This document shows positions 1-64,000 of a stretch of 64,000 nucleotides of DNA, piece after piece. Every line of letters begins with the position of its first letter. Within the stretch, counting starts at the first letter, position 1. Under the pieces are notes generated by a model. The model was not told the origin of the DNA and did no database searches. It was given only the letters and a program-made list of their open reading frames with translations. Location: NCBI GenBank assembly GCA_963705505.1, contig CAVPJU010000003.1, positions 64,001 through 128,000 of the forward strand. The letters run 5' to 3'. The position numbers were made by a program, and so were the translations under genes. This DNA comes from an uncultured bacterium. Lineage in GTDB: Bacteria; Desulfobacterota_D; UBA1144; Nemesobacterales; UBA2774.

Positions 1-1
1 C

Positions 2-917
2 ACCGAAGACGATATCAATGATTTGATTAATAACCAGATTGAGGAGGCAATAGATTTAGAATTTAAAGAAGCTGGTGCATTAAATAATACTGACTCAAAT
101 AAAAACGAAATCTCTAAAGATGTCGCTTCTTTTGCAAATTCGGCAGGTGGAATAATTGTATATGGTATTAGTGAAACAGAGCATAAGGCAACTTCAACAT
201 CATTGATTGACGGTAATAGAATCACAAAAGAGTGGCTTGAACAAGTAATTCATTCAAACATAAAACAAAAGATAGACAATATAGAAATATTTCCTGTCAG
301 ATTTGATAATGATATCGCTCGGTCCGTGTATATCGTAAAGATACCGCAAAGCAATTCTAGTCCTCACATGTCTCGTGACAACAAATACTATAGAAGATAT
401 AACTTCCAATCAGTTCCAATGGAAGAATATGAAGTCAGAAATCTTTATTACATGACTCATAGAACAGAACTTGAAATTGTAGAGGTTGCTATAGCAGGTT
501 ACGGAAGCACGGGAACTCTAAAAAGTGGTTTACACATTATAACTTTTAACCTGCAAATGAAGGTATATAATTCGGGTAAATCCATTGAGAACAATTATAA
601 AATTAAACTCCATATACCTAATATAATCCTTGCTGCCCGCGAACCGAAAATGACTAAATATTCACTTGAACATCAAACTGAAAAATATTCACTCATATCT
701 TTTCCTAATTGTTCACCGCTATTTCCCGAAGAGCCTGCGTATTCGGAAACCTCCAGTGTTGTAATTTCAAAAAAAACCTTACGATAATCCAGAGAATTTT
801 AAACTGAAGTCGTTATTATATTACTCCAATGGCATTAAAGAATATTTATATGACCTGAGAGAACTCCTAATCATAGAGGATAACCTCATCTGTAAAGAAA
901 TGTTTGTGGGTGATTGA
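2..917 (+). CDS. Schlafen/AlbA_2 domain protein, 5' partial, probable frameshift in the A-run at ~769-777
   Basis: Motifs LEFKE, KDVASFANSAGGIIVYGI, SPHM and YYRRYNF. The frame is open to the window edge. The ORF stops at 787, but another frame continues (YDNPENFKLKSLLYYSNGIKEY...) to TGA at 915-917. Strongly AT-rich. Confidence 0.8.
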
Positions 918-1178
918 ATTATTCTCTTTAGGTTTTACGATCTGTTTCGTATGTGACTTGCCCCGTAATCCCCCGCATGTGACAAGTGACAGTCGTGCAG
1001 GGTATATACCCCGGACATCTGTCACTTTGTCACTTGGTGCCATCCCTATACCCTGCATCGGCGGCGGATTGCGCAAACTCTACTTTCTTTTCCCTTCCTT
1101 TTGTAATCATTGTTAGATATTATTTAGACGTATTTCAATATACCTCGCGCGTCTCTGTAGGGGTGACGGAGGCAGTGA

Positions 1179-1920
1179 GTGAGGGTAATAATCTGCGGGT
1201 CTCCGCAGTGGACTTATGACGAAATAGTAAAGGACGAGGTGGTCCGTCTGCGCCGGGAGTCGAGATTGTCCGGCAGGAAGCTCCTTATCATTCACGGCGC
1301 GACCGTCCCGAAACCGTTGCGCATGAGTATTGCAGAAACTCGGCATCGATACCATGGTACAGAATGCCGTCTGGGTAATGGGGCAGAACTGCTATTTCGC
1401 GGAGAACCGAGATCATGAGGAAGCTTTAATCCACAAATGGCCCTTGTGGGGAACACTACCATGCTTACCTTGAACAATTAGATTCTGCACGCGGCTTGCT
1501 CTTGGCCGCCCGATGATCGATTACAAGAGCATGACTTGAGAGATGTTTATGAAGGTAGGATACTGGTCCAGAGGCTAGTTCAGTTTTAAAAGTCATAAAT
1601 CTGGCGGAGTTCAAATTACGCAAAATCATAAGAGATGTACCAGAGAAGGAAAAAGAAGTTCAAGATGCTTTTGAGAATCTTCTCATAGGTGCAGATATAC
1701 CTTATTCTAAGGAGGCGGAAAGCATTGAATACTCTACTAAAAATTCCTCAACTATCACAAACCCGACCTGGTCATCTGCTTCGCCCTGTCGTTCAAGGAG
1801 AGCGCTGTCGCCGCCGATATGATAAAGAGAGCGGAGGTGAAGGGGATCAAGACCAAGGCGATAGACTACGTGAGCATCGTGAAACGCAACAGCGACGATA
1901 TCCCGATAAGGCCGGTGTGA
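1179..1920 (+). pseudogene. SLOG-superfamily (DUF2493/YspA-like) gene, frameshifted and split by an insert at 1418-1746
   Basis: N-half MRVIICGS...LLIIHG, with ETVAHEYC and LGIDT in shifted frames. C-half LNYHKPDLVICF...ADMIKRAEVKGIK reads from 1747 to TGA at 1918-1920. Confidence 0.7.
1418..1746 (+). pseudogene. Internal fragment of a putative PD-(D/E)XK (REase-like) nuclease gene
   Basis: Translates as ...LEQLDSARGLLLAA... and VLKVINLAEFKLRKIIRDVPEKEKEVQDAFENLLIGADIPYSKEAESIEYSTK, cut off just before the expected PD motif. More AT-rich than its flanks. Confidence 0.5.
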
Positions 1921-2067
1921 AGCCATAGGTGATGACCCGAAGGGAAGGAAATGTAATCCCCCTGCGGATTCCAATCATAAAACCACACTACGTGTGCCCA
2001 TTAGAAAAATATCCCCCTTATGGCATAATTATTTCTCCCTAAACAAAGCACACAAGGAGGAGTTTTT

Positions 2068-3474
2068 ATGGCCAGTAAAAATACGAGAACAGAATACGAT
2101 TCGATGGGGGAGATGGAAGTCCCCTCAAGCGCATATTACGGCGCCCAGACGGCGAGGGCGATAGAGAATTTCCCCATCAGCGGCATACGCAAGCACGCCC
2201 TGCTCGTGAAGGCGATGGGGATGATAAAGCTCGCCGGCGCGGAGGCCAACATGGAGCTCGGTCTCCTGAGCAAGAAGACAGGCAGCGCGATAGTGAGGGC
2301 GGCAAAGGAGGTCATCGACGGGAAGCTCGACGACCACTTCATCCTCGACGTTTTCCAGACGGGGTCCGGCACGTCCACCAACATGAACACGAACGAAGTG
2401 ATAGCCAACCGCGCGAACGAAATAATCGGGGGCAGGAAAGGAGACAAGTCGGGTATCCATCCGAACGACCACGTTAACATGGGACAGTCGAGTAACGACG
2501 TTTACCCGACGGCGATACACGTCTCGGCGATCCTCGCGATAAACGAGATACTCATGCCCGCGCTCAAGAACCTCGAGAAGGCGCTTTCAGCAAAGGCGCG
2601 CGAGTTCAACAAGATAGTCAAGATCGGACGCACGCACCTCCAGGACGCTACCCCCATCAGGCTCGGCCAGGAGTTCAGCGGCTACGCGAGCATGATAACG
2701 CACGGCATCAGGAGAGTGGAGCACGCGAGGGAAGAGCTGTCAGAGCTCGCGATAGGCGGCACCGCTGTCGGCACCGGGATCAACACGCATCCGAAATTCG
2801 CCGGGCTCGTCGTGAAGAGGCTCAGCAAAATGACGGGGACGAAGCTGAGGGAGGCGGAGAACCATTTCGAGGCCCAGGGATCCAAGGACGCCGTAGTCGA
2901 GGCGAGCGGGTCTCTCAAGACCCTCGCCGTGAGCCTCATGAAGATAGCGAACGATATAAGGTGGCTCGGGAGCGGCCCGCGCTGCGGGATAGGGGAGATA
3001 ATGATTCCTGCCGTCCAGCCGGGCTCGTCGATCATGCCGGGGAAGGTGAACCCCGTCATACCCGAAGCCGTGTGCCAGGTGGCGGCGCAGGTCATAGGGA
3101 ACGACCTCACGATTACCATAGGCGGACAGTTCGGGAACTTCGAGCTAAACGTCATGATGCCGGTGAAGGGGCACAACCTTCTCCAGTCCATAGAGCTCCT
3201 GGGCAAGGTCTCTCAGGTATTCACCGACAAGTGCGTGAAGGGTATAAAGGCCGACAGGAAGCGCTGCGAGGAGATGATAGAGAAGAGCCTCGCCATGTGC
3301 ACGAGCCTGGCGCCCGTCATCGGATACGATAGCGCCGCCAAGATAGCGAAGGAGGCCTACGAGACGGGCAAGACCGTGAGGCAGGTCGCTCTCGAGAAGA
3401 AGGTGCTCCCGGCTGAGAAGCTGAAGCAGCTCCTCGACCCCTGGTCTATGACGGAGCCCGGGACAAAGAAGTAG
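2068..3474 (+). CDS. fumC: Class II fumarate hydratase
   Basis: QTGSGTSTNMN, HPNDHVN, GRTHLQDATP and GSSIMPGKVNP motifs. AGGAG RBS. Confidence 0.95.
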   Translation: MASKNTRTEYDSMGEMEVPSSAYYGAQTARAIENFPISGIRKHALLVKAMGMIKLAGAEANMELGLLSKKTGSAIVRAAKEVIDGKLDDHFILDVFQTGSGTSTNMNTNEVIANRANEIIGGRKGDKSGIHPNDHVNMGQSSNDVYPTAIHVSAILAINEILMPALKNLEKALSAKAREFNKIVKIGRTHLQDATPIRLGQEFSGYASMITHGIRRVEHAREELSELAIGGTAVGTGINTHPKFAGLVVKRLSKMTGTKLREAENHFEAQGSKDAVVEASGSLKTLAVSLMKIANDIRWLGSGPRCGIGEIMIPAVQPGSSIMPGKVNPVIPEAVCQVAAQVIGNDLTITIGGQFGNFELNVMMPVKGHNLLQSIELLGKVSQVFTDKCVKGIKADRKRCEEMIEKSLAMCTSLAPVIGYDSAAKIAKEAYETGKTVRQVALEKKVLPAEKLKQLLDPWSMTEPGTKK

Positions 3475-3647
3475 ATCCGGGATTGGGAGAAACATCGGGG
3501 AAATCCTTCCTGCAGCGACCAATAATTTCCCTCTCCCTTGAGGGACAGTTGTAAGTGAGCGTGCAACTGGTCACGCCAGGACGAAGGCATTGAAACCACT
3601 TAACTTCGGTATAATGCTGCCTAAACCAAATTAGGGTTGTGGTGAGG

Positions 3648-3729
3648 TGTCATTTCGACCGGAGGGAGAAATCTGTTTTCAAATAGTAAAGAATAAAAGA
3701 TAGATTTCTCATGTACATTCGAAATGACA
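3648..3729. repeat. REP-like inverted repeat (TGTCATTTCGA...AGAAATCT/AGATTTCT...TCGAAATGACA)
   Basis: Perfect 11-bp terminal inverted repeat plus an inner inverted repeat. The left arm recurs at 6813. Confidence 0.75.
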
Positions 3730-3790
3730 AGGTAGGCAAGGTATATATCTCCCCGCCCATTTCAGACAGGGGAATTGCAGGAGGCAAATC

Positions 3791-4576
3791 ATGAACGTAA
3801 AAGAGCTATTCGACCTCACGGGTAAGACGGCCGTAGTCACGGGGGGCTACACGGGCATAGGCAGGCAGATGGCTCTTGCGCTTGCTGAAGCAGGCGCTGA
3901 CGTGGTCATATGCGCGAGGAACCTCGAGGGCTGCGTAGCTGCAGCGGAAGAGATAAGCAGGTACGCGGGAGTAAAGACCCTACCCCTCAAGTGCGACGTC
4001 TCCGACGAAGCCGATGTTAAGAAGATGGTCGGGGATACGATCAAGAAATTCGGGACGATAGACATACTCGTCAACAACGCGGGCATCGCCATGGGCGGGC
4101 TCCCTCAGGACACGGCAATCGAAGACTGGGAAAAAGTCCTCAAGATAAACCTCACCGGCACGTTCCTCTGCTGCAGGGAAGCCGGGAAGGAGATGATAAA
4201 AGCGAACAGCGGGAAGATAATCAACATATCCTCCGTAATGGGCTACCAGACGACGTCCCTCGTGAGCGCCCCCGCCTACGTCGCCTCGAAGGGCGCCGTT
4301 GTCACGCTGACGAAGGACCTCGCGGTGAGGTGGATACAGCATAACATCAACGTAAACGCGATCGCCCCCGGATGGTTCCCGACCAACATGACCGAGCCCG
4401 TGATAAGCCCCGAGCTCATGAACAAAGGGGACGAGCTGCTCGAGTCCATACCGGCGGGAAGGTTCGGGGGAGAGGACGACCTCAAGGGCGCGACCGTGCT
4501 GCTCGCGTCGAGGGCGTCCGACTACATCACCGGAGAGGTGATCGTGGTAGACGGCGGCACACTTTCGAGATACTGA
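3791..4576 (+). CDS. SDR-family oxidoreductase (gluconate 5-dehydrogenase-like)
   Basis: TGGYTGIG, NNAG, YVASK and NAIAPG motifs. Confidence 0.9.
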   Translation: MNVKELFDLTGKTAVVTGGYTGIGRQMALALAEAGADVVICARNLEGCVAAAEEISRYAGVKTLPLKCDVSDEADVKKMVGDTIKKFGTIDILVNNAGIAMGGLPQDTAIEDWEKVLKINLTGTFLCCREAGKEMIKANSGKIINISSVMGYQTTSLVSAPAYVASKGAVVTLTKDLAVRWIQHNINVNAIAPGWFPTNMTEPVISPELMNKGDELLESIPAGRFGGEDDLKGATVLLASRASDYITGEVIVVDGGTLSRY

Positions 4577-4645
4577 GACGCGGAATCCGTGCTGATGTAC
4601 GATCCATTCGTCAATCCTCTGCCTCGCCTGCACTCTCATTACGAG

Positions 4646-4722
4646 CCCTTCGACATCGCTCAGGACAGGCTTGGCGCGATTCTTTATACCGTCATTGCGA
4701 AGAAGCGACTGCGGCAATCTCA
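4646..4722. repeat. REP-like elements (CCCTTCGAC..GCTCAGGAC; GTCATTGCGA...GCAATCTC)
   Basis: Lies between convergent genes. The first motif resembles the ends of the 58294/58455 repeats. Confidence 0.5.
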
Positions 4723-4761
4723 TCTTTTTCCCGCTATTCCCGCCTTAAAAGAAAAGAAGCA

Positions 4762-5340
4762 TCAAAAGAGCCTGCCCTCACCGTAGGCGTGAAAGATCGA
4801 CTTCATGTGCTCGTCCACCCTCGCGCAAAGGAGCTGAAGCAGGAGGCATTCGAGGGACGATATAAGAAGGAGTATGAGAGCAGCGTAAAAGAACGCTTCG
4901 TTATAACCTATCATAAACGTATATATGACGAATATGTATCCTGCCAGTCCCGACGCCTTCGTCAGGTAAAGATGGAGGTTGGCTATCCTCCTGAACTTTA
5001 TCCACCCGACGGCGAAGGAAAGGGCTTCGACGACGATCCAGGCGGATAGGAGGAGCTTATGCCCGGTAAAGATTTCGGGCTTCAGCAGTAAAACGGAGGC
5101 CACGATCGATATTTCAATAAGAGTATCGGCGATCGAATCGAGCCTGCTCCCGTAAGCCGTGACGAGACTCCATTTGCGGGCGATAAATCCGTCGAGCGCG
5201 TCCGTGAGACCCGCAGCGATGAGCGCTGCGCCGACGTAGAACGGCTGGTTCAATAGAGCGAGCGCCCAGATGACCGGAACAAGGAGGAGCCTGAGCACAC
5301 TCAACACATTCGGTATCGATTGATGGGAGATGGTTTTCAT
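4762..5340 (-). CDS. CDP-alcohol phosphatidyltransferase family protein
   Basis: IPNVLSVLR and the signature DALDGFIAR...GSRLDSIAD. Confidence 0.9.
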   Translation of the reverse strand: MKTISHQSIPNVLSVLRLLLVPVIWALALLNQPFYVGAALIAAGLTDALDGFIARKWSLVTAYGSRLDSIADTLIEISIVASVLLLKPEIFTGHKLLLSAWIVVEALSFAVGWIKFRRIANLHLYLTKASGLAGYIFVIYTFMIGYNEAFFYAALILLLISSLECLLLQLLCARVDEHMKSIFHAYGEGRLF

Positions 5341-5676
5341 CGAGGACCATCCGGGAGAGATCAGCACCTTTGAGACTCCGCAGCATTTTGCCGTCTCGTT
5401 GAGAATTCTAACCGATAACGGCCCGCGGGAATATCGCGCGGCCGCCCCTCAAAGTGCTTCGAATACAGGAAGCGGAGACGCGCCTTTAGAGAGAGCGCAG
5501 CGAATGTTCAGTAGAGATACCGGCCTTCACGGACCCGGAGCCTGCCCCCGCCTAAATTACTTAAATAATTGGGCCATGCCTGCATTATTAGCACATGCGT
5601 CTCTTAACATTACCTTAATATACGTATCCCGCCAGAATGAAACGATTATTAATTTGTGCATTTGCGAATAAAACCC

Positions 5677-5704
5677 TTGACATCATCCCGATCCTGTTTA
5701 TATT
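5677..5704 (+). promoter_or_regulatory. Sigma70-type promoter
   Basis: TTGACA-N16-TATATT upstream of AGGAGG and ATG at 5738. Confidence 0.6.
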
Positions 5705-5737
5705 GTTCATAGAAAAAACTTATCAGGAGGTTATACC

Positions 5738-6175
5738 ATGTCCGAATCAACAAAGAAGGCGGCTTCGAAAGTTAAGGAATTTGCGGAGCCTGTAAAGGAG
5801 TTTTCAGGTTTAGTAAAAGAGAATTACCTGAACGGGTTGGAATTCACGTTCTCGCTCTTCGAGCAGAATCTGAAAGCCCTCACCACTCAGGCAGATCATA
5901 TGTTCGATCTCGAAAAGGAGTTCGTAACAAACGTAAGCGGCTTCTATAAGGAATTCCCGAAGGACCTGCCGTTCGTAAAAGAACTGCCGTATGACGGGAG
6001 CGTTAAAAAGATTTCCGAGCAGCTTGACCGCTATATTACATACCGTAAAGAGCAGCTCCAGACCGCTAAGAACATGTCCGAAAAATTCGCGAAGGACGCT
6101 CGCGCTATGGCTCAGGAAAATATCGAAAGGACGTTCTCCCTCTTCGGCGAATACTTCAACCTCTTCAACGCCTAA
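5738..6175 (+). CDS. Hypothetical amphipathic helical protein (phasin-like)
   Basis: Strong RBS, own promoter and terminator. All-helical K/E/F-rich pattern. The phasin call is inference. Confidence 0.55.
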   Translation: MSESTKKAASKVKEFAEPVKEFSGLVKENYLNGLEFTFSLFEQNLKALTTQADHMFDLEKEFVTNVSGFYKEFPKDLPFVKELPYDGSVKKISEQLDRYITYRKEQLQTAKNMSEKFAKDARAMAQENIERTFSLFGEYFNLFNA

Positions 6176-6225
6176 TACGGTACCGGGACTCTTACAATCT
6201 GAACTCAATTTCAGGCGATGATGGA

Positions 6226-6265
6226 ATTCCAGGTGTGTGAAGGTTTCATGCACCTGGAATGTTTT
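6226..6265 (+). terminator. Intrinsic terminator-like hairpin
   Basis: ATTCCAGGTGTGTGAA-ggt-TTCATGCACCTGGAAT followed by GTTTT. Confidence 0.65.
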
Positions 6266-6436
6266 CCCTTCCCGCCGGATCCGCGGGGCCGGTCGGCCTG
6301 CAATTTATACCTGTCTAGTCCCTGTCTCAGGCCGTATAAAATCAGTCACCGGAAATTAGCGGTGCCTCCCAAAATCAATTATAATGTAGCCATTGACCGC
6401 ACTACCGGTTTAAATAATATTCCCGGGGGTAATAAA

Positions 6437-6715
6437 GTGATCCGCCTTCTGCTCATAGTGCTGACCGTTATACTGATCCTCCCTGTGATCGGCTGCAACA
6501 CATTCAAGACGGGGAAGGACATCGCTATCGACAATCCGATGAGTGAATCCAAAAAGAAGCAATCGTTAAACGACGCGAGGCAGGAAGTTGAAAAGTCGAG
6601 ATACCTCCTCGACCAGTGCCTCCGGGCCAATTCGGGCGACCAGACGAGGTGCCAGAGCCAAAAGGACACTTACGATAAGGACGTTGCGGATTACGTCTCG
6701 CTGCAGACCGATTGA
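6437..6715 (+). CDS. Small lipoprotein of unknown function
   Basis: GTG start, hydrophobic signal ending VIGC, and a Cys pair (CLRANSGDQTRC). Confidence 0.65.
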   Translation: MIRLLLIVLTVILILPVIGCNTFKTGKDIAIDNPMSESKKKQSLNDARQEVEKSRYLLDQCLRANSGDQTRCQSQKDTYDKDVADYVSLQTD

Positions 6716-6812
6716 TGAGAACGGCCCGGGCGGTGTCCCATGGAAGGCACGATAGAAGTAATTTGAGAAAGGGGGAATTTACTAAGCTCGTTCTCCTCGT
6801 CCCCACCCACAC

Positions 6813-6920
6813 TGTCATTTCGACCAACGGGAGAAATCTCATCATTTTGTCATTCCCGAAAATCGGGAATCCGGTATTTCGTCATTAAAATAAATTGCAG
6901 GAGCGGCTTACAGCCGCGAT
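6813..6920. repeat. Cluster of three different REP-like palindromes
   Basis: TGTCATTTCGACC..GAGAAATCTC (6813), TGTCATTCCCGAAAATCGGGAATCC (6848) and GCAGGAGCGGCTTACAGCCGCGAT (6897), between convergent genes. Confidence 0.65.
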
Positions 6921-7004
6921 CCGTTTTACATTAAACCCCCCCCTAACGGGTTTAAGACTCCCCTTGTTAGCAATGAATCTGTAGTGAGGACGGATAGGGA
7001 GGGA

Positions 7005-8538
7005 TTAAAACCTTATCTGGAAGTCGAACATGTAGCTCCACTCGTCGATGCTCTTGTCGGCGCCGTAAAGCGGGAACTGCACGTTAAAGCCCGGGCTGTA
7101 TTTCCTGCCGAACCTTATACCCGAGGACGCGAAGAGGTCGGTCTTCTCGAACGTGTCCGCGGTGAGGCACGAATAGCCGTTAAATTCGGCGAAGAGGACG
7201 GGGGACGCGATCACGGGGAAGTTGATGCCGGCGGACGCGCTGTAGTCCACCCTGAACTCGAAATTCTGCCCCTCGAGCTCGCTCGCATTGAGCACCCAGT
7301 CCGTCGCGGCCATCGCCTGTATATTGAATATGCCCCTCCACGCCGCAGCGGTTACATAAGGCGTTACCGTCCAGGCCTTCTGGAGGTTTATCGGAAAATT
7401 CCTTCTGAATAGCGTGAGCGTCGAGAGCCTGTCTATATTGTCCTTATATGAAGTCGGGAGTATGAGCTGGAGACCTCCCGGAGACGACAGAGTTATGGGT
7501 CTTGAAAAGGAGGAACTTGCCCCCGGCCAGCAGGTTGGCTAATTCGAATCCGTCCTTAACTGCCTCCTTGTTCACGTCCACCGCGTTCACTCCGGACTGA
7601 GAGAGCTTGACGTACACCCCCCAGAGCTGGTTCGATGAAGGGATGTCCGCCCTGATCGAATAGAATACGAATTGTCCGGTGATGTCATTTTTCATATTGA
7701 CTATCTCGAGGTCGGCCCTGAACCTGCCTAAAGGCAGGGGCTCTTCCATGAAAAAGGGATAGGCGAGGTCTATGGCTTCGTCCTTATTGGGAGTGAATTC
7801 TATGGGGCCGCTTACAGACATGAAGGTCTTCGTGAACGGGTTGTATAAACCGATCTGCCTGTCGTAGACGAAATTCCTCATGGGGTTGAGGATGTGACCG
7901 AGTATCTTCGCCGGCACGAAGTTGGTGGAGACGAGCCAGTTGGACGACTCCTCGAGCACGATGCCGAGCGCCGTGCCGACGACAGGGGTCGAAATGAGGT
8001 CCTGGAGCGACGGGGTCTCGACCGTCCCCTCGACCGTGTATTCGAATAGGGTGCTCTGTACAACGGCTCCGAGCGCGGACACCAGGACGCTGTGCCCCAT
8101 CGCCCTGTAGAACAGGTAATCCTGGGAGCCTATGACCGGGTGAGTCACCCAATTAGTGAAGAACGAATCGCCGTCGTCCCATTCCGGCCACTGTGATATA
8201 TTGTCCCACCATTTGGAGAAGGACGCAGAGAATATCCTGCTGTTCTTGTTCCTTACGTAAAAGAACCTGGCGGCCCATTGACCTGCGTACAAGATCGCCG
8301 TATCGCGGAGAAAGGCCTTAACACCGAGATGTTCCTCATACGACCCGCCGAAACCATACTTCTCGGGCTTGATTTTCTCCTCATCCTTGGTCTGGTTCTC
8401 GTATCCGGAATCCACGCTGCCTGAGGCTGCGTAATCGAAAAGGTCTTTTACCTCGACGTTTTCCTGCGCGCCCGCCTGCGCCGCAATGACGACGATCAAA
8501 ATAATAAAGATATGCCCGTACACAATCCTCACTCTCAC
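7005..8538 (-). CDS. DUF3943-like exported protein with probable C-terminal beta-barrel; frameshift at ~7478
   Basis: Signal peptide and WDDGDSFFTNWVTHP...STLFEY..E...E.PSLQD motif. Removing one base joins ORF 7444-8538 to 7005-7313 (VVSGGLQLILP...). Ends in FDFQIRF. Confidence 0.65.
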
Positions 8539-8616
8539 TCCCTCGTCCTGCGGTCCGGCTCGAATCCGATAAAATTGAAGAGATAAAATACCCTAAAAAT
8601 TATATATTCTAAATAG

Positions 8617-9762
8617 TTATTTGAGGCCGAGTAATTTTTTCGCCCTTTCCTCCCAGGTATAGCCCTTTACGTCGGAATAGGCTCTCTCCGAGATTCGTTT
8701 GGCGAGGCTCGGGTCCCCGAGGATTTTTTGTATGCCCTCGAAGAGCGCCTGAGCGCTGTCGGGCTTAACGAGGACCGCATTCACCCCGTCTTCCAGTATC
8801 TCGCAGACGGATGGTATGGACGTGGCCAGGATCGGACGGCCTGAGGCCATGTACTCGAATAATTTTATCGGGGATGTGAAATCCTGCGCTTTCGTCCCCC
8901 CCCTGATCGTCATCCGGGACGTATAGGGCATGACCAGGAGGTCCGATGCAGCGAGATAAAGCGGCACGGTGTGGTGAGAGACGTAGCTCGTAAGCCTGAA
9001 ATTCACGGCGTTTTTTTCCTTGGCGAGCTTCCTGTACCTGACGACATCGCTCTCGAGACCCCCCACGATAAGGAAAAGGACGTCGTCCAGGCGTGACGCG
9101 ATGTCTATTAAATACTCGATCCCCCTCCCCTCGTAAATGTTCCCCGTGTAACACACTATCTTCTTTTCCGCGGGCAGTCCGAGGTCAGCCCGAGCTTTCT
9201 CAAACGCCGGAAGCGACTTGTAGCGCTCGAGGTCCACACCGTTATGCGCGATCACGAGCTTCTCCGGGGGAAGCCCTTCCTTGAGATATATGTCCCCGAG
9301 CCCCCGGGAATTGACCGAGAAACGCAAGAGGCTCTGAGAGTCCTTAAACGACTTGAACAGCACGCGTGCGCCCGTCACCAGGGGGTGGTGAGCGTCGTAC
9401 ACCGTGGGGATGCCGAAAACATTTATCGCGAGCCAGGCGAACACGATGTTCCTCGTCACGGCGACATCGAACTCGCTCCGCTTCGTCCTCGCATACACCG
9501 CGCTGAGCGCGCCGTGCACTATATTCCTCACGGACGAGTTGCCGAAGTAGGGGAACGAAACGATCCTGAAATTCGACTCCACGCCGTAATACTGATATAT
9601 CTCGCCGGGGCTCCTGTATGCGGGGATTATGAGCCGGGTGCTGATGCCTAACCGTCCCATCGCCTGGCACATTTTCATTATATGTATGGCGCTTGCGCCC
9701 TTTGAAAAGAGCTCGGGGCTCCCTATGTAGACAACTCTCGAAGGCAATCCGCTCTGCATCAT
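8617..9762 (-). CDS. Glycosyltransferase family 4
   Basis: NGVD, YTGNIYEGRG and SPIKLFEYMASGRP motifs. Confidence 0.9.
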   Translation of the reverse strand: MMQSGLPSRVVYIGSPELFSKGASAIHIMKMCQAMGRLGISTRLIIPAYRSPGEIYQYYGVESNFRIVSFPYFGNSSVRNIVHGALSAVYARTKRSEFDVAVTRNIVFAWLAINVFGIPTVYDAHHPLVTGARVLFKSFKDSQSLLRFSVNSRGLGDIYLKEGLPPEKLVIAHNGVDLERYKSLPAFEKARADLGLPAEKKIVCYTGNIYEGRGIEYLIDIASRLDDVLFLIVGGLESDVVRYRKLAKEKNAVNFRLTSYVSHHTVPLYLAASDLLVMPYTSRMTIRGGTKAQDFTSPIKLFEYMASGRPILATSIPSVCEILEDGVNAVLVKPDSAQALFEGIQKILGDPSLAKRISERAYSDVKGYTWEERAKKLLGLK

Positions 9763-9975
9763 CAACACCGGCTCGAATCAGGAAAGTTCACCGGAATATT
9801 ATATGTTCAATTTTAATATTGACCAGTTTCGTTTGACCGGGAGCCGGGGTATTTTGCCCCGAATTAGAAATAGACGTGCGTGTTGGATATAATTAGCGTG
9901 TATTTGCTTTATGTAATAAGAGACTGACCGTCCGGATCAACACAAAAAACATATATCCAATCTCAAGGAAGCATA

Positions 9976-11234
9976 ATGGAAGTACGATCGATAAGGGGAT
10001 TCCACGACATCCTGCCCGAGGAAATCAGAAGGTGGCATTATATAGAGGAAAAGGCCAAAACCGTCTTCGAGCTCTACGGGTTTTCCGAGATCAGGATACC
10101 CGTCATCGAATTCACTGAAATCTTCTCAAGGAGCCTGGGCACGACTACGGATATCGTGGAGAAGGAGATGTACACGTTTGAGGACAGGGACGGCTCGTCG
10201 CTGACGCTCAGGCCCGAAGGCACTGCGGGCGTCGTCAGAGCGTTCATAGAGAACTCGATGTGGGCGAAATCCCCCGTCACGAAGCTCTACTACGGGGGCA
10301 TGATGTTCAGACACGAAAGGCCGCAAAAGGGGCGCTACAGGGGGTTTTATCAGATAGGCGCGGAAATCTTCGGACCCGAAGAGCCGTCTTCGGATGCGGA
10401 GCTCATAGCGATGGTCTGGAGGCTATTCGAGGAGATCGGAATAACGGAGTATTTAAAACTCGAGTTAAGCTCGCTCGGGGACAAAAACTGCAGGCCGCAG
10501 TACAAGGAAAAACTCACCGCGTATTTCACCCCTCAAAGGGGTGAGCTCTGCGAGGACTGCAGGAGGAGGCTCGAGACGAATCCCCTCAGAATACTCGACT
10601 GCAAGGAGAAGGGGTGCAGGGAGATCGCCGAGCGCGCCCCCAAGATGATAGACAACCTCTGCGCAGACTGCACCCGGCATTTCGACGAGGTAAAGGAAAA
10701 TCTGGAGAGCGTCGGCGTCCCATTCGTCATCAACCCCAAGATAGTCAGGGGGCTTGACTACTATACGCGGACGGTTTTCGAAATAACCACCGAAGAGCTC
10801 GGGTCGCAGAACGCGGTCGCCGCAGGCGGGAGGTACGACGGGCTCGTCGAGGAGCTGGGAGGGCCCCTGGTACGCCGGCAGTCGGGTTTGCCATGGGCCT
10901 GGAGAGGCTCGTGCTGCTTCACGAGAAGGCTTTCCCCGACGGGTTCGGCAAGGAAGTCAGGGTGTTCATCGCACACCTGGGCGAAGAAGCCAGGAAAAAG
11001 GCGTTTATGCTCGCGTCCGAGCTCAGGAAAAAAGGCGTCCCCACGGAGACCGAGTACGGCGTCAAGAGCCTCAAAAGCCAGCTCAAGCGCGCCGACAAAT
11101 CGGGGGCCAGGTATACGTTTATATTAGGCGAAGACGAGCTTAACCGGGGCGTCGTAAAGGTGAGGTATATGGATACGAGCACCGAGGAAGAGATGGAAAC
11201 CGGCCGCGCGCTGAAGCTCGTCACCGAACGATAA
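9976..11234 (+). CDS. hisS: Histidine--tRNA ligase, frameshift at ~10864-10868 (probable sequencing error)
   Basis: RGFHD, LRPEGTA, RHERPQKGRYR, VRGLDYY and GGRYD motifs. The second frame continues PAVGFAMGLERL plus the anticodon-binding domain. Confidence 0.95.
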
Positions 11235-11276
11235 TGCAGGGACGGGAGTCCCTTAAGCAGCTATATCGTCACCCGC

Positions 11277-11798
11277 TCACTTTGCTTTCCAGTAAAGCGA
11301 GTTCACTTCGAGGTAGTCCTTGATGAACATATCGGCGAGCTCGGAAACGTTCCCCTCGACGCATTCCTTAAGCTCAGCAGTATTGCATGACAGGAGCTTC
11401 CCCACAGACCACGTGGAGGCAGCGGTCGTGATATTCTGCCCGAGCTTCTTCCCGAAAAGCACCACGGTCTGGCATAGCTCGAGGTCGAGGTAAATGGCGT
11501 AGTGATCGCCGCTCGCAGCTTTGCTGGCGACGACTTTAACGAGGAGGTAAGCGCCTCCGAAGACGGTGAACCACTTCCTGTCCTCGAGCACCTTTATATT
11601 CGCCTTGTCGAGCTTCTGTACTATTAACCCCTTTATGTCCCCTTCCTTAACCCCGTCCTCTCTCGCGAAGTCCGATACCTCGTCCACTATTACGGCGACG
11701 CCGGATATGTCGGCGAGCGTTTCCTTGCCCGCGGCCAAAGCCGATACGCCCGGGAGAAGCACGCTAAGAAACAAAATGACTGTCGGAGCGATTCTCAA
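11277..11798 (-). CDS. Hypothetical secreted protein
   Basis: Signal peptide (..VSALA), 173 aa, host-like codon usage. Confidence 0.65.
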   Translation of the reverse strand: MRIAPTVILFLSVLLPGVSALAAGKETLADISGVAVIVDEVSDFAREDGVKEGDIKGLIVQKLDKANIKVLEDRKWFTVFGGAYLLVKVVASKAASGDHYAIYLDLELCQTVVLFGKKLGQNITTAASTWSVGKLLSCNTAELKECVEGNVSELADMFIKDYLEVNSLYWKAK

Positions 11799-11902
11799 TC
11801 CGTTTATAAATATATTCAGTCCGGCGATGAATTAAAAGCGTGATATTCAGAGGATGGCGGGACCGTATAAGGGGCGAATATGCACGGTAAGGAAGCCCGG
11901 GC

Positions 11903-14900
11903 TCAGGAGACGTCGCCTGATACCTTCTTTCCGCAGAATTCACAGAGGAGCTCGAGATTGGTTTTCACTATTTCGTGGGGACCGGGATAGGATTTTTTTG
12001 TAAACACCTTCAAGGCTTCCTGATAGGCTTCGGCAGCCTTGTCGCTATTCCGCGAGCGGTCTTCCTCCTCGGCGAGGGTCGTATACGCGCCGCCTATATT
12101 ATTCTCCGTGGTCGCGTACTGGATGGGGAATTTATCGACCGTGTAGACGATGAGGGCCGTCTCATAGGCGTTGATCGCCCTCTTGCAGTTCTTTGCCCTC
12201 TCCTCGACTTCGGAAAGCATCCTGTACACGACTCCCAGGTTATTCTGCGTCGCCGCGAACTGCAGCGGGTAGCTCTGGATCGTCCTCACCTTGAGCGCCT
12301 TTTCGAACGTCTTCACGGCCATCTTGCAGTTGGCCTCTTTTTCCTCGACGTCCGCAAGCGTCATGTAGGCAGTACCGAGGTTATTCTTCGTGGAGCCGAA
12401 CTGGACGGGGTGCTCCTTTTCGTTGTATACCCTGAACGCCTCCCTGTAGGAATTCACGGCCCTCTTGCAGTTCTTCCCCTTCTCCTCGACCTCGGCGAGA
12501 GTCCTGTAAACTATGCCAAGGTTGTTCTGTGTCGCGGCGTACTCGAGCGGGTATTCCTTGAGGTTATACACTTTGAGCACGCGCTCGAAAGATCTTACGC
12601 CCTTCTTCAAATACTCCGCCGCTTCCCCTGTCTCGGCCAGACGCTTATACAGGGTCCCGAGGCTGCTCAGTATGGACGCGTATTCCACGGGCATCCGCTC
12701 GCACGTATAGTATTTGAGCGCCTCCTCAAACGACTCCGCCGCGGCTTTGAAGCTCTCGGGGTCGCCTGAATTTTCAGAAATGCTCTCAAAGGCGGCCGCG
12801 ATATTCTTCCGGATGAGCCCGTAGTCCTGCGGCGAGTTTTCAAAAGTAATAACGGCCAGCGCCTTTTCGTATGCGTCTATCGCCTTTCCGTAATACTCCG
12901 TCTGCCCCTTCTTGCGGGCAATATTGCCGTAGGCTATGCCCATGTACTTATTTATTTCGGCGAAATCAAACGGAGAGGTCTCGCGGCCATATCCGCCGAG
13001 CGCTTTCGTGAACGCATCCACCGCCAGGAAATTATCGTCGGCGCGCTCCTCGACCTCGGCGAGGACACCGTAAGCGAACCCTATATGCTTCTCTATCCGG
13101 CAGTGCTTGGACAGGTGCTGCGCGGGATCGAAAACACCGAGCGCTTCGGTGTATGCGCCGATCGCCTTTTTATACTCCCCCGGATGACCTTTTATCTCCG
13201 CAAGCGCGCGGTATATGTTGCCCGTGCTCTCCTTAATCGCGCCGAACTCGAGTGGGGATTTTTCCTTCGTGAGCACACGTAAAGCCTCGTTATACGCACC
13301 GATAGCCCGTTCATAGCTCTTGACGTCACCCGATTTCTCGGCAATATGCGTGCATGAAGACGCGATGCCGCTTTGTGTCGCCGCATACTCCTCGGGGGAC
13401 TCTTCAAACGAATAGAATTTGAGAGCGTCTTCGTAAGATTTCAACGCCTTTCTGAAATTATTCTGAACCCCGCTGGTCATCCCCAGCTCCTCATACGCTC
13501 TGCCGAGACCCAGCTTCAGTGATGCGTACAGGAGAGGCGATTCCCCGGACGAGTCATGCTTTAAGCTCTCTTCGTAGTACTCCACAGCCTCTTCGGGGTT
13601 ATCGAATTCGACTTCCCGGGAGAGGGTTATAATATCCGCCTCTTCACCGGGCGCGCTCCCGCACTCTTCTGTCTGCGCCGGCTCCGACCCGGTTTCGTAT
13701 TCGTCATGCTTTACGATTTTCAGCAGAGGGCGCTCTCTATCTTTTTCGGGCTCTTCAACTGCGGACTGAAATTCATTAGCTTCGTCTGTTTCAGCGGTCC
13801 CGGCCTCATCATTCCCGGACATTAAGCCCCGCACGTTCCCGAGGCTTTCCATAACCTCTCCATATTCACGGGGAAACTCATCAGGGGTAAAAACCCTGAG
13901 CGCCTCCTCAAACGCGTGAACGGCGCTCTCCATGCTCCCTGGTTCATCCGGAGCCGCGAGGATTTCCGAATAGAGCTTCCCGATCTCGCTCTGGATCCCG
14001 GCGTATTCGGACGGATGATCGGAAATATTAAAAATCCCGAGCGCGTGCTTATACGCTTCGACCGCCTTCCCCGCGTTGATAAGCGGCTCTTCAACCCTGC
14101 TCAGAGCGGCGTAAGCGGAGCCCAGCCGCTTCCGTATGACCGCGTGCTCGAGCGGGAAAAGCCCTGCAGTATGGTAGTTGAGCGCTTCCTGATAACATCC
14201 TATCTTTTTATTGATGTCCCACGCCTCTACATCTCCGAGCTCACTTAAGAGCCCCCCCAGAAGCCCGTATAGCTCCTTCCGCTTATCCGCGCACGGTTCA
14301 TCGGTGAAGAAGGAGAGGGCTTCCTTATAAGAATCTACGGCAAGCTCAATATTGACCGCCCTCTCGTCCGTTATGCTCCCGTAAAAATCGCCGATCCTCC
14401 TGTGGGCTTCCGCGTACTCGGCCGGGAAATCGAGCGGGTCATAGAGACTGAGTAGCCCTCTATAGCTCACGGCCGCTCCCTCGCGGTCTCCCGAGCTCTC
14501 GAGCGATTCGGCAAGCGCCGTATACAATGCACCGAGAGAGCGGGTGATATCCATATATTCCTCCTCCCTCTCACGGCCGCAGCACTCCAGCGCTTCGGAA
14601 TAAGCGACTATAGCCTTCCTCAGGTCATCGACACCGCCTCTTTCTCTGTAGAGCCTTTCGAATACTTCTCCAAGCTTTCTACCATTAGCCGAGTGCTCCC
14701 TTCGGGCGATTTCCTCGGGATAGTGCATGAGCGCCTCGTCGTAGTATTCGATCGCCTTTTCCGGATCGTTCGATTCAGCCTGCATATCGCCGAGCGCCTT
14801 GAGCACATCCCCGATTCTGATGTTAACTATTCTCGAATCCTCTGCGGCGCTTTCGCGAGTGTAGATGCTTAATGATTCCTCATAAGCATTCAACGCTTCC

Positions 14901-16168
14901 TCGTAGACAGCCCTGTCGCCGTTAGCGCGGGCGAGCGACTCGTAAGCATCGCCGAGCCTCATTTTCATAAGCGCATACTCGGCCGGTGAATTCTCAAGCA
15001 GTCCGCAGGAAAGAGATTCCAGAAAAGACTCCACTGCCTGCCTCCCGTACTCACGCTCCCCAGTCAGGGAGAAGAGAGCGCCGAGCGCGACCCCGAGGTT
15101 ATTGCGGACTGCGGCAAACTCGCGGGGGTACCTGTCGGCCCTGAAGAACCCGAGGACCTCTTTATAGATACCTGCGGCTCTCTCAATATTATCCTTCTCA
15201 TCCTGTGAAAACGAATAGCGTATGAGCGTGTCGGCAAGCTTCTTTCCCATTATGGCCGCGAGTAATCCGGGTTTTTCCCGCCCGAGTATCCTTTCGTAGA
15301 CCCCGGCGCACTTCCCTGAATACCGACGCAGAACGTCGGTGTCGTCCTCCGATTCCAGGAGTCCCGAATAGAGGGACGCGAGACAGCTGAGGATCCGTGA
15401 AGGGACCTGCCTGCCCGTCTTCGATTCCCATGCGTCGAGCTCTTCGTATAATTCGTCAACGTCGGCGAAGCCGAAATCGTTCCGCGATGTGCAGTATCCG
15501 GACACCCTGAGCGCGGCATTCCGCAAGCTGCCGGCGTCTTCCGGACGCGGAATCTCGACGGTATTGAGACAATCGTTGATATAGCTCTCCATGATCCCGG
15601 GGAGAGCTTGCTCTAATCTTTTCATTATCGGATTTTCGGGGGATTCGCCGTGCTCGACACCGGCTGGGGGTCCGAGGTCTATGCTTTCCTGCAAATGACC
15701 GTTCAGAACTTTTTCGTAGTAAAAGCGTGCCGAATCCAACACACGCCCGGTTTCCGGCTCAAAGGAAGTTTTGGAATCTCCGTTCCGGTTTATCTCCCCG
15801 TCCGCTCCGTTTGACGAGCATTTTCTTCCGAGAGTGAGGATAATTTTTCCACCGCCCCTCAGAAACCCGAATTCATAAAACTCGTCAGGGCCCAGTCCGT
15901 CGAGTATAAGGACACCGAGCAGACATTCCCTGGCAAGCTCTTCGAAACGATCGATGTATTGTCCGTTCAGAAAGGCGTAATCGGAGAGTAAATTGACCTG
16001 AATACCTTTTTGGAGGAGATAATTCCTGAGGGGGTCGAGAATATCGCGGATGTCGCCGGCATTGCTCCCTGACCCGTGCAGAACGACGCACGTGAGCTCA
16101 CTCCCGGCACTGATAAGCCCGCAGATTTTCCTTGTTCCCGTTAACCCGGACTGAGTCCTGCCTGACAT
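11903..16168 (-). CDS. Large tetratricopeptide-repeat protein with N-terminal TIR/nucleoside-deoxyribosyltransferase-like domain
   Basis: Many ~42-aa repeats of type YPxxYAxTQNNLGxxYxxL. N-terminal beta/alpha pattern CVVLH..IQVNLL..CLLGVLILDG..EFYEFGFLRG..KIIL. Confidence 0.8.
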   Translation of the reverse strand: MSGRTQSGLTGTRKICGLISAGSELTCVVLHGSGSNAGDIRDILDPLRNYLLQKGIQVNLLSDYAFLNGQYIDRFEELARECLLGVLILDGLGPDEFYEFGFLRGGGKIILTLGRKCSSNGADGEINRNGDSKTSFEPETGRVLDSARFYYEKVLNGHLQESIDLGPPAGVEHGESPENPIMKRLEQALPGIMESYINDCLNTVEIPRPEDAGSLRNAALRVSGYCTSRNDFGFADVDELYEELDAWESKTGRQVPSRILSCLASLYSGLLESEDDTDVLRRYSGKCAGVYERILGREKPGLLAAIMGKKLADTLIRYSFSQDEKDNIERAAGIYKEVLGFFRADRYPREFAAVRNNLGVALGALFSLTGEREYGRQAVESFLESLSCGLLENSPAEYALMKMRLGDAYESLARANGDRAVYEEALNAYEESLSIYTRESAAEDSRIVNIRIGDVLKALGDMQAESNDPEKAIEYYDEALMHYPEEIARREHSANGRKLGEVFERLYRERGGVDDLRKAIVAYSEALECCGREREEEYMDITRSLGALYTALAESLESSGDREGAAVSYRGLLSLYDPLDFPAEYAEAHRRIGDFYGSITDERAVNIELAVDSYKEALSFFTDEPCADKRKELYGLLGGLLSELGDVEAWDINKKIGCYQEALNYHTAGLFPLEHAVIRKRLGSAYAALSRVEEPLINAGKAVEAYKHALGIFNISDHPSEYAGIQSEIGKLYSEILAAPDEPGSMESAVHAFEEALRVFTPDEFPREYGEVMESLGNVRGLMSGNDEAGTAETDEANEFQSAVEEPEKDRERPLLKIVKHDEYETGSEPAQTEECGSAPGEEADIITLSREVEFDNPEEAVEYYEESLKHDSSGESPLLYASLKLGLGRAYEELGMTSGVQNNFRKALKSYEDALKFYSFEESPEEYAATQSGIASSCTHIAEKSGDVKSYERAIGAYNEALRVLTKEKSPLEFGAIKESTGNIYRALAEIKGHPGEYKKAIGAYTEALGVFDPAQHLSKHCRIEKHIGFAYGVLAEVEERADDNFLAVDAFTKALGGYGRETSPFDFAEINKYMGIAYGNIARKKGQTEYYGKAIDAYEKALAVITFENSPQDYGLIRKNIAAAFESISENSGDPESFKAAAESFEEALKYYTCERMPVEYASILSSLGTLYKRLAETGEAAEYLKKGVRSFERVLKVYNLKEYPLEYAATQNNLGIVYRTLAEVEEKGKNCKRAVNSYREAFRVYNEKEHPVQFGSTKNNLGTAYMTLADVEEKEANCKMAVKTFEKALKVRTIQSYPLQFAATQNNLGVVYRMLSEVEERAKNCKRAINAYETALIVYTVDKFPIQYATTENNIGGAYTTLAEEEDRSRNSDKAAEAYQEALKVFTKKSYPGPHEIVKTNLELLCEFCGKKVSGDVS

Positions 16169-16334
16169 ATCCCGTTATCCCCTCTGGAGCTCCCGGAAAC
16201 TTACGCGCTTTAATAAATCCATTCGACAAAAAGCGCCGCTTCCGGATTACATCTGCAAACAGTCTGAGGGAGGGAATCCTGAAGACACAGTGCCGGCTAA
16301 GACACATTTAAGGAGCGAACTTAAGGCATGTCCC

Positions 16335-16430
16335 GACTTCGGCAGCCCAGCCGCCGTCATGCTCGATCTGAGAGCATTAAGGCCTGTGACTTTGCGTCCC
16401 ACCCTTTCGAATGGTTTGCCTTTTCGGTCA
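16335..16430 (-). ncRNA. Cyclic-di-GMP-I (GEMM-I) riboswitch
   Basis: Minus strand reads GACCGAAAAGGCAAACCAUUCGAAAGGGUGGGACGCAAAGUCACAGGCCUUAA...GGCGGCUGGGCUGCCGAAGUC. The core is nearly identical to Vibrio Vc2 (GGCAAACCAUUCGAAAGAGUGGGACGCAAAG...CCGA). Confidence 0.93.
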
Positions 16431-16457
16431 TGGAAATCTATGACCCCAACTTAATAA

Positions 16458-16486
16458 AAGTTATATCTTATTCGGGTCCGTGTCAA
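16458..16486 (-). promoter_or_regulatory. Sigma70-type promoter for the riboswitch-TPR transcript
   Basis: TTGACA-N17-TAACTT on the minus strand, ~30 nt upstream of the aptamer. Confidence 0.65.
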
Positions 16487-16627
16487 TGTAATTTCAATAA
16501 TAATTACGGACATAAAGATGGAGAAGAGCCCCTTTTCAGGTAAAATTCCGCCCTCTCGGTTGAATTTTATTTTGAATGCTGTGTTTTATCCGAATCCGGA
16601 CTACCCGATCCGACCCGCCCCAGGTTT

Positions 16628-17059
16628 TTATTCTATTTTTTTGAAGCACTGGCCGCAAAATTTCGTCCCCTCGTATATCTCCGCCCCGCAGTCGCAAAAA
16701 GCCACGACCCTCGGTTTGGCAAGGGCCATGACGCTCCCGAGGGCCTTGCTGGCGTTTACATGCACAAGCCTCAGCCGCTCCTCCCACTCTTCGATCTCGG
16801 CCTCGATATTATCTATTTCACCGCACCTCGCCCCTATGGTCTCTTCGACGACTTTCCCCGTATGCTTGAACGTCCTGTAAACGGTGCTCCCCATATCGAA
16901 TAGAGCCTCCCTCTTCCTGCGGCCAAGCTGCCTCAGGGTGTTTTTGATTCTAATCGCGTCGTATGCCTCTTTCGACCTTATATTTATTATCCTGAGGCCT
17001 TTATTTACCCCGTCTTTAAATATTGTTAGAATGTCCCGGGTGTCCGGATTATCCGACAT
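16628..17059 (-). CDS. Coiled-coil protein with C-terminal zinc ribbon
   Basis: C-terminal CDCG...KFCGQC. GAGGAG RBS. Confidence 0.75.
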   Translation of the reverse strand: MSDNPDTRDILTIFKDGVNKGLRIINIRSKEAYDAIRIKNTLRQLGRRKREALFDMGSTVYRTFKHTGKVVEETIGARCGEIDNIEAEIEEWEERLRLVHVNASKALGSVMALAKPRVVAFCDCGAEIYEGTKFCGQCFKKIE

Positions 17060-17443
17060 TGTCTCGCTCCTCTCGTTTAATCAATAAAACCGTCCCGTCG
17101 GGCAGGCTCTCAAAATGATACTCGATTAAGTCAAAAGGAGAAACGGATAATTCATTGCGAAGCTCAAAAAAGAACCCGGACATTCTCGATTGTCCCCTGC
17201 CCCGAGGAAAAATGATTGACTGGGGGAAGAGATAGGATAATCTTTTATAAGTCTTTTTCGGTTATGTCTTTTAGAGGAGTGTAAGAAATATCGTCTTTCT
17301 ACTCGCACCACGCTGCTGACCCTCCTGAAAAGCCCGGAAGTCAGGCTGCCCTGCCCGAAAATATTAACAGATAAATCCTAGGGGGAATTTCGATGAAATC
17401 GTTATACCGGAATTGCTATGGCAAAGAAAACTGGACATATGAT

Positions 17444-19870
17444 ATGAACCCGAAAACGTCCCGCATCCGTCTCGCGCTGCTGATTATCCTGTCGATATCG
17501 GCGGTATGTGTTTCCATGCCGTTCGCATCGGTATCCGGGGAAAACCCCGCGAAGCCGGAAGAAACTGTCGTCGTGCTTGAGGAATGGCAGGTAAAAGGGC
17601 TCACCGGAGCCTTGCAAGACCCGAATCCCGCGGTCGTGCAAAAGGCGATAGGGGAGCTTGCCAAAACCAAGAAAAGGAGCGATATCCCCGAGCTCCCCGG
17701 GCTGCTGAAGGATAAGGATATTCAGGTCCGTAAAGCCGCATTGATGGCTGCCGGGGGGATGGGGGCATCTTCAAAAGACCTCCTTCCTCAGATCGTTGAG
17801 AATCTGGGCGACAGTAACGATAGCATCCGCTACAACGCGGTGGCGGCCCTCAGTAAAATCGGCGGCTTGAATTCGAAACAGACCCAGTCGGTGATTCCGC
17901 TCCTGGGCGACAAGGACAAATTGGTAAGCCTCGCGGCCGTCGAGGTGATCGCAAGTAATTCGAAGGCATCCGCTCAGCAGATACAGGCGGTAGTGCGTCT
18001 CCTGAATAATAAAAACCCCGACACGCGCTCGGCTGCGGCAGCCGTGCTCGGCAAAATGGGGCCTGCGGGCTCGCGGCAGAGCGCCAAAATTGCAAGACTC
18101 CTCAAGGATGAGGACGAAGAGGTCAGGATAAGCGCAGTACGCGCTCTCGGGGCGTTCGGGGAATCCTCAAAACCCTACGCGAAGGAAATCGCCGGCTTAT
18201 TAAGAGACAGGAGCGGGTACATAAGGCTCAGTGTTCTACAATCGCTCGGAAATATCGGCGACATACCGAAAGAGTCACGGTCCCTCGTAGTCGCGTTATT
18301 AAAGGACAGGGACAGGAGAGTCAACGACGAAGCTGCAAGAACTATAGGCAAGATCGGTAAAGGGAAAAGCGATACAGTGGACGCAGTCGTGTATCTGCTG
18401 AAAGACCTGAACACAAATGTGAGAATGAACGCGCTTAACGCACTGGGCGAGCTCGGAACCAGCGCCCAGGATAAAGCGCCCCGGGTAGCGGAGCTTCTTA
18501 ACGACCCGGACCCTTTCGTACGCATGTCGGCAATTAATGCTTTGGCTAAAATGGGGGAGCGCGGGAAAGCAGAGGCCCCTAAGATCGAGGAGCACGTCAG
18601 GGATCAAGACACGAGAGTCAGCTACAACGCGATCAGAGCGTTGAGCAAAATGGGGAAACAGGGGGAAAATTACACCGAAGTATTCATGGAGCTGCTCAAG
18701 TCCAATGATAAAGTAATCAGGTCCAACGCTGCCCTGGAAATTGCATCTGCGGGAGAGCTTACGAAACCCCAGTTGGAGCAAATCGTGGGGATGCTGAAAA
18801 ACAGGGAAATAAAATTCCGCAGTACCGGGACATTCATTCTCGGCAAGATGGGAGAAAAGGCGGGGGACGCGGTGCCTTCCATTGCCGAGCTTCTGAAGGA
18901 CCCGAACCCTGTGATAAGGTCTACGGCGCTCGATGCGCTGGGGAAGATAGGGCAGGCCTCAAGCGGCCAGGCACCCCAGATCGCTTCCATGCTGAACGAC
19001 CCCGACGAGGACGTCCGCGCCAATGCCGCATGGGCTCTCGGACAAATCGGCCCCTCGGCCGAACCCGAGATTCCCGGGATTGCGAAACTATTGAAGGACA
19101 AATCGGTCAAGGTGCGGATCAATGCGGTGGACGCCTTGCTCAGTCTGGGTGAGCCGGCCCGGAATTATAATTCCGATATAGCCGCCCTTCTTAACGATGA
19201 GGACGAGAAAGTCAGGACTATTACGGCGATTGCGCTCGGGAGGATGGGCCCTCGAGCGGCGGACCAGGCTCCGAAGCTCGGTGAATTCATAAAAACCCGG
19301 AACGACGGCAAGCGGGAGAACAGGAATAGCGTCAATGCAGGCCTCGAAGCACTGGGAAACATGGGGAACGCGGCGAGCGGACAAGCCGGAGTGGTCGTAG
19401 AAACCCTCAACAGCGAGAAACAGATAATCCGTGTTACGGCAAGGGAAGCGCTCTGGAAAATGAGCCCCCTCGATAATAAGGCGGTGCTGGGAATACTCGC
19501 CGCCACATACAATAATCCGTCCGGCACCGACGATCTCAGACTGCTCGCACACTACGCCGGCGGAGGGGACGAGACAACCGAAATGCTTATAAAATGGGTA
19601 GGCGCCAATGCGGAAAAAGCACCCGCCTCTATGGACAGAAAGGAGAGTGCGGAAGTGCTTAACCTTTATCTCGACAATTGGGAATACACCGGGGGGAACG
19701 TGAAAATGCGTGAGGATTTCGTTAACCGCATTTCGGGAGCGGTGGAAGCCGGGGAATGGACAAGGGAAGACCTCCCACTGTTGAAAAAGGCCGAGGAAAC
19801 CCTGAAGTCCGGCAAATACGAAAACCAGGCTAACGCGATAAATGAGAAGATAGGAAAGGTGGAGGGATAG
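17444..19870 (+). CDS. Exported HEAT-repeat (PBS-lyase-like) protein
   Basis: Signal peptide, then ~33-aa repeats LLKDxDxxVRxxAxxALGxMG. Confidence 0.85.
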   Translation: MNPKTSRIRLALLIILSISAVCVSMPFASVSGENPAKPEETVVVLEEWQVKGLTGALQDPNPAVVQKAIGELAKTKKRSDIPELPGLLKDKDIQVRKAALMAAGGMGASSKDLLPQIVENLGDSNDSIRYNAVAALSKIGGLNSKQTQSVIPLLGDKDKLVSLAAVEVIASNSKASAQQIQAVVRLLNNKNPDTRSAAAAVLGKMGPAGSRQSAKIARLLKDEDEEVRISAVRALGAFGESSKPYAKEIAGLLRDRSGYIRLSVLQSLGNIGDIPKESRSLVVALLKDRDRRVNDEAARTIGKIGKGKSDTVDAVVYLLKDLNTNVRMNALNALGELGTSAQDKAPRVAELLNDPDPFVRMSAINALAKMGERGKAEAPKIEEHVRDQDTRVSYNAIRALSKMGKQGENYTEVFMELLKSNDKVIRSNAALEIASAGELTKPQLEQIVGMLKNREIKFRSTGTFILGKMGEKAGDAVPSIAELLKDPNPVIRSTALDALGKIGQASSGQAPQIASMLNDPDEDVRANAAWALGQIGPSAEPEIPGIAKLLKDKSVKVRINAVDALLSLGEPARNYNSDIAALLNDEDEKVRTITAIALGRMGPRAADQAPKLGEFIKTRNDGKRENRNSVNAGLEALGNMGNAASGQAGVVVETLNSEKQIIRVTAREALWKMSPLDNKAVLGILAATYNNPSGTDDLRLLAHYAGGGDETTEMLIKWVGANAEKAPASMDRKESAEVLNLYLDNWEYTGGNVKMREDFVNRISGAVEAGEWTREDLPLLKKAEETLKSGKYENQANAINEKIGKVEG

Positions 19871-20035
19871 AGTCGGCAGTATTGCCCGGTGCCCGGTACG
19901 AAAGAGGGCATGCAAAACAAGCGTTTTTTTCAGGTATGATTCCCACCTTAACGAATGACGCGTTATTTCGTCGAACCCGAAAACTCCGATAACGCCGATG
20001 TAACCTCAAGACCTTAGGGAAAGAAGAGAGACTTT

Positions 20036-21283
20036 ATGTTCGGGAAAAAGATATTCTACGGCTGGTACATCGTCGCGGCTTCCCTGGTAATTATCATACT
20101 CGACGGTCTCCTCCTCTACTCCTTCGGCGTATTCCTGCCATATCTCAACAAAGACTTCGGACTCACGACCGCAGCAGGCTCATCGCTCTTCTCTTTCAGG
20201 TCTCTCGTCCAGGCGCCTTGCTTCATACTCGCCGGGAGGCTCATAGACAAATTCGACCCCAGGGCCGTAATCTTCGGCGGCGGGGCGATCGCCGCGGCCG
20301 GAATGATCTTCTCCGGGCTCGCGGTAACCACGTGGCAGCTTTACATCTCCTACGGATTTTTCGTCGGGTTGGGGGACGCGGTCTTATACATAACCTGCGT
20401 AGCTCTCGTGAGCAGATGGTTCGTAAAGAAACGGGCCCTCGCCATAGGGATCATAACGACGGGCGTCCCGCTCAGCGGGCTCATAACCAACCCCCTCACG
20501 GCATGGCTGATACACTCGTTCGGCGTCAGAAATGCCCTCTTTTCGTTAGGCGGCCTCATGATTACGGTGCTGATGGCGGCTTTCGTATTGAGGTCGCGCC
20601 CCGAAGATAAGAACCTCAAGCCCTACGGGGAGGAAAACGGCGGACACGAAGAAATAGCCCGGGACAATAACACCGGCCTAAAGACTGATAAAAGGGACTG
20701 GACCGCGCTCGAAGCAATTTCAACACCGAACTACTGGCTCATGTACTCCGTGTACTTCCTCGGTTTCACTACGTTCCTGATTATCGTGACTCAGTACTAC
20801 AACTTCGAGATCGATCTCCACGTCCCCGCACTGGCCGCAGCGGGACCCCCTGCCGCCATAGGTCTCGGCAGCATAATCGGAAGGACGATTCTCTCCTCCA
20901 TACTCGCGGAGTCTCTCGAATACAGGAAAGTCATCCTGATATGCTTCTTAGCTCAGGGGAGCTCCATAATCCTCCTCCTCGTCTTCGACCATATCTGGGC
21001 GTTTTACCTCTTCGGGTTTCTTTTCGGATTCTTCTACAGCGCATGGGTGCCGATCTTCCCCACTCTTCTCGGGAAGTTTTTCGGACTGGGCGCCCTGGGC
21101 ACGATATACGGGATATTCGGCACGTCCTACTCTATAGCCGCGATCGGCGGCCCCCTGCTTGCGGGATATGTCCATGACGTTACAGGAACCTATATGTACC
21201 CGTTCCTCTTCACCATACTCTGCTGCTACCTCGCGGCTGCGGGCGCCTTTTTCATAAAGACACCCGTCCGCAAACCTGCCTGA
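20036..21283 (+). CDS. MFS transporter (OFA/monocarboxylate-like)
   Basis: FYGWYIV start, GRLIDKFDPR motif A, RWFVKKRALAIG, ~12 TM segments. Confidence 0.9.
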   Translation: MFGKKIFYGWYIVAASLVIIILDGLLLYSFGVFLPYLNKDFGLTTAAGSSLFSFRSLVQAPCFILAGRLIDKFDPRAVIFGGGAIAAAGMIFSGLAVTTWQLYISYGFFVGLGDAVLYITCVALVSRWFVKKRALAIGIITTGVPLSGLITNPLTAWLIHSFGVRNALFSLGGLMITVLMAAFVLRSRPEDKNLKPYGEENGGHEEIARDNNTGLKTDKRDWTALEAISTPNYWLMYSVYFLGFTTFLIIVTQYYNFEIDLHVPALAAAGPPAAIGLGSIIGRTILSSILAESLEYRKVILICFLAQGSSIILLLVFDHIWAFYLFGFLFGFFYSAWVPIFPTLLGKFFGLGALGTIYGIFGTSYSIAAIGGPLLAGYVHDVTGTYMYPFLFTILCCYLAAAGAFFIKTPVRKPA

Positions 21284-21394
21284 TCCCGCAATTACAAAAC
21301 CGGCCGGCGATTTTCTTTTAAGGCAAAAAACGGGTTCTATATAATCTGCCGGAATCAATTTGTCCCGGAAGAAATAAAATCTGGAGACGTTTAA

Positions 21395-22870
21395 TTGAGC
21401 AACGATACGGCGAGGCTCATAAGGTCCGAAGGCGAAAGCTTACTCAGGGGGCTCTACGGGGAGCTGTTCATGAACCTTGCGGGCAGAAGGACAGAAGCCC
21501 GCACAGCGGACATTTACAACGCCCACAGAGAGCTCCTCGAGCCCGAGCTCTTCATATCCCACAAAGGGGCCGCGCGTATAGAACAAAACCCGGGCGGCAT
21601 GCTCATATCCTCGTTTCTGGCCGGTGCTTTCCTCGGGGGAAAGTGCTCGGGACTCACCGACAGGATACTGACCCTCGAGGCGGGTGAAGAATTCCGGGCG
21701 GGCGGCAGGAAAATTACAATTCGATCTATGAAGGCAGAGATACTGTCCGAGCCGAAAAAACAAAAAAGGGTTGAAATCGGGAGCGGGAGCGGTGAAATAT
21801 TAAACAGGCTCAACCCGCTCTACAGTCAAAAACTCGAGAAACTCACCGAATGCTCCGAGGCGCTCGGCTTCAGGAACTACGGAGAGCTAATAGACGCGAC
21901 CGCAGGTCTCGGTATCTCGCGCCTTAAAGAGGAGGCGGGAAAGTTTCTCAAGGATACCGACTACATCGCGGGCGATATACTGAAGTGGTTTTTTATGAAA
22001 AAAATGGAATTGAATCCGAGAGACGCCTCTCTCGGCGATATGATTCACTTATTGAACTCAGCCGAGCTGAGGGGATATTTTCCGAAAGTCGATCCTGCGG
22101 TTTTCTCGAGAACCGTTCTCGATGGGATGTCTCTCTCTCCGGCTCACGAAACCAAATTCGACACGGAGAAAAGGAGAGGGAAAGCGACGGACGCTTTCTC
22201 AATTCCCGTGAACCCTCCGTTTGAGGCCGCCATATCCATATACCCCGCAGGCGGTATTCAGGATTACGAATCGTTACTGGGATGCCTCGGACACTCATTA
22301 TGCTTCCTATTTACGGAACCCGGCGACGACTTCGAATTCTTATTCCTTAGAGACGAAACTCTCACCGATACATTCTCCCGGCTATTCGCGAATATGCTCT
22401 ATGAACCGAAATGGCTGAGGAAGCATTTAAAAATCGATACGGACGGGGATTTCCTCAATTTTCTCTATCTTAGACGGCTCATGTCGGCAAGGCTCGACGC
22501 GGCGCGTGCGCTCTATGCAGGGGAGCTCTTCGGCGGCGGGGAGACGCGCGAGATGCCCGATTTGTTCTCTCAGATTATGGGAGACGCCGTGAAATGCAGC
22601 GTAAGCGGCAAAAGCTATCTCGCGGAATCCCTGTCTCCGGTCTGCTCGCCTTTCCGGTTTAAGGCCGAGCTTGCAGTGCCCGGGCTCCGTCATTTCATGA
22701 TGGAATCGTTCGACGAGGAGTGGTGGAGGACGAAGGCGGCGGGGGATTTCATGAGAGGCATCTGGTCCGGCGGCGGCAGGATAACAGCCGACTCGCTTTT
22801 GACGAAATCAGGCTGTAAAGAGTCCGATTCGAAAATGCTAGTTCGGAATTTCGAAGATCCGCTCCGGTAA
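21395..22870 (+). CDS. M3/M32-like gluzincin homologue lacking the HExxH motif
   Basis: AFSIPVNPP...GGIQDYESLLGCLGHSL and a C-terminal FDEEWWR..AGDFM..IW resemble this family. TTG start with GGAG RBS. Confidence 0.5.
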   Translation: MSNDTARLIRSEGESLLRGLYGELFMNLAGRRTEARTADIYNAHRELLEPELFISHKGAARIEQNPGGMLISSFLAGAFLGGKCSGLTDRILTLEAGEEFRAGGRKITIRSMKAEILSEPKKQKRVEIGSGSGEILNRLNPLYSQKLEKLTECSEALGFRNYGELIDATAGLGISRLKEEAGKFLKDTDYIAGDILKWFFMKKMELNPRDASLGDMIHLLNSAELRGYFPKVDPAVFSRTVLDGMSLSPAHETKFDTEKRRGKATDAFSIPVNPPFEAAISIYPAGGIQDYESLLGCLGHSLCFLFTEPGDDFEFLFLRDETLTDTFSRLFANMLYEPKWLRKHLKIDTDGDFLNFLYLRRLMSARLDAARALYAGELFGGGETREMPDLFSQIMGDAVKCSVSGKSYLAESLSPVCSPFRFKAELAVPGLRHFMMESFDEEWWRTKAAGDFMRGIWSGGGRITADSLLTKSGCKESDSKMLVRNFEDPLR

Positions 22871-22901
22871 GTCCGTTCCGTGGACGAAATCGACCGTCTG
22901 A

Positions 22902-23693
22902 TCAAGGGACAGACGCGTCGATTTTTTTCCGGAGCTCTATCATGGGCTGCTGGCTTACCCTGATTGCGCCCGATAGGCTGCGGTCGAGGTCGGCGATCAG
23001 GTATATGACCGCCGAGAAAGTAAGGGCCAGGAGAATACTTATAATAAAGCTCCTGCCGCCCGTGATTCCGAACTCATACCCTACAGCGCCCATAGCGAGA
23101 ACGGTTACAAAAATCAGTGCATACCAGATGACGGCGGGAATGTGGTACATAAGTGCTACGGTTACTCTCTTCGTATGAAAATCTATTACCTCGTTGAGCG
23201 ATTCTATGAAACTTGACGTGATCTCCTGGTTCGGGGTCTTCGCCACCGCCTCCACCGCCCGGGACCATAGCTTATCCTGGATCTCCTCCGATTCAATTAA
23301 CAACTCCTGGAGCCTCCCCGGTTCCGATAACCATGCCGCTCGGATATCCACGTAATCACGGAAAAGCTTTCTAATTTCCGTACGGTAGGGTTCGACTAAA
23401 AAATCTGTACGGAGAAATGACGTCCCTATCGCGTTCACCTCATCGAGAAGCAGCTGCTTTCTGGTATCGAAACGTGAAGCCGATATTCCGAATGTGAAAG
23501 CCAGCATGAATGCGAGCAGTCCTAGGGTGGCGCCGACGATAGAACCTATAGGCCCCACTTCCTTGTCAGCAGAATGCCTCCTGTTATAGCAGCCTATCCT
23601 GTAGCCAAGGAAGACCGACAGAATAACGAGCAAAAATGAGCCTGTGAATACTCCCCATAGAGGAATTTCAGGCACTAGCGTATTAATATCCAT
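22902..23693 (-). CDS. DUF4239 / bestrophin-like membrane protein
   Basis: LGLLAFMLAFTF..SRFDTR, EVNAIGT and LIADLDR motifs. Confidence 0.75.
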   Translation of the reverse strand: MDINTLVPEIPLWGVFTGSFLLVILSVFLGYRIGCYNRRHSADKEVGPIGSIVGATLGLLAFMLAFTFGISASRFDTRKQLLLDEVNAIGTSFLRTDFLVEPYRTEIRKLFRDYVDIRAAWLSEPGRLQELLIESEEIQDKLWSRAVEAVAKTPNQEITSSFIESLNEVIDFHTKRVTVALMYHIPAVIWYALIFVTVLAMGAVGYEFGITGGRSFIISILLALTFSAVIYLIADLDRSLSGAIRVSQQPMIELRKKIDASVP

Positions 23694-23721
23694 TTAATAG
23701 CCTCCCAGGACGCTCCGGGTC

Positions 23722-24717
23722 TCACGGGTTCAATATCACCTTTCCGAACTGGCTCCTGTCCTCGAGCATCTTCTGCGCCAGGGCCGCTTCCGAAAGCGGG
23801 AATTTCTTGTCTATCACCGGACTGAGCCTGCCGAGCGACACGAGGTTGATGACGTTGATGAGATTACTCCTCGGCGCATTGAACACCGTAACACCCAGCA
23901 CGGACAAATCCCTCACGATTACGGGCCCGAAGTTAAATGTCGTCTGTCCTCCCCCGACTACGCCGATAAGGAGAAGCCTGCCCTTCATCTTAAGCGACTT
24001 GAGGTTGTTCTCCCAGACAGAAGCGCCTATCTGGTCGAAAATCAGGTCGACTCCCTTATTGTCCGTTATTTTCTTCACCTCTTCCGAGAAGTCTGCGGTA
24101 TTGTAGTTAATCGTTGCGTCAGCTCCGAGCTTCCGCACCTTTTCGAGCTTTTCATCGCTTCCCGCGGTCGCGATAACGAACGCGCCCCCTTCCTTCGCAA
24201 TCTGAACCGCGGCGCTCCCGGTGCCGCTCCCGGCCGCATGCACGAGCACCGTCTCGCCCTTCTGCATATTACCCCTCTCGAAGAGTCCGTACCATGCAGT
24301 CACGTAGCAGATGGGGAGCGCCGAGGCGTCGTCATAAGATACTTCGTCCGGTATCGGGACGGCGTTTGCGGCCGGGACCTTTACGTACTCCGCGAACCCC
24401 CCGTAGAAATTGACTCCCACAACCACAGGCCCTTTCGGGGTCTTCACGGTCGGGTCTATGACGACGCGGGTCCCGGGAGTTATATCCTTTACGTTTTTGC
24501 CCGCCTTCTCCACATCGCCCGCCACATCGACACCCCCGATATGAGGGAGATCCACAGGCCTGGGCGATTTCCCCGACCTCAGCCGCAGGTCCAGATGGTT
24601 GAGCGACGCGGCCCTCACGCGCACGAGGACCTCGTCATCCCCTATCTCGGGCTCGGGCACGTCTTCATACTTCAGCACATCCACCTCTCCAAACTCGTGG
24701 TAACGGATCGCTTTCAT
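23722..24717 (-). CDS. MDR-family quinone oxidoreductase / zinc-binding-type dehydrogenase
   Basis: NHLD, AAGSGTG and FGKVIL motifs. No structural-Zn cysteine lobe. Confidence 0.88.
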   Translation of the reverse strand: MKAIRYHEFGEVDVLKYEDVPEPEIGDDEVLVRVRAASLNHLDLRLRSGKSPRPVDLPHIGGVDVAGDVEKAGKNVKDITPGTRVVIDPTVKTPKGPVVVGVNFYGGFAEYVKVPAANAVPIPDEVSYDDASALPICYVTAWYGLFERGNMQKGETVLVHAAGSGTGSAAVQIAKEGGAFVIATAGSDEKLEKVRKLGADATINYNTADFSEEVKKITDNKGVDLIFDQIGASVWENNLKSLKMKGRLLLIGVVGGGQTTFNFGPVIVRDLSVLGVTVFNAPRSNLINVINLVSLGRLSPVIDKKFPLSEAALAQKMLEDRSQFGKVILNP

Positions 24718-24904
24718 CTTCGGGCTCCTTTGTATGCTTGTATTTTAGCGTTCAACCGTTTCATTTTACTACATGCATGGAAAAAATGTAGTATGAGGGA
24801 GTGAGCCGGGTTTCGAACTTTAATTGAACATATCGGTATATTGGGGTAGCCTTTCCTGTATGACTCGGCTGCCGCGGCAGCAGGGAGGGTTAATAAACAG
24901 GCGT

Positions 24905-25177
24905 ATGTTCGGAATCGGAACGAGTGAAATATTAATAATTCTCCTCATTGCGCTCCTCGTCCTCGGGCCTAACGAGATACCTAAGATCGCAAGGACGCTC
25001 GGCAGAGGGATGCGTGAGATCGAGAGAGCGAAGAATGAATTAAGAGATTCGATAAAGTTCGACATCGACGAGAAAGAAACCCCTGAAACGGCAACTGACG
25101 AAAAAGATAAGAGCACGGCAGAAAAGACCGACGAAAAAAGCGTATTTGACAACCCCACCAGTAATTCGCGTATCTGA
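24905..25177 (+). CDS. Twin-arginine translocase TatA/TatB family subunit
   Basis: MFGIGTSEILIILLIALLVLGP..IPKIARTLGRGMRE. Confidence 0.88.
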   Translation: MFGIGTSEILIILLIALLVLGPNEIPKIARTLGRGMREIERAKNELRDSIKFDIDEKETPETATDEKDKSTAEKTDEKSVFDNPTSNSRI

Positions 25178-27037
25178 TCAGAAAGCCTGGCCTATGCTTA
25201 TAAAGAACTGAACCCTCCTTATCCCCGGCTCGGGATTGAGAGCGTATCCGACGTCGAACCTGACGGGCCCTATTATCGTATCGTACCTGAGCCCCACGCC
25301 GGGAGCATACTTGATATCGCCCAGCGGGAAGCTCCACTCATCGGCGAATACGTTTCCGTAATCGAAAAAAACTACGCCGCCGAAATCACCGTAAATCGGA
25401 TATCTAACCTCGAAACTGCCCACGAGGAGCGAATTGCCGCCCAGGGGGTCTTTCCCCTCGCTCAGGGGGCCCAGCTTCTGGAATGGGAATCCCCTCATGC
25501 TCGTACTGCCTCCGGCGAAGAACCTCTTGAATATCGGAATGTCGAATGTGCCCGTAGACCCGAACGGCTGTATGACGCCGACAGTGATCTTCTTCGCGAA
25601 AACCATCCTGTATAGTCTTTTATACCCCCTTAGCTCGAGTGTTCCCTTCAAGTAGTTCACGTCCGAGAGCATTGCCCTGAACGAGGATTCGAGGCCGGTC
25701 GAGACGACGAACCCCCGCGTAGGGTTCAGAATATTATCGGTCGTGTCCATCTCGAGACCCGTGTTGAAGAAAGTGAGAAAGAAATTTTCCCTGCTCTTCT
25801 CCTCGGGCGACCTCCTCGCGCTCTTCTGCACCCTCGAGAACTGTACGTTGAAAGAGCCGAACGTCGAGTAGTATTGCGCGAAATCCTTCTGAATCTGGGC
25901 TGTGGTAAGGAAGCTCTCACCCTCGAAGCTCGGGACATCGTCCCTCTGGAAATTGAGCGCCCCCGTTAGACTCGAATCCTTACCGACGATATAGGGCTGT
26001 ATGACGCTCGTCTCCACCCTCTGCGTGATAAACGAGAATTTCCCCGCGACTTCGAGCCTCCTGCCTCCGCCGAAAAAATTCCGCTGTGTCCAGATCACCT
26101 GTCCCCTCAGCTTATCCTCCGTGCCGTAACCCACGCCGAACTTCACGGATCCCTGCTTCCTTTCCTTAACGGCAATTTTCATGTCGGCGATATGCTGATT
26201 CTCGTTATAGACGGGGTCGATGACGACGGATCTGAAAAGCCCGAGCTGGAATATATTGGCCTGCGTCTCGTTGACCTTGGTCAGTGAATAAACCTCTCCA
26301 GGCTTGAATGTCGCTTCTCTTGAAATTATATAACTCTCGACCTTCTCGTTCCCCTCCACGGTGACGGTCCCGAATCTGTATAAGGGACCCGGCTTGATCA
26401 CGAAGGTCGCTTTGGCCCATTTTTCCTTTCTGTTGACCAGGGCTTCGCCTTCGATAGCCGCCTTCGGGTAGCCCTTGTCCGAGAGTATCTGAGTTATCGC
26501 GCCCTTTGTCTGCTGGTATCCGTTCGGGGAGAAGTTCTTGTCCACCTTTAGGGGGACGGCTTTCTCGATCTCTTTTTTTATATCCTCGCTGAGGTCCCCT
26601 TCATATTCGAGGCTGAGCTCGGTAAGCTTGATAGGCTCTCCTTCCTTTATATTGATCGTTATCCGGACCCTGGTGTTATCTTTATTGAATTTAAGCTCGT
26701 AGGACGCTTCGGCATCGTAGTAACCCTGGTTTGCATAAAGCCTCTTTATCCTGATCATGTCGTCCTTCAGCACTTCCTCGTTGAACTCCGGTTTCTTGAC
26801 CCAGAATTTGATGGAGGGGAACTCGGTCCCGATGCTCTGCTCGATCTCCTGCTTCGTGAGCGCTTTTGCTCCGTTTATTCTGATCTTGGAAATACGGATG
26901 ACGGGCTCGGCGGGCTCTTCGGCCTGGGCGCCTTTCGCTTCTTTTTCTTTCTCCTGACAAAAAGCGATGACCGGGTTGCGGATAAATGAAGAGTACAGGA
27001 GCAGGAATGAAAAAGACAAAAAAATATATTTTTTCAT
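25178..27037 (-). CDS. Omp85 family outer-membrane protein (three POTRA domains, TamA-like)
   Basis: POTRA motifs (LYANQGYY, LSDKGYP, IFQLGLF), RFFAGGSTSMRGF, C-terminal SIGQAF. Confidence 0.88.
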   Translation of the reverse strand: MKKYIFLSFSFLLLYSSFIRNPVIAFCQEKEKEAKGAQAEEPAEPVIRISKIRINGAKALTKQEIEQSIGTEFPSIKFWVKKPEFNEEVLKDDMIRIKRLYANQGYYDAEASYELKFNKDNTRVRITINIKEGEPIKLTELSLEYEGDLSEDIKKEIEKAVPLKVDKNFSPNGYQQTKGAITQILSDKGYPKAAIEGEALVNRKEKWAKATFVIKPGPLYRFGTVTVEGNEKVESYIISREATFKPGEVYSLTKVNETQANIFQLGLFRSVVIDPVYNENQHIADMKIAVKERKQGSVKFGVGYGTEDKLRGQVIWTQRNFFGGGRRLEVAGKFSFITQRVETSVIQPYIVGKDSSLTGALNFQRDDVPSFEGESFLTTAQIQKDFAQYYSTFGSFNVQFSRVQKSARRSPEEKSRENFFLTFFNTGLEMDTTDNILNPTRGFVVSTGLESSFRAMLSDVNYLKGTLELRGYKRLYRMVFAKKITVGVIQPFGSTGTFDIPIFKRFFAGGSTSMRGFPFQKLGPLSEGKDPLGGNSLLVGSFEVRYPIYGDFGGVVFFDYGNVFADEWSFPLGDIKYAPGVGLRYDTIIGPVRFDVGYALNPEPGIRRVQFFISIGQAF

Positions 27038-27192
27038 TTAGAGGACAAAAAATAACGCTTTCCGTTGAAGTCAAGAAAAAGCCAAAATCCTATTATGCCG
27101 AGCTTCGATGAATATGCAAGAGAATACCACAAATTACATCCGTATATATCTGAAAATATCTACGTATTATCAGGATTAATTCGTATCGGGTG

Positions 27193-27222
27193 TTGACAAG
27201 GAAGCCGGGTAGTAATTATAAT
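27193..27222 (+). promoter_or_regulatory. Consensus sigma70 promoter of the cox/qcr operon
   Basis: TTGACA-N18-TATAAT. Confidence 0.75.
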
Positions 27223-27290
27223 CCCTGAAGGCTGATATCATCGGCTGCATTAATTCCCTCACGCCGATTACTCGCAGCCTGTCACTCGTC

Positions 27291-28235
27291 ATGGAAAACC
27301 TCGGAGGCCTCTTTAACCCTAGTTCACCCGAAATGGAGGCTATGGCCGATTTAACGTACTACACGATCGGCATTTCCGTCGTAATATTCGGCATCATCGC
27401 AATAGCAGTCACGTACATAATAATCAGGTACAGGAAAAAACCGGGCGACGACCAGGAGCCGTACCAGGATTTCGGGAATCTCAAGGTCGAGGTAATCTGG
27501 ACAGCGATACCGGTCGCTATGGTGGCCTTGCTTTTTTTGCTCACGTGCTCAACGATGCTGACCGTTGACCCTCCCCGGAGGGGCAAGGAGCCCGACCTCA
27601 TAATCATCGGACACCAGTGGTGGTGGGAAATACGTTACCCTGCGTCAGGGGTTCTGACCGCAAACGAAGTCCATATACCCGCCGGGAAGCGCCTCTTCGC
27701 CCGTCTCGAATCGATAGACGTCATACACGATTTCTGGGTCCCCGAGCTCGGGAGGAAAATAGACCTCGTCCCCGGACACCCGAACTACATGTGGATAGTG
27801 GCCGGTGAGCCCGGGGTTTATCCGGGCGCGTGCGCGGAGTTCTGCGGGGACCAGCACGCCAACATGCGCATCCGCGTCGTCGCGGAGACCGAAGAAGACT
27901 TTAATAAATGGCAGAAAGAGCAGCTGGCCGTGCCTCGTACGCCCTCGGCCGGGATTTCGGGAAAGGGGGCGACACTCTTTCAGACGATGGCCTGTATGAA
28001 CTGTCACACCATACGGGGAACGGCTGCCGCCGCGAGGGTGGGACCTGACCTCACTCATCTCACCGACCGTGAGACGATAGGCGCCGGAGTGCTCACCAAC
28101 ACGCCCGAGAACCTTGCGAAATGGCTTTCCAACCCTCAGAAATACAAACCGGGGTCGCTGATGCCCAACATGAAGCTCTCCGATTCCGAATTAAAATCCA
28201 TTGTCGCGTATCTGGAGGCGCTCAATGAGCAGTAG
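27291..28235 (+). CDS. coxB: Cytochrome c oxidase subunit II with fused cytochrome c (caa3 type)
   Basis: GHQWWW, DVIHDFW, CuA motif CAEFCGDQHANM, heme motif CMNCH. Confidence 0.95.
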   Translation: MENLGGLFNPSSPEMEAMADLTYYTIGISVVIFGIIAIAVTYIIIRYRKKPGDDQEPYQDFGNLKVEVIWTAIPVAMVALLFLLTCSTMLTVDPPRRGKEPDLIIIGHQWWWEIRYPASGVLTANEVHIPAGKRLFARLESIDVIHDFWVPELGRKIDLVPGHPNYMWIVAGEPGVYPGACAEFCGDQHANMRIRVVAETEEDFNKWQKEQLAVPRTPSAGISGKGATLFQTMACMNCHTIRGTAAAARVGPDLTHLTDRETIGAGVLTNTPENLAKWLSNPQKYKPGSLMPNMKLSDSELKSIVAYLEALNEQ

Positions 28236-29895
28236 AATCCCTCTGGTCCCGGAGAACACGGCGCCACTCCCTTCCCTCAAGGAAAACAACGGGCTTCTCA
28301 GCTGGGTCGCGTCCGTCGACCACAAGCAGATAGGGCTGATGTATCTGATCATCACGCTCGTCTACTTCCTTATCGGCGGAATCGAAGCGCTCCTTATACG
28401 CATACAGCTCGCTCGACCAGTCAACGACTTCCTGACTCCCGAGGTTTACAACCAGCTTTTCACCATGCACGGAACGACCATGATTTTCTTCGTAGTCATG
28501 CCGTTTCTGATCGGCGTGGGTGTCTATCTCCTGCCGCTCATGATAGGGGCCCGGGACATGGCTTTCCCCCGCCTGAACGCTCTCAGCTTCTGGCTCTTCT
28601 TCTTCGGCGGCATTCTTCTTTACTACAGCTTCTTCACACAGAGCGGCGCTCCCGATGTCGGCTGGTTCGCCTACGCGCCGCTTAGCGAAAAGCCGTTCTC
28701 TCTGAATAAGGGGCCTACATACTGGGCGCTCGGACTCCTCGCCTCGGGCATAGGCTCGGTCTCCTCGGGGCTGAACAACGTAGTCACCATCCTGACGATG
28801 AGAACTCCGGGGATGACGATGCGGAGGATACCTCTTTTCGTATGGATGATGCTCGTCACTTCCCTGCTCCTCGTCTTCGTAATCCCGATCATCACGGCGG
28901 CGTTCGCCATGATGCTTCTCGACAGTCTCTTGGGCGCTTCTTTTTTCACGCCCGCCCACGGAGGCTCCGCCATACTGTGGCAGCATTTTTTCTGGGGCTT
29001 CGGGCACCCGGAAGTTTATATACTCGTCCTTCCGGCTTTCGGAATAATCTCGGAAGTCATCCCGGTCTTCTCACGGAAACCGATCTACGGCTATGAATTC
29101 GTAGCCGGAGCGACCGTGGCGATAGGTCTTCTGAGCCTGGGCGTTTGGGCTCACCACATGTTCGCGGTGGGTCTCGGAAACGTCGCAAACGCGTATTTCT
29201 CCCTCGCGAGCATGCTGATAGCAATACCCACGGGCGTCAAGGTGCTGAACTGGGTCGCCACGATGTGGGGGGGTAAGATAAATTTTGCGACCCCTATGCT
29301 TTTCGCGACCGCATTCATACTGGAATTCGTTATCGGCGGGCTGTCCGGAGTGGCAATCGCTTCCGTACCTATAGACTGGGTAGTCACGGACAGCTACTTC
29401 ATTGTGGCGCATTTCCATTATACGATCTTCGGGGGGTCGCTCTTTGCGATCTTCGCCGGAGTCTATTACTGGTTCCCGAAGTTCACCGGGAGGATGCTCT
29501 CGGAAACCCTTGGCAAATGGCACTTCTGGCTGACGGTCATCGGATTCAACATGACGTTCTTCGTACAGCATTTCCTGGGCGTAATGGGAATGCCGAGGCG
29601 TACATATACATATTACGACATGCCCTACTGGGGGTCGATGAACCTTTTATCCACGATAGGTGCGATGATCATAGCCTTATCCGTAATAGTATTCGTCTGG
29701 AATATAATCTTCAGCTTAAGGAACGGCAAAGAGGCGGGTGATAACCCCTGGAACGCCTGGACGCTCGAATGGGCGACGACTTCGCCCCCCGCAGTTCATA
29801 ATTTCGAGCTCGTCCCCCCGGTCAGGAGCGCTCGGCCTCTCTGGGACCTGGCTCACCCGGACATGCCCGACGAACCGGATGCGAAAATTGTCTAG
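28225..29895 (+). CDS. coxA: Cytochrome c oxidase subunit I (A1 type)
   Basis: DHKQIG, HGTTM, GHPEVY, WAHH, AHFHY and MPRR motifs. Confidence 0.97.
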   Translation: MSSRIPLVPENTAPLPSLKENNGLLSWVASVDHKQIGLMYLIITLVYFLIGGIEALLIRIQLARPVNDFLTPEVYNQLFTMHGTTMIFFVVMPFLIGVGVYLLPLMIGARDMAFPRLNALSFWLFFFGGILLYYSFFTQSGAPDVGWFAYAPLSEKPFSLNKGPTYWALGLLASGIGSVSSGLNNVVTILTMRTPGMTMRRIPLFVWMMLVTSLLLVFVIPIITAAFAMMLLDSLLGASFFTPAHGGSAILWQHFFWGFGHPEVYILVLPAFGIISEVIPVFSRKPIYGYEFVAGATVAIGLLSLGVWAHHMFAVGLGNVANAYFSLASMLIAIPTGVKVLNWVATMWGGKINFATPMLFATAFILEFVIGGLSGVAIASVPIDWVVTDSYFIVAHFHYTIFGGSLFAIFAGVYYWFPKFTGRMLSETLGKWHFWLTVIGFNMTFFVQHFLGVMGMPRRTYTYYDMPYWGSMNLLSTIGAMIIALSVIVFVWNIIFSLRNGKEAGDNPWNAWTLEWATTSPPAVHNFELVPPVRSARPLWDLAHPDMPDEPDAKIV

Positions 29896-29906
29896 GAGAT
29901 ACCTCG

Positions 29907-30458
29907 ATGTCGCGTAACAGGATGCTGGTAGGTTTTTTCATTTCTTCGGAATCGATATTCTTTCTGATGCTGATTCTCGCATACGTGAATTTCCACGGCT
30001 CCGTCACCGACGGACCCACGGCGGTAAACAGCCTGAACCCCGTCGTTACGGGCATATTCAGCTTATTCCTCTTCGCGAGCAGCTTCACCATATGGCTTGC
30101 GGGCAAAAGCCTCAGGAACAAAAACCACCGCATGCTCAAAGTCTGGATACTGGCGACTATTATTCTCGGGGCCGTCTTTATCTTCGGCCAGGGCCTCGAA
30201 TGGAAGGGCCTCATAGACAAGAACATAACCATAAGCCGGAACGTATTCGGCACCACGTTCTTCACCCTCACGGGGTTCCACGGTTTCCACGTTTGCGTGG
30301 GTCTCCTCATGCTTTCGATACTCCTCGGGCTTGCGCTCTCGGGGGATTTCAAGGGGGGCAAATCCGACGCGGTCGAATGCATCTCGATGTACTGGCACTT
30401 TGTCGACGGCGTATGGATAGTAGTCTTTTCGGTCATTTACCTGTGGGCATTTTTATGA
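29907..30458 (+). CDS. coxC: Heme-copper oxidase subunit III (short 5-TM form)
   Basis: SESIFF, TGFHGFHV and YWHFVD motifs. Confidence 0.92.
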   Translation: MSRNRMLVGFFISSESIFFLMLILAYVNFHGSVTDGPTAVNSLNPVVTGIFSLFLFASSFTIWLAGKSLRNKNHRMLKVWILATIILGAVFIFGQGLEWKGLIDKNITISRNVFGTTFFTLTGFHGFHVCVGLLMLSILLGLALSGDFKGGKSDAVECISMYWHFVDGVWIVVFSVIYLWAFL

Positions 30459-30492
30459 ACGGGTTTTTATCAAATAATTGGGAGAGAGGAGC

Positions 30493-31341
30493 ATGAACAT
30501 ATCGCACTTTCTAGGCACCGCATGGTCGTTTGAGCCCTGGGTCTTCATTTTCGCCCTCGCGCTGCTCGGGGTCTACGCAGTCCTTCCGGGGTCGCGTCTC
30601 GACGGCAAGTTCCTGCTTTTCGCATCCGGTGTAATGCTTATAGTCCTGACGCTCGTATCCCCTCTCGACTATCTCGGACGCAATTACCTTTTCAGCGCAC
30701 ACATGGTGGAGCACATACTGCTGCTCCTCGTCATACCGCTCATGCTGCTTTCGGGGATTCCGGAGCGTGCCGCGGAAAGAGCATTCATGGTCCCGCTCGC
30801 GGGCGGGATAATTAAATTCCTGGGCAGCCCCGTACCGGCGTGGCTCCTGGGCGTGGGCTCGATGTGGGTCTGGCACATGCCGTCCCTCCACGAGACCGTT
30901 ATGCGCAGCGAAAGCCTTTACATAGCTCAGCAAATAAGCTTCGTGCTTACGGGCGTAATATTCTGGTGGCCGGTTTTCGCCCCCGTCAGGGCGGCGAGAC
31001 TGTCCCCGCTCTCATCCACACTCTACCTGGCCTCAGCATGTCTCGGCTGCACCGTACTCGGCATGCTAATCACCTTTGCGGGAGCGGGCCTCTATCCGTC
31101 ATATGTAAACCCGGCCGATTCCGCGGGGATTCTCTCTTATTTAAGAAACGACCTGTGCATCACCCCGGGAGTCGACCAGCAGATAGGCGGCCTCACGATG
31201 TGGGTCCCCGGGTGCCTCATATACCTCACCGCCAGCCTGGTGACAATCGCAAGGTGGTACGCCTCGCCCGAATCAGACCCGGTTACCGCTCCCGCCGGGG
31301 ATAGTGTTATTGCGAAGGCAGGCTCGTACGAAAGGAATTAA
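30493..31341 (+). CDS. ctaG: caa3-type cytochrome c oxidase assembly factor
   Basis: LFSAHMVEH, WVWHMP and DQQIGGLTMWVPG motifs. Confidence 0.88.
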   Translation: MNISHFLGTAWSFEPWVFIFALALLGVYAVLPGSRLDGKFLLFASGVMLIVLTLVSPLDYLGRNYLFSAHMVEHILLLLVIPLMLLSGIPERAAERAFMVPLAGGIIKFLGSPVPAWLLGVGSMWVWHMPSLHETVMRSESLYIAQQISFVLTGVIFWWPVFAPVRAARLSPLSSTLYLASACLGCTVLGMLITFAGAGLYPSYVNPADSAGILSYLRNDLCITPGVDQQIGGLTMWVPGCLIYLTASLVTIARWYASPESDPVTAPAGDSVIAKAGSYERN

Positions 31342-31385
31342 GCCGTGAAGACGAAAATAAAATATATGAAATCAGCGGAGGAAGC

Positions 31386-31733
31386 ATGAGCACCGGAAGC
31401 GAGTTTCAGGCCCCGAAAAGTACGCAGGCTGCCGCTTTTCAGACAACGTCTGCCCGGACTTTCGATTTCCAGGCAATGGAGGCGGAGGCGCTAAAGAAGG
31501 GCATACCTCCCGGCTGGCACAGGCCTCTTCCGGAAAAGCTGCCGAGGCCCGGATACTGGCCAGCCATCATGGCTCTCGGTATTACCTTCATGCTCTGGGG
31601 GCTTGCCGTCGGGTTCAACGAAGTCGTCAGCACTATATTAATACTTTTTTTTATCGGGCTCGTGCTGTTCGTAGTGGCGCTTTCAGGATGGATAGGAGAC
31701 CTAAGAGATGAGCGAAAAGACGAAAACGAGTGA
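31386..31733 (+). CDS. Small 2-TM protein, probable oxidase accessory subunit (subunit IV/CtaF-like)
   Basis: LPRPGYWP followed by two TM helices and GW; lies inside the operon. Confidence 0.6.
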   Translation: MSTGSEFQAPKSTQAAAFQTTSARTFDFQAMEAEALKKGIPPGWHRPLPEKLPRPGYWPAIMALGITFMLWGLAVGFNEVVSTILILFFIGLVLFVVALSGWIGDLRDERKDENE

Positions 31734-32214
31734 GTGCACAAGAAGGCAATTCTTTGCGCACGTGAGCATAGCGCTCGGGAGCATAGCCGCGGTGCTCGTG
31801 GGAATACCGATAGTAGGCTCGATACTCGCCCCGATAATCAAGAAGCAGAAACCGGAGTGGAGAGCCGTGGGCGCGCTTGAGAGCTTTAAGATCGGAGAGA
31901 CGGTCAAGGTCAACTACGTCGACGCGTCCCCACTCCCCTGGGCGGGCGTAACGGCGGAATCAGCCGCATGGCTGAGGAGGGACGGAGAGGAGCATTTCAC
32001 GGCGTTTTCCGTAAACTGCGCGCACCTGGGATGTCCCGTCAGGTGGATAGCAGGCGCCAAGCTCTTCATGTGCCCCTGTCACGGCGGGGTTTATTACGAA
32101 GACGGCTCAGTCGCTGCGGGACCTCCGCCGAGGGGCCTGTATCAATACCCGGTAAGGGTAAACAAGGGACAGGTGGAACTACTCGCAAGCCCTATACCGA
32201 TCACGACCGCATGA
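31708..32214 (+). CDS. Rieske [2Fe-2S] subunit of a bc complex
   Basis: Tat motif TRRQF; CAHLGC and CPCHGGVY. Confidence 0.93.
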   Translation: MSEKTKTSECTRRQFFAHVSIALGSIAAVLVGIPIVGSILAPIIKKQKPEWRAVGALESFKIGETVKVNYVDASPLPWAGVTAESAAWLRRDGEEHFTAFSVNCAHLGCPVRWIAGAKLFMCPCHGGVYYEDGSVAAGPPPRGLYQYPVRVNKGQVELLASPIPITTA

Positions 32215-32263
32215 TTATTTTATCGATCGCAACGAGAATAAACTTGAAGACGGAGTACTGCAG

Positions 32264-33667
32264 ATGAATTTCCTGAGACGCGCATGGCTCTGGTTTGATG
32301 ACCGCACAGGTCTCGCGGACGCCCTGGGGCCGATAGCCAGACACGCCGTCCCCCCGAATACCGCCACGTGGTTCTACGTCTTCGGGAGCGCAACGCTCTT
32401 TGCCTTCATTCTCCAGGTGGCAACGGGCGTAACACTCGCATTCATATACGTCCCCTCATCGGGCGAGGCATACCAGAGTCTCCAGTTCATAACTCATCAG
32501 ACGACTTTCGGCAGAATAGTGAGGGGCATGCATAACTGGGGGGCGTCCGCGATGATACTCCTGGTCGGCATACACATGATACAGGTCTATCTGACCGCCG
32601 CATACAAGTTCCCGCGGGAAATGAACTGGATATCGGGAGTCGTGCTCCTTGCCCTTACCATAGTCATGGGTTTTACGGGGCAGGTGATAAGGTGGGACCA
32701 GACGGCCGTGTGGTCCACGATAGTCGCAGCAGAGCAGGCAGGCCGTGTCCCTCTCGTAGGAGACTGGCTCGCCGACTTTATAATCGGAGGCAATACCCTG
32801 GGCGGAACGACGCTGAGCCGAATGTTCGCCTACCATGTATTTCTTATCCCGGCGCTGCTTTTCGTCTTTATAGGCTTTCACCTTTACCTCGTCATCAAAA
32901 ACGGGATATCGGAGTTCCCGAGGGCGGGCGATCCGGTAGACCCCGCGACCTACAGGGAGAAATACGAAGCAATGGTCAGGAGCCGGGGCATTCCGTTCTG
33001 GCCCGATGCCGCATGGAAGGACATGGTATTCGGCTTCATAGTTATTTGTACCATACTTGTTATCGCCGTAGTAATAGGGCCTCCCGACCTGGGCCCCCCT
33101 CCTAACCCCTCGGATATCCATGCGCTTCCGGTGCCCGACTGGTACTTCATATTCTATTTCGCATTCCTGGCGCTCATGCCGCCTGCGCTGGAAACGTATC
33201 TCATGGTGTTCGGCCCGCTCCTGGTCGGACTCCTCCTCTTCTGCCTCCCGTTCATCTCGAACAGGGGGGAGAGAAGCCCGCTCCGCCGCCCGTGGGCGGT
33301 CGCCATCGTAGCGCTTGTCATCGCGACGATATCGGGCCTGTGGGCAATCGGTATCACGTCCCCGTGGTCGCCCCACTTCGACGCGGAGCCGATTACGGCG
33401 GAAATAATAGGCGCCGACAGCGGACCGCTCTACAGCGGCGGGATGGATTTCAACGACAAAGGGTGCCTCTACTGCCACAGCATTTCGGGTCACGGCGGAC
33501 AAAGGGGGCCCGACCTCACCTATGTCGGGGACAGGTTAAACGCAAACGAGCTGACGTGGCGGATTATGAACGGCGGGCTCAATATGCCCGGCTTCGGGGG
33601 AACGATCACGAATAAGGAGCTCAGCGACCTGGTAGAATTTCTGGCTTCCAGGAAAAAGGAAAAATAG
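32264..33667 (+). CDS. Cytochrome b (b6 + subunit IV fused) with C-terminal cytochrome c
   Basis: RGMHNWGAS..H, PREMNW, PDWY (PEWY equivalent), CLYCH with axial Met. Confidence 0.93.
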   Translation: MNFLRRAWLWFDDRTGLADALGPIARHAVPPNTATWFYVFGSATLFAFILQVATGVTLAFIYVPSSGEAYQSLQFITHQTTFGRIVRGMHNWGASAMILLVGIHMIQVYLTAAYKFPREMNWISGVVLLALTIVMGFTGQVIRWDQTAVWSTIVAAEQAGRVPLVGDWLADFIIGGNTLGGTTLSRMFAYHVFLIPALLFVFIGFHLYLVIKNGISEFPRAGDPVDPATYREKYEAMVRSRGIPFWPDAAWKDMVFGFIVICTILVIAVVIGPPDLGPPPNPSDIHALPVPDWYFIFYFAFLALMPPALETYLMVFGPLLVGLLLFCLPFISNRGERSPLRRPWAVAIVALVIATISGLWAIGITSPWSPHFDAEPITAEIIGADSGPLYSGGMDFNDKGCLYCHSISGHGGQRGPDLTYVGDRLNANELTWRIMNGGLNMPGFGGTITNKELSDLVEFLASRKKEK

Positions 33668-34978
33668 TCAGCGCTTGTCTCCGGTCGGAGCCTGGCGGGG
33701 CCTCATAAGGAATTTAAGCTGCACTATGTCCTTCGGAAGGAATATGTCGAGGAACCAGTCTATAGCGACCCTTATCTTCCTGTCCCATCCGGGAAGCTTC
33801 CCGAGATAAATACAGCGCCAGAGCGCCCATGCGAAAAATCCCGAGAATTTAAGCCCCTTGATCTCAGCGACCGCGGACCTGTGGCCGAGCGGAGCCAGCA
33901 TACCCTGTGTCTTGTACACGAAGGGTCTCCTGTCGCCCTCCTTCCTGTTTATCGCAGCTGCAATATTATGGGCGGTCTGCTTCCCTTCGCGGGTCGCATG
34001 CTGAGCCGTCGGCGGATAAGGCTTTCCCGAATGCGGGTCGGGAATTACAGCGCAGTCCCCCATGGCCCAGACTCCGGGGTATCCGGGGACTTCCATATAC
34101 TCGCTAACCTCCACCCTCCCCTTTTTGTCCGCGCACGGGAGAGAGGCAATAACAGGCTGGGGAGATGTGCCGGCTGCCCATATGGCGGTATGCGTTTCGA
34201 TCTTTCCTCCGTCAGCCGTCTCCACGGAATCCGGGGTGACTTTCGATATCCTCGTATTCAGACGGAATTCCATGCCCCGTTTCTTGAGGAGGGCCGTACC
34301 GTAATCGGCGAGCCCCTCGCTCATTTCGTGCATGATCCTGTCACCGGGATCGATGACGATCACTTTGACCTCGTCGGATTTGACGTTCTTATAAAACCTC
34401 CTGCTGGCATCGACGTAATCGTTGAGCTCGGCTGCGACTTCTATGCCGGTATAGCCCCCGCCCACGACAGCGAATGTGAGGAGCCTTCTCCTCACATCGT
34501 GCTCCTGCTCGAGGTCCGCCATCTCGAACATATCGATCACGTGACTCCGGAGCACCATCGCATCGGAGAGGTTTTTGAGCGGGAACGAGTACTCCTCAGC
34601 CCCTTCGACCCCGTGAAACCCGGTTATTGATCCCAGAGCCAGCACGAGGTAGTCGTATCCGAGCATGAATTTTTCGTCGGTGTCCGGGCGGTAGAACGAG
34701 ACCGTTTTTTTGTCGAGGTCGATAGAGTCCGCTATGAGCTCTTTGAATGTGGCTTTACTCAGACACTCCCTGAGCGGAATGACGACGTGCTTGGCCTCGA
34801 TACTGCTCGATACGACCTCGGCCAGCATCGAGGTGAAAATAAGATAGTTATCCTGACTCGCGAGGGTTATCTCCACGTCGTCTCTGTGTTTGAAAATTTT
34901 TTCGAGGCTTTGGGCGACCTCAAGACCTGCAAATCCGCCGCCCAGAATAAGTACGCGGTTAGTAACGGTATCGGGCAT
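33668..34978 (-). CDS. ndh: Type II NADH dehydrogenase (NDH-2)
   Basis: GGGFAG, GGGYTGIE, WAAG, GDCA and PPTAQHA motifs. Confidence 0.88.
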   Translation of the reverse strand: MPDTVTNRVLILGGGFAGLEVAQSLEKIFKHRDDVEITLASQDNYLIFTSMLAEVVSSSIEAKHVVIPLRECLSKATFKELIADSIDLDKKTVSFYRPDTDEKFMLGYDYLVLALGSITGFHGVEGAEEYSFPLKNLSDAMVLRSHVIDMFEMADLEQEHDVRRRLLTFAVVGGGYTGIEVAAELNDYVDASRRFYKNVKSDEVKVIVIDPGDRIMHEMSEGLADYGTALLKKRGMEFRLNTRISKVTPDSVETADGGKIETHTAIWAAGTSPQPVIASLPCADKKGRVEVSEYMEVPGYPGVWAMGDCAVIPDPHSGKPYPPTAQHATREGKQTAHNIAAAINRKEGDRRPFVYKTQGMLAPLGHRSAVAEIKGLKFSGFFAWALWRCIYLGKLPGWDRKIRVAIDWFLDIFLPKDIVQLKFLMRPRQAPTGDKR

Positions 34979-35192
34979 CCGACTCAGTCCTCCTCATTGG
35001 TTCATGCGATCGGCAGACGGCAGGACTACTCCGCCCGCAAGAAATGTAGTAATCATTGTCGCATGAACAACGGCTATGTGTCAACAAAATGCCGGGACTG
35101 CCCGCTCGTTCCCGGGAGGATAACGGCATAAATCTCATCCGGGCCGATTTTCCGGTATCAGAAAATTACATCGTGGAGTTTGGTGCTGTTTA

Positions 35193-36755
35193 TTAGTTGG
35201 ATTTTTCCTTTTGCATCTCCTTTTCAACTCTGAGCGCGGCATAAATTGTAGTATCGCCCCTCTTCACGAGGAAAAGCATCGTACCGCCGGGCTTGCCCTG
35301 GGAAATTGCCGACGTGTAATCCTTAAGACTCGTTATATGGTTCTTGTCGATCTCGAGGATCACGTCGCCCGGCCTTAACCCCGCGTCCTCCGCTGCGCTG
35401 CCCTCCGCTACGTCTGCAATTATCACACCCTTATCGACTTCGAGGTTGAACCTCTTGACGATCTGGGGGTTAAGCTCTTTCACGCTGAGACCGAGCTGCT
35501 CTTCCACTTTTTCCTGTACTTCCGCCGGGACTTCCTCTTCCGGAAACTCGGTGAGCTTTACGGTTACGTCTTTCGTCTTCCCGTCGTGTATCAGTGTCAT
35601 GGCCACCTCAGTGCCCGGCTCTGTCACGGCCGCCATGGTCGTGAGGTCCGTCACTTCGTCAACCTTTTTGCCCTCGTATTCGATTATGACATCGCCCCGC
35701 GATATACCGGCTTTCTCTGCCGGGCTTCCGGGAGTAACGTCGCTTACGAGCACCCCTTCCCCTTCTTTCAGATTCAGGCCGGAAGCGATCTCAGGGGTGA
35801 GTTTCTGTACATAAACTCCGAGCCATCCCCGCACCACTTTACCCCCCGCTTTGAGCTGATCTATCACGAACTGGGCCATGGTTATAGGTATCGCAAACCC
35901 GATCCCCTGCCCTTGAGCCACTATAGCGGTGTTCACTCCCACGACCTCACCGTTCAGATTAAAAAGAGGCCCGCCGCTGTTGCCGGGGTTGAGCGATGCG
36001 TCCGTCTGTATAAAATCATCGTAAGCGCCGAGCCCCAGTGACCTGCCCTTGGCGCTGACAATGCCCGCCGTAACCGTGTACCCAAGCCCGAACGGGTTCC
36101 CGATGGCCAGCACCCAGTCGCCTATCCTGAGCTCGTCCGAATTGCCGAAGCTCACCGCGTGGAGCTTCCCCGAGGGCTGGAATTTCACTACCGCGATATC
36201 GGTCTTAGGGTCCTTGCCCACGACCTTAGCCTCGTATTTGTCCCCGTTTTCCAGTATTACGCTTATGTCGTCAGCCTTTTCCACCACATGATAGTTCGTT
36301 ACTACATAGCCGTCTTCGCTGATTATAAAACCGGAGCCGAGACCCTGGCGCTTGTATTCTTGCTGCGGAGCGCCTTCGAAGAACTTCTTGAAGAACTCCT
36401 CAAAGGGGTCGTTCTCACCGAAAGGTGACCTCGGCATCCTTTCCTGAAAGCTCCTCGGCTTAACGACGCTCGTCGTGCTGATGTTGACGACGGAGGGTTT
36501 GAGCTTCTCTACGAGATCGGCAAAGGAGGGAAACTCGTGCGTCCTTATATCCCTCACAGTGCCAGTGCTAGTGCCAGTACCATTACCGGTCCCTGTATCG
36601 GCTCTTTCTTTTTGAGGGGGTGCAACCTTTTCGGATTGCTCATTCTTTGCCGGGCCCTTGTGCTGGACCTTCGGGCCCTCCGGCTTTTCACACCCTATAT
36701 TTATGACGGCAACTAAGAATGGGATTATAAATAGTAATGCTGACGACCGCTTCAT
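35193..36755 (-). CDS. Do/DegQ-family serine endopeptidase with two PDZ domains
   Basis: GSGFII, TNYHV, DIA and GNSGGPL motifs, two PDZ domains, possible lipobox NIGC. Confidence 0.93.
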   Translation of the reverse strand: MKRSSALLFIIPFLVAVINIGCEKPEGPKVQHKGPAKNEQSEKVAPPQKERADTGTGNGTGTSTGTVRDIRTHEFPSFADLVEKLKPSVVNISTTSVVKPRSFQERMPRSPFGENDPFEEFFKKFFEGAPQQEYKRQGLGSGFIISEDGYVVTNYHVVEKADDISVILENGDKYEAKVVGKDPKTDIAVVKFQPSGKLHAVSFGNSDELRIGDWVLAIGNPFGLGYTVTAGIVSAKGRSLGLGAYDDFIQTDASLNPGNSGGPLFNLNGEVVGVNTAIVAQGQGIGFAIPITMAQFVIDQLKAGGKVVRGWLGVYVQKLTPEIASGLNLKEGEGVLVSDVTPGSPAEKAGISRGDVIIEYEGKKVDEVTDLTTMAAVTEPGTEVAMTLIHDGKTKDVTVKLTEFPEEEVPAEVQEKVEEQLGLSVKELNPQIVKRFNLEVDKGVIIADVAEGSAAEDAGLRPGDVILEIDKNHITSLKDYTSAISQGKPGGTMLFLVKRGDTTIYAALRVEKEMQKEKSN

Positions 36756-37109
36756 AAACGCCTCCTGGACTCTCTCAACTGATAGAAATAATATAGCCAG
36801 CAAAAACCCATAGGCAAGGAAAATAATTCGACCCGCCGGCGAATCTCTCTTATCGGGAGGAAATCGGCTCCCCTGGATATGTGAATGTCAGGTCCGATAA
36901 CGAGTGCCGGCGAACCGCAATTTTATTCTAATATCCGTGAGGTATTATGAAACTGGAAGGACCAAAACCTCGTATATACAAACGTGACCGGATACGAGCT
37001 CTCGCCAAGTTTGAAAAACGTCGTGTGAACATACGGATGCTCCAATCGGGCTTAAGCCTCGTAATATGCTTTAAGCAGGGGGCGGGTTACGGAATACAAG
37101 AGAGAAATA

Positions 37110-37838
37110 ATGGGCAGAAAAGAGGCTGTACGTAAATCGGTCGCTGATAATGGTGAGACGAGCTCCGGAGCCGGGCGAATTCCCCCCGACTACCAATCGC
37201 TCACAGACGAGAAGCTCGCGAGCCTCTATGCGAACGGGAGAGACGGAGAGGCATTTAACAGGATCGCCGCAAAATACAGTGATATAGTCCTCGGGTTCGC
37301 GTTAAAGATGATGAGAGACCCCCATGACGCAGAAGAAGTGAGACAGGACGTCTTCATGTCGCTTTTGGAAAATATGGGGAGTTTCAAAGGGAATTCCAGG
37401 TTTTCTACATGGCTCTATAAAATCACCTTGAATACCTGTTACATGAAGCTTAATAAAAGAAGGAGAATGACCCGGAACGAGGTGCCGATCGATACCCTTG
37501 ACATGGCCGCGGACGCGGCTGCGGCAAGACTTTGCGGGGAGAAAAGACCGGACGAATTAGCCATATACAGGGAAATAATGGAATCGATCGGGGACGCCGT
37601 CCGAGAATTACCCAAGAGGAACAGGATCGTATTCACGCTGCGGGACATAAAGGGTTTTTCCAATGCGGAGACCGGGGAGATGCTCGGGATGTCGGAATCC
37701 GCAGTTAAATCGCGGATATTGAGGTCGAGGCTCTTCATACGGGAAAGGGTTTCAGCCCGCTTCCGTGAGAGGAATGTTCGCTGTATCCGGGGACACCGCT
37801 TACCGGATACCTCCCGGAACCGTCCGAACGCAGCATAA
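37110..37838 (+). CDS. ECF RNA polymerase sigma factor
   Basis: DAEEVRQDVF, FSTWLYKI and AVKSRILRSR motifs. Confidence 0.88.
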   Translation: MGRKEAVRKSVADNGETSSGAGRIPPDYQSLTDEKLASLYANGRDGEAFNRIAAKYSDIVLGFALKMMRDPHDAEEVRQDVFMSLLENMGSFKGNSRFSTWLYKITLNTCYMKLNKRRRMTRNEVPIDTLDMAADAAAARLCGEKRPDELAIYREIMESIGDAVRELPKRNRIVFTLRDIKGFSNAETGEMLGMSESAVKSRILRSRLFIRERVSARFRERNVRCIRGHRLPDTSRNRPNAA

Positions 37839-37984
37839 ATAAAAGCAGATACGGTGAGCGGATGATCTTTGCAGCCTGACTTCGTCCCGAGAATCGATTA
37901 ACGAAAGCTTTAATGATTAAACTCAGAAAAATATAAATAAAAGCGGACGGATATTAGAGATGAACTTCGGATCCAGACCATCGA

Positions 37985-38012
37985 TTGACAAGACCCCCGG
38001 ATTAAATACAAT
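37985..38012 (+). promoter_or_regulatory. Sigma70-type promoter of the sigma/anti-sigma pair
   Basis: TTGACA-N16-TACAAT, which implies the ATG at 38041 is the start. Confidence 0.55.
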
Positions 38013-38040
38013 GGTTGCAAGGCCGAAAAATTTTTCACAT

Positions 38041-38613
38041 ATGGACAAAAGTTCAGTCCCAAGCGCGGACCAGATATTAATAGATCGCATCAAGGACGGT
38101 GACAAATCCGCCTTCAGGGATATTTATGCACGTTTTTCCCAGGTCGTCTTTAACCTTGCGTTCAGGATGCTGAGGAGCAGGGAAGAGGCGGAAGAAGTCG
38201 TACAGGAAATATTCCTTCAGCTATGGAACAAGGCAGAGTCGTACGATCCCGAAAGGGGAGCCGTATCGACATGGATAATCAACATAGCCCGGAGCAGATC
38301 GATCGATAAGCTCAGGACTTTGGGGTTCAGAGAGCAAACTACGGAATTAAATGAAGAGAGAGTGAACTCAAAATCCGATTTCTCTCGTATAATAGAGGAC
38401 AGGGAGGAAAGGAAAAAGATTATTCAGCAGGCCCTCGACTCTCTTCCCGATAACCAGAGAATCGCCATAGAAATGGTTTTCTTCGAAGGACTAACGCACA
38501 TGGAAACGGCGGAAAGGCTGAAGGAACCCGTAGGCACGATTAAGACCCGGATCAGGCTGGGAGTAGCGAAGCTGAAGGAGAAGATTTCACCTTATATCGA
38601 GGATTTGATTTAG
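38041..38613 (+). CDS. ECF sigma factor, SigK-like
   Basis: AEEVVQEIF, YDPERG, FFEGLTH and PVGTIKTRIR motifs. Confidence 0.9.
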   Translation: MDKSSVPSADQILIDRIKDGDKSAFRDIYARFSQVVFNLAFRMLRSREEAEEVVQEIFLQLWNKAESYDPERGAVSTWIINIARSRSIDKLRTLGFREQTTELNEERVNSKSDFSRIIEDREERKKIIQQALDSLPDNQRIAIEMVFFEGLTHMETAERLKEPVGTIKTRIRLGVAKLKEKISPYIEDLI

Positions 38614-39387
38614 ATGGCTCATAAACCGGAGTACGAAGACCAGATAGCGCTTTACTCGCTCGGCCTCCTCGAGGGTGAGGAGCTGAGAGAGATAGAGGAC
38701 CATATCGCGGAAGGGTGCGTTATATGCACGGGTTTGCTTAAAGACAGCGATACGGTTTTTACGAGCTTACCGTTCTGCCTCGATGACGAACCCCTATCGA
38801 AAGACGTGGAGAAAATAATATTCGAGGGTCTTGCGGACAGGAAACCGCAGCGGGAAAGAACGCCCCTCTTTAATTTCTGGAAGAATTTAAGCCCGGTCTG
38901 GCTTAACCTCGGTACCGCCGTCTCGCTCGCGCTTATAATTTTCCTCGTCGTCTCCAACATATCCCTCAGGAACAGGCTCCAGCTCCAGGAAACGAACCTG
39001 AGCGAGCTTGAGGCAAAGCTCGTCAAGGATAAGGAAATGATGGCGTACGTTACCAATCCGAACGTGGACCTTGTTAACCTCGGCAGCAAGATGCCGGATA
39101 TGGATGCATCGGGAAAACTGCTTTGGGACAAGGACACCGACAAGGGGCTCTTCCTCGTGTCGAACATACCAGTCCCCGACAAAGGGAAAACGTATCAGCT
39201 CTGGGCGATCGAGGACGGAAAGCCGGTAAGCATGGGCGTATTCGATGTGGACAAAGAAGGGAAATGCATGATGGAAATAAAATTGATGCCCGAGCCGGCC
39301 CGGCCCATGCAGTTCGCGGTGACACTCGAGCCCGCGGGCGGGATGCCCCAGCCGACGGGCGAAATGTACCTCTACGGCTCACTATGA
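38614..39387 (+). CDS. Anti-sigma factor, RskA-like
   Basis: HxxxxCxxC zinc finger, one TM segment, YQLW and FAVTLEPAGG...PTG motifs. Confidence 0.9.
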   Translation: MAHKPEYEDQIALYSLGLLEGEELREIEDHIAEGCVICTGLLKDSDTVFTSLPFCLDDEPLSKDVEKIIFEGLADRKPQRERTPLFNFWKNLSPVWLNLGTAVSLALIIFLVVSNISLRNRLQLQETNLSELEAKLVKDKEMMAYVTNPNVDLVNLGSKMPDMDASGKLLWDKDTDKGLFLVSNIPVPDKGKTYQLWAIEDGKPVSMGVFDVDKEGKCMMEIKLMPEPARPMQFAVTLEPAGGMPQPTGEMYLYGSL

Positions 39388-39536
39388 TAATTCCTTTACC
39401 GCACGGACACGCGGTCCGCTTGAAATCCTGACAGCAGAATCATTCAGTAAATTTCGACTGCGCCGGGAATATAAGAATCCATAGACGGCTCATAAGCGTA
39501 TATCCCTTATATATTTTCTGGGCATCTATAAAACAA

Positions 39537-40373
39537 ATGAAAACGAATACCGGATTTGGAATGATTTTCGAATTAAGCCTTCCCGCGGTTTGCTTGCTAT
39601 TTTTTATCGCTTTTGTCATTAATGCATCGGCAGAGACGTTTGACCGGTCTCAGCAATTATACGCTGATGTGCTTTCTCGCCATGTGAAAGACGGCCTCGT
39701 CGATTACAGCAGCCTCAAATCGAATCCCGGCGGCTTGAATAAATACCTCGGACAAACGGCGCTCGTAAGCAGGAAGGAATTCGATAGCTGGACGAGGGAC
39801 GAACAGCTCGCATTCCTCATAAATCTCTACAACGCCCGGACTATCCGGTTGATAATAGATAATTACCCCGTTAAAAGTATCAGGGACATAGGAAGCGGCG
39901 CGAAAGGGCCGTGGGAAGAACCGATAGTACCTCTCTTCGGCGAAATCATTACGCTGAACACTCTTGAAAACAGCATGATACGAAAAAATTATAACGACCC
40001 CAGGATACACTTTGCACTCGTCTGCGCGGCTAAAGGATGCCCTCCCCTGCTCGGCGAACCTTACACCGCCGAGAATTTAAATAATCAGCTCGAGGCCCAA
40101 ACGCAAAAGTTCCTCGCCGATTCGGCAAAGAATTCCATCGACTTAAAAAATAAAATCATACGCCTTTCCCCCATTTTCAACTGGTATATGTCCGACTTTT
40201 CGAGAACAGCAGGGTCGGTACAAAACTTCATAAAACTTTATTACTTAAACATTCCCATAGAAGAATTTAAAATAGAATATACGGACTATGACTGGTCGTT
40301 GAACGATTTATCCGGGGGAGGGAAATCGATGCCTCACGCGGAATTATACGTAAGACCACAGAAGAATTGCTGA
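39537..40373 (+). CDS. DUF547 domain exported protein
   Basis: LAFLINLYNA, DPRIHFALVCAAKGCP, LSPIFNWY and YDWSLN motifs. Confidence 0.9.
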   Translation: MKTNTGFGMIFELSLPAVCLLFFIAFVINASAETFDRSQQLYADVLSRHVKDGLVDYSSLKSNPGGLNKYLGQTALVSRKEFDSWTRDEQLAFLINLYNARTIRLIIDNYPVKSIRDIGSGAKGPWEEPIVPLFGEIITLNTLENSMIRKNYNDPRIHFALVCAAKGCPPLLGEPYTAENLNNQLEAQTQKFLADSAKNSIDLKNKIIRLSPIFNWYMSDFSRTAGSVQNFIKLYYLNIPIEEFKIEYTDYDWSLNDLSGGGKSMPHAELYVRPQKNC

Positions 40374-40406
40374 AGCGCTTATACGAAAGCTCGACCGGAG
40401 GACTAT

Positions 40407-42788
40407 ATGTTCGGACTTATCAAAAAATACACGAGGTGGCTCCATACCCAGTGGCCTGCGGGTATAGTCGAGAAACTGCCGGAAGTAGGAGAAGACTATT
40501 CCACAAATGTCCCGGGGCTCTACATAGCGGGAGACCTCACGGGCATACCGCTCCTCAAATTCTCTTCCGATTCCGGAGCAAGGGCCGTGATGAATATACT
40601 CCGGGACGAGAATTTCAGACAGAGACGCCAGGATTTGAAAGGACCGGACATACTCGACCTCGTCATAGTGGGAGCAGGCGTATCGGGCATGGCGGCGGCG
40701 TTAGAGGCGAAAAAGAACGGTCTCCGGTTCGAGATACTCGAAGCAACCGAACCGTTTTCGACGATTATAAATTTCCCCAGAGGGAAGCCCATATATACAT
40801 ACCCTACGGATATGGTCCCCGCGGGAGAATTGCAGTTCACTAAAGACGTGAAAGAGCCCCTGGTCGAAGAGATAAAAGAAGAGACGCTGGGAAGGGGCAT
40901 ACAGCCGAAAATTCAGAGGGTAGAGAAAGTCGTTAACAGAGGCGGTTATATCGAGGTCGTTATCCCGGACGGTGTAAACCTTAAAGCGCTCCGCGCAATT
41001 GTTGGGATAGGACGCTCCGGCAGTTTCAGGATGCTGGGCGTGCCCGGTGAGGATAAGGACAAGGTTTTTAACAGGCTCCACGACCCAAAAGACTTCGAGG
41101 GTAAGAATGTGCTCGTAGTGGGCGGGGGAGACAGCGCGCTTGAGACGTCGATAGCGATTGCAAGGGCGGGCGGAAACGTCACGCACTCATACAGGAACGA
41201 GGAATTCTCACGCCCCAAGCCCGAGAACGTGGAAAACCTCAAAATGCTGATGGCCGACCCCATGGCGGACGTATCTGTCGAGACGCCCTCTTCCGAGCGT
41301 GTCACAACGAGCACGGGCGGGTTCATGCCGGGAGAGCATAAGCCCGGAAAGATAGAGCTCTTGATGAAGAGCCGCGTCAAGAATATAGGGGACAGCGAAG
41401 TTACGCTCATCGACCGGGACGGGAAAGAAATAACAATACCGAATGACGCCGTGTTTACCATGATCGGACGGGAAGCTCCTCTCGATTTTTTCAGGAGGAG
41501 CGGCGTAAAAATAAAAGGCGAATTGGGAGCGAAGGGAATCTCGCTCATGATGCTCTTTATCCTCTTCTGCGTTTTCGTTTACAACTGGAAAGCCGGTGGC
41601 TCCCTCACCATGCTCTTCGAGGAGAATAAGTGGTTCCCGTTCAACCTGCCTGCCTTGTTCGGCAGCCTCGGCGGATCTTTCGCGCAGTCGGCAAAGGACC
41701 CCTCTACGTTTATCGGCACTATGGCGATTACACTCACGGAGCCCGGGTTTTACTATTCGCTCGCTTATTGTGTGCTCGTAATAATATTCGGCATTCTGCG
41801 CATAAGGAGACGAAAGACCCCTTACATCACAGTGCAGACGCTTTCACTCATACTCGTTCAGGTTATACCGTTATTCTTACTGCCGTATATACTCCTGCCT
41901 TACCTGGGACACAACGGCCTCTTCGACACGGGGTTTATGAAATCGGTCGGTGACGCGCTGTTCCCCGTTGCCAATTATGAGCACGGACGCGAGTACTGGA
42001 GGGCGTTCGGCTTCATCCTCGCGTGGCCTCTGTTCATATGGAACGTATTCAGCTACGAGCCCCTCTGGGCATGGCTCATAATCAGCCTCATCCAGACATT
42101 CGTGCTCATCCCCCTGATTATCTACTTCTGGGGCAAGGGAGCATACTGCGGATGGATATGCTCGTGCGGCGCCATGGCGGAGACGCTCGGGGATACTCAG
42201 CGCCACAAGATGCCGCACGGGGCCAAATGGAACCGGCTCAACATGGTGGGACAGGTCATACTCGCAATAGCGTTTATTATCCTTTTCGCGCGCCTTTTGA
42301 GCTGGGCGATGCCGAACACGGGGTTCGGACAGTCGGTCAGTAAATTTTACGAAAACGCGCTCTACGGATGGCACCCATTCGGAATTCAGATCAACTACAG
42401 ATGGGTAGTCGATCTCTTCCTCGCGGGAGTCGTCGGGTACGGGCTTTATTTCTGGTACAGCGGGAGGGTCTGGTGCAGGTTCATGTGCCCGCTCGCAGCA
42501 CTCATGCACATCTACGCGAGGTTCAGCCGCTTCAGAATAATTGCGGACAAAAAGAAGTGCATATCCTGTAACGTCTGCACGTCGGTCTGCCACCAGGGGA
42601 TAGACATAATGAACTTCGCCAACAAGGGCCTCCCGATGAGCGACCCCGAGTGCGTGAGGTGCAGCGCGTGCGTCCAGTCGTGCCCCACGGGAGTGCTGAG
42701 GTTCGGGCAGATCGACCGGAAGAGCGGAAAGGTAATTAAAATAGACGGCCTCGCCGCCTCTCCCGTTCTGATGAGAGAGGGAAAGTGA
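40407..42788 (+). CDS. Fusion of a thioredoxin-reductase-like FAD/NAD(P) domain and a membrane polyferredoxin with 2x[4Fe-4S]
   Basis: GAGVSG and GGGDSA motifs, multiple TM segments, CGWICSCG, CRFMCP, CISCNVCTSVC and CVRCSACVQSCP. Confidence 0.85.
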   Translation: MFGLIKKYTRWLHTQWPAGIVEKLPEVGEDYSTNVPGLYIAGDLTGIPLLKFSSDSGARAVMNILRDENFRQRRQDLKGPDILDLVIVGAGVSGMAAALEAKKNGLRFEILEATEPFSTIINFPRGKPIYTYPTDMVPAGELQFTKDVKEPLVEEIKEETLGRGIQPKIQRVEKVVNRGGYIEVVIPDGVNLKALRAIVGIGRSGSFRMLGVPGEDKDKVFNRLHDPKDFEGKNVLVVGGGDSALETSIAIARAGGNVTHSYRNEEFSRPKPENVENLKMLMADPMADVSVETPSSERVTTSTGGFMPGEHKPGKIELLMKSRVKNIGDSEVTLIDRDGKEITIPNDAVFTMIGREAPLDFFRRSGVKIKGELGAKGISLMMLFILFCVFVYNWKAGGSLTMLFEENKWFPFNLPALFGSLGGSFAQSAKDPSTFIGTMAITLTEPGFYYSLAYCVLVIIFGILRIRRRKTPYITVQTLSLILVQVIPLFLLPYILLPYLGHNGLFDTGFMKSVGDALFPVANYEHGREYWRAFGFILAWPLFIWNVFSYEPLWAWLIISLIQTFVLIPLIIYFWGKGAYCGWICSCGAMAETLGDTQRHKMPHGAKWNRLNMVGQVILAIAFIILFARLLSWAMPNTGFGQSVSKFYENALYGWHPFGIQINYRWVVDLFLAGVVGYGLYFWYSGRVWCRFMCPLAALMHIYARFSRFRIIADKKKCISCNVCTSVCHQGIDIMNFANKGLPMSDPECVRCSACVQSCPTGVLRFGQIDRKSGKVIKIDGLAASPVLMREGK

Positions 42789-42950
42789 ACGATTATAATT
42801 CAATCGAGTCGCTAAACCTCGAATTGCCGGATTAATAAATTCCGGGACGAGACGTGTCGAGCTTCGCTTTTAAAACTAAATCGTCCCCGCGCCCGTTCAC
42901 ATCGGGTGACGCGGCGGGTAGTATAAAAATATCCAGGCTAATATAATTTT

Positions 42951-43653
42951 ATGACTCCCAGAATCTTCGTGATCATCCCCGCATTGAACGAGGAGAAGCT
43001 CCATCGGAAAGGTAGTCGCCGATATTCCGCGGGACCTCGTGAGCGAAATTCTGGTTATAGACAACGGCTCGGTAGACAGAACCGCAGAGAACGCGGCCAG
43101 GTCAGGCGCGACGGCGCTCAAAGAAGACAGGCGAGGGTATGGCTACGCATGCATGAAGGGTGTGGATTACGCGCTCAAAAAGCCCGTCAGCGAGCGCCCC
43201 GATATTGTCGTATTTCTCGACGGTGATTACTCGGACCACCCGGAGGAGACGGGGACGCTCGTGAAGCCTATTATCGAGGACGGCTTTGATATGGTGATCG
43301 GCTCCCGGACCCGGGGCGCACGCGAACGAGGGGCGCTCCTGCCCCAGGCGCTATTCGGGAACGCGCTCGCGACGACATTGATAAAATGGTTTTACGGTAT
43401 CGAATTCACGGACCTGGGCCCGTTCCGCGCAATAAAATTCGACAAATTAATCGGCCTCGGGATGTCGGACATGACATTCGGATGGACAGTCGAAATGCAG
43501 ATCAAGGCGGCGAAAAAAGGACTCAGATGCACGGAAGTACCGGTAAGATACAGGAGGCGCATTGGGGTTTCAAAGGTGACGGGCACATTGAGCGGCGCCC
43601 TCAAAGCAGGATACGGAATACTCCTGACCATATTCAAACACTTAAGAGACTGA
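42951..43653 (+). CDS. Glycosyltransferase family 2, frameshift at ~43000
   Basis: VIIPALNEE then SIGKVV in the next frame; DNGS, GYGYAC, DGD and TDLGPFRAI motifs. Confidence 0.88.
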
Positions 43654-43711
43654 AACAGACCGACATCGCAATTTCAACCCCCGGGCTTCTCTCCCCATAG
43701 CCCCGAAATTA

Positions 43712-44821
43712 TCAGTATAAGAAATCGACGACGCTTCCTATACGGAGCCAGAGCCTGGCGAGCGGGTTTAAAATAATACTTTCCCCGGTGAACACGGCGA
43801 CGCTTACGGACCCCCCTATTCTCAGCTTATATTTATTATGGTCGATATTTGTTATCCTGAGCCGCACGGGGAAACGTTGTGCGAGCTTTACCCAGTTCTC
43901 CGGGTCCTCGACTACGGGAAGAGTGCCCGTCGGGAAGCCCTGCCCCGCGCTCACTCCCCAATCGGTACTGTCCACTACGGCTTTGAATACCTTTCCCGGA
44001 TACAACGCTACGCTTACCTCGGCTTCCTGCCCCGCCCTGATCTGCCCCACGCTGTTCTCCCTGAAATTCGCGACGACCCACCACTGATCGTCGTCGACGA
44101 AGGTCAATACCGGGTCGCCCACTTTTATATAAGACCCCACGACGAGCTGGAGATTTGAGATATAACCGTCCGTAGGGGCGTAAAAGGTCGTCTGGGAGAG
44201 GTTATACTCGGCAAGCGCCAGGTTGGCTTCCACCTCTTTGATTATCGCGTAATCCCCGTCGATCTTATATTCGAGCGCCTGCTTTGCCTTCTCGTAATCG
44301 GCTTTCGACTGATTGAGCGCCGCCTTCTTTGAATTCACCTGCTCCGTCGCCTGATCGAATTCGAGCTTGGCTATATAATTTTTCTCCACGAGGGGCAGGA
44401 GGTCGTTATAGCGCTTAGTCGCATATGCAAAATCAGCCTGGGACTGTTTTACGACCTGCTCCGCGGCGTCTATATTGCTTTTGAGCTCGTCGATATTCTG
44501 CCTCGTCTGAACGAGCTTCGCCCTCAGCTGCTGCGCCTGGTATTCGTAAGGCCTCGGGTCGAGGCTGAATAGTTTATCACCCTTATCGACATGCTCGTTA
44601 TTTTTTACGTACACCTTCACGACCTGTCCGTCCACCTGAGGGGCCACCTGCAGCACATAAGCCTGTATATACGCGTCACCCGTGTAAGGGGTATACCTGT
44701 CCATGAGGACGTAGTAGATGATGAGTAGAACGATAAGGGAAATTATAAAAAGAACCCAGAATTTCACCGAGTAGGTTAGTTTATCGAGCTCGAATCTGGA
44801 TTTAAGATCTTTGAGGCTCAT
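43712..44821 (-). CDS. HlyD-family membrane fusion protein
   Basis: N-terminal TM, VAPQVDG, APTDG and WVKLAQRFPVR motifs. Confidence 0.9.
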   Translation of the reverse strand: MSLKDLKSRFELDKLTYSVKFWVLFIISLIVLLIIYYVLMDRYTPYTGDAYIQAYVLQVAPQVDGQVVKVYVKNNEHVDKGDKLFSLDPRPYEYQAQQLRAKLVQTRQNIDELKSNIDAAEQVVKQSQADFAYATKRYNDLLPLVEKNYIAKLEFDQATEQVNSKKAALNQSKADYEKAKQALEYKIDGDYAIIKEVEANLALAEYNLSQTTFYAPTDGYISNLQLVVGSYIKVGDPVLTFVDDDQWWVVANFRENSVGQIRAGQEAEVSVALYPGKVFKAVVDSTDWGVSAGQGFPTGTLPVVEDPENWVKLAQRFPVRLRITNIDHNKYKLRIGGSVSVAVFTGESIILNPLARLWLRIGSVVDFLY

Positions 44822-44927
44822 CGAATAGAGATACCGGAAACCGCATCCTCAAACAGAACTTAATGAGTTGCCGGCGCTGTTCATATCTGCGTTTTGTGTA
44901 TGGAGCATAAAGAACCCGGGGGCGGAC

Positions 44928-45332
44928 TCACCATCCCCAGGGACCGCCGGCCCATCCCCAGAGCCCGGGACCGAATTCAGCCTGCTCCGCCAACATAGCC
45001 GCCTCTTCTTCCTCGTTGACCATATTGGATTCGTATACCATCCTCTCGTAGCGGTCATAAGCAGCCTGGTCCCCGGTCCATACGCATTTGCAGTCATAGG
45101 GATCGGCGTACCAGTAAAGGGGTTTATTGTCCCTGACGCTGAACTGCACCTTTTTCGGGGTAAGAGAATTCAGCATGTTCAACTTTTCAGGTGTGTCCGC
45201 AGGGATCATTACAAACCCCGCTGCACTCAGCAGTTCCTCTGCACTCTTGGCCTGCTCGCCCTGTATCGCAGCGCAGCCGGTCAAAAAGGTTACGGCCACT
45301 AATGCCCATAAAATTACTCTTACGTGTATCAT
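44928..45332 (-). CDS. Hypothetical lipoprotein
   Basis: AAGGAGG RBS, lipobox LTGC, LLSAAGF and YADP..CKC motifs, W/G-rich tail. Confidence 0.75.
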   Translation of the reverse strand: MIHVRVILWALVAVTFLTGCAAIQGEQAKSAEELLSAAGFVMIPADTPEKLNMLNSLTPKKVQFSVRDNKPLYWYADPYDCKCVWTGDQAAYDRYERMVYESNMVNEEEEAAMLAEQAEFGPGLWGWAGGPWGW

Positions 45333-45444
45333 GAATACCCTCCTTAGACGCAATCCGCCCGATAGGTATAAAGCGATCATTGCCCGCCATTAAACCGGAC
45401 AAGTTAAACCTAACACCTAAATTATAAAAATTAAATAGTTGACG

Positions 45445-45636
45445 TTATTTGGAATTCGTTCTGCGGTTATCCCACTTCAGGGCGTTTTCGAGTGTGAGAC
45501 CCTGCACAATGATCGAGAATACGACGACTGCATAGTTCATAAAAACAATCGGGTCCCTCTCCGGCGAGCCTGCAAGGTCGAGGACGAGGAGCACAGCGTT
45601 CAGCGAAATCGGCAGCCTGAACGAGCTCGACGGACC
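45445..45636 (-). pseudogene. Remnant of the last helices of a CPA1 (NhaP-like) Na+/H+ antiporter
   Basis: Reads LVLDLAGSPERDPIVFMNYAVVVFSIIVQGLTL; the rest of the gene is missing. Confidence 0.6.
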
Positions 45637-45753
45637 TCATGTTGCCGGACCCCGGATAGCCGAGAATAATTATCAGAACGTAGGAGACGAGCGACGCGCC
45701 GTTATACAATGCGGGCGGGGGATTGTCCGGAAACCTCGTACCCGGCAACACGT

Positions 45754-47998
45754 CTAGGCACTGGATGTTCCGAGCTTGACGCCCGAAGGCGCTTCCGATT
45801 CGTTTATCCTGTTAATGCAAACAGTGATCTTCTGGAGAGAATTCAACACAGCATCGACGCTCGCGGCAACAAGGACATCTTTTTCAATATCCTCAAGCGC
45901 AAACTGTTTCCAGAAGCCCGTCTCGCGAAACGCCTGCCTGTGATCTTGTATTTGCTGCGATAACTGTGCGATGGAAGGAGCCAGGACGTCCCTCGTATAG
46001 AACTGTTGTGAAGCCTCCTCAAAGAAATTGCGAATCGTCCTGTAATCGGGAGCCATATGCTCGAGGTATTTATTCAAGAGCTCGTTATCGATCTCCGTGT
46101 ACATCGTCTTTTTCAGGGTCTCAAGCTCGGCGTAAATTACTTCGAGCGATTCAATTATCTCTACGAAGTCCTCGGCATGGAGCTTCTCGTCGCTGATTAC
46201 ATACTGGGCGTCGAACAGGAGGGAAGTGCTCGTAGGCATGGCTGCGGCAAGCGGGTTGACGAGAGATTCGATTTTATCTTTCACTTTCTGTTTTTCTTTC
46301 TCGTCGAGTATGAGAAGCTGCTCAAATATCGCCCCGCTTATACGAAGTGCGGAGGATATCTTCTTCTTGAGCTCGCGATACGGACTCACGGGCCAGATAT
46401 TATGAAGTACGAGCAGGCCTATCGCTGAAGCCATGAGCAGGGCGAAAAATCTCATTATAGCCAGGTTGAGATTAATCTGGGGACCCATAGTTGTAAAAAA
46501 CACATAGGGGAGCATGAGACCCGCCTGGAGACCCGAGAAAGCTATTTTCTGACTCCCGCTCGCGACATACGCGGAAACAAAAGTACCGAGTGCGTAAATC
46601 AGGATCAGCAGTAAGAAATGAGGGATCAGAGTGACTATATATAATCCGGCTGTACCGTAGAGAAGTCCCGCCACAACGCCTATTATCGCAAGCTTCCCAC
46701 GGAGGTGCGCCTGCCCGGTATTTGGTATCGAGCCGAACAGCACGCCGTAGAAAGAGGCCTGATAACCGCCGGGCAGTTTGAAAATAAGCTCACCCAGAAG
46801 AAGGAGCATGATGACAATAACGGTCTTCATGGATTGATGCGCCTCTTCTTTCGTGATGTAAGGCAGCCCGGCGGACTTTATTCTCTCGACCCCGGGAGAT
46901 CTGGTCACTCTCTCCCGGGCGAGTTTATCGTATCCGCGGTTGTAAATAACATTCCAAATCTGAAACGCTTTCCGCAGCAGAGTCGCAGTATCTTCAAGAA
47001 GCGGAAGCATCGCCCCGAGAGCAAGGAGGTCCTCGTAGTAGTCCTGGTCTTTACCCTCGACCGAATGCATGTTTTCATAGAGTCCTTTCAAATTCGCAAT
47101 CTTAGTATCCGGCTCGCCCGCATAAGGCGCTGCGGAGCGGTTTTTCTCTATTGCGTCCGCGAGCCTTCCGAACCCCTCAGAGAGCAATGCAAAGAAATCG
47201 TTCAAGCTCTCAGAAACAACCTTGTCCTCGAGGCATCTGTGCTCTTCTCTCATAAATCCCCCAAGCACGTCGAGCTTGATGTACATGCTCTTTGCGTACG
47301 CCACGAGCATCAGATAAGGCTCCGCATGGAACTCCTCACCCCTTGCTTCACGCTCCGTCCGCCTCACGAGATTAACAAGGTTATTAAAGATATCCACGGA
47401 GGCGGAGTCGAATTTTTGGACCTGTACTCCGCGCCCTTCAGCCCTCATATAGCTCCTGAAGCGGTTTGAATAGTCCTTATATACGGCCGAAAGGGTAAGA
47501 TAAAGCGCCTCCTTACTCCTGTGAGGCCATATAATTTCATCGACGAGCCATGAAACCGTAACGGCGATGAAAAGCTGAACGATGTAGTTTTGTACGGCGG
47601 CTGTAGTTTCAGAGACGGTGCCGAATATCGCGACAAACATGGTCATTGCCGCGAGTATCGCGCTCAGCACGGAGGCAATTAAATATTTCCCTATGAACGT
47701 GATACAAAAAAATATCCATACCGCTGAGCAGTATCAGATAAAGAGGTTGTGAGTCGAGGAAATAGTAAACGATAAACAGCGAATAAATCCCGCTTAATAT
47801 ACTGCCGATCAGGGATTGGACGCCGACCTCGAAAGTCTTCCCGTGGAACCCCGACATGATCATATAAAGGATCACCGGAGAGAGGAAGCCCGAAGAGAGG
47901 TGAAAATAATTACAGATAAGAACTGCGATTACGCTGCCCAGAGTTATTTTAAGGGCAATTTTGAAACGGAATATAACGAGATAATCTTTGAGGTTCAT
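45754..47998 (-). CDS. FUSC-like inner-membrane efflux protein, frameshift at ~47720
   Basis: Two TM bundles each ending IWP, separated by helical domains. ORFs 47609-47998 and 45754-47670 join. Upstream of HlyD. Confidence 0.75.
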
Positions 47999-48062
47999 CG
48001 TATGTCTGTTCGTTCGGCGGGAAGATATATCTCGTTCATCGGGCCCGATATACCTGTCTCAG

Positions 48063-48126
48063 ATTATCACACGCGGAGTCGGACCATGTCAAACCGTTGA
48101 CAAAACCTTCATAGTGATGAGATAAT
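48063..48126. promoter_or_regulatory. Back-to-back divergent sigma70 promoters
   Basis: TGTCAA-accg-TTGACA; each strand reads TTGACA-N18-GATAAT with a TGn extension. Confidence 0.6.
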
Positions 48127-48179
48127 GGCTTCAGTATAAGGCTATATTGACCGATATTACAACAACCCGGAAATAACTT

Positions 48180-49010
48180 ATGGCAATACCCGATACTATG
48201 GTTGGCGGCGCACTTATCCTGTGGTACGTACTCACGGGAGCGTCCCTCGTCTTCCTAATTTACGACCTCGAGACGAATACCCCGTCAATGGGGGTAATGA
48301 AGCTCGCGTGGATCCTCATAGTCCTCTACACTGGGCCGCTCGGTCTTTTCATATACATGCTTTCATGCCGCCAGCCTCTGCCGGGGACGCACGACGAGTT
48401 CATCGCTCCTCACTGGAAGCAGTCCGTGGGCTCTCTCATGCACTGTGTCGCGGGGGACGCGACCGGCATTATCCTCGGCGCGATCTTCACATTCCATCTC
48501 GGGCTTCCGAACGGTATCGACCTCGTTATCGAGTATGCCGCCGCCTTCGTCATGGGGCTCCTCATATTCCAGGCGCTGTTCATGAAATCCATGGCGGGAG
48601 GGAATTATTTCGAGGCCGTAAAAAAGACGTTCTTCGCGGAAACAGTGTCGATGAATTTTGTAATGGTCGGCATGATCCCCGTAATGGCGATAATGAGGAT
48701 GAAGATACAGGGAGGAGACGACCCCAAGGGACTCATGTTCTGGGGCATATCGTCCCTCGCTACGATCGCAGGCGCAATCGCCGCATATCCAGTGAACTCA
48801 TGGCTGGTCGGGAGCGGCCTCAAGCACGGAATGATGACTGCTGTGTCGAGCGAGCCCGCGATGCCGGGCATGCCCGGCATGTCGGACCGCGAGCAGCATA
48901 AGCAGCCTCAGGTTTCGTTCATGAAAAAATTCGGCGTGCTTCTGATTTCTGTAGGCTTTCTGTTAGCGGCCGTCTGGATAACGTCAAGAATTGTCGAGCT
49001 CGGTATCTGA
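48180..49010 (+). CDS. DUF4396 membrane protein
   Basis: HCVAGDATG, AYPVN.WLV..GLKHGM, Met-rich tail. Confidence 0.85.
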   Translation: MAIPDTMVGGALILWYVLTGASLVFLIYDLETNTPSMGVMKLAWILIVLYTGPLGLFIYMLSCRQPLPGTHDEFIAPHWKQSVGSLMHCVAGDATGIILGAIFTFHLGLPNGIDLVIEYAAAFVMGLLIFQALFMKSMAGGNYFEAVKKTFFAETVSMNFVMVGMIPVMAIMRMKIQGGDDPKGLMFWGISSLATIAGAIAAYPVNSWLVGSGLKHGMMTAVSSEPAMPGMPGMSDREQHKQPQVSFMKKFGVLLISVGFLLAAVWITSRIVELGI

Positions 49011-49021
49011 GAGGCCGTCAT

Positions 49022-49066
49022 AAAAAACCCGCCGGAATGTTTATACAATTTCCGGCGGGCTCTTTC
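49022..49066. terminator. Bidirectional terminator hairpin
   Basis: AAAAAA-CCCGCCGGAA...TTCCGGCGGG-ctcttt between convergent genes. Confidence 0.75.
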
Positions 49067-49101
49067 ATTTTATCATTCGCTTGAAATCACTTCAATAACG
49101 C

Positions 49102-50937
49102 TTAAGGCGTATCGTTGTCCGAGAGTATCGTACGGTCTCCCGTCGCCGGATCCACTCTAAGTACGGCTTCGAGCGTTCCGTCCACTACGAGGAGGTCGCC
49201 GCTTTCTTCGACGGCGATATCGGATGGCGATTCGAACTCCGGTCCGGTTCCGACTCCGCTTCCGGAAATGATCGTCCTGTCTCCGGTGTCGGGATCGATG
49301 CTCAGGACATCATTCGTAGAAAAGTCGACCACCAGAAGGCTGCCGTCGGTTCCCTCCGTAATGCCTGTCGGGTCGACCATATCGGGCCCGCTGCCTGTAT
49401 CGGCATCGGAAATAATCGTCCTATTCCCTGTAACGTCATCGATAAGAATTACGGCATCCAATGTAAAATCCACAACTGCGAAATCGAGGTTGTCCAGGAC
49501 GACAATTCCCACCGGGTCGATAAGATCCGGACCCGAGCCCACACCGGCACCCGACACTATAGTACGCTCTCCGGTCAGATTATTAACTGCGAATATCGCG
49601 GGCACATTCTGATCTACAACGATAGAGACGACGCCGTTGAAAACGTCCACATCCACGGGCGCTATAAAGTCAGGACCGGACCCTACACCGTCCCCCGAGA
49701 CCGTGAAGCGGTCTCCCGTCACGGGATCGACTTCAAGAACAGATTGAAGGCCGAAGTCCACAATAAGGATACTCCCGTCGTCCATTACAGCGATCCCGTC
49801 GGGGTCTATGTACTCGGGTCCCGCGCCCACATTATTGCTGGAAACGATCGTACGGTCCCCTGTCCCGGCATTAACGCCAAGCACCGCATCCGATCCCGCA
49901 TCGGAAACGACGGCATTGCCGTCGGGCCTGAGCGCAATACCCACAGGGCGATCGAAATCAGTCCCCGTATCGGCAAAGGCCCTCGAAACCACTTTCCTGT
50001 TCCCGTTAACCGGATTTATTTTTAGAATAGCTCTTGTAGGCGGATCGGCCACGAAAATCTGACCTTTGCCGTTAATTGCCAAACCCCTCGGGTCTTCGAG
50101 GTTAAGACCCGTACCCCTATTCTCATCGGAAACGATCGTCCGGTCCCCGGAAACCTCGTCGACGCTCAATAGAGCATTGAGCTCGGCATCAACGACGAAA
50201 ATACTCCCCGTCTTGACATTGAGCGGAGCTATAAAGTCGGGGCCGTCGCCCGTGCCCGGGCCCGATACCGTCACCCGGTCACCCGTGTCGGGATCGACAC
50301 TCAGAATAGATTCCGTCCCGAAATCGGCAACAAGGATGCTGCCGTCCTCAGCAACGGCTATGCCTATGGGAGAACCGAACTCCGGGCCTGAGCCCGTCGT
50401 ATTATCGGCTAAAATCGTCCGGCTGCCGGTTACGGGATTCACTCTGATCACGCCGGGAAGAGAAAAATCGGCAACGACAAGGCTACCGTCGTCTTCGACG
50501 GCAATCCCGATGGGGAGCGCGAAATCGGGCCCGGTCCCCGTACTCGAGCTCGAAACGATCGTCCTGTTCCCGTTAACCGGGTTAATCCTCAGAATCGCAC
50601 CCGTATCCGACACGCCCGCATCCGTGACGACCAGGTTCCCCGAAGCCTCGACCGCAATCTCGAGCGGTATCACGAGCTGAGGGCCTGCGCCGTTCTCAGC
50701 GTTAGAGACAATTTCCCTGTTCCCGTTTCCGGGGTTTACGCGGTATACGGCTACAGTGCCCGAATCGACGACGACAAGGTCGCCGTCTCCTTCAATGGCG
50801 ACAGCCTGCGGGTCCCTGAACCCCGGCCCGCTCCCGACCGTATCAGGGGTATTACCCCCGCCGCCCCCGCTGCATCCCCCTATGCTTCCCAATATAACAA
50901 ACGTAAAAAGTGCTGCAGTAATTAATATGCTTCTCAT
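49102..50937 (-). CDS. Acidic lipoprotein with 12 NHL-like beta-propeller repeats
   Basis: Lipobox IGGC, then 12 ~48-aa repeats GxGPxFxxPxxIAVxxDGxxxVxD...VDPxTGDRTIVS. Confidence 0.85.
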   Translation of the reverse strand: MRSILITAALFTFVILGSIGGCSGGGGGNTPDTVGSGPGFRDPQAVAIEGDGDLVVVDSGTVAVYRVNPGNGNREIVSNAENGAGPQLVIPLEIAVEASGNLVVTDAGVSDTGAILRINPVNGNRTIVSSSSTGTGPDFALPIGIAVEDDGSLVVADFSLPGVIRVNPVTGSRTILADNTTGSGPEFGSPIGIAVAEDGSILVADFGTESILSVDPDTGDRVTVSGPGTGDGPDFIAPLNVKTGSIFVVDAELNALLSVDEVSGDRTIVSDENRGTGLNLEDPRGLAINGKGQIFVADPPTRAILKINPVNGNRKVVSRAFADTGTDFDRPVGIALRPDGNAVVSDAGSDAVLGVNAGTGDRTIVSSNNVGAGPEYIDPDGIAVMDDGSILIVDFGLQSVLEVDPVTGDRFTVSGDGVGSGPDFIAPVDVDVFNGVVSIVVDQNVPAIFAVNNLTGERTIVSGAGVGSGPDLIDPVGIVVLDNLDFAVVDFTLDAVILIDDVTGNRTIISDADTGSGPDMVDPTGITEGTDGSLLVVDFSTNDVLSIDPDTGDRTIISGSGVGTGPEFESPSDIAVEESGDLLVVDGTLEAVLRVDPATGDRTILSDNDTP

Positions 50938-52691
50938 TCCTGACCTCCCAAGATTTGTTTGAATGAATGCACGTCAGGCGGAGGGTTCGTAGTCCCGGGC
51001 GGTGTAACGTCCGGGGCCTCCGGCTCCGCGACACGCCCTCCGGCGAGTATAAAGCTGAAATCGGTCCCCGCCTCCTGCGCTGCACCGTGACAGCCCATAC
51101 ATCCGCCCATGTTAAAGGTGCTCTGCAGATTCCCCTCGTTATCGAAACTAAGCACATTCTGGTAGGTGAGTCTGTCCGGATCGAAGTTGTTGAAGTTAGG
51201 GGGCAGATTTGTAGGCGGTCCCCCGTCAGCCGGCATATCGAAGTAGATGCGTCCGCCGAAATTCTGGAGAGAATAATCCGTTTCAATCACAATGTTGTTC
51301 GTATAATAGACAGCGTCACCGAAGTTGCTGTCGGGGTCGGTATCGTTCACGCGCGTAATATCGAAAGGCACCCATTGCACGTTCGTAAGCCTGTAATTGA
51401 GCCATACGGAAGGTTCGATGCCGTTTGAAACACCGTATTCCGCGATGACATCGTGCGCCAGTCTGTTGATTTCAACCACTGTCGGGGGGATCGTATGGTC
51501 GCGCTCATTCACGCATATATCGCCGCCTGAGGGCAACCCGCCGTTTGCGGCAATTTCGTGATAATAGAGCCTGTCGCCTATATTTTCACAGTATTGATCC
51601 CCCACTATGTCGAGCATAGGAGGGTTTCCGTCCGTATAGGTGAGGGCAGGCGTGGTCTTGGCGGGAGCGGGATTGATTATTTCGCCGTTCTCATTTTCCA
51701 CAGGCGCTCCGTCCGGCGTGAGGAGGTTATCCGTCTGCTCGAATGTAGCGTATATCCACCACGGGGCGGAGGGGGTCTTATGTATTATATGGAGTCCTAT
51801 GAGCCCCCATACAGCTTCCCTGTAGCACGCCTGGTTCGGGTCCTGGCTGTCCTGCTCGTAATACCTGACCCTGGTCTGGTAAAACCTGCCGCTGTCTTTC
51901 TCAGCCGGGGTCAACTCGCGGAAAGCCGCCTTTACCTCGATCGTGCCCGGAGGGAAACTGATTACAGGACCCTGAAGCTGCGACGGGTCTCCGTTGCCGT
52001 TTGCAACCTGCTGAAAATTCTGCGCCAGGTCCCAGTAAGGCTCATCCGACGGCGCGGGTGTGTGGCTGAATAAGGACGTAACCGGATCGACGACATAGAC
52101 GTACTCCCCGAGGTTGCCCTTCGCAAGGAAGCGGACAAGCTTGGGGTCGTCGTTAGACGCCGAATTGTCCGGAGCCGATCCGGCGAACATGCTGGCAAGA
52201 CCGATTTGAGAAATCTCATCCAGATTTACCCAGGCGGGCTCCGCCGCAGGGGTTTGTCCTTCACACGGCTCTACTTCCCCGTCAGCATATACATATTTCG
52301 GAGGGACATCGTTATACCCGAAGCTCTGTGCGGGATCGTTTACAAAACCGTGAGGGTTGCCCTTTCCGGGATATATCTCCACTTTCCCCCTGTATGTCTG
52401 CCACACCAATGGTCCGGTAAAATTCGGGTCGCCGAACAACTCGTTCTCATCGGGGGTATCCCGCGTCCCCCCGAGCGCAGGCCAGCTGAGGGCAATGAAC
52501 TCCTGCCATGCGAAAATGGAGGAACTCCTCAGATCGGCATTGGGAGCACCGCCTTTGATGTCGGAGGGAACCTCGGAAATAATCCGGATGACAGATTCAC
52601 TCTGATTACTATTGTCGCAACCGCCTAAGCTCCCGAAAACAATGAATATAATTACAGCGCAAAATAGAATCATCTTTCCCGAAATGTTCAT
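50934..52691 (-). CDS. Lipoprotein with a single C-terminal heme c motif (uncharacterised cytochrome c family)
   Basis: Lipobox LGGC; FAWQEFIALSWP, GLHIIHKT..W..ATFE, CMGCH and DFSF motifs. Confidence 0.75.
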   Translation of the reverse strand: MNISGKMILFCAVIIFIVFGSLGGCDNSNQSESVIRIISEVPSDIKGGAPNADLRSSSIFAWQEFIALSWPALGGTRDTPDENELFGDPNFTGPLVWQTYRGKVEIYPGKGNPHGFVNDPAQSFGYNDVPPKYVYADGEVEPCEGQTPAAEPAWVNLDEISQIGLASMFAGSAPDNSASNDDPKLVRFLAKGNLGEYVYVVDPVTSLFSHTPAPSDEPYWDLAQNFQQVANGNGDPSQLQGPVISFPPGTIEVKAAFRELTPAEKDSGRFYQTRVRYYEQDSQDPNQACYREAVWGLIGLHIIHKTPSAPWWIYATFEQTDNLLTPDGAPVENENGEIINPAPAKTTPALTYTDGNPPMLDIVGDQYCENIGDRLYYHEIAANGGLPSGGDICVNERDHTIPPTVVEINRLAHDVIAEYGVSNGIEPSVWLNYRLTNVQWVPFDITRVNDTDPDSNFGDAVYYTNNIVIETDYSLQNFGGRIYFDMPADGGPPTNLPPNFNNFDPDRLTYQNVLSFDNEGNLQSTFNMGGCMGCHGAAQEAGTDFSFILAGGRVAEPEAPDVTPPGTTNPPPDVHSFKQILGGQE

Positions 52692-52928
52692 CTTTCACTC
52701 CTTTAAAGATTTTATGAATTTTTTATGCTCATATACATAGATTTATGAGGAAGTATAGTGACGTTTTTTTCTCGGAACCAAATTATTTTTAGAGCCTATA
52801 ATCTTAAGATTCGGCAATTTCCATCCGTTTATCCCGACTCGTGTACCGGGCGCAGGCTCGAGAAAAGAGGTTCCCCATCCGGTTCCGTAAACATTGTTAC
52901 GGCATGAACAGATGATAGAATTACGCTC

Positions 52929-53580
52929 ATGGTCAGCGTTCAGGTTATCGACGAATTAAAATCGGAATATTCGCGCAGGAAAGATTCGATCAAGACGCAG
53001 CTCGACGAGTTTAAGAAAACCCGCGAGGATGCCGACGACAGGAGGATATTCGAGGAGCTCGCCTTCTGCATCCTGACGTCCGCGGTGGGGCCGAGGGTCG
53101 GACTCAAGTCTCTCGAAGCGATTAAAGATATTCTTCTCGACAGCGGCGAGGAGGGGATCGAAGGGAGACTCAAAGGGAATCCACAAGTACCCCGAAAAAG
53201 CATATTACATAGTCCACACGCGGGACTATCTCAGAAACGAATACGGTCTTAAGCTCCGGGACCTCGTCGACTCGTTTAAAGACCCGGAGGAAAGGAGAGA
53301 CTTTTTCGCTCTGAATAAAAATATCAAGGGCCTCGGATTCACTCAGGCGAGCCACTTTCTGAGAAACATAGGCTTCACCGGATATGCGATACTCGATAAA
53401 AACGTGGTCAGATCGCTTTATGACCTGGGAGTTCTAGACTCGCCGAAGCCGCCTACGACAAAAAAGAAATACATTGAGATAGAGAATAGAATGAAATCAT
53501 TAGCCGGCGAGCTCGGAATGGATGTGGAAGAGCTGGACATGCTCCTCTGGAGTATGAAGACAGGGAGAATCCCGGTTTGA
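52929..53580 (+). CDS. OGG2-type N-glycosylase/DNA lyase homologue, frameshift at ~53176
   Basis: FEELAFCILT; the second frame gives IKGLGFTQASHFLRNIG..AILDKN...ELDMLLWSMKTG. Confidence 0.8.
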
Positions 53581-53612
53581 CTACGGGACTATTCATCCAG
53601 GGAGCGAATCAT

Positions 53613-54281
53613 TTAAGGCCCGAGCTCAATGAATACCTCAGCGTACTCCATTATGCTGACCCCTGAAGTCTCATCGAACACGGCTCTATACCTGTTGAGC
53701 CCCGCCATCCCCTCTGTGTAGTTCTTGTACTCGGTCTGGCTCCTGTGGGCGTCTATCGCGGCTGACTTTATATGCATATGAAGCGATATGTCTTCTATCC
53801 TGTCGTAGGCAGGGAAAGGGGTCCAGACCTCGTAGCACCAGATTTTAAAGGAAGGGGAAAGAACGCCCGAAGGCAGGGCCCTCACCGTCTCAAGCGCTAT
53901 GGAGGACACAGCCCTGTGAGTCGGGTGTTTGTCGATTTCGGGATGAGGCATATAGATTTCATCGGGCTTGAACCTCTTCAAAGCTCCGCTCAGCTCGGAT
54001 TTATATTGTTTCCGATTCTCCTCGCTATTCACATCCGTAAGCCTCAAAAGTATAAGGTATTCGACACCCAGGATGCCGACCGCTTCCCTGACCTCGGACT
54101 CCCTCAGCTCCGCGACTTCATCCTCGCTGAGACCGTAAATGCTCGTACTCCTCCTGCCGTCCGTGACGACAAGAGACACGAGGTTCACTCCGCTGTCGGC
54201 GAGCTTGGCAGCAGTACCGCCCATGCCTATTTCCAGATCGTCGGGGTGGGGGGATATTACAATGACGTTCCTTTCCGGCAT
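53613..54281 (-). CDS. PIG-L family deacetylase
   Basis: PHPDDLE, HPTH and HRSQ motifs. Confidence 0.9.
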
Positions 54282-54351
54282 GGTCTTAGTATTCCTTGAC
54301 AATTCCCTCTTATCAATCACCATTAATTTAACTGAAAGGAGATTTAAGGAA

Positions 54352-55779
54352 ATGGAATACGAACCGGTTATAGGGCTTGAGGTTCACGCCCAGCTCGAGA
54401 CTAAATCAAAAATATTTTCACCTGCTTCCACGGAATTCGGCGCCCCGCCCAACTCTCAGGTGAACCCCATATGCCTCGGAATGCCGGGCGTCCTCCCTGT
54501 TCTCAACAGGAAAGCGCTCGAGTACGCCCTCAAAGCCGCTCTCGCCCTTAACTGCGAGATACACGCCCGCTCCCGTTTCGCCCGGAAGAACTACTTTTAC
54601 CCCGACCTCCCGAAGGGCTATCAAATCTCGCAGTACGAAGAGCCGTTTTCGACGATGGGATGGCTCGAGATCGGCGGAAACGGGTCTGCAAAAAAGATAA
54701 GGATAACAAGGATACACATGGAAGAGGACGCCGGGAAGCTGATACACGAGAACACCGGAAGCTCGAGCTACGTCGATCTCAACCGCGCAGGGGTCCCGCT
54801 CATTGAAATCGTAAGCGAGCCCGAGATATCGAGCGCCGAAGAAGCAGTGCTCTATCTTAAGAAGCTCCGCTCCATCCTGAGATATATAGGTGTTTGCGAC
54901 GGCAACATGGAGGAAGGGAGCCTGAGGTGCGACGCGAACGTGTCCGTCCGCCCGAAGGGGAGTAAAACGCTCGGCACGAAAGTCGAGATAAAAAACGTCA
55001 ATTCGTTCAAGTTCATACATAAAGCCATAGAATACGAGATAAGGAGGCAGGTTTCGGTCGTCGAGAGCGGCGGAAAGGTAGTACAGGAAACGAGACTCTT
55101 CGACGCGAACAAGGGAGTCACGTTCTCGATGAGGACGAAGGAGGAAGCGCACGACTACAGGTATTTCCCCGACCCCGATTTGCTCCCGGTCGTCATTGAG
55201 AAGGAAATGATCGAAGAGCTGAGGGCGTCACTCCCCGAATTGCCGGATCAAAGACTCAAAAGATTTACCGAAGAGTACGGGCTCCCGCAATACGATGCGG
55301 TCGTGCTTACCGCGTCAAAGGAGATCGCGGACTACTTCGAAGAATGCCTCAAGGATTACAACAACCCCAAGGCCGTGAGCAACTGGATAATGACAGAGGT
55401 GATGAGGGAGATGAAGGACGAGGAAGATTCCGGGGAGATCCCTGTCAGTCCCCGGAATCTCTCCGAGCTTCTCCGGCTGATCGATGACGGGACAATAAGC
55501 GGGAAGATCGCCAAGGATGTCTTTCTCGACATGGTTTCGACCGGCAAGACAGCAAAGGAGATCGTCGAGGAAAAGGGTATAAAGCAGATATCCGACAGGG
55601 GCGAGCTCGAAACTATAATAGCCGGGATATTGAAGAACCACCCCGGAGAAATCTCCAGATATAAGGCCGGGGACGAGAAGCTTATCTCGTTTTTCGTCGG
55701 CAAGGTCATGAAGGCGACTCAGGGGAAGGCAAACCCCAAGGTCGTGAACGAGATATTGATGGGAGAGCTCTCGAAATAA
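54352..55779 (+). CDS. gatB: Asp-tRNA(Asn)/Glu-tRNA(Gln) amidotransferase subunit B
   Basis: [26 protein letters not shown] and [10 protein letters not shown] motifs. Confidence 0.97.
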
Positions 55780-55828
55780 AGCGCTCCGGCTGATTCAGAA
55801 TTAGGTACCGCGATTTTCTTTAAGAGAC

Positions 55829-56953
55829 TCAGACTTTATATTTACTGAGCTCGAACATGAGATGCTTCAGATATTCCGAACCCGAACCTGCGACCTGCTT
55901 TTTGATGTTTTTCCATTCATCGATGGGAATTTTTACAAACACGCCGATAACTGCCGGATCGAACTGGGAGCCCGAAGCCTCGGCTATCATCTGCACGGCA
56001 TCCTCGAACGGAAGCGCCTTTCTGTACGTCCTTCTGGAGGTCATCGCGTCAAGGGCGTCCACCACTGAGAATACCCTCGAGCCGAGCGGTATCTCATCTC
56101 CGGAAAGCCCGGTCGGATACCCCTGACCGTCATACCTCTCATGATGCGTGTGCACTATCCTCGCCGATTCCTCGAGGAAGTCTATTTTCTTGAGGAGATC
56201 GTAACCGAATTGCGCGTGCTTCCTCATCAATTCCCACTCTTCGTCCGTAAGCTTGTCCGGTTTGAGGAGAATATTGTCAGGGACCCCGATCTTCCCGATA
56301 TCGTGGAGGAGAGCGCCCTTTGCTATTACCGATAACTCCTCGTCGCTCAGCTTCATGTGTTTTCCGAGATTAATGGCGTATTCGGTAACCCTGTAGGAGT
56401 GATAGCCCGTTTCGTGCTCCCTCAGGTCGAGTGCGAGTATCATGGCTTCGAGCGTTCCGGAATATAGACTCACGAGCTCCTGTGTTTGCTCCTCGACCCT
56501 CTTCTCGAGGTTCTTCTGATAATCCTTGTTCGCTTTTATGAGATACGCCCTTTCGAGGGCACGCTTTATGACCGCGTCGACATCGATCACGTTGAACGGC
56601 TTGAAAACGTAATCGTATGCGCCCTCTTTCAAAGCCGCCCTTACGTTTTCTATATCCCGTGACGCGGACACCATTATAATAGAGAGGTCGGGCGAGTGCA
56701 CTTTCAGCTTTTTCAGGGTCTCTATGCCGTTGAGCACCGGCATTTGAATGTCGAGGAGAACAACGTCGTAGTCGTTCATGCGGTAGAACTTCTCGAGGCA
56801 CTCAAGACCGTTCCTGGCGACGTCGCATTTATATCCCAGATCCTGGAGAGCTTCCACGAAAAGACTCCTTATAGCGTCCTCATCGTCCACTATAAGAATC
56901 TTCTTTTTGGCCGATCTCCCCGCATCCTGTGATATTTTTGTGGCCATTCCCAT
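55829..56953 (-). CDS. Response regulator with HD-GYP c-di-GMP phosphodiesterase domain
   Basis: REC domain (VDD, LLD, KPF) plus HS.RV, LHDIGK and HHERYDGQGYP. Confidence 0.92.
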   Translation of the reverse strand: MGMATKISQDAGRSAKKKILIVDDEDAIRSLFVEALQDLGYKCDVARNGLECLEKFYRMNDYDVVLLDIQMPVLNGIETLKKLKVHSPDLSIIMVSASRDIENVRAALKEGAYDYVFKPFNVIDVDAVIKRALERAYLIKANKDYQKNLEKRVEEQTQELVSLYSGTLEAMILALDLREHETGYHSYRVTEYAINLGKHMKLSDEELSVIAKGALLHDIGKIGVPDNILLKPDKLTDEEWELMRKHAQFGYDLLKKIDFLEESARIVHTHHERYDGQGYPTGLSGDEIPLGSRVFSVVDALDAMTSRRTYRKALPFEDAVQMIAEASGSQFDPAVIGVFVKIPIDEWKNIKKQVAGSGSEYLKHLMFELSKYKV

Positions 56954-57159
56954 AATAACACTAATTGATACAGCCAGTGTCCCCTATTATCAAGCATTTT
57001 TTAATGCCGTATTTCGCCCTTTTCCGCGATTTGAGATGCAACAGAAGCACTGCCGAAACCCGTCGCCCGGATGGGTGTGCTTTCATTCCCCTTATACTAT
57101 AAATATACTGTAAAAAGTTTGACACGTGCATTTTTAGTATGTATTTTCCAACCGAATTT

Positions 57160-58284
57160 ATGAAAAAAGCGACTCTGGTAATCGAGGACGGTACTGTTTT
57201 CGAGGGTTTCAGCTTCGGCGCCGAAGGTGAAGCTTACGGGGAGGTCGTATTCAATACCTCCATAACCGGCTATCAGGAGATACTTACCGATCCCTCTTAC
57301 AACGGTCAGATAGTAACCATGACCTACCCGGAGATAGGGAACTACGGAGTCAACCCGGAGGACGTTGAATCGAGGAAGCCTTTCTTAAAGGGCTTCGTCG
57401 TTAAAGAATATTGGAGGGAGCCGTCCAACTGGCGCTCCCGCGGCAGTCTCGGCACCTATCTCTCGGATAACGGGGTCGTAGGGATCGAAGGTGTGGACAC
57501 AAGGTCCCTGACGAAGCTCATACGCTCCAAGGGGGCCCAGAAGGCCGTCATCTCGACTACGGACGCCGACCCCGACAGCTTATTGAAGAAGGTGCGCGCT
57601 TCTCAGGGGATAGTGGGGATCGACCTCGTGACGGAAGTGAGCTGCGATAACCCTTACACGTGGAGTGACGGAACAGGGGCCTGGAGACCGGACTCCGAAA
57701 AACTCCCGGGGGACGAGAACCGTTTCAGGGTTGTCGCCTACGACTACGGGCTCAAATACAATATCCTGCGAAAGCTCGTCGACCACGGATGCGATGTCTC
57801 GATCGTTCCTTCGAGAACGGCCCCCCACGAGATACTCTCCATGGAACCGGACGGAATATTCCTCTCGAACGGACCCGGCGATCCCGCCGCGGTAGCCTAC
57901 GCCGTGGAGAGCGTGAGGACTCTCATAGGAAAGAAGCCCATATTCGGCATCTGCCTCGGGCACCAGATATTGGGACTTGCGCTCGGCGGAAAGACGTACA
58001 AGCTGAAATTCGGACACAGGGGGGCCAATCAGCCCGTAAAGAACCTGAGAACGGGGAAGGTCGAGATCACTTCCCAGAACCACGGGTTCGCCGTCGATGC
58101 TGATAGTCTCGGAAGCGATGTGGAAGTGACTCATATCAACCTCAACGACAATACGGTAGAAGGGCTGAGACACAGGGAGCATCCGGTTTTTTCCGTTCAG
58201 TACCATCCGGAGGCATCGCCCGGCCCGCACGACTCGTCCTATCTGTTTCGGGAATTTATAAAATTAATGGAAGAAAACGGCTGA
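57160..58284 (+). CDS. carA: Carbamoyl-phosphate synthase small subunit
   Basis: [22 protein letters not shown] and QYHPE motifs. Confidence 0.97.
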
Positions 58285-58293
58285 AAAACACCG

Positions 58294-58513
58294 TCCTTCG
58301 ACAGGCTCCCGACTTCGCTAAAGCTCGCCGGACAAGCAGGACGAACGGGTTAAAAGATGAGACCCTGAAACGAGTTCAGGGTGACGAATTAATTTTGAAG
58401 GTGACACCCCCACCCTTAACCCTCCCCCCTCAAGGGGGAGGGAAATTGTTGTAATCCTTCGACAGGCTCCCGACTTCGCTAAAGCTACGCCGGACAAGCA
58501 GGACGAACGGGTT
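58294..58513. repeat. Composite REP/BIME-like region: two 58-59 bp direct repeats flanking two other hairpins
   Basis: TCCTTCGACAGGCTCCCGACTTCGCTAAAGCT(A)CGCCGGACAAGCAGGACGAACGGGTT at 58294 and 58455. Hairpins ACCCTGAA..TTCAGGGT and CCCTCCCCC..GGGGGAGGG lie between them. Confidence 0.85.
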
Positions 58514-58602
58514 GGGTTACGCTACTGGTTTGGGCAACGGAGGCGGGTAGGATCGTAGAAATACACTATGTGTGTGCGGATGCAGGTTCTTGCGCCCTTT
58601 AT

Positions 58603-60207
58603 TCAGGCCGCCCTTTGCTCAAGAACGTCCCGGGCAAGCTTCTCGGCCTTATCTATTCCGTCTACCGACTCACCGGAAATTATCTTCAGGGCTTCCTCCC
58701 CGATCTCGAGAGTGACATCGAAGTTCTTCCTCTTATTTTTCTCGAACTCGGCCAGCGGGGAAATTACGTTGTCTATAAACCTCACGAAAGCGCTCATCGT
58801 CCTCCTCCTGACCTTGCCGTATCCCTTTACCATGGCCGCGCTCTTTGCGACGAGACATCCGAGCCTGTAATCGAGCGATGTATAGTATCTTATGGAGTCC
58901 CTGTATTTCTTTATCAATGCGTGCTCTTTCTTATACCGGTAAGAGTGGGGCCTCATGAATTTCATCTTGGTTAAAAACCAGAGCCTGACGAATCCTGAAA
59001 AAGACGTAGTCGTCGGGGTCTGTCCGAAAGTGAGCGGCTTTTTTCTCGGCCAAATCTTTTTAAAAATTCCCGATTCGGTGAAACGTACCGCCGGGGCCAC
59101 AAGAAAATACGGCAGGAGGCCGTATAGCTCTTCGGCATCGGGCTTCAGGTAATCGATAACCTTGAAAACCTGATCGTCCCTTAACCTCATCTCCTCCTTT
59201 ATCCTCTTGAACCTGTCCGATTTTATCTTGAGGTCGGCGACGCGTATCCCGTCTTCAAAGCTCATGAGCAATGCCAGGTTCTTTGCGAAAGACTCGGTGA
59301 GCTTGAACCCTCCTCCCTTCGATTTCTCGTCTATTTCATAAACAGCCCTGACGTCTTCGATATATGCATCCGCATATCGAGCGTTCTGGTATTCAAGGAG
59401 CCTGAATACCGACTCCGCCAGAATCTCCCTCAGATTGGGCGGGAACCCGGTCTCGAGCTTGGAAACCCTCCCCAGGTATTCCTCCCTGTCGTACTCCTCG
59501 AGCTTATCCGCCCTCTCCTGTACGAAGCTCTCCCACACGACTGCGGGCTTTTTGAGCTCGGGAAGCTTTTGAGCAGTCACGTATTCGTATCCGACTTCGA
59601 ACGCTCTTATACTCGTCTTTACCGAGACACCAACCTTCTCGACCGATTCAACGAACGATTCCTTCCTGAGCGGCAACACGCCCGAAGCGGAAACCGCTCC
59701 GAGGAGGATCGCGTTCACCGCAAGCTCGTCCATGCCGTTTTTCTTTGACAGCTCGAGGGCGTCGAGCCCTATGAACCTCGATGAGAACGAGGAAGCCAGC
59801 TTTCTCAGGTTCTCCTCCGAATATATGCCGCTCCCTATCGGCATCTTCTCGAGCGTCGAATATATCCTGTGAGTGCTCGTAACTATGGTCGTCTTGTCCG
59901 ACCCGTAGCCCAGCTGAAGCGCCCTGCCGAGCTCGAGGAATTCCTGTGAGATAATAACGTCAACCTCGCCGGGGACCGGAAATTGCGCGAATATAATCTG
60001 CCTGTTACCGGAGTCAGTCCTGGGGTGCGCCTCCAGGTAGTAAACCGTCGATCCTCCCCGCTGTGAGAGGCCCGGAAGGCTTATACCCTGGACGTCGTAG
60101 TCCTCGAGGAAAAAAGCCTGTACCAGCCATTCTGTAAGCACCCCCCCGCCCTGTCCGCCGACAGCAGGGATGAATATTTTTATTAAATCGCTCTTATTCT
60201 GCATCAT
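58603..60207 (-). CDS. iorB: Indolepyruvate ferredoxin oxidoreductase beta subunit (long form)
   Basis: GGQGGGVL, PGLSQRGG, LMSFEDGIRVA and VKGYG motifs. Confidence 0.88.
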   Translation of the reverse strand: MMQNKSDLIKIFIPAVGGQGGGVLTEWLVQAFFLEDYDVQGISLPGLSQRGGSTVYYLEAHPRTDSGNRQIIFAQFPVPGEVDVIISQEFLELGRALQLGYGSDKTTIVTSTHRIYSTLEKMPIGSGIYSEENLRKLASSFSSRFIGLDALELSKKNGMDELAVNAILLGAVSASGVLPLRKESFVESVEKVGVSVKTSIRAFEVGYEYVTAQKLPELKKPAVVWESFVQERADKLEEYDREEYLGRVSKLETGFPPNLREILAESVFRLLEYQNARYADAYIEDVRAVYEIDEKSKGGGFKLTESFAKNLALLMSFEDGIRVADLKIKSDRFKRIKEEMRLRDDQVFKVIDYLKPDAEELYGLLPYFLVAPAVRFTESGIFKKIWPRKKPLTFGQTPTTTSFSGFVRLWFLTKMKFMRPHSYRYKKEHALIKKYRDSIRYYTSLDYRLGCLVAKSAAMVKGYGKVRRRTMSAFVRFIDNVISPLAEFEKNKRKNFDVTLEIGEEALKIISGESVDGIDKAEKLARDVLEQRAA

Positions 60208-60380
60208 AAATCATGAAACGCTGTTTTCGAGACATAGTACAACAAATTCTATACCTTAAAAAGATAATGAAAAAACTTAAAAGTTCGTATTATGAGAGAA
60301 GCGAGAGGATAAATGGTCATATTCGGCATCCCTCCAAATCGGAACTTCTCATTAAGGAACCGGCACGCGGAGCGGCCTGT

Positions 60381-62510
60381 CTAACCGGACCAGCCGTTAC
60401 GTGAAATAAGATGAAGCAAAGACCTGTTTATCCTTGCTCCGACCCGGTCCAGCATCGATGGGTTATCGATGATCTCGACTTTGTAAAACGACGGGCACAG
60501 CACCGCAGCATGCGCTATCTCGCCGCAGAGTCCGCATCCCACACATGAATGCTCTATGTGCGCCACGGGGTCGTCGCGGAGTATCGTGGGGCTGTCCTTA
60601 AGCGTCAGCGACGGGCATCCGTTAAACCTCATGCATGAGTGGTCGCCTGTGCATACCTCGGGGTCGACCCCGAGTTTTGTCTGCACCATGCGCTTTCCGT
60701 CTTTAATATTCTTTTTTAGAACGATCTTTTCTTTTCTGGTCTTTTCAAGCTGGCACTCTCCCCTCGAAATAATCACTCTCAGCCCCTCGTCCTCTTCATA
60801 GGCTTCACTCAGCACTTCAAGGGATTCCTTCAGATCATAAGGGTTCACCGTTTTGATCCACCTGACCCCTGCACCCCTGAGCGCCTTCTCTATGTCCATA
60901 CCGACGCCTTCCTGCCTCATATTCTTGCCGGAGGCGGGGTTCTCGTGGTGCCCCGTCATGGAGGTCCAGAAGTTCTCGAGGATTATCAGGACGGCGTTCT
61001 GGTTGTTATACACAGCGTTCGCGATACTGGTCGTGAGACCGCTGTGCCAGAAAGTCCCGTCACCCATGAAAGATATGACCCTCTTGTTCGCCATCCTCGA
61101 CAGCGCGCCCGCGGAAGCAAGCCCTATGCCCATGCCCGTGATCGAGTTGCTGAGGTCAAACGGAGGGAGCCCGCTCATCGAATAACATCCTATATCGGAG
61201 GCGTAATATGACCTCCCGTAATCCTCCTCGAGTATCTTGATCGCTGTGAAGATCGGCCTCTCGGGACACCCGGTACAGAAGACCGGGTTCCTCTTGGTAA
61301 CGGGCTGCTTTAAAAAGTTCTGAGCCCTTTCCTTGTGCTTCTCGGTGAATTCGCTCCTTTCCTTTATCCTCTCCTTCTCGTAACTTGAGAACGTATTCTT
61401 AAGGAGGAACTGCCCTACGCCCTTTGCGATGTGGTCAGGGGTATATTCCCCCGCCTGGGGGAGTATGTCCTTTCCGAATATATCGAGACCGAGCTTGGCC
61501 CGCTGAGCGATAGCCCGTATATGTTCTTCTATGAGATTAGGCATTCCCTCTTCGACTATAAGCACGGCTTTCTTATCGCGGAGGAAGAGTATTATCTCCT
61601 CGGGCACGAGCGGGTTCGTAACGTTCAAGTTCAGTATCGGCACCCTGCACTCCCCGTAGAGGCTCGCCTCGCCCAAGTTGTAGAGGCATCTCATGAGCGA
61701 GTTATATATCATCCCGTGCGTGATTATCCCCATGCTGCTCTCGGTGCCTTCGAAGAACTCGTTCAGCTTCCTCTCGAGTATGAACCTCCTCGCAGCGGGT
61801 ATCCTCTCGTGATATTTCTTCTTCTCGTGGTCGAAAGTGAAAGGAGGCAGGGGAATCTTGTCGAGATCGGTAATGAGGTCGTCAAGACGGTTATTCATGC
61901 TAATCCTGGGGTCCTTGTTGTCCCGGCAGGTCATCTTGTTCATGATGTGGGCGACACGCGTGGACAATAAGAACATAACGGGCATGTTCGAATGCTCCGA
62001 AAGCTCGAACCCGGCCTCGATCATATTAGCGACGTGCTCGAGGTCACCCCTCGGATCTATCACTGCCATCGTTGACTTAAGCGCGAAAGGGAGAGCCCTT
62101 TCGGCGACGCACGTGCTGTCGCAGCCGTAATCCTCCCCTACTATTATCAGCGCCCCCCCGGTCACGCCCGAGGACGATATATGGGAAAGCGCGTCAGAAG
62201 CGACGTTCGTACCGACGATCTTCCAGTTTACAGAACCGCGTATCGGATAGCTTATGGACGCGGAAAGGAGGGAAGCGGCCGAGGCTTCGTTGCCGGAACA
62301 GTCGAAGTATATTCCCTTTTTTTTGAGAACCGGTTCGTATGCGTCGGAGATGACATCGATGAGTCTGGCCGTAGGCGAGCCGGGATAGCCTCCCAGATAA
62401 CTCACGCCCGACTGGAGAAAAGCCTTTAGTATTGCAAGCGGCGTATCCCCGAAAAGCGTCTTCCCTTCCCCGTAATTCAATTGCTCGAGCAGTTCTTTCG
62501 AGTAACCCAT
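60381..62510 (-). CDS. iorA: Indolepyruvate ferredoxin oxidoreductase alpha subunit
   Basis: GYPGSP, NEASA, FCTGCPER, DIGC, GDGTFWHSG and C-terminal Fe-S Cys motifs. Confidence 0.92.
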   Translation of the reverse strand: MGYSKELLEQLNYGEGKTLFGDTPLAILKAFLQSGVSYLGGYPGSPTARLIDVISDAYEPVLKKKGIYFDCSGNEASAASLLSASISYPIRGSVNWKIVGTNVASDALSHISSSGVTGGALIIVGEDYGCDSTCVAERALPFALKSTMAVIDPRGDLEHVANMIEAGFELSEHSNMPVMFLLSTRVAHIMNKMTCRDNKDPRISMNNRLDDLITDLDKIPLPPFTFDHEKKKYHERIPAARRFILERKLNEFFEGTESSMGIITHGMIYNSLMRCLYNLGEASLYGECRVPILNLNVTNPLVPEEIILFLRDKKAVLIVEEGMPNLIEEHIRAIAQRAKLGLDIFGKDILPQAGEYTPDHIAKGVGQFLLKNTFSSYEKERIKERSEFTEKHKERAQNFLKQPVTKRNPVFCTGCPERPIFTAIKILEEDYGRSYYASDIGCYSMSGLPPFDLSNSITGMGIGLASAGALSRMANKRVISFMGDGTFWHSGLTTSIANAVYNNQNAVLIILENFWTSMTGHHENPASGKNMRQEGVGMDIEKALRGAGVRWIKTVNPYDLKESLEVLSEAYEEDEGLRVIISRGECQLEKTRKEKIVLKKNIKDGKRMVQTKLGVDPEVCTGDHSCMRFNGCPSLTLKDSPTILRDDPVAHIEHSCVGCGLCGEIAHAAVLCPSFYKVEIIDNPSMLDRVGARINRSLLHLISRNGWSG

Positions 62511-62608
62511 AACAACTCCCGCTCCGAAGCCATTTTAACAACCCGGACGTTATACTTTACCAGAAACGAGGCGGATATACCAGCGAAAAAGACCCGTTCA
62601 GGCACCGT

Positions 62609-63088
62609 TTACTTGCCAAGTTCCGGTATCTCCAAACTCTCTCTAATCTCAAGGAAATAATCCCTGAGAGCCTCCTCCTGCTCCCATGTGACGAGATGAA
62701 AGGGCCTCTTCATCTTCACCACTTCAAGCGCGGTACCGGGGTCGATATTCATATGGTGCATCAGAAAGCAGGCGATCATGAGGTTCGTCCTTCCCATGCC
62801 GGCATAGCAATGAACCGCGACCCGCTTATTGTCGGCGATCTGAATCTTCACGAATTCGACGAATTCCGAAAAGTCTTCGAACTGAGGAGCCTTGAAATCC
62901 TTTATAGGTATATGCTTTACAATAAAGCCGCTGTAATCCCTGAAATACTCCTTCTCTTCCAGGCTGACGATTACCTCTATCCCCTCCCCTCTCAGGAACT
63001 CCAGGTCGTCTTCGTGGGCATAAAACAGTCCCGGCCTTTCCATACCCGCAAGCATCCCCTCTATGACCCACGAGAACCTTTCCGGCAC
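62609..63088 (-). CDS. Dual-specificity protein phosphatase family protein
   Basis: CX5R motif HCYAGMGRT; IKDF.AP acid loop. Confidence 0.9.
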   Translation of the reverse strand: MPERFSWVIEGMLAGMERPGLFYAHEDDLEFLRGEGIEVIVSLEEKEYFRDYSGFIVKHIPIKDFKAPQFEDFSEFVEFVKIQIADNKRVAVHCYAGMGRTNLMIACFLMHHMNIDPGTALEVVKMKRPFHLVTWEQEEALRDYFLEIRESLEIPELGK

Positions 63089-63090
63089 GG

Positions 63091-63792
63091 TCAGACCCTC
63101 CCCTTTTTAAGCTCGGCGACATATATGTCGGCCCGTCTCGTGGGCTCCGGTATCCTGTATCCCCTCGCGCATTCAAGCGCAATTTCCCTTGCCGAGTCCG
63201 AGTCTATCTTATGGCCCAGGGAAACGAAAACAGGATTTTTCCCGTCCCTCGTCCGGAGAACCGAGCCTATTACATCCTCTTCCTTGGATAGCAGAGGCGT
63301 CCACGAGCCCCTTTTCTCCCCCGGCTCGTCATATTTACCGTAAAGCCTCTTTTTGGCGATTCCCATCGAGGGAACGTCAAGCAATACGCCGACGTGGCAT
63401 GCGATGCCGAACCCCCGCGGGTGTGCTATACCCTGCCCGTCTATTATGAGGAGGTCGGGCTTTTGTCTCAGTTTTTTAAAAGTCTCTATTATCGCGGGCC
63501 CTTCTCTGAATGCGAGTAAGCCCGGTATGTAAGGGAATTTCTCATCACTCACGGAATAAACACGCTCGATTTCGGCGAGGCCGGGGTATGAAAACATGAT
63601 TATTCCGCAAATGAGCTTATTCTCGTTCTTGAGCACGGAGATGTCGGCCCCCGCAACCGTCTTCAGCTCCCCGAACTCCCTCTTGCTAATGACCCTTTTA
63701 CTTAGTTCCTTCTGTATATCGAAGGCGCGGGCGACTGACGGCTTATCCCCCCCGATGAGCCCTTCGAGAAAGGCTATCTCAGTGGTATCCAT
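63091..63792 (-). CDS. nfi: Endonuclease V
   Basis: AGADIS, FPYIPGLLAFRE, DGQGIAHPR and RIPEPTR motifs. Confidence 0.95.
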   Translation of the reverse strand: MDTTEIAFLEGLIGGDKPSVARAFDIQKELSKRVISKREFGELKTVAGADISVLKNENKLICGIIMFSYPGLAEIERVYSVSDEKFPYIPGLLAFREGPAIIETFKKLRQKPDLLIIDGQGIAHPRGFGIACHVGVLLDVPSMGIAKKRLYGKYDEPGEKRGSWTPLLSKEEDVIGSVLRTRDGKNPVFVSLGHKIDSDSAREIALECARGYRIPEPTRRADIYVAELKKGRV

Positions 63793-64000
63793 ATACATCC
63801 CTTATGACCCTCTTGAACCTCGGGGCATAAATCAGCTCGAAAGCGAGCTCTTTTCCCGGAAAGAGCCTGAGCGCAAAATTCCTGACCTTCTCAAAATGCT
63901 CGAGGGCTTCCTCCCTCGTCAGGTCGGTCTGATACATGAGGGATATGGTCAAATCGACCATGAACCTGAGCAGCCTGAGCTTCCTGTTCTCCTCGGCTAT
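63779..64000 (-). CDS. Conserved hypothetical protein, 5' partial
   Basis: ...EENRKLRLLRFMVDL...LFPGKELAFELIYAPRFKR; overlaps the nfi start. Confidence 0.7.
   Translation of the reverse strand: MAEENRKLRLLRFMVDLTISLMYQTDLTREEALEHFEKVRNFALRLFPGKELAFELIYAPRFKRVIRDVYGYH

Follow-up and report, generated by a model that had tools for sequence, protein, structure and literature searches.

The locus considered here lies on the minus strand of a 64,000-nt stretch of bacterial DNA (hereafter, the window) and comprises a predicted promoter, a c-di-GMP-I riboswitch aptamer, a leader, and the gene of a giant protein, P0001, in which a TIR/NDT-fold head precedes a long array of TPR-like repeats. It is flanked by genes coding for a small secreted protein and a predicted coiled-coil/zinc-ribbon protein (Table 1). 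The first-pass annotation had proposed a TTGACA-N17-TAACTT promoter, a near-canonical GEMM-I aptamer, ~170 nt of leader and a 1421-aa ORF, and each of them was recovered: the promoter boxes are present on the minus strand, the Rfam check returned the aptamer, the aptamer-to-ATG distance is 168 nt, and the reading frame is open throughout.

Table 1. Features of the locus, in coordinates of the window.
Feature	Coordinates	Strand	Basis or remark
Secreted protein, 173 aa, unnamed family	11277..11798	-	104 nt downstream of the giant gene
Promoter-like motif TTTAA/TTTAC...TATATT ahead of the secreted gene, 7-10 nt from its start	11809..11836	-	by eye, 10 loci
Pseudo-TIR/NDT + giant TPR protein P0001, 1421 aa, cytoplasmic	11903..16168	-	ORF without stops
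Four C-terminal TPRs with Asn pairs, predicted peptide clamp	11969..12556	-	conservation and structure model
Acidic, poorly conserved linker dividing the TPR array, aa ~761-876	13541..13888	-	alignment
TIR/NDT-fold head, aa ~25-200; motif D90-K108, E99 kept, R93->G, N95->D	15569..16096	-	fold prediction and alignment
Leader / expression platform, 168 nt, purine-rich RBS	16169..16336	-	folding and locus comparison
c-di-GMP-I aptamer with extended P1 and GAAA-capped P2; G20=16420, A47=16393, C92=16342	16331..16435	-	Rfam match 16337-16429
5' hairpin GGUCAU/AUGACC overlapping the 5' strand of P1	16426..16445	-	MFE folds
Predicted sigma70-type promoter (TTGACA-N17-TAACTT) for the riboswitch transcript	16458..16486	-	sequence and locus conservation
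Predicted coiled-coil/zinc-ribbon protein, 143 aa	16628..17059	-	conserved upstream neighbour

The riboswitch transcript and its distribution

The aptamer is the sole Rfam match within the 64-kb window, scoring 69.2 bits with the covariance model RF01051 (cut-off 35) and 67.2 bits (E 1e-13, cut-off 59) with RF03167. The latter model represents the c-di-GMP-I-GGC variant, which was rejected, since its consensus is G where the aptamer has A47; the name "GGC" is taken by us to denote a G at this position. The ligand-contact nucleotides G20, A47 and C92 are unchanged in 23 of 23 loci. For the P1/P2/P3 structure with its GNRA loop, 89.9% of the alignment cells are paired vs. 29–45% in slid controls; two-sided changes are displayed by 18 of the 33 aptamer pairs in sequences that are kin, and the real alignment was matched by 0 of 500 shuffles on four of five measures and by 22 of 500 for pair types. 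G20 and C92 are documented as ligand-contact nucleotides, and A at position 20 is given as the rule for the cGAMP type (PMC6140456); the 3',3'-cGAMP riboswitch (GEMM-Ib), requiring this A, was hence rejected for an aptamer with G20. Judged from its sequence, the riboswitch is genuine and of the c-di-GMP type, and the aptamer would be expected to bind c-di-GMP.

The nine other riboswitches of the genome are located upstream of mostly secreted, EPS-export, cell-wall and pilus genes (products assigned by eye), and the Asp of GHxxGD, which we take to be the signature of GGDEF proteins, is intact in all five such proteins of the genome. The riboswitch resembles the Vc2-type c-di-GMP-I (GEMM-I, RF01051) of V. 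cholerae in its score, G20/C92 (and A47), covariation of P1/P2/P3 and its position in the 5' leader, but differs from it by its target, i.e., a TIR-derived giant TPR protein, and by the leader, in which no intrinsic terminator conserved across the linked loci was found.

The boxes of the promoter, TTGACA (16486-16481) and TAACTT (16463-16458), are separated by a 17-nt spacer; the promoter is absent from the output of a consensus promoter scan, and three of the six positions of its -10 box match the consensus. The motif TTGACA-N17-TAnnnT is found in 16 of the 18 riboswitch-linked loci and its N16 version in the remaining two (the motif of one locus, G007, was judged by eye), making TTGACA-N16/17-TAnnnT common to all 18. 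In each of them the aptamer lies behind the motif, in the predicted 5' leader. The 5' strand of P1 may face competition from the hairpin at the 5' end, and modelling of terminators and of the RBS yielded no consistent switch. With the aptamer sequestered, the modelled accessibility of the RBS decreased in 13 of 17 cases (mostly slightly), increased in three and was equal in one; we lean slightly toward a translational OFF switch.

A check of the riboswitch–gene linkage in related genomes, suggested by the earlier annotation, was favorable: of the 27 relatives (Ca. Dadabacteria) possessing the gene, 21 have the riboswitch in front of the orthologue, so that the two are linked across the order; the Rfam scan covered 14 of the 29 loci of one locus set. 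The chromosomal locus is stable and syntenic, residing among housekeeping genes. The head was detected in 26 of 61 genomes, all of these belonging to the 35 genomes with c-di-GMP-I riboswitches and none to the 26 without them; kinship and genome streamlining (10.1101/2020.06.22.165886) are confounders of this co-occurrence. Co-occurrence was uninformative as to a type IV pilus link, PilM being present in 58 of the 61 genomes, and a regex search of the genome did not find the MglA motif.

The head and its family

No significant direct match of the head was obtained in Pfam, NCBIfam or among PDB sequences, and a pattern search with the head did not find named loci; Atlas matches (0.86–0.89) serve as leads only. 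Still, the TIR/NDT-like head claimed initially is backed by the fold prediction and by its wider family, though without a Pfam match. The list of structural matches is led by NDT/TIR/SLOG-like folds, with MilB on top (Z 12.4, rmsd 3.3, 137 aligned) and TIR-STING 7un8 among them (Z 10.6, rmsd 2.7, 123 aligned); MilB and TIR domains are within about 1 Z of each other as matches.

The wider TIR-TPR family of the head is characterized by the Cap12-type motif RPNVxFExG. Matches at E<=0.1 to CAP12-PCTIR_TIR were found in 23 and to PF05014 in 19 of the 29 aligned members (the Pfam scan covered 42 of the 150 family matches). The Arg, Asn and Glu of the motif are all intact in 94 of 102 rows outside the clade harboring all Dadabacteria copies, in one of 46 rows within this clade, and in none of the 18 riboswitch-linked copies; such conservation (94/102) suggests that the Arg and Asn are needed for catalysis. 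The Glu, which aligns with the catalytic E86 of the E. lactis TIR-STING (ElSTING), is kept in nine of the 18 linked copies (P0001 and eight others) and is replaced by Q, S, K, A or F elsewhere, with Q in the closest relative; the R and N are missing from nearly all linked copies. The copies nearest the intact motif, G066 and G067, lack the riboswitch, and G067, in which the R-P-N..E motif is complete, is a syntenic orthologue. Decay of the motif is also evident in three riboswitch-less copies (G056, G059 and G038), and hence the gain of the riboswitch was not its cause. The clade with the Dadabacteria copies is supported by an SH-aLRT of 92 and has long branches in a family tree obtained by a quick search. 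In the genome itself, the family profile retrieved only P0001 and one paralogue, both with decayed motifs. By profile search and tree, the head is a descendant of an immune-type, Cap12/Pycsar-like TIR-TPR family, and by alignment its catalytic motif is mostly lost.

The likeness to the Cap12/Pycsar-type TIR NADases (TIR-STING 9LMQ/7UN8, TIR-SAVED; PF10137) is therefore one of fold and of the motif aligned with the E86 stretch of ElSTING. Unlike them, the head lacks the R and N and dispenses with the Glu in half of the linked copies, a TPR array replaces the STING/SAVED/cNMP sensor, the cyclase operon is absent, and c-di-GMP seemingly acts on the mRNA and not on the protein. With the N-glycosidases NDT/MilB/DNPH1 (PF05014; MilB 4OHR), the head shares the flavodoxin-like NDT fold and a predicted dimer formed via the Glu-bearing helix; the differences include 13% identity, the fusion to about 1200 aa of TPRs, and a catalytic set which is not conserved (as scored by the Glu alone).

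Build and possible role of P0001

The gene has a native composition (GC 55%, GC3 0.67, like its neighbours), and no hydrophobic segment was found in the protein (max KD19 1.29). The notable Pfam matches of P0001 are of the TPR type only, including a weak TPR-S match at 1281-1396 (34.8 bits vs. a cut-off of 27.6), in which no single stretch is significant alone. The head, showing 21–28% identity across genera, occupies the N-terminus of proteins of 782–3771 aa across the order. In seven pairs, its dN/dS is 0.12–0.25 vs. 0.06–0.13 for the C-terminal part, and in four of them it is lower than that of the middle repeats; by this measure the head is under purifying selection. Its only invariant residues are Y98, G101 and G105 (C, L and K are near-invariant), no polar pocket residue being invariant. 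All three are located in a predicted homodimer interface, which spans the former active-site helix bearing the Glu. The prediction scored 0.58 (best of three controls, 0.00), with contact agreement between runs of at least 63% and pLDDT of at least 58; of the solved homodimers, 20 of 30 pass the dimer mark, as does one of 23 monomers, and likeness to solved NDT/TIR dimers may underlie the result.

The array of P0001 consists of ~18–21 TPR-like repeats of 47 aa. Its last four repeats are the most constrained part of the protein and bear the Asn pairs QNNLG 1214, KNNLG 1261, QNNLG 1308 and ENNIG 1355; such pairs occur in 60 of 64 of the last-four repeats vs. one of 64 of the next four. Repeat homogenisation could partly account for the high C-terminal identity. 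The C-terminal model (pLDDT 94.8) matches the LGN TPR–peptide complex 3sf4 (TM 0.79, rmsd 3.1), and the sequence matches are to BtubC, OGT and KLC. The predicted fold is a TPR superhelix whose consecutive repeats keep their Asn residues, as expected of an Asn-ladder clamp; the pairs would face the groove. In OGT, the asparagine ladder anchors peptide backbones (PMC11145291). The resemblance to the clamps of LGN/GPSM2 (LGN–Inscuteable 3SF4), kinesin light chain, BtubC and OGT, with its Asn pairs, is one of working and not of orthology, given the 47-aa repeats and about 18% identity.

The reading that we favor, at a probability of roughly 0.55, is that domestication turned an immune-type TIR-TPR protein into a dimeric scaffold that binds peptides and is controlled by c-di-GMP. 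The dedicated promoter would give rise to a transcript with the canonical aptamer as its 5' end, through which c-di-GMP would alter the expression of the 1421-aa gene. The head of this descendant of the Cap12/Pycsar-like family, having largely lost the catalytic motif and kept the predicted fold, would homodimerise by its Tyr-x-x-Gly-x-x-x-Gly helix, and a TPR arm of variable length would carry a constant four-repeat Asn-ladder clamp holding an extended peptide from one conserved cellular partner. Since the head has mostly lost the motif, the protein is most likely a paired, peptide-gripping scaffold or tether, bivalent and cytoplasmic, in a c-di-GMP lifestyle regulon rather than a defence enzyme destroying NAD+ or nucleotides. 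The lack of a significant PDB sequence match for the head and the intact Glu of P0001 and eight other linked copies count against this reading.

The nucleotide-degrading immune effector envisaged at first retains its fold and its descent from an immune-type family, but its activity is called into question by R93->G, N95->D and a Glu kept in half of the linked copies. An active TIR/NDT effector of immunity or cell death with a TPR sensor, gated by c-di-GMP at the RNA level, appears improbable. The CAP12-PCTIR_TIR link, E99, the full motif of G067 and the wide, sensor-like variation in repeat number speak for it; yet the copies nearest the intact motif are without the riboswitch, the putative sensor end, rather than diversifying, shows the highest conservation in the protein, and Pfam detected neither a STING/SAVED/NTPase domain in P0001 nor a cyclase adjacent to it (the protein and 11 neighbours). 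Together with native composition and housekeeping synteny, the absence of PADLOC matches (0 for the three genes of the locus) led us to abandon it as the main reading. An adaptor, whose pseudo-TIR would seed the assembly of an active TIR or another effector once the TPRs sense an invader or signal peptide, is still harder to credit: multimerisation has been proposed for inactive bacterial TIRs (10.64898/2026.10.19.760177), and the TPR-S match is compatible with it, but the genome yields only the decayed paralogue as a family partner and the locus lacks a defence context. The TIR-FT and FxsC-C domains of the TIR-ParA systems described in that source likewise miss the NADase site; P0001 differs in that it is accompanied by neither a ParA nor a STAND or active TIR partner, and in its riboswitch-controlled, stable chromosomal locus. 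The central NTPase between head and repeats, typical of STAND/NLR-like receptors, has no Pfam or NCBIfam match either. Taken broadly, a TIR-type receptor of immunity or cell death (active where the Glu is kept, or a pseudo-TIR adaptor), its production switched by the riboswitch, is distinctly unlikely.

A non-cutting head might instead bind a nucleotide signal, so that the ligand of the dimeric head controls binding by the clamp. This allosteric receptor, a possible but rather unlikely alternative, agrees with the NDT/TIR/SLOG-like matches, the purifying selection on the head and the old active-site helix within the dimer interface, and sits poorly with Y, G and G being the only invariant residues. 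That the head is a neutral relic on an ordinary TPR protein, with the array alone functional, is suggested by its low identity across genera and eroded motif; its dN/dS and its N-terminal retention in proteins of 782–3771 aa make this most improbable.

The riboswitch in itself is ordinary; under the favored scaffold reading, the locus lets one trace how a TIR-TPR protein of immune type settled at a stable site in the chromosome: the Cap12-type motif is present in some riboswitch-less orthologues and gone from most copies, and the majority of copies have come under the control of a c-di-GMP riboswitch. The pairing of such a riboswitch with a TIR-TPR protein was claimed to be undescribed, and our literature searches found no account of it, although surveys or supplements may list the TIR-TPR family. 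As testable predictions, the head should be a dimer of pseudo-enzymes, the peptide clamp of four repeats should have a single conserved partner, and the arm should vary five-fold in length. If the head were active, c-di-GMP riboswitch control would be linked to TIR immunity, and an immune receptor here would tie the choice between motile and sessile life directly to innate immunity at the RNA level, a link for which we found no precedent in the literature.

Neighbouring genes

The 143-aa gene upstream was rejected as an obligate partner: several loci retain it without the riboswitch or the giant gene. The secreted gene does exist downstream of the giant gene as annotated, and read-through into it is possible, because the scan output contains no minus-strand terminator between the two genes. 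Its co-transcription, proposed earlier, was rejected as a requirement in view of its own conserved promoter-like motif and its persistence in G013, where both the riboswitch and the giant gene are missing. The position of the motif suggests a separate, near-leaderless transcript, and on this comparison of loci the secreted gene is a neighbour and not an obligate part.

The c-di-GMP-I riboswitch and its linkage to the giant gene

The promoter, GEMM-I aptamer, leader and long ORF that the first-pass annotation had read on the minus strand are all present where it placed them (see the table), and the covariance search it proposed gave the aptamer 69.2 bits with RF01051 and 67.2 bits with RF03167, the latter being the sole Rfam match in the 64-kb window. 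A top score to the GGC model (RF03167) is not diagnostic, because its consensus carries G where the window RNA carries A. According to PMC6140456, c-di-GMP is recognized by G20 together with C92, and A20 marks cGAMP switches. The window aptamer is of the c-di-GMP type: it possesses G20, A47 and C92, invariant in all 23 aligned loci. In these aligned sequences, which are kin, 89.9% of the P1/P2/P3 cells are paired (slid controls, 29–45%), and two-sided changes occur in 18 of the 33 aptamer pairs, again among kin. The window's TTGACA-N17-TAACTT did not pass a consensus promoter scan; across the riboswitch-linked loci, the form TTGACA-N17-TAnnnT recurs in 16/18 and an N16 spacer in 2/18. A search of the leaders for a conserved terminator found none, and sequestering the aptamer lowered the predicted RBS accessibility in 13 of 17 leaders, the drop being small in most of them. 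Overall, the riboswitch is typical of its class.

Coordinates of the features (positions in the window unless a genome or locus is named; G000, the window's own genome; G013 and G067, related genomes; L, loci)
Feature	Location	Strand	Remark
Promoter	TTGACA 16486–16481; TAACTT 16463–16458	minus	17-nt spacer; from sequence
Aptamer	16337–16429	minus	Rfam match
Leader	aptamer to giant-gene start	minus	168 nt
Giant gene	11903–16168	minus	1421-aa ORF, free of stops
143-aa gene	16628–17059
HEAT-repeat gene	17393–19870		825 aa
491-aa gene	21395–22870
hisS	9976–11234
pilM	G000:C1:153133–154136
Riboswitch L010	G000:C1:152752–152838
Riboswitch L001 with PilZ-motif gene	G000:C3:199905–202871		927 aa
Paralogue of the giant gene	L057 9365–14086 = G000:C1:259364–264085		1573 aa; GC 33%, GC3 0.28
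Locus without the giant gene	G013, L090 13564–13917
REC-HD_5 gene	G067, L112 1871–2947

The head domain was present in 26 of the 61 genomes of the order, own genome counted. Conservation of the linkage, a point raised in the first-pass annotation, holds in 21 of the 25 relatives within the order (one, G025, placed from coordinates), the riboswitch lying directly upstream of the giant gene; G056, G059, G038 and G036 lack it. A class-wide search added two riboswitch-less orthologues (G066 and G067), bringing the overall figure to 21/27. The pairing is real and conserved. Synteny is retained across the locus: an MFS gene and, in most cases, a HEAT gene precede the 143-aa gene, behind which come the riboswitch, the giant gene, in most cases the secreted gene, then hisS and a glycosyltransferase gene. 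The GC and GC3 of the giant gene are like those of its neighbours. One genome (G013) lost riboswitch and giant gene and kept both neighbours, several loci retained the upstream 143-aa gene alone, and in G023 the giant gene and its neighbours are frameshifted. c-di-GMP-I riboswitches occur in 35/61 genomes, including all 26 with the head, and the head in 0/26 genomes without them, a co-occurrence confounded by kinship and streamlining; PilM is near-universal (58/61) and GGDEF is wider than the head (45/61).

The 173-aa secreted protein, a member of an unnamed family with a signal-like N-terminal stretch (by eye), was earlier flagged as possibly co-transcribed. In 10 loci a motif TTTAC[AT]/TTTAA-N16-17-TATA[TG]T (by eye) lies 7–10 nt ahead of its start, also in G013, where riboswitch and giant gene are absent; the gene probably has its own transcript, and read-through from the giant gene is possible.

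Descent of the head and decay of its catalytic motif

The TIR/NDT-like plus TPR layout suggested earlier stood as to fold and family; the Arg and Asn of the family motif are lost here. The AlphaFold2 model of the head (mean pLDDT 71) has a predicted flavodoxin-like fold, matching best MilB (Z 12.4), TIR domains (about 11), NDTs and TIR-STING (10.6). A profile search returned 152 relatives among 1.84 billion representatives; most of the 42 scanned with Pfam combine a TIR-like head with TPRs (3 match PF10137), and of 29 aligned family members, PF10137 was matched by 23 and PF05014 by 19, both at E ≤ 0.1. The giant protein descends from this Cap12-like TIR-TPR family. The family motif, DG[LF]RPNVxFE[YF]G, aligns weakly (E 0.066) with E. 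lactis TIR-STING (9LMQ) over a stretch whose last residue is 93; counting back along this weak alignment, its Glu corresponds to E86, the catalytic residue of that enzyme according to PMC12421889. E84 is reported as essential in TIR-SAVED (10.1101/2022.05.04.490601). The ~600–750-aa TIR-TPR proteins P0015–P0156 keep RPNVxFExG intact, their heads have few Pfam matches, and PADLOC holds no specific model for them; judged by sequence, they are candidate uncharacterised NADase/N-glycosidase receptors.

A quick tree of 148 rows places every Dadabacteria copy in a single long-branched clade of 46 (SH-aLRT 92). The R, N and E are all intact in 94/102 rows outside it, in 1/46 inside and in 0/18 riboswitch-linked copies, nine of which retain the Glu alone. 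The window copy retains E99, with G93 and D95 in place of Arg and Asn; its closest relative, P0009 (matched by its start to L012 of G006), has Gln at the Glu position. A simple story of decay is opposed by riboswitch-less copies of both kinds: at the same locus, G067 retains R, N and E and G066 R and E, and the motif has decayed in G056, G059 and G038. These copies together suggest that the gene at this locus probably began with a complete motif, which then decayed on more than one occasion.

Selection, predicted architecture and possible function

Full-length orthologues span 782–3771 aa; the window copy carries 18–21 repeats of 47 aa, depending on threshold. Within the genus, the C-terminal region is 80–88% identical vs 52–61% for the first 94 aa, and over seven pairs dN/dS is 0.12–0.25 for the head, 0.16–0.42 for the middle repeats and 0.06–0.13 for the last 190 aa. 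Across 23 heads the sole invariant residues are Y98, G101 and G105, and all three lie in the interface (aa 92–107 and others) of a predicted head homodimer. The latter scored 0.58 vs 0.00 for the best control (at least 63% of contacts agreeing between runs, pLDDT at least 58), the mark being reached by 20/30 solved homodimers and 1/23 monomers; the high score may stem from resemblance to NDT/TIR dimers of solved structure. In 16 complete orthologues (G056, truncated ORFs and paralogues excluded), Asn-Asn occurs in 60/64 units of the last four repeats, 1/64 of the next four and 40/255 of the rest. The predicted clamp formed by these last four (pLDDT 94.8) resembles the LGN-Inscuteable TPR (TM 0.79); by sequence they match BtubC, OGT and KLC, and their Asn pairs resemble the asparagine ladder of OGT, which is described as anchoring peptide backbones (PMC11145291). 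In the giant protein, no hydrophobic segment was found, domain searches returned neither an NTPase nor a nucleotide sensor, and PADLOC gave no match.

We favour, at a probability of about 0.55, a reading in which c-di-GMP, via the riboswitch, would tune the amount of a dimeric scaffold whose two arms would each grip a conserved partner by an extended peptide. That the giant protein is instead a ligand-binding receptor is unlikely. Doubtful to a greater degree is an active immune enzyme, the Glu persisting in part of the copies and the full motif in hardly any of the clade, and slightly less probable still an immune adaptor. A relic head, compatible with the decayed motif, is very improbable beside the low dN/dS of this domain. 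As the first-pass annotation had remarked of the pairing, a giant TIR-derived TPR architecture under c-di-GMP-I riboswitch control was not found in our literature search.

Genomic setting and neighbouring genes

Candidatus Dadabacteria is described as a phylum without a cultured member (10.1101/2020.06.22.165886). The own genome contains 10 c-di-GMP-I riboswitches and five GGDEF proteins; behind the other riboswitches lie, by eye, a PilZ fusion, secreted proteins, a lytic transglycosylase, an EPS-export operon and pilMNOPQ. L010, the riboswitch ahead of pilMNOPQ, has diverged (42.5 bits, G at 47, GGC absent at 20–22); it may be in decay or have a variant specificity. The L001 riboswitch precedes a protein with an N-terminal PilZ motif, suggestive of double c-di-GMP control.

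The 143-aa protein has a highly conserved N[IV]RS[KR]EAY motif and a C-terminal zinc ribbon lost in some lineages. The HEAT-repeat protein is conserved, and both it and the 491-aa protein, which has no match in Pfam or NCBIfam, keep their synteny throughout the order. hisS is broken into overlapping frames of 383 and 113 aa (a single ORF of ~416–420 aa in relatives) and pilM is likewise split, both probably through assembly indels. In G013, a decayed riboswitch promoter, TTGATC-N17-TAGGTT (by eye), persists; in G067, a divergently oriented REC-HD_5 gene, putatively HD-GYP-like, takes the position that the riboswitch occupies in other genomes. The riboswitch-less paralogue of the giant gene adjoins an integrase-like gene and looks recently acquired; G007 has an almost identical copy at the matching position.
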